Of a stretch of DNA of 12,815 nucleotides, positions 1 through 12,815 are shown piece by piece (the stretch's first letter is position 1; the number at the start of each line of letters is the position of its first letter). Location: contig JAWCLG010000020.1 of NCBI GenBank assembly GCA_038851075.1, forward strand, positions 1 through 12,815. Reading direction: 5' to 3'. A program made the translations under genes and the position numbers. The notes below the pieces were generated by a model. That model did no database searches, was not told the origin of the DNA, and was given only the letters and a program-made list of their open reading frames with translations. The DNA comes from Candidatus Hadarchaeales archaeon. Its GTDB lineage: Archaea > Hadarchaeota > Hadarchaeia > Hadarchaeales > Hadarchaeaceae.

Positions 1-2
1 AA

Positions 3-263
3 ACAGGGGGTCCGATAACGGATGTAGAGCTTGAGTTGCCCTGGCCATACATAGACGACTACGACGAACTTGGGAGACCTGCAGCAAAGCCGATAGGGCT
101 GGATCGGTGGCTTCAAAAAGGGGAGCTGGTTATCCTTGTGGATAACGATAATATGGACAGATGGTTGAAAGAGGTCTGGAAACTTGAAAACGTCGAACCA
201 ACCTCATTTATAGAAAACTTTGGGGTGGAGTACTGTCTAGAAAACGCGATATGGTATGTGTAG
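3..263 (+). CDS. 5'-truncated hypothetical protein, possibly the N-terminal part of a gene that continues in frame into 285-764
   Basis: The frame is open from base 3 (TGGPITDVELELPWPY...), so the gene probably starts before the window. It ends at TAG 261-263, in the same frame as the next ORF. Confidence 0.6.
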   Translation, partial: TGGPITDVELELPWPYIDDYDELGRPAAKPIGLDRWLQKGELVILVDNDNMDRWLKEVWKLENVEPTSFIENFGVEYCLENAIWYV

Positions 264-284
264 AACTCGGTCAACTACAGGGAG

Positions 285-764
285 GTGGACATGGAAAATA
301 TAACGCTGCGCCTCACTTATGATGGCAAACTTCTCTGGGCAGATGGCATCGACATGGGGCTTTACGGAAGTCGCACTGTTTCTCCAAGAATAACAGCGGA
401 ATTGAGGAGGATGGCACGTGTGTCTGAATTTCAAAAAATCACGGTTGAAGTTTCTGAAATGTATCCTGGAGAAGTCATAAGTATTACTGGGGTGTTCTTT
501 GTCCCAGAAGAAAATGCTTTGAAAGTAAGAGTAGATGATTGGATAGAATCGGGCATGTGGAGAACCTTTAAGCCTGATCAAGAAAATGCACCACATGTTT
601 TGGTATGGTATTCCCCTAAAGATCTGAAGATTAACAGTGGCGGAATGATTTCTCTAGAAAAATATACAAATAAATCATTCTCACTCGTAGTACGGTATGA
701 AGAATACTGGCCAAACATAGGTACGGGTGGGGGACTAGTTGATGGTACGATTACCAGGGGTTAA
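285..764 (+). CDS. Hypothetical protein, or C-terminal part of the interrupted gene 3-764
   Basis: 159-aa ORF with protein-like, beta-rich composition. GGAGGTG lies just before ATG 291. No recognisable family motif. Confidence 0.6.
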   Translation: MDMENITLRLTYDGKLLWADGIDMGLYGSRTVSPRITAELRRMARVSEFQKITVEVSEMYPGEVISITGVFFVPEENALKVRVDDWIESGMWRTFKPDQENAPHVLVWYSPKDLKINSGGMISLEKYTNKSFSLVVRYEEYWPNIGTGGGLVDGTITRG

Positions 765-2716
765 CGTGGCTCAAATACGGAGGAATACCCCACGGCTGTG
801 CTTCTAACATAACAAGATGGAGGGCCAGCTGCACCAGTAAGTGAGATTTTGTAAACATTTGCAAATTCTATTTTTGGATAACCATAAACTTTTATCGTTT
901 TTGTTGAAGACGGATCCACTTGTGCGGGGTCTGGATTTGCGTAAGAAAAATAATATGTACTATAAGTTGTGGTAAGAGAAACATCTCCTCCTGCCCAGTG
1001 GTTTACAGGATAACCAGGCTGAGCATTAACTTCAGCCGCTTGAATGAATTTTACTGTCCCGTCTGGGTAAAACTTTGCATATCCAGGATTAGTCGGATTA
1101 AGGATGAAGTCCCCGCAGTTCAGGTAAACCGATGCATATTTCCATCCCCCCTGACCCGTGTATACAGTTGTATGTTTTGTCACGTATTTTGGATAAGAAA
1201 CCTCAACATCCAGATTTACGTTCAGCGGCCACTCTGACGGTACAAACACAAACCTCCCCTGATTGTCCGTGAATCCTGAGGCAAACGTCGCACCGTTTGA
1301 AAGACGCATCACCACGCGAGCGCCGGATAGCGCTTTACCCGTGTGTTCTGAGAATACCTGAACCTCTATCCTGCTGTTGGGGAAAGAGAGAAGGTATTCC
1401 AGCGTGAGGGGGCCTGGCTTTTCCTCCACGCTCATGGCAAAATGAACGGAATTCTCCTCTATCAGGCGCTGGCAGCCGTCATAAGCCCTCACAAAAACTC
1501 TTCGAACGCCGCTTGACACGCCCTCGTCCGCGAGGACAGCTATTGAGGCGCTTGAATCGCAGCCAAGGTCAAAATCCGCCGGAGCGACCTTCAATCCGTT
1601 TTCAGCCCAGACCGACAGGCGCGCACTTCCGATGTATCCGTTCTTCGGGAGGACCGAAACCAGAACCTCAGCCGAACCAGCTGCGGCGACGTAGTCGATC
1701 GCATCTATTCTCACGAAGGACCCGTTGCTTGAGTAAAATTGGATCCGGCTGAGCTCCCTGTACTCAGACTCGGTTATCGTGAAGGTCTGAGGCGGCACCG
1801 AAAGGCCATGTACGTAGCCAGGGCTTCCGCCCACGTAGTAGTCGCAGAAATGGATGTAGTAGGGGCCGGGCGTGTAATATATCCTGTATCCCCCGAATGT
1901 CCAGTAGCCCGCGCGGTATGTCCTGTAGTGTCCGTCATAGACTATCCTCTCCACCCTGTACCTGACATTCCTGAGCGCACCGTGCAGCCCGATCTCAGAA
2001 CCGCTGGAGGCAACAAAGCTCCTGTTAAGGTATTCATCGGGTGAGACCCAGCTTCCCGTGTTATAATCGTAATCCCCGCCCCACACATATCCGCTGGGAA
2101 CGTGCTCACGGCAGTAGTAATTTGGGTCGGTGGTGGTTTGGTTCGTATATATTCTGTGCCCGCCCACAAGCCTGACGTTGTACCTTGACCCGTATATGGT
2201 GCTGAGGAGACGGTACTCGTAGCGCCTCTCCCTCACGACTGGGTACCATCTCAGCTCCAGATCAGCGGAGTTCGGAGAAAGAGAGAGGTCAAACGGATCG
2301 TACCCGAGGACCACCAGATGAGACGGCGGATGATCTGGATCAAACTCGTTTTCAACAGTCAATGACTCAAACCCCCTGAATGGGTGGGCGGAGTTGAACC
2401 CGGTGTGGTTCTCGTTCACGATAAGGGTGTACCTAAATCTCTCCCGGGTGCCAGGGAATATCGCAAAATTTCCGTTCTCGTCGGTGGCCGTATAGAAAGC
2501 TGTTCCGTTCTCCAGCATGCACCTCACCGTCGCGTTCTCGATCCCCTGGCCTGCGCTGTCCATCACCCTTCCGCGGATGTACGGAAACTCAAGAACGAGA
2601 ACGAACGCCCGGCTGTTGTTCTCTGCAGACCCTCCTCCGTCTGCTCCGACCAGGCCCAGAACCAGCATCAGGGCTAAAGCTAAACCTCCCAGCCTCCCCA
2701 AATGCCCAGCCTCCAA
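761..2716 (-). CDS. Secreted/surface multidomain protein with two carboxypeptidase-regulatory-like (prealbumin-type) beta domains
   Basis: Hydrophobic signal-like N-terminus (RLGGLALALMLVLGLVGA). Two related modules: IRGRVMDSAGQGIENATV...TATDENGNF and IEVQVFSEHTGKALSGARV...GFTDNQGRF. Tyr/Gly-rich centre. The true start may be TTG 2701, which has GGAGG 8 nt upstream. Confidence 0.7.
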   Translation of the reverse strand: MEAGHLGRLGGLALALMLVLGLVGADGGGSAENNSRAFVLVLEFPYIRGRVMDSAGQGIENATVRCMLENGTAFYTATDENGNFAIFPGTRERFRYTLIVNENHTGFNSAHPFRGFESLTVENEFDPDHPPSHLVVLGYDPFDLSLSPNSADLELRWYPVVRERRYEYRLLSTIYGSRYNVRLVGGHRIYTNQTTTDPNYYCREHVPSGYVWGGDYDYNTGSWVSPDEYLNRSFVASSGSEIGLHGALRNVRYRVERIVYDGHYRTYRAGYWTFGGYRIYYTPGPYYIHFCDYYVGGSPGYVHGLSVPPQTFTITESEYRELSRIQFYSSNGSFVRIDAIDYVAAAGSAEVLVSVLPKNGYIGSARLSVWAENGLKVAPADFDLGCDSSASIAVLADEGVSSGVRRVFVRAYDGCQRLIEENSVHFAMSVEEKPGPLTLEYLLSFPNSRIEVQVFSEHTGKALSGARVVMRLSNGATFASGFTDNQGRFVFVPSEWPLNVNLDVEVSYPKYVTKHTTVYTGQGGWKYASVYLNCGDFILNPTNPGYAKFYPDGTVKFIQAAEVNAQPGYPVNHWAGGDVSLTTTYSTYYFSYANPDPAQVDPSSTKTIKVYGYPKIEFANVYKISLTGAAGPPSCYVRSTAVGYSSVFEPR

Positions 2717-2759
2717 ACCCCTGAAAGCCTTACAACCTTTGAAAAATACGTATAAAAAT

Positions 2760-3179
2760 CTAGTCCCTCATGAGTTCGTCCACGAGCCTTTTGCAGCTGC
2801 TCAGCACCAGCTCTGCCTGCCTGACAGCCTTTGGTGCGGCATCCCTGAAGAAAGAAACATCAAGCCCCTTCTCAAATCCGTAGCCCGCCAGCCCCCTCTT
2901 CTCCGCCAGCTCTGCGAGTATCCGGACGATCTCATCCAGATTCTGTCTGAACCACCTGGGCATCCTGCCCTCGACCTCTCTCATCGCTGGCCCGGGATCG
3001 TGCGTCTTCGGGTACTCGACCCCCAGGACCGCAAGCGCTGCCTTGGCGGCATGCTCGGCGCACATCTGGGCGCAGTACACCGCGTCATCATACCTCTTTC
3101 CCCTGAGGGCATCCCGGGAGCTGAGGAGCCATCTCTCCGCCCTCCCTACCATCAGAGAAGCGAGCTCCTTTCTGCTCAA
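2760..3179 (-). CDS. HEPN domain protein (COG2250-like), toxin-type partner of the MNT
   Basis: 139 aa, helical, with YDDAVYCAQMCAEHAAKA and YPKTHD motifs typical of this HEPN class. Its TTG start overlaps the MNT stop (TTGA, 3176-3179). Confidence 0.88.
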   Translation of the reverse strand: MSRKELASLMVGRAERWLLSSRDALRGKRYDDAVYCAQMCAEHAAKAALAVLGVEYPKTHDPGPAMREVEGRMPRWFRQNLDEIVRILAELAEKRGLAGYGFEKGLDVSFFRDAAPKAVRQAELVLSSCKRLVDELMRD

Positions 3180-3892
3180 ATTTCCTCAGCCCCCAGAACC
3201 CAGAACCATCTCCCATTCATGAGCTCCACCCTATATGAATTGCTCTCCATCAGCCTCGCCCTCAGCCTCTCAGCGGTTTCCCTGAACTCACCCCTGTCGT
3301 ATATCACAATTCCGTCGGCCACTGCGTCAAGCAGTATCCGCGGCATCTTCCCGAGGTCGGGGGGAGAGAGGGGATAATGCTGGATCTTTGGGTAGAAGCC
3401 CTCCGCCAGCGCCCTCGAGTATTCCGGGGCTTTTCTCAACTCAAGCTCGACTTCCACAAGCTCGTCCAGGGCGCGGATTGGGTCTTCGGATCCCTCCGCG
3501 ATCACCAGCAGGTCAATGTCGCTGTCCTTTCTCCAGTCACCCCTTGCAACAGATCCGAAAAGCACGAGGGATCTCAGGCGATCGCCGAGCCTTTCAATCA
3601 GGAGCTCAAAATACCTCCGCATGAGATCCCGGTAAAGCGGGTGAGGAATCCTGTCCAAGTCCGGAACTGGGGCTCCCATGATCTCCTTTATCTCCGCAAG
3701 CTTCTCGGCGACCTTCCTTCCCCTATCTGTTAACTCATATCCTGCTTCCACCGCCCTCACCAGCCCCATTCCCACGCCCTCCTTGAGGCAGGAGGCAAGC
3801 GTTCTCCGGTTCCTAACTACCTGGAGAAGGGAGCCGAAGCTCCTAGCGCCAGCCAGAAGGCCAACCAACAATTTTTCCAGGTTTTCCTTCAT
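3176..3892 (-). CDS. Winged-helix / minimal nucleotidyltransferase (MNT) fusion, antitoxin-type
   Basis: LVLFGSVARGDWRKDSDIDLLVI is the Pol-beta-type GS..DxD signature. The N-terminal ~70 aa ends in a wHTH wing (GLVRAVEAGYELTDRGRKVAE). Coupled to the HEPN gene. Confidence 0.88.
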   Translation of the reverse strand: MKENLEKLLVGLLAGARSFGSLLQVVRNRRTLASCLKEGVGMGLVRAVEAGYELTDRGRKVAEKLAEIKEIMGAPVPDLDRIPHPLYRDLMRRYFELLIERLGDRLRSLVLFGSVARGDWRKDSDIDLLVIAEGSEDPIRALDELVEVELELRKAPEYSRALAEGFYPKIQHYPLSPPDLGKMPRILLDAVADGIVIYDRGEFRETAERLRARLMESNSYRVELMNGRWFWVLGAEEI

Positions 3893-3923
3893 AGTTTAAT
3901 TTATTAAACTTTAAGTATATAAA
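3893..3923 (-). promoter_or_regulatory. Leaderless promoter of the MNT-HEPN operon with palindromic operator
   Basis: Minus-strand TTTATATA (3923-3916) lies 24-31 nt upstream of the ATG. A perfect inverted repeat AGTTTAAT-TT-ATTAAACT at 3893-3910 abuts the start codon. Confidence 0.7.
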
Positions 3924-4333
3924 AATATATCAAAAGCCTGTGGCGCTTGGCGCGGTTTCCACTAAGAACAGGCGACCGGTGAACGGGCTGACTTCAGGCG
4001 CGGCGCTGCCGCGTGAAAGGGCAACATGCAGTACTGGGGCGACACAAGGGCATGCTGGCTATTAGATAAGAGGATCGCCGCCCTGAGGGACCTTTGCCAT
4101 CCTCGGCTTTCCAGATCTCCGCGGCTGAGATACCTGAACGCTCCTCGGCTGTTTCTAGGCCCACAAAAACATGAATGCCCACCGTCGTCGCAAGCTATTA
4201 CAGAAAGAACCGGCAAAACGAATATTGCCGCGCCTGCCATGTGCCCTGGAAGCCCGGCGGCGATGACCTAGGTCCCACCGGGCGCGGCACATTGTCAACA
4301 GGGTGAGATTTTCTGGAAGGGCCTGTCTGATCT

Positions 4334-4387
4334 CAGAAAGGTATTAAAATAGGTGAACTGATGAAATCTGATTGCCTGGATGAGGTA
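4334..4387 (+). promoter_or_regulatory. Putative BRE/TATA promoter and RBS of the aminotransferase operon
   Basis: CAGAAAGG-TATTAAAATA at 4334-4351. GAGGT at 4382-4386 precedes ATG 4393. Confidence 0.45.
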
Positions 4388-4389
4388 AT

Positions 4390-6819
4390 TTGATGATACC
4401 GGTATGCGAGCCAAAGCTTGGGGCCAAGGAATTGGAGTATGTCATAGACTGCATAAAGACTAACTGGATATCCTCGAAGGGAAAGTACATAGATGAGTTT
4501 GAGAGGAGGTTCAGCGAATACTGCGGGGCGAAACACGGCATAGCGGTCTGCAACGGCACCGTGGCCCTTCATCTGGCCCTGGCGAGCATGGGGATAGGAC
4601 CCGGCGATGAGGTAATATGTCCCGCCTTCACCATGATAGCAACCGCCAACTCGATCACTTACACTGGCGCAAAGCCCGTGCTTGTTGACTCAGAGCGGGA
4701 GACCTGGAACATGGACCCATCCAAGATCGAGGAAAAGATCACGGACCGAACGAAGGCCATCATGGTCATGCACACGTATGGACATCCCGTCGACATGGAC
4801 CCTGTCCTGGACATCGCGGAGGATCACGACCTCTACGTCATCGAGGACGCGGCCGAGGCCCACGGCGCGGAGTACAAGGGAAGGAGAACCGGGGCTCTGG
4901 GGGACGCGGGCTGCTTCAGCTTCTACGCCAACAAGATAATCACAAGCGTGACCGGAGATGAACCGCTGATGATTATGGATGAATCGGGCCTTGTGCATGT
5001 TACCAGAGCATGTGAGTTCATCGACAGATTCTTCTTGCCCGGTGAAACAGGGGAGGTGCCAATTGAGGGATTCTACGCCCCGGTATTTGATAGGAAAGAT
5101 CACTCGATGAAATGGTCAAGGATATCCTCCTTGATACGCCATCGCGCGCCTGAGAGCGTATATAGGGTACACCTTCAGAAGGGGAGGACCGTCACGGTGA
5201 CCGGGAGCCATTCGCTGTTTGTAAAGGAAGGCGCAGAGATAACCACCAGGGAAGCCTCCAAGCTGAAGGCCGGGGATCTGGTGGCTGTTCCCATCCGCAT
5301 ACCACCAGCTCGGTACATGACTGATGTGGACATCATTTCCCTTTTTTTGAATTCCCTGAAAAGGGAAGATCTAGAAAAGCTCCGCGCGTGCATGGGGGTT
5401 TTGGATGAAAGACTGCCAGCCGGAAAGCATTACACCAGCGTAACGCTTTCGAAGATCAAAAGCGCCTCTGATCTTAAGATATGGATCTTGGCAAAAGGAA
5501 GGGGAATCGGGGGAGGAAGCGCAAAAATTCGTCTGCCTGCAAGATTGCCCATAACAAGGGAACTCTGCAGGCTCCTGGGGTATTATGCCGCGGAGGGTTC
5601 CATTTCGGGGAGGGGGACCTCGGTTGCCTTTACATTCGGCCCTGAGGAGCACCATTTGGTTCAGGACTGCGTTCAGTGCATCAGATCCACCTTTCCTGAC
5701 TCATCCGTGAGGGTCTACAGGGGAAACAGCAAAATGACCGTCACGGCAAATGGAAAGGTCATTGCCCTCCTGTTGGAAACGCTCATCGGAAGAGGCGCCA
5801 GGGAGAAACATCTGCCCTACTTCATCTATAACATTCATCCCTCACTCCAGCTCGAATTTCTTGACGCATATGTGAGGGGGGACGGATGCTCGAGGACCAT
5901 AAAGGGCAGCGACAGGATAGAGGTCAAAACCGTCAGCAAGGATCTGGCAATCGGGATTCACTATCTTCACCTGATGCTAGGCCTGTCGAACTCAGTGGAG
6001 GTGGGGCCGGCTGGGACACGGAACTTTGGAGAATATATCTCCCACACGGCCGAGATGTACAAGCTTTCGCTTGGGGGGATAAAGGGAACGAGTGTCCTTA
6101 ACGTGGAACCTACGCACAAAAACCTGGAAGAACACAACAGGATAAATGAAATCTCATTTTTAGAGGTAACCGGGGTCGAAGAGGTGAAACCTGCTACGCC
6201 CTACGTGTATGACATCAGCTGCCCGCCCGATGAAAACTTCGTGGGAGGATTTGGCGCGGTATTCCTGCACAATACCGGTGAAGGGGGAATGGTCGTGACA
6301 AACGACGATGAAATAGCAAGGATGTGCAGGCTGCTCCGCGATCAGGCTTTCGAGCCAAAGCGCTTCCTGCATCGCTACGTTGGGTTCAACTACCGCATGA
6401 CCAACCTGCAGGCTGCCATAGGAGTCGGGCAGATGGACCTGATAGATGAGTCAGTTGAAACGCGGAGACGCAACGCCGTGCTGTACAACTCCCTTCTGAA
6501 GGACGTGGAGGGGATAACTCTACCGCCAGAGGCCCCCTGGGCGAAGAACGTTTACTGGATGTACACGGTCTTGGTGGAGGACTCCTTTGGGATGGGCAGG
6601 GACGAACTTATGGCTTATCTGAAGGAGAAGGGAATTGACACTCGCTCCGCCTTTTATCCGATCCATGTTCAGCCGGTTTATCAGAGGCAGTACGAGGGAG
6701 AGAGATACCCTGTCGCAGAAGAACTCGGAAGAAAGGGGATCAATCTTCCATCCGGCAACACGCTGACAAAAGATCAGATTAAATACGTGGCGGAAACAAT
6801 CGCATCCGCAAGAAGGTGA
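4390..6819 (+). CDS. DegT/DnrJ/EryC1/StrS PLP-dependent sugar aminotransferase (perosamine-synthase-like), intein-containing precursor; spliced product about 366 aa
   Basis: Family motifs NGTVALHLAL, VIEDAAEAHG, FSFYANKIIT|TGEGG (PLP Lys182), GFNYRMTNLQAAIG and INLPS. Removing residues 186-628 restores a normal-length enzyme. Likely start is ATG 4393. Confidence 0.95.
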   Translation: MMIPVCEPKLGAKELEYVIDCIKTNWISSKGKYIDEFERRFSEYCGAKHGIAVCNGTVALHLALASMGIGPGDEVICPAFTMIATANSITYTGAKPVLVDSERETWNMDPSKIEEKITDRTKAIMVMHTYGHPVDMDPVLDIAEDHDLYVIEDAAEAHGAEYKGRRTGALGDAGCFSFYANKIITSVTGDEPLMIMDESGLVHVTRACEFIDRFFLPGETGEVPIEGFYAPVFDRKDHSMKWSRISSLIRHRAPESVYRVHLQKGRTVTVTGSHSLFVKEGAEITTREASKLKAGDLVAVPIRIPPARYMTDVDIISLFLNSLKREDLEKLRACMGVLDERLPAGKHYTSVTLSKIKSASDLKIWILAKGRGIGGGSAKIRLPARLPITRELCRLLGYYAAEGSISGRGTSVAFTFGPEEHHLVQDCVQCIRSTFPDSSVRVYRGNSKMTVTANGKVIALLLETLIGRGAREKHLPYFIYNIHPSLQLEFLDAYVRGDGCSRTIKGSDRIEVKTVSKDLAIGIHYLHLMLGLSNSVEVGPAGTRNFGEYISHTAEMYKLSLGGIKGTSVLNVEPTHKNLEEHNRINEISFLEVTGVEEVKPATPYVYDISCPPDENFVGGFGAVFLHNTGEGGMVVTNDDEIARMCRLLRDQAFEPKRFLHRYVGFNYRMTNLQAAIGVGQMDLIDESVETRRRNAVLYNSLLKDVEGITLPPEAPWAKNVYWMYTVLVEDSFGMGRDELMAYLKEKGIDTRSAFYPIHVQPVYQRQYEGERYPVAEELGRKGINLPSGNTLTKDQIKYVAETIASARR
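4945..6273 (+). mobile_element. Intein with LAGLIDADG homing endonuclease (443 aa)
   Basis: Block A SVTGDEPLMI (Ser1), block B VTVTGSHSLF (TxxH), block C LLGYYAAEG, block E FLDAYVRGDG, block F YVYDISC, block G VFLHN followed by Thr+1. It interrupts the conserved KIIT-TGEGG motif exactly. Confidence 0.95.
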
Positions 6820-6823
6820 ACAC

Positions 6824-7837
6824 ATGCCGGACATGTCATTTGCGGTTGTAGGGTGCGGAAGCTTCGGATCACGGAGGGTGAGCGCGCTCAGGAAAATCGG
6901 CGCGAAGATCGCGTGTTTGGTGGATACGAACAGAGAGCTCGTCTCCAAGATGGCCTTGGAGGTCGGCTGCGATTACTACACGGACTATCTTGAGGCTCTC
7001 AGGAGAAAGGATTTGGACTGCGTCGTGATCGCAACACCGAACAAGTTCCACGCTCCTATATCGATAGCGGCAATGGATGCCGGGATGCACGTGCTCTGTG
7101 AAAAGCCTCTAGCGAGAAATCCGGAGGAGGCCAGGGCGATGGTGGAGGCCTCAAGGCGAAACGGGGTTTTCCTAAAGACCGGATCCAACCTCAGGTACTT
7201 CTCGAACGTCAGGAAGGCCAAGGAGCTTGTGGACGCAGGTGCGATAGGAAGGCCCCTCTTCATCAGGGGATGGATAGGGCACGACGGTAAGAAGGTCCTT
7301 CACACCTGGAACGCTGACAGGGAGATGGCTGGAGGGGGAACGATGCTGGACAACGGGGCCCACATCCTCGATCTCTTCCGCTGGTTCATCGGGGACTTCT
7401 CGGAGTGCACGGGACACGTGGCGACGCTTCACATGCCGATAGAGGTTGAGGACAACGGCATGGCCATATTCAGGGCCGAGGACGGGCGAATGGCGTTCAT
7501 CCAGTCGTCATGGACGGAGTGGTCAGGGTACATGTACATGGAGATTTACGGGTCCGAGGGTTCCGTGATAATCGACAACAGGGGGGAGAGGATAGTGAAC
7601 TCGGGCAAGTGGGCAGTGACGAGCACCACCCTCTTGACATCCAAGGACGGGACACGACAGGTGTTTGACTACTCAGCGGAGCCTCCCCAGTCCTACGAGC
7701 TGGAGCTGAAGGACTTCATGGAGCGCGTGGAAAGCGGGGAGCAGCCGATGGCCAGCGGACATGATGGGATGAGGGTTGTGGAGATGGTCAATGCGATCTA
7801 CGAGTCATCCAGAGCCGGACGCACGGTCAAACTTTAA
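6824..7837 (+). CDS. Gfo/Idh/MocA family NAD(P)-dependent oxidoreductase (probable sugar dehydrogenase)
   Basis: Rossmann AVVGCGSFG, VIATPNKFH, HVLCEKPLA and GGGTMLDNGAH motifs. Starts 4 nt after the aminotransferase stop, with AAGGTGA as RBS. Confidence 0.92.
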   Translation: MPDMSFAVVGCGSFGSRRVSALRKIGAKIACLVDTNRELVSKMALEVGCDYYTDYLEALRRKDLDCVVIATPNKFHAPISIAAMDAGMHVLCEKPLARNPEEARAMVEASRRNGVFLKTGSNLRYFSNVRKAKELVDAGAIGRPLFIRGWIGHDGKKVLHTWNADREMAGGGTMLDNGAHILDLFRWFIGDFSECTGHVATLHMPIEVEDNGMAIFRAEDGRMAFIQSSWTEWSGYMYMEIYGSEGSVIIDNRGERIVNSGKWAVTSTTLLTSKDGTRQVFDYSAEPPQSYELELKDFMERVESGEQPMASGHDGMRVVEMVNAIYESSRAGRTVKL

Positions 7838-8027
7838 ATCCGCCGCGGACAACCCGAGCAAGAAGATCGGGCGGGGAGTACTGCCAAGTCGCGCTCCAAC
7901 ATAATCGAGGTCGTGCCTGCTGAGCAGGATCTTCTTCTGGAGTCCTTTCTCGGAAAATCGCAAGCCCGATAAAAACAAGCCAAAAACGAAGTTAACAGGC
8001 CTCAAGATGATGGCAAACTTAAACATT

Positions 8028-8140
8028 ACCCCCCACATAAAGTTTCCTTTAGGGCGGGCTTGATGGCATGCTGAGTTTCTCGCTTTAGTCAGTTCCGCCT
8101 CCATAGACCATGGATAAAGGAGGCGGTAAAACGTGCCTCA
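8028..8140 (+). ncRNA. Candidate structured non-coding RNA in the IS110 left end (bridge-RNA-like)
   Basis: Nested stems: TAAAG/CTTTA (8038-8051), TGA-T-GGCATG/CGTGCC-TCA (8061-8140), CTGA/TCAG (8071-8092) and CCGCCTCC/GGAGGCGG (8095-8126). They lie immediately upstream of the recombinase RBS. Confidence 0.35.
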
Positions 8141-8155
8141 GGAGGTGAGAAGGAA

Positions 8156-8413
8156 ATGAAGCATGTCGGCCTGGATGTCCACAGGCAGGCATGTCATGCA
8201 ACGGTGATGGACGAAACCGGGCGAATAGAGAGGCAGGAGCGGTTCAAGAATTCACGGAGGGAGTACGAGCGGTTCTCCAGAGACATCCCGGAGGCCAGGG
8301 TCGCAATGGAGGCGAGCTGCTGCTGGCAGCCCGTGTACGAGCTGCTCGGGCGGGCTGGTCACAGCGTGAAGCTGGCCCACCCAAAGCGCACCTACTTAAG
8401 CAATATTTCCTAA
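8156..8413 (+). pseudogene. Truncated IS110-family transposase/recombinase (N-terminal DEDD RuvC-like fragment)
   Basis: HVGLDVH (D7), VAMEAS (E52), WQPVYELL and VKLAHP match the IS110 N-terminus. Strong RBS GGAGGTGA at 8141-8148. Similarity and high GC stop abruptly near 8392, far short of a full-length enzyme. Confidence 0.85.
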
Positions 8414-8419
8414 ATTTTG

Positions 8420-8481
8420 GCATATATGCTATTTTATTCAAAAATGCTATCATAATAGCAAACTTTTTAAATATTTGCTAT
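8420..8481 (+). promoter_or_regulatory. AT-rich promoter of the ATPase gene with repeated TGCTAT half-sites
   Basis: TTTAAATA at 8466-8473, about 26-33 nt before ATG 8499. TGCTAT at 8427, 8445 and 8476; ATAGCA at 8455. Confidence 0.55.
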
Positions 8482-8498
8482 AATGGTGGGATGGTTGC

Positions 8499-9830
8499 AT
8501 GTCCGTCCCAACCCTAGATGATATCAAGGATTACAACCCATGGCACGTTGGCGAAAATTTTGAGGTCCCGCCGCTTAAAAGAGATGCATATGCGACGATC
8601 AAAAATGCCGTTGAGAGGAGAAAGTTCATCGTGGGCATAGTGGGGCTGAGGCGTATCGGAAAAACCGTGATGATGAAGCAGATTGGGAACGAACTCGACG
8701 GGGACAGGTTCTTTTTTTCTTTCGAGGAGGACAGGTTCGCCAACTATGAATCGCTGAAATTCGTGATAGATACCTTTTTAAGGATGGGCGAAAAGCCGAC
8801 GATATTCCTGGACGAGATTGGGAGAATTCAAGGATGGGCGGGCCTGCTCAAGAAATACCATGACTTGGGAATGGCCCGTTTTGTGATCTCCGGGTCTTCA
8901 TCGCTCCACATAACAAGGGGGAAGGAAAGCCTGGCGGGGAGACTGATGGAGTACGTTCTGCCCCCCTGGCAGTTCAATGAGTTCCTCAAGCTGAGCGGAT
9001 TCAACAACGTCGAGATGTACACCCTCCACTTGGATCGTATCGAATCCATATACTTAAGATGGAAAAATACCGGCGTTGACCACACGGGCGACTTTTTAAG
9101 AAGGGGGAGTTTTCCTGAGCTTGGGGGTATTCAGGATGACCGTGAAATAAAAAAATACGTTAAAAATACCACGGTTGAGAAAATCGTCTTCGACGACATC
9201 CCATCGATATTCCCGGTTGAGGACAAGAGCAAGCTTTACGATGTTATGTGCTACGTCGCCAGGGAGAGCGGGTGCCTGTTCAAGCCATCACACCTCGGAG
9301 AAGCCCTCGAGATCTCAAAGGATACTGTAAAGAAATACCTATTCTACCTCCACCACTCATACTTGGCAGAACTCCTGCCGGTTGAGGGCAGCACGATAAA
9401 GAGCTTCAGAAGGCCCAAGAAGGTGTACGCCTCATGCGCCCCGATCTCCTACTCCCTTTCTGATCAGTACAATGAAGCTAGGCTGGTGGAAACCGCGGTG
9501 GCCGACAAGATGAAGAACTGCCTGGCGCAGGGCGGGGAAGTATTTTTCTTCAGGGACGCCCAGAAGCACGAGGTGGACTTCACGGGCCCGCTGGTGGTCG
9601 AGTGCAAGTGGAAAACCACAATCACAGGCGATGACCTGCGCCCGCTCCTTTACTACATGAAAAAGAGAAACGTGAGGAGCTCTATAGTTGTCGGGAAGGA
9701 ATTCGAGGTGAGAAAGTACGGTGGAAGAGAGATATACGTCTTACCTCTGGCGCTTTTCCTCCTCCTCAAACCTCCAGCGAACACAAGTTCATCGAAGCCC
9801 ACTATTAATAGAAATAGTGTAGATTGTTGA
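8499..9830 (+). CDS. COG1373-type ATPase (AAA_14 plus DUF4143-like C-terminus with HTH and PD-(D/E)xK-like motif)
   Basis: YNPW start, Walker A GLRRIGKT, Walker B IFLDEIG, ISGSSS, ESLAGR and GSFPE motifs. HTH-like LGEALEISKDTVKKYL, and C-terminal EVDF...VECKW. Confidence 0.9.
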   Translation: MSVPTLDDIKDYNPWHVGENFEVPPLKRDAYATIKNAVERRKFIVGIVGLRRIGKTVMMKQIGNELDGDRFFFSFEEDRFANYESLKFVIDTFLRMGEKPTIFLDEIGRIQGWAGLLKKYHDLGMARFVISGSSSLHITRGKESLAGRLMEYVLPPWQFNEFLKLSGFNNVEMYTLHLDRIESIYLRWKNTGVDHTGDFLRRGSFPELGGIQDDREIKKYVKNTTVEKIVFDDIPSIFPVEDKSKLYDVMCYVARESGCLFKPSHLGEALEISKDTVKKYLFYLHHSYLAELLPVEGSTIKSFRRPKKVYASCAPISYSLSDQYNEARLVETAVADKMKNCLAQGGEVFFFRDAQKHEVDFTGPLVVECKWKTTITGDDLRPLLYYMKKRNVRSSIVVGKEFEVRKYGGREIYVLPLALFLLLKPPANTSSSKPTINRNSVDC

Positions 9831-9834
9831 TGCT

Positions 9835-10974
9835 ATGAGGATAGCCTACGTCCACGATGCGGTTTACCCTTTCGTGAAGGGCGGCGCGGAGAGGCGGATG
9901 TACGAGCTCTCCAGGAGGCTGGCGAAGCGCGGGCACGAGGTCCATGTCTTCGGGATGAGGTGGTGGGGCGAGGAGCCCGAGATCGAGCGGGAAGGAGTGC
10001 ACCTTCACGGGGTATGCAGGGCCATGCCGCTCTACTCCAGGGGAAGGAGGTCGATCAGGGCGGCTTTGGCGTTTGCGATGAGCGTCCTGCCCCATCTCAC
10101 AAGGGAAAAATTTGACGTCATAGACTGCTACCAGGCACCATACCTTCACGCGTTTCCGGCTAAGGCAGCGGCGGCTCTCAGGGGGACACCCCTACTGATC
10201 ACGTGGCATGAGGTCTGGCGCGGATACTGGGGAGAGTACCTGGGAGGACTGGGGGTTGTGGGGAGGGTCATGGAAAAGGCAATTCTGCTTGGGATGGCAG
10301 ACAGGGTCATAGCGGTATCTGATCAGACGAAGGACGATCTGATCTCCCTCGGGGTCAACGCTGAAAGGATAAGCATTGTCCCGAACGGAATTGATCTCGA
10401 GGAGATATCTAAAATGCCGCCCTCTGCCGAGAGGCTCGATGTGGTTTACCTGGGACGGTTGATCAGGCCTAAAAACGTGGACGTGCTGCTCAGAGCAGTT
10501 GCCATCCTCAAGAGGGAATTTCCCGGGCTGAGGGTGGGGATAATAGGGGACGGACCGGAAAGGAACTTCCTCGAGAATCTAGCTAGGGAGCTAGCAATCG
10601 ACAAAAACGTGAAGTTCTTCGGGTTCGTGGAGAGATACGAGGACGTGATAGCCCTCATGAAATCCTCAAAGGTATTCGTTATCCCGTCAACACAGGAGGG
10701 GGGTGCGAGCATAGTGACCCAGGAGGCCTACGCCTGCGGACTTCCTGTCATTGCGGTGGACCATCCCCTAGGCATAGACAAAAGATTGATCTTGGAGGGA
10801 GAGACCGGATTTTTCGTGAAGCTGTCGCCAGAAGCTATAGCGGGTAAGATTAAATTGCTAATGGAGGACGAAGAACTCAGGACCAGGATGAGCGCAGACG
10901 CATTAGAGTTCTCAGTAAATTACGACTGGGGGAAAATAGCCAGTATGGTTGAAAATGTGTATTCCAGAATATGA
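9835..10974 (+). CDS. Glycosyltransferase family 4 (GT-B, retaining)
   Basis: KGGAERR, GHEVHV, TWHE, IAVS, VPNGID, GRLIRPKNV, IIGDGP and PSTQEG...EAYACGLPVI motifs. Confidence 0.93.
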   Translation: MRIAYVHDAVYPFVKGGAERRMYELSRRLAKRGHEVHVFGMRWWGEEPEIEREGVHLHGVCRAMPLYSRGRRSIRAALAFAMSVLPHLTREKFDVIDCYQAPYLHAFPAKAAAALRGTPLLITWHEVWRGYWGEYLGGLGVVGRVMEKAILLGMADRVIAVSDQTKDDLISLGVNAERISIVPNGIDLEEISKMPPSAERLDVVYLGRLIRPKNVDVLLRAVAILKREFPGLRVGIIGDGPERNFLENLARELAIDKNVKFFGFVERYEDVIALMKSSKVFVIPSTQEGGASIVTQEAYACGLPVIAVDHPLGIDKRLILEGETGFFVKLSPEAIAGKIKLLMEDEELRTRMSADALEFSVNYDWGKIASMVENVYSRI

Positions 10975-11050
10975 CCTTAGAAAAGTTTTTCGTCCTATCC
11001 CGGCTTCTTTTTACCCGCCCAGATGAGATTACCAATGGGGGGAACTTGGA

Positions 11051-12595
11051 ATGTCTGATGCCGAGAAATACGCAAAACGATTGACGAAAGGCAGTGGAAT
11101 GATATTTGGGGCCTTGGTGATATCCGGCATCACCGGTCTTGGTTTGCGCATGTTTTTAACCAGAACTTTCACGCTTTCTGATTATGGGCTACTTTATCTC
11201 GTTTTTTCTTGGATTTCTTTCTTCACAATTTTCAGGGACCTTGGGCTCAACTCAGCGCTGAGCAGATTTATCCCGGAGTTTATGGCAAAAAATGAGTTCG
11301 GCAGGATAAAATCGCTGATTCTGCTTGTAACCGGTATCCAAGTTCTTGTAACACTTCCGGTCGCTATTTTCCTGATGGTGTTTTCGGATCAGATCGCGGT
11401 TGTCATGACCGGAACGGCATCGGCCTCATTTATTATTAAGATATTTACCATGTGGTTTTTCCTCATGCTATTTTTTCACGTGTTCAGGTCTGCCTTTCAG
11501 GGTTTTCAAGACCATGTTCCATACTCCGCAATGGAAATACTCTATATTACGCTTACATTCTGTTCAGTATTCATTTTCGTCGTCTGGCTTGGGATGGGAA
11601 TCAATGGGGCCGCGCTGGGATATCTCTCAGCCGTGCCAATACTTATCACGGTATGGCTCGTGCTTTTCTACAAAAGACATAAAAATGTCTTTAAAGCGGC
11701 CCCCCTTTTTGAAAGGGAAGTGACCAGCAGAGTTCTGCGGTATTCGCTGTTCATTTTTATCGGGGGCCTAGGAGGTGTAGTTCTTGGATACATGGACACT
11801 ATTATGATAGGTATGTTCCGAACAACTGCCGAGGTCGGCCTGTATCAGGCGGCACAGCCGATAACCGCCCTCATCTCATACTTCCCGGCCGCTCTGGGAA
11901 TAGTGCTCCTGCCGATGATCTCCGAGATATGGGCCAAAAATAGGAGGGAGACGCTTTCCCGAGCCCTCCACTCAATCCTGAAATTCTCATCGTTGATAAT
12001 CGTCCCAGCGGTTTTTGTGCTTATAGCCTTCCCTGACGTTGCCCTTCGATCCCTCTTTGGATCCGAATACGTTCTAGCCTCAGTAGCTCTTCAGATATTG
12101 ACATTTGCTTTGGTTCTAAACACGCTTCTCGCGGTCCTACAGCAGGTTGCGGCAGGAATCGAGCAACCGATGCTCACAACCTTGACCGTGCTCTGCATGA
12201 GTAGTATGAATCTTGTGGGAAACCTGATACTGATACCGCCTTATGGTATCGTCGGGGCCGCCGTGACAACTTTAGCCTCTTTGATCTTCGGTCTGGCCCT
12301 GCTATCCCTGCTTTTGAGAAAATTTGTTAAATTCGCAATTCCCGTGGTCCCGATCCTCAAAATGTTAATCGCAGGAATTTTTACCACAGCCACGATAATG
12401 TTTATGAAATCGGTCATAAACATAAATCCCTGGTGGCTGGAGGCGCTTGTTATTGTGCCACCGTCTCTGATCCTCTACTGCGTGATCGTTTTAACGACCA
12501 AGGTTCTCTCGCCAAAGGACCTGGTGCTTCTGGGCAAGGTCGTGCCGCTACCTGGGAAGATTTTTAGAATTATGGAGAGGATGGCTGGAAAATAG
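11051..12595 (+). CDS. Wzx/MOP-family oligosaccharide flippase
   Basis: 514 aa with many hydrophobic segments. DYGL, DLGLNSALSRF, MDTIMIG, EVGLYQAA, LLPMIS and LIPPYGIVGAA motifs. Confidence 0.92.
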   Translation: MSDAEKYAKRLTKGSGMIFGALVISGITGLGLRMFLTRTFTLSDYGLLYLVFSWISFFTIFRDLGLNSALSRFIPEFMAKNEFGRIKSLILLVTGIQVLVTLPVAIFLMVFSDQIAVVMTGTASASFIIKIFTMWFFLMLFFHVFRSAFQGFQDHVPYSAMEILYITLTFCSVFIFVVWLGMGINGAALGYLSAVPILITVWLVLFYKRHKNVFKAAPLFEREVTSRVLRYSLFIFIGGLGGVVLGYMDTIMIGMFRTTAEVGLYQAAQPITALISYFPAALGIVLLPMISEIWAKNRRETLSRALHSILKFSSLIIVPAVFVLIAFPDVALRSLFGSEYVLASVALQILTFALVLNTLLAVLQQVAAGIEQPMLTTLTVLCMSSMNLVGNLILIPPYGIVGAAVTTLASLIFGLALLSLLLRKFVKFAIPVVPILKMLIAGIFTTATIMFMKSVININPWWLEALVIVPPSLILYCVIVLTTKVLSPKDLVLLGKVVPLPGKIFRIMERMAGK

Positions 12596-12596
12596 A

Positions 12597-12815
12597 TTAT
12601 CTGAGTCCCATTTCCTTAGCTATCGCTTCCATATAGGCTTTGAAGTCTGGATGTGTAAGTGTTTTTTCAAGACTGCCTTCCCCAGCAGGAAAATCAGCTG
12701 CAAAAGAACATTCGAAAATCGCGGCGACGAAGTTAACGAGCTGTTCTTCGTCATGTTTATAATTCTCTAGGAGGTTGCGCAGGATATTTGGAAGTGAAGT
12801 TACATCCTTTACCTT
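12597..12815 (-). CDS. 3' end of a convergent gene (72 aa visible), function not assignable
   Basis: Open frame from the window edge: KVKDVTSLPNILRNLLENYKHDEEQLVNFVAAIFECSF...EAIAKEMGLR-TAA. The stop lies 1 nt from the flippase stop. It is absent from the ORF track because its start is outside the window. Confidence 0.65.
   Translation of the reverse strand, partial: KVKDVTSLPNILRNLLENYKHDEEQLVNFVAAIFECSFAADFPAGEGSLEKTLTHPDFKAYMEAIAKEMGLR

Follow-up and report, generated by a model that had tools for sequence, protein, structure and literature searches.

A putative selfish intein with a LAGLIDADG homing endonuclease in the active-site motif of a DegT-family aminotransferase from a Hadarchaeales archaeon

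We analyzed a 12,815-nucleotide stretch of DNA from a Candidatus Hadarchaeales archaeon (contig JAWCLG010000020.1 of assembly GCA_038851075.1), which we refer to as the window. The gene of interest, at 4390..6819 on the plus strand, encodes a precursor made of a DegT-family nucleotide-sugar aminotransferase and an intein. Translation of 4390-6819 (+) yields a single 809-codon frame from TTG 4390, free of stops and frameshifts. A second start, ATG 4393, agrees with the MIPVCEP start of homologues; residue numbers in this work (K182, S186, and N628) are counted from TTG 4390, and the true numbers are therefore probably one lower. The frame divides into three parts: (i) an N-extein at 4393..4944 (+), 184 aa from the ATG and ending in SFYANK-IIT; (ii) a class-1 intein of 443 aa, in which a LAGLIDADG homing endonuclease is nested, at 4945..6273 (+); and (iii) a C-extein at 6274..6819 (+, stop codon included), which starts with the Thr+1 nucleophile in the sequence TGEGGMVV. 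The downstream neighbor, a GFO/IDH/MocA oxidoreductase at 6824..7837 (+; Pfam 8.3e-29 and 1.3e-26), forms a sugar-modification pair with the aminotransferase and reached no NCBIfam equivalog cut-off. Further along lie a GT4 glycosyltransferase at 9835-10974 (+; Pfam Glycos_transf_1, 4.3e-37) and a Wzx-type polysaccharide flippase at 11051-12595 (+; Pfam Polysacc_synt, 8.5e-29), and these two genes (9835..12595) place the aminotransferase gene in a glycan-cluster setting. Neither Rfam nor ARAGORN found RNA genes in the window.

The whole precursor matches the Pfam family DegT_DnrJ_EryC1 at 1e-126, above the curated cut-off, with the match split over two stretches: the first covers profile positions 3-180 and the second the remainder of the fold. 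The solved structure nearest to the aminotransferase is GDP-perosamine synthase, and the N-extein aligns end to end with 3BN1/3DR7 (E = 6.5e-71). In this alignment K182 (codon 4933-4935, +), the last residue of SFYANK, falls on the lysine of 3BN1/3DR7 at the position that is Ala in the variant 3DR4. The lysine replaced in 3DR4 is reportedly the Schiff-base residue K186 of GDP-perosamine synthase, as described by Cook and colleagues in 2008, and by way of K186 we take K182 to be the Schiff-base (PLP) lysine of the host. The host carries its active-site lysine in an (F/Y)xxNK motif. The precursor fell below the NCBIfam cut-offs of the named sugar-aminotransferase equivalogs (LegC, PseC, and others). 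For the best of these, the LegC family, it scored 367.5 bits and an intein-less orthologue 90 % identical to it scored 389.1 bits, against a cut-off of 420.

The insert runs from S186 to N628 of the precursor, begins three residues past K182, and is followed by TGEGG. On the whole protein, Pfam matched Intein_splicing at 1.1e-16 and LAGLIDADG_3 at 2.9e-07; on the insert alone the values were 2.8e-17 and 6.6e-08, all above the curated cut-offs. NCBIfam gave intein_Nterm at 29.2 bits (cut-off 24.5) and intein_Cterm at 26.1 bits (cut-off 15.6). Block A (SVTGDEPLMIM, 4945..4977, +) opens with the Ser1 nucleophile at 4945-4947, and block B contains the TxxH motif T86-G-S-H89 (5200..5211, +). Blocks F and G (PYVYDISC ... 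FGAVFLHN, 6199..6273, +) supply Asp423, His442, and Asn443; the H442-N443 codons occupy 6268-6273, and the Thr+1 codon follows directly after Asn443 at 6274-6276. An N-terminal nucleophile, TxxH, block F Asp, His-Asn, a +1 residue, and a Hint fold (see the model below) are all present, as in class-1 inteins. Between the splicing blocks lie LAGLIDADG motif 1 (LLGYYAAEGS, 5572..5601, +) with the catalytic Glu217, a conserved Lys288 (5806-5808, +), and, downstream of it, LAGLIDADG motif 2 (FLDAYVRGDGC, 5857..5889, +) with the catalytic Asp313. Both motifs end in an acidic residue (E217 and D313), as in monomeric two-motif LAGLIDADG enzymes. The intein is predicted to splice, and its endonuclease to cut DNA. 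The preliminary description of this DNA had proposed a full-length homing intein three residues after the lysine, a 443-aa insert at 4945-6273 with Ser1, TxxH, block F Asp, His-Asn, and Thr+1; these residues and boundaries are confirmed, and the reading as an intein beside the active-site lysine is borne out by the Pfam and NCBIfam matches and by the alignment of that lysine with the Ala of 3DR4.

An AF2 model of the intein (pLDDT 85.0, pTM 0.86) had only inteins as its best structural matches: PI-PkoII, TliVMA, PhoVMA, PI-PfuI, and PI-SceI. In all of these, as in the window, a Hint splicing domain is split by a two-motif LAGLIDADG endonuclease. The nearest solved relative is PI-PkoII, the DNA polymerase intein of Thermococcus kodakarensis (2CW7/2CW8; sequence E = 4.8e-28), to which the model matched with E = 3.2e-31 and TM 0.74 (2CW7) at a sequence identity of only about 22 %. 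Blocks B, F, and G align between the two, as do both LAGLIDADG motifs (LLGYYVSEG and FLEGYFIGDG in PI-PkoII). The intein of the window is shorter (443 versus 537 aa), and its host is a PLP-dependent sugar aminotransferase, whereas the hosts of the PI-PkoII group are polymerases or ATPases. UDP-glucose dehydrogenase is named among metabolic intein hosts (PMC2874743). Like the intein of the window, the Methanocaldococcus jannaschii intein in that enzyme has a host from sugar-nucleotide metabolism and not from replication; enzyme family and cofactor differ from those of the aminotransferase.

We compared the insert with inteins at the same site of other DegT proteins. Same-site LAGLIDADG inteins occur in P0002, P0004, P0125, P0149, P0179, P0195, P0245, P0260, and P0268, among others. 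They share the insertion point with the window, three residues past the lysine (±1 residue where the boundary could not be fixed by eye), and most likewise have Ser1 with Thr or Ser at +1. Twenty positions are invariant, including the catalytic ones. In the 10 aligned same-site inteins, H89, Y422, D423, H442, and N443 of the splicing blocks are invariant, as are G212, A216, E217, and G218 of motif 1 and G312, D313, G314, K288, and P291 in and upstream of motif 2; position 1 is Ser in 9/10 and Cys in the remaining one. P0002, the closest relative in the databases, shares this architecture and has amino acid identities to the window of 70 % (intein) and 89 % (C-extein); a P0002-like locus was not confirmed in the metagenome contigs that we scanned. 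The other same-site inteins are 26-30 % identical to that of the window, no closer than the inteins of FtsH, topoisomerase VI, and GyrB (24-29 %). Their hosts belong to divergent DegT subfamilies, and in two of them the lysine is replaced by His.

The insert is absent from close relatives. Five related genomes (G024, G008, G009, G002, and G016) carry orthologues that are 81-90 % identical and have no insert; in 5/5, the two halves correspond to query residues 2-185 and 628/629-809 and lie on abutting DNA. Because these halves adjoin with nothing between them, the insert is not due to chance. With a junction-spanning query, 35/66 genomes of the phylum gave some match, and an intein at this junction was found in 0/65 genomes other than our own; only the two loci of our own genome spanned the junction. 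The distribution of the intein in the phylum is sporadic.

The second locus in the same genome, on contig C23, has a DegT N-extein with 85.6 % nucleotide identity to that of the window, and the two differ by 60 synonymous and 10 non-synonymous codons in 185 codons. The first 63 codons of its intein, in contrast, differ from the window at 1/189 nt (99.5 % nucleotide identity); the difference in divergence between intein and extein is significant for nucleotides (Fisher p = 5e-10) and for synonymous codons (1e-9). The same pattern recurs at the other end of the intein on contig L040 of a Hadarchaeum MAG, where the final 190 nt of the intein are 96.3 % identical to the window and the C-extein is 84.4 % identical (p = 5e-6). 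The two copies are known as 191 nt (C23) and 190 nt (L040) at contig ends, and they are open to mis-extension, since a contig end that falls inside a repeat can be extended wrongly. At L040, identity to the window is complete over 144 nt around the junction, and the join there may be chimeric. The window and C23 loci (C20 and C23) may represent either paralogues within a single genome or strains that were binned together. Among intein-bearing loci, 30 nt on each side of the junction are identical, as expected from co-conversion; in each of the 12 intein-less relatives that we examined, these flanks show synonymous differences. Near-identical intein ends beside exteins that are only about 85 % identical point, indirectly, to recent movement of the intein among hot-spring Hadarchaeota-like archaea.

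We also searched Logan contigs, which are assemblies of public runs built from 31-mers with rare variants dropped; these independent assemblies agree with the insertion. Run X1, from a hot spring, contains two N-extein variants that stop at 4941 and two C-extein variants that begin at 6303, with the intein pieces shared between them. The shared pieces had per-contig word depths of 13.3 and 12.7, and the individual flank variants 6.5-8.6, which would fit two intein copies, with the reservation that depth is not equal to copy number. Contigs of run X2 bridge both junctions. The runs listed for this stretch include no RNA run, which has no bearing on whether the gene is expressed. In run X3, one contig joins 4940 to 6273 with TAC between, an exact 1329-nt deletion that reads IIT followed by TGEGG; one side of this joint is only 29 nt long, and we regard it as a weak hint that an intein-less form is present in the sample. 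Many other joints, skipping about 1.4-1.9 kb, were rejected as intein-less alleles (80 % likeness, sides of only 21-45 nt); in our reading they stem from the DegT genes of different organisms.

We consider it most probable, at roughly 0.88, that the insert is a selfish class-1 intein, equipped with a LAGLIDADG homing endonuclease, which occupies the active-site motif that is most conserved in this DegT-family nucleotide-sugar aminotransferase (FYANK-IIT followed by TGEGG). Translation of the gene would yield the 809-aa precursor, which in its unspliced state is plausibly inactive. Ser1 would then attack the peptide bond before it in an N-O acyl shift, the N-extein would be transferred to Thr+1, and cyclization of Asn443, aided by His442, would release the intein. 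The joined exteins would form an enzyme of roughly 365 aa, colinear with the intein-less orthologues. The endonuclease of the freed intein is predicted to cut intein-less copies of the motif in DNA, and repair would copy the intein in (homing).

A further reading, quite improbable and pointed to by nothing in our data, is that splicing with the weaker Ser/Thr nucleophiles, inside the active-site motif and beside the PLP lysine, could be strongly temperature-dependent and might place a thermal gate on the amino-sugar supply for the cell-surface glycan, by accident or by co-option. Ser/Thr-dependent splicing in a hot-spring setting is likely to depend on temperature. Were such a gate real, a single element would control two glycan loci. 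The more general idea of a conditional splicing switch had been offered in the preliminary description as the counterpart to pure parasitism. In the form considered here, the host would have co-opted the intein to gate amino-sugar supply for its surface glycan by temperature, redox, or PLP. The intein adjoins the PLP lysine, so delayed splicing would withhold activity; the organism comes from hot springs; and conditional splicing is documented in other archaeal and bacterial inteins (PMC5790916, PMC6195587, and PMC7360933). Against a switch, the five close orthologues lack the intein, as does the junction of the 65 other phylum genomes, whereas retention would be the expectation for a useful regulator. 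Intact endonuclease motifs and near-identity of the intein between diverged loci have the look of a mobile parasite. A redox trap by disulfide formation at a catalytic cysteine, or a zinc trap, is impossible because the nucleophiles are Ser1 and Thr+1. Position 23 of the intein, a Cys in the window, is occupied by Ser on C23. Regulatory inteins would be recognized by a catalytic Cys sensor at the splice site and by retention across the lineage; we found neither (0/65 other phylum genomes). The data give no support for a conditional switch, which we judge quite improbable, and they favor parasitism of a conserved motif, given the sporadic distribution, the intact motifs, and an intein far more similar between loci than its exteins.

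It is very improbable that the element has decayed, with splicing lost or the gene a dying pseudogene and the cell relying on another aminotransferase. The genome does contain three other DegT-family matches (on C1, C9, and C4), but these are weak and distant (E = 1e-9 to 1e-5, versus 1e-78). Against decay stand every retained catalytic residue, the 809 codons without stop or frameshift, and the excess of synonymous over non-synonymous differences between the extein copies; because the frame is open and these differences are mostly synonymous, we take the gene to be alive. Mis-assembly of the metagenome, which could have joined an intein into a DegT gene given that the window belongs to a metagenome-assembled genome, in which it is one short contig, and that two related contigs break within the intein, is barely credible in view of an in-frame insertion with codon-exact boundaries, coverage of the intein and bridging of both junctions in further public runs that come from two studies, and the same architecture in P0002, an independent JGI protein.

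A selfish intein at this locus leaves the general understanding of inteins as before. Reviews mostly emphasize replication proteins as hosts, and the range is widened here by a PLP enzyme that acts in glycan synthesis. As a snapshot of homing in nature, from an archaeal phylum that is uncultivated, the locus combines near-identical intein ends with exteins about 15 % apart and intein-free close relatives. There may also be practical uses: a thermophile-derived Ser1/Thr+1 intein that lacks a catalytic cysteine is a possible redox-insensitive splicing tool, and its apparently intact endonuclease a possible source of new meganuclease specificity. The preliminary description had suggested, with reservation, that no characterized DegT host is known. 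We found no paper on a DegT intein in the literature searched, Novikova et al. 2015 included (PMC4760082, main text), so that the host still counts as uncharacterized. The suggestion of rarity is weakened by the databases: an intein lies at the same DegT site in 13 of the best 120 database relatives (one further relative has an intein elsewhere) and, in a second search, in 10/14 long cluster representatives, that is, in at least 10. A JGI pipeline already gives such proteins the name 'transaminase/intein/homing endonuclease'. The host is therefore not unique, as many related database genes carry an intein at this site.

The inteins at this site are of at least two unrelated intein/nuclease types. 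A second set, of about 395-407 aa, has Cys1 and Cys+1 (P0006, P0011, P0012, P0014, P0016, P0021, P0022, P0024, P0037, P0050, P0053, P0132, P0189, and P0212). These share host family and junction with the intein of the window and differ from it in their unrelated middle domain, their cysteine nucleophiles, and a host motif with Cys at +1. P0006 gave no LAGLIDADG match; it has a weak match to DUF559, a Vsr-like nuclease (E = 1.6e-4), in which the single stretch fails on its own. The FYANK-xxT motif followed by (T/S/C)GEGG in DegT aminotransferases is thus a much-used intein landing site across divergent subfamilies.

The precursor is encoded by an uninterrupted 809-codon reading frame at 4390-6819 (+), on a single 12,815-bp contig (C20) of a 1.0-Mb assembly (29 contigs, 88 % complete). 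The DegT/DnrJ/EryC1/StrS profile covers both ends of this frame (Pfam, 1e-126), with its two stretches meeting at profile position ~180, and the 443-residue middle part matches Pfam Intein_splicing (2.8e-17), LAGLIDADG_3 (6.6e-08) and the NCBIfam models for intein N and C termini; each of these matches passes its cut-off. Residue numbers run from TTG 4390; judged from the sequence, ATG 4393 is the likelier start, yielding MIPVCEP as in homologues. We searched the 809-aa protein against 41 related genomes, the window's own included, and found orthologues without the insert in five genomes of the same family (G024, G008, G009, G002 and G016; 81-90 % identical, frames of 365-433 aa). In all five, the stretch matching residues 2-185 directly adjoins the one matching 628/629-809, with no base between. 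Because the two halves abut in this way, the insert spans residues 186-628 and nothing more, and splicing would leave a protein colinear with the normal enzyme. A scripted coordinate check agreed: K182 ends SFYANK, S186 begins at nucleotide 4945, N628 ends at nucleotide 6273, and TGEGG comes next. The position of the 443-aa insert at 4945-6273, as proposed in the preliminary description, is therefore exact.

The insert has the sequence of a full-length homing intein with every splicing block, as originally described. The class-1 splicing residues are complete (Ser1, T86-G-S-H89, block F Asp423, His442-Asn443 and Thr+1), and two LAGLIDADG motifs retain their acidic residues (LLGYYAAE217GS and FLDAYVRGD313GC), with a conserved Lys288 between them. 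When the intein is aligned with nine others from this DegT site, none of these positions varies except Ser1, which is Cys in one of the 10 sequences. Among solved proteins, the closest in sequence (E 4.8e-28) is the archaeal polymerase intein PI-PkoII (2CW7), itself a homing endonuclease. An AlphaFold2 model built from the 10-sequence alignment (mean pLDDT 85.0, pTM 0.86) also has PI-PkoII as its best predicted structural match (E 3.2e-31, TM 0.74), with the TliVMA and PhoVMA inteins, PI-PfuI and PI-SceI likewise among the best matches to the model.

We assigned the active-site lysine by alignment with Caulobacter GDP-perosamine synthase (3BN1, 3DR7), with the N-extein matched over its full length (E ~7e-71). 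In this alignment the window's lysine falls on that of FGNKIIT, where entry 3DR4 has Ala, reportedly as a K186A change of the Schiff-base residue (Cook et al. 2008). The alignment bears out the claim that the intein sits three residues past the PLP lysine (FYANK-IIT|TGEGG, hereafter the K+3 site), and it is reasonable to infer that a 443-aa domain beside this lysine would abolish aminotransferase activity until removed. The host enzyme reached no named NCBIfam equivalog cut-off; for the LegC family the precursor scored 367.5 bits and the intein-less G024 orthologue 389.1 bits, against a cut-off of 420. We therefore call it only a perosamine-synthase/LegC-like nucleotide-sugar aminotransferase.

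A DegT host had been thought a rarity, and this was overstated. Of 3,422 database relatives, the best 120 include 14 with an intein, which lies at K+3 in 13 and elsewhere in one; of the 13, two are Ser1/Thr+1 inteins with LAGLIDADG and eleven are Cys1/Cys+1 inteins with another middle domain. The closest of these relatives, P0002 (JGI, 1200 aa), is 89 % identical to the window's protein in the C-extein and 70 % in the intein. A K+3 intein is present in at least 10 of the 150 top-ranked representatives of clusters at 50 % identity; 14 long ones were examined, and the other four are tandem DegT fusions. Same-site LAGLIDADG inteins from other DegT subfamilies are 26-30 % identical to the window's, comparable to inteins of FtsH, topoisomerase VI-B, GyrB, HerA and aCPSF1 (24-29 %). 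These sequence comparisons suggest that the DegT site has probably been invaded repeatedly. In the uninterrupted motifs among the best 120 of 3,422 relatives, residue +1 is Thr (100), Cys (3) or Ser (3), so a splicing nucleophile is always at the site, within highly conserved DNA, which would be a simple reason for its popularity. The JGI pipeline labels such proteins 'transaminase/intein/homing endonuclease', and UDP-glucose dehydrogenase is one metabolic intein host listed in a review (PMC2874743). Our literature searches found no paper on DegT-site inteins; by those searches, K+3 is a widely used and previously unreported site of intein insertion in a family of PLP enzymes.

Several further inteins turned up in these comparisons. 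Cys1/Cys+1 inteins of ~395-407 aa, a family of their own, occupy the same junction in P0006, P0011, P0012, P0014, P0016, P0021, P0022, P0024, P0037, P0050, P0053, P0132, P0189 and P0212. A profile search with P0006 gave no LAGLIDADG match and only a weak DUF559/Vsr-like one, and the Cys-type inteins may carry a different class of homing nuclease directed at the same target. In P0002, HTYGHP and DMDP are separated by a second insert of ~400 aa whose ends read Cys...His-Asn|Cys; this second site (HTYGHP|C) lies ~50 residues upstream of the lysine. A third DegT site, near residue 80 of the window's protein (after PTF and before (T)MIATANS), holds a Ser1/Thr+1 LAGLIDADG intein in P0003 (897 aa) and on contig C4 (3407-6076) of the same-family relative G006; the K+3 site of G006 is empty. 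P0245 and P0268 are DegT-family proteins with His instead of the PLP lysine (PSHTIT, PAHQM), presumably as in sugar 3-dehydratases, and have a LAGLIDADG intein at the equivalent junction. P0287 (1128 aa), of the NDP-sugar epimerase/dehydratase family, is a further intein host from a sugar pathway, and its LAGLIDADG intein is 26 % identical to the window's.

Close relatives of the window's intein are sporadic. With a query of 51 extein and 90 intein residues spanning the junction, only the two loci of the window's own genome spanned it among 66 genomes of the phylum; 35 of the 66 gave some match, in which either the extein part hit DegT genes of ordinary length (360-450 aa) or the intein part hit other host genes. 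When 185,579 species genomes were scanned for close intein relatives, 39 pattern matches came up, one of which was a confirmed locus, at a contig end of a 'Candidatus Hadarchaeum sp.' MAG. By matching contig coordinates, this MAG and the window share one set of related genomes, which makes Hadarchaeota the most likely phylum of the window's organism. The stretch was also found in nine hot-spring metagenome runs from three studies, and confirmed in contigs of all four runs examined (two studies).

The second locus of the window's genome is on contig C23 (7908-8653), a copy of the gene's first 248 codons running off the contig end. Over 185 N-extein codons it is 85.6 % identical to the window in nucleotides and 96 % in amino acids (60 synonymous and 10 non-synonymous codon differences), whereas 63 intein codons differ by a single base; the final difference within the extein is 34 nt short of the junction. 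Upstream on C23, the gene at 5655-7601 (-) encodes a surface protein 65 % identical to the window's, which marks the two as diverged versions of one locus, a HEPN gene pair aside; they could be paralogues or co-binned relatives. At the other junction, the Hadarchaeum contig is 96.3 % identical to the window over the last 190 nt of the intein, but 84.4 % over the C-extein and 75.5 % downstream. Both intein/extein contrasts are far beyond chance, in nucleotides (Fisher p = 5e-10 for C23, 5e-6 for the Hadarchaeum contig) and in synonymous codons (p = 1e-9 and 7e-5). The 30 nt on each side of the intein are identical among intein-bearing loci, and each of the 12 intein-less relatives examined has synonymous differences in them; such flanks would result from co-conversion during homing. 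In contigs of one public hot-spring run (X1), two N-extein variants end at 4941, two C-extein variants begin at 6303 and the intein pieces are shared, and in a second run (X2) each junction is bridged. The intein copies of C23 and the Hadarchaeum contig are visible only as ~190 nt at contig ends, and 31-mer contigs may be mis-joined in identical stretches. The public-run contigs and the identical flanks agree with homing, and the locus is probably a natural case of recent homing in Hadarchaeota.

Two readings of the intein had been offered: (i) parasitism of a conserved motif, and (ii) a conditional switch on glycosylation. The sporadic distribution, intact endonuclease motifs, similarity jump at both junctions and identical flanks favor the first and agree with a selfish element whose cycle is in its active phase. 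Homing inteins circulate in the lineage, since all four other inteins of the genome, in TFIIB, topoisomerase VI A, topoisomerase VI B and RtcB, carry LAGLIDADG (contigs C27, 1-2412; C21, 5218-12115; C3, 103065-104972). A regulatory switch is very improbable. Temperature-dependent splicing is likely for a Ser/Thr intein, but in a hot-spring organism this alone does not amount to regulation. Relatives have not kept the intein; with Ser and Thr as its nucleophiles, it has no catalytic cysteine that redox state or metals could trap; and Cys23, a lone cysteine near the N-terminus, is Ser in the C23 copy. The intein, its site and its type thus stand as first described, without the rarity of the host or the switch.

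Two elements precede the precursor gene. A GC-rich element of 70 nt that is closed by a long stem (4227-4296, +) is 96 % identical on C23, exceeding the conservation of coding sequence, and is present in 3 of 45 other family genomes at 78-87 % identity, on contigs other than those with listed DegT matches. It had no Rfam or tRNA match and a fold z-score of only -1.6, and may be a small RNA or regulatory site. Right before the start codon, a C-box/D-box-like pair (UGAUGA ... CUGA; 4347-4378, +), partly kept on C23, gave a weak Rfam snoRNA match far below gathering (E 0.056) and may be a kink-turn or chance. The gene's neighbors, a GFO/IDH/MocA oxidoreductase, a GT4 glycosyltransferase and a Wzx-type flippase, fit a surface-glycan cluster, in which an AAA_14/DUF4143 ATPase gene (8499-9830, +) lies between the oxidoreductase and the glycosyltransferase. 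On the (-) strand, a HEPN (2760-3179) and nucleotidyltransferase (3176-3892) pair, a toxin-antitoxin-like module, stands between the surface-protein and DegT genes; it looks like an insertion, because the similar arrangement on C23 lacks it.
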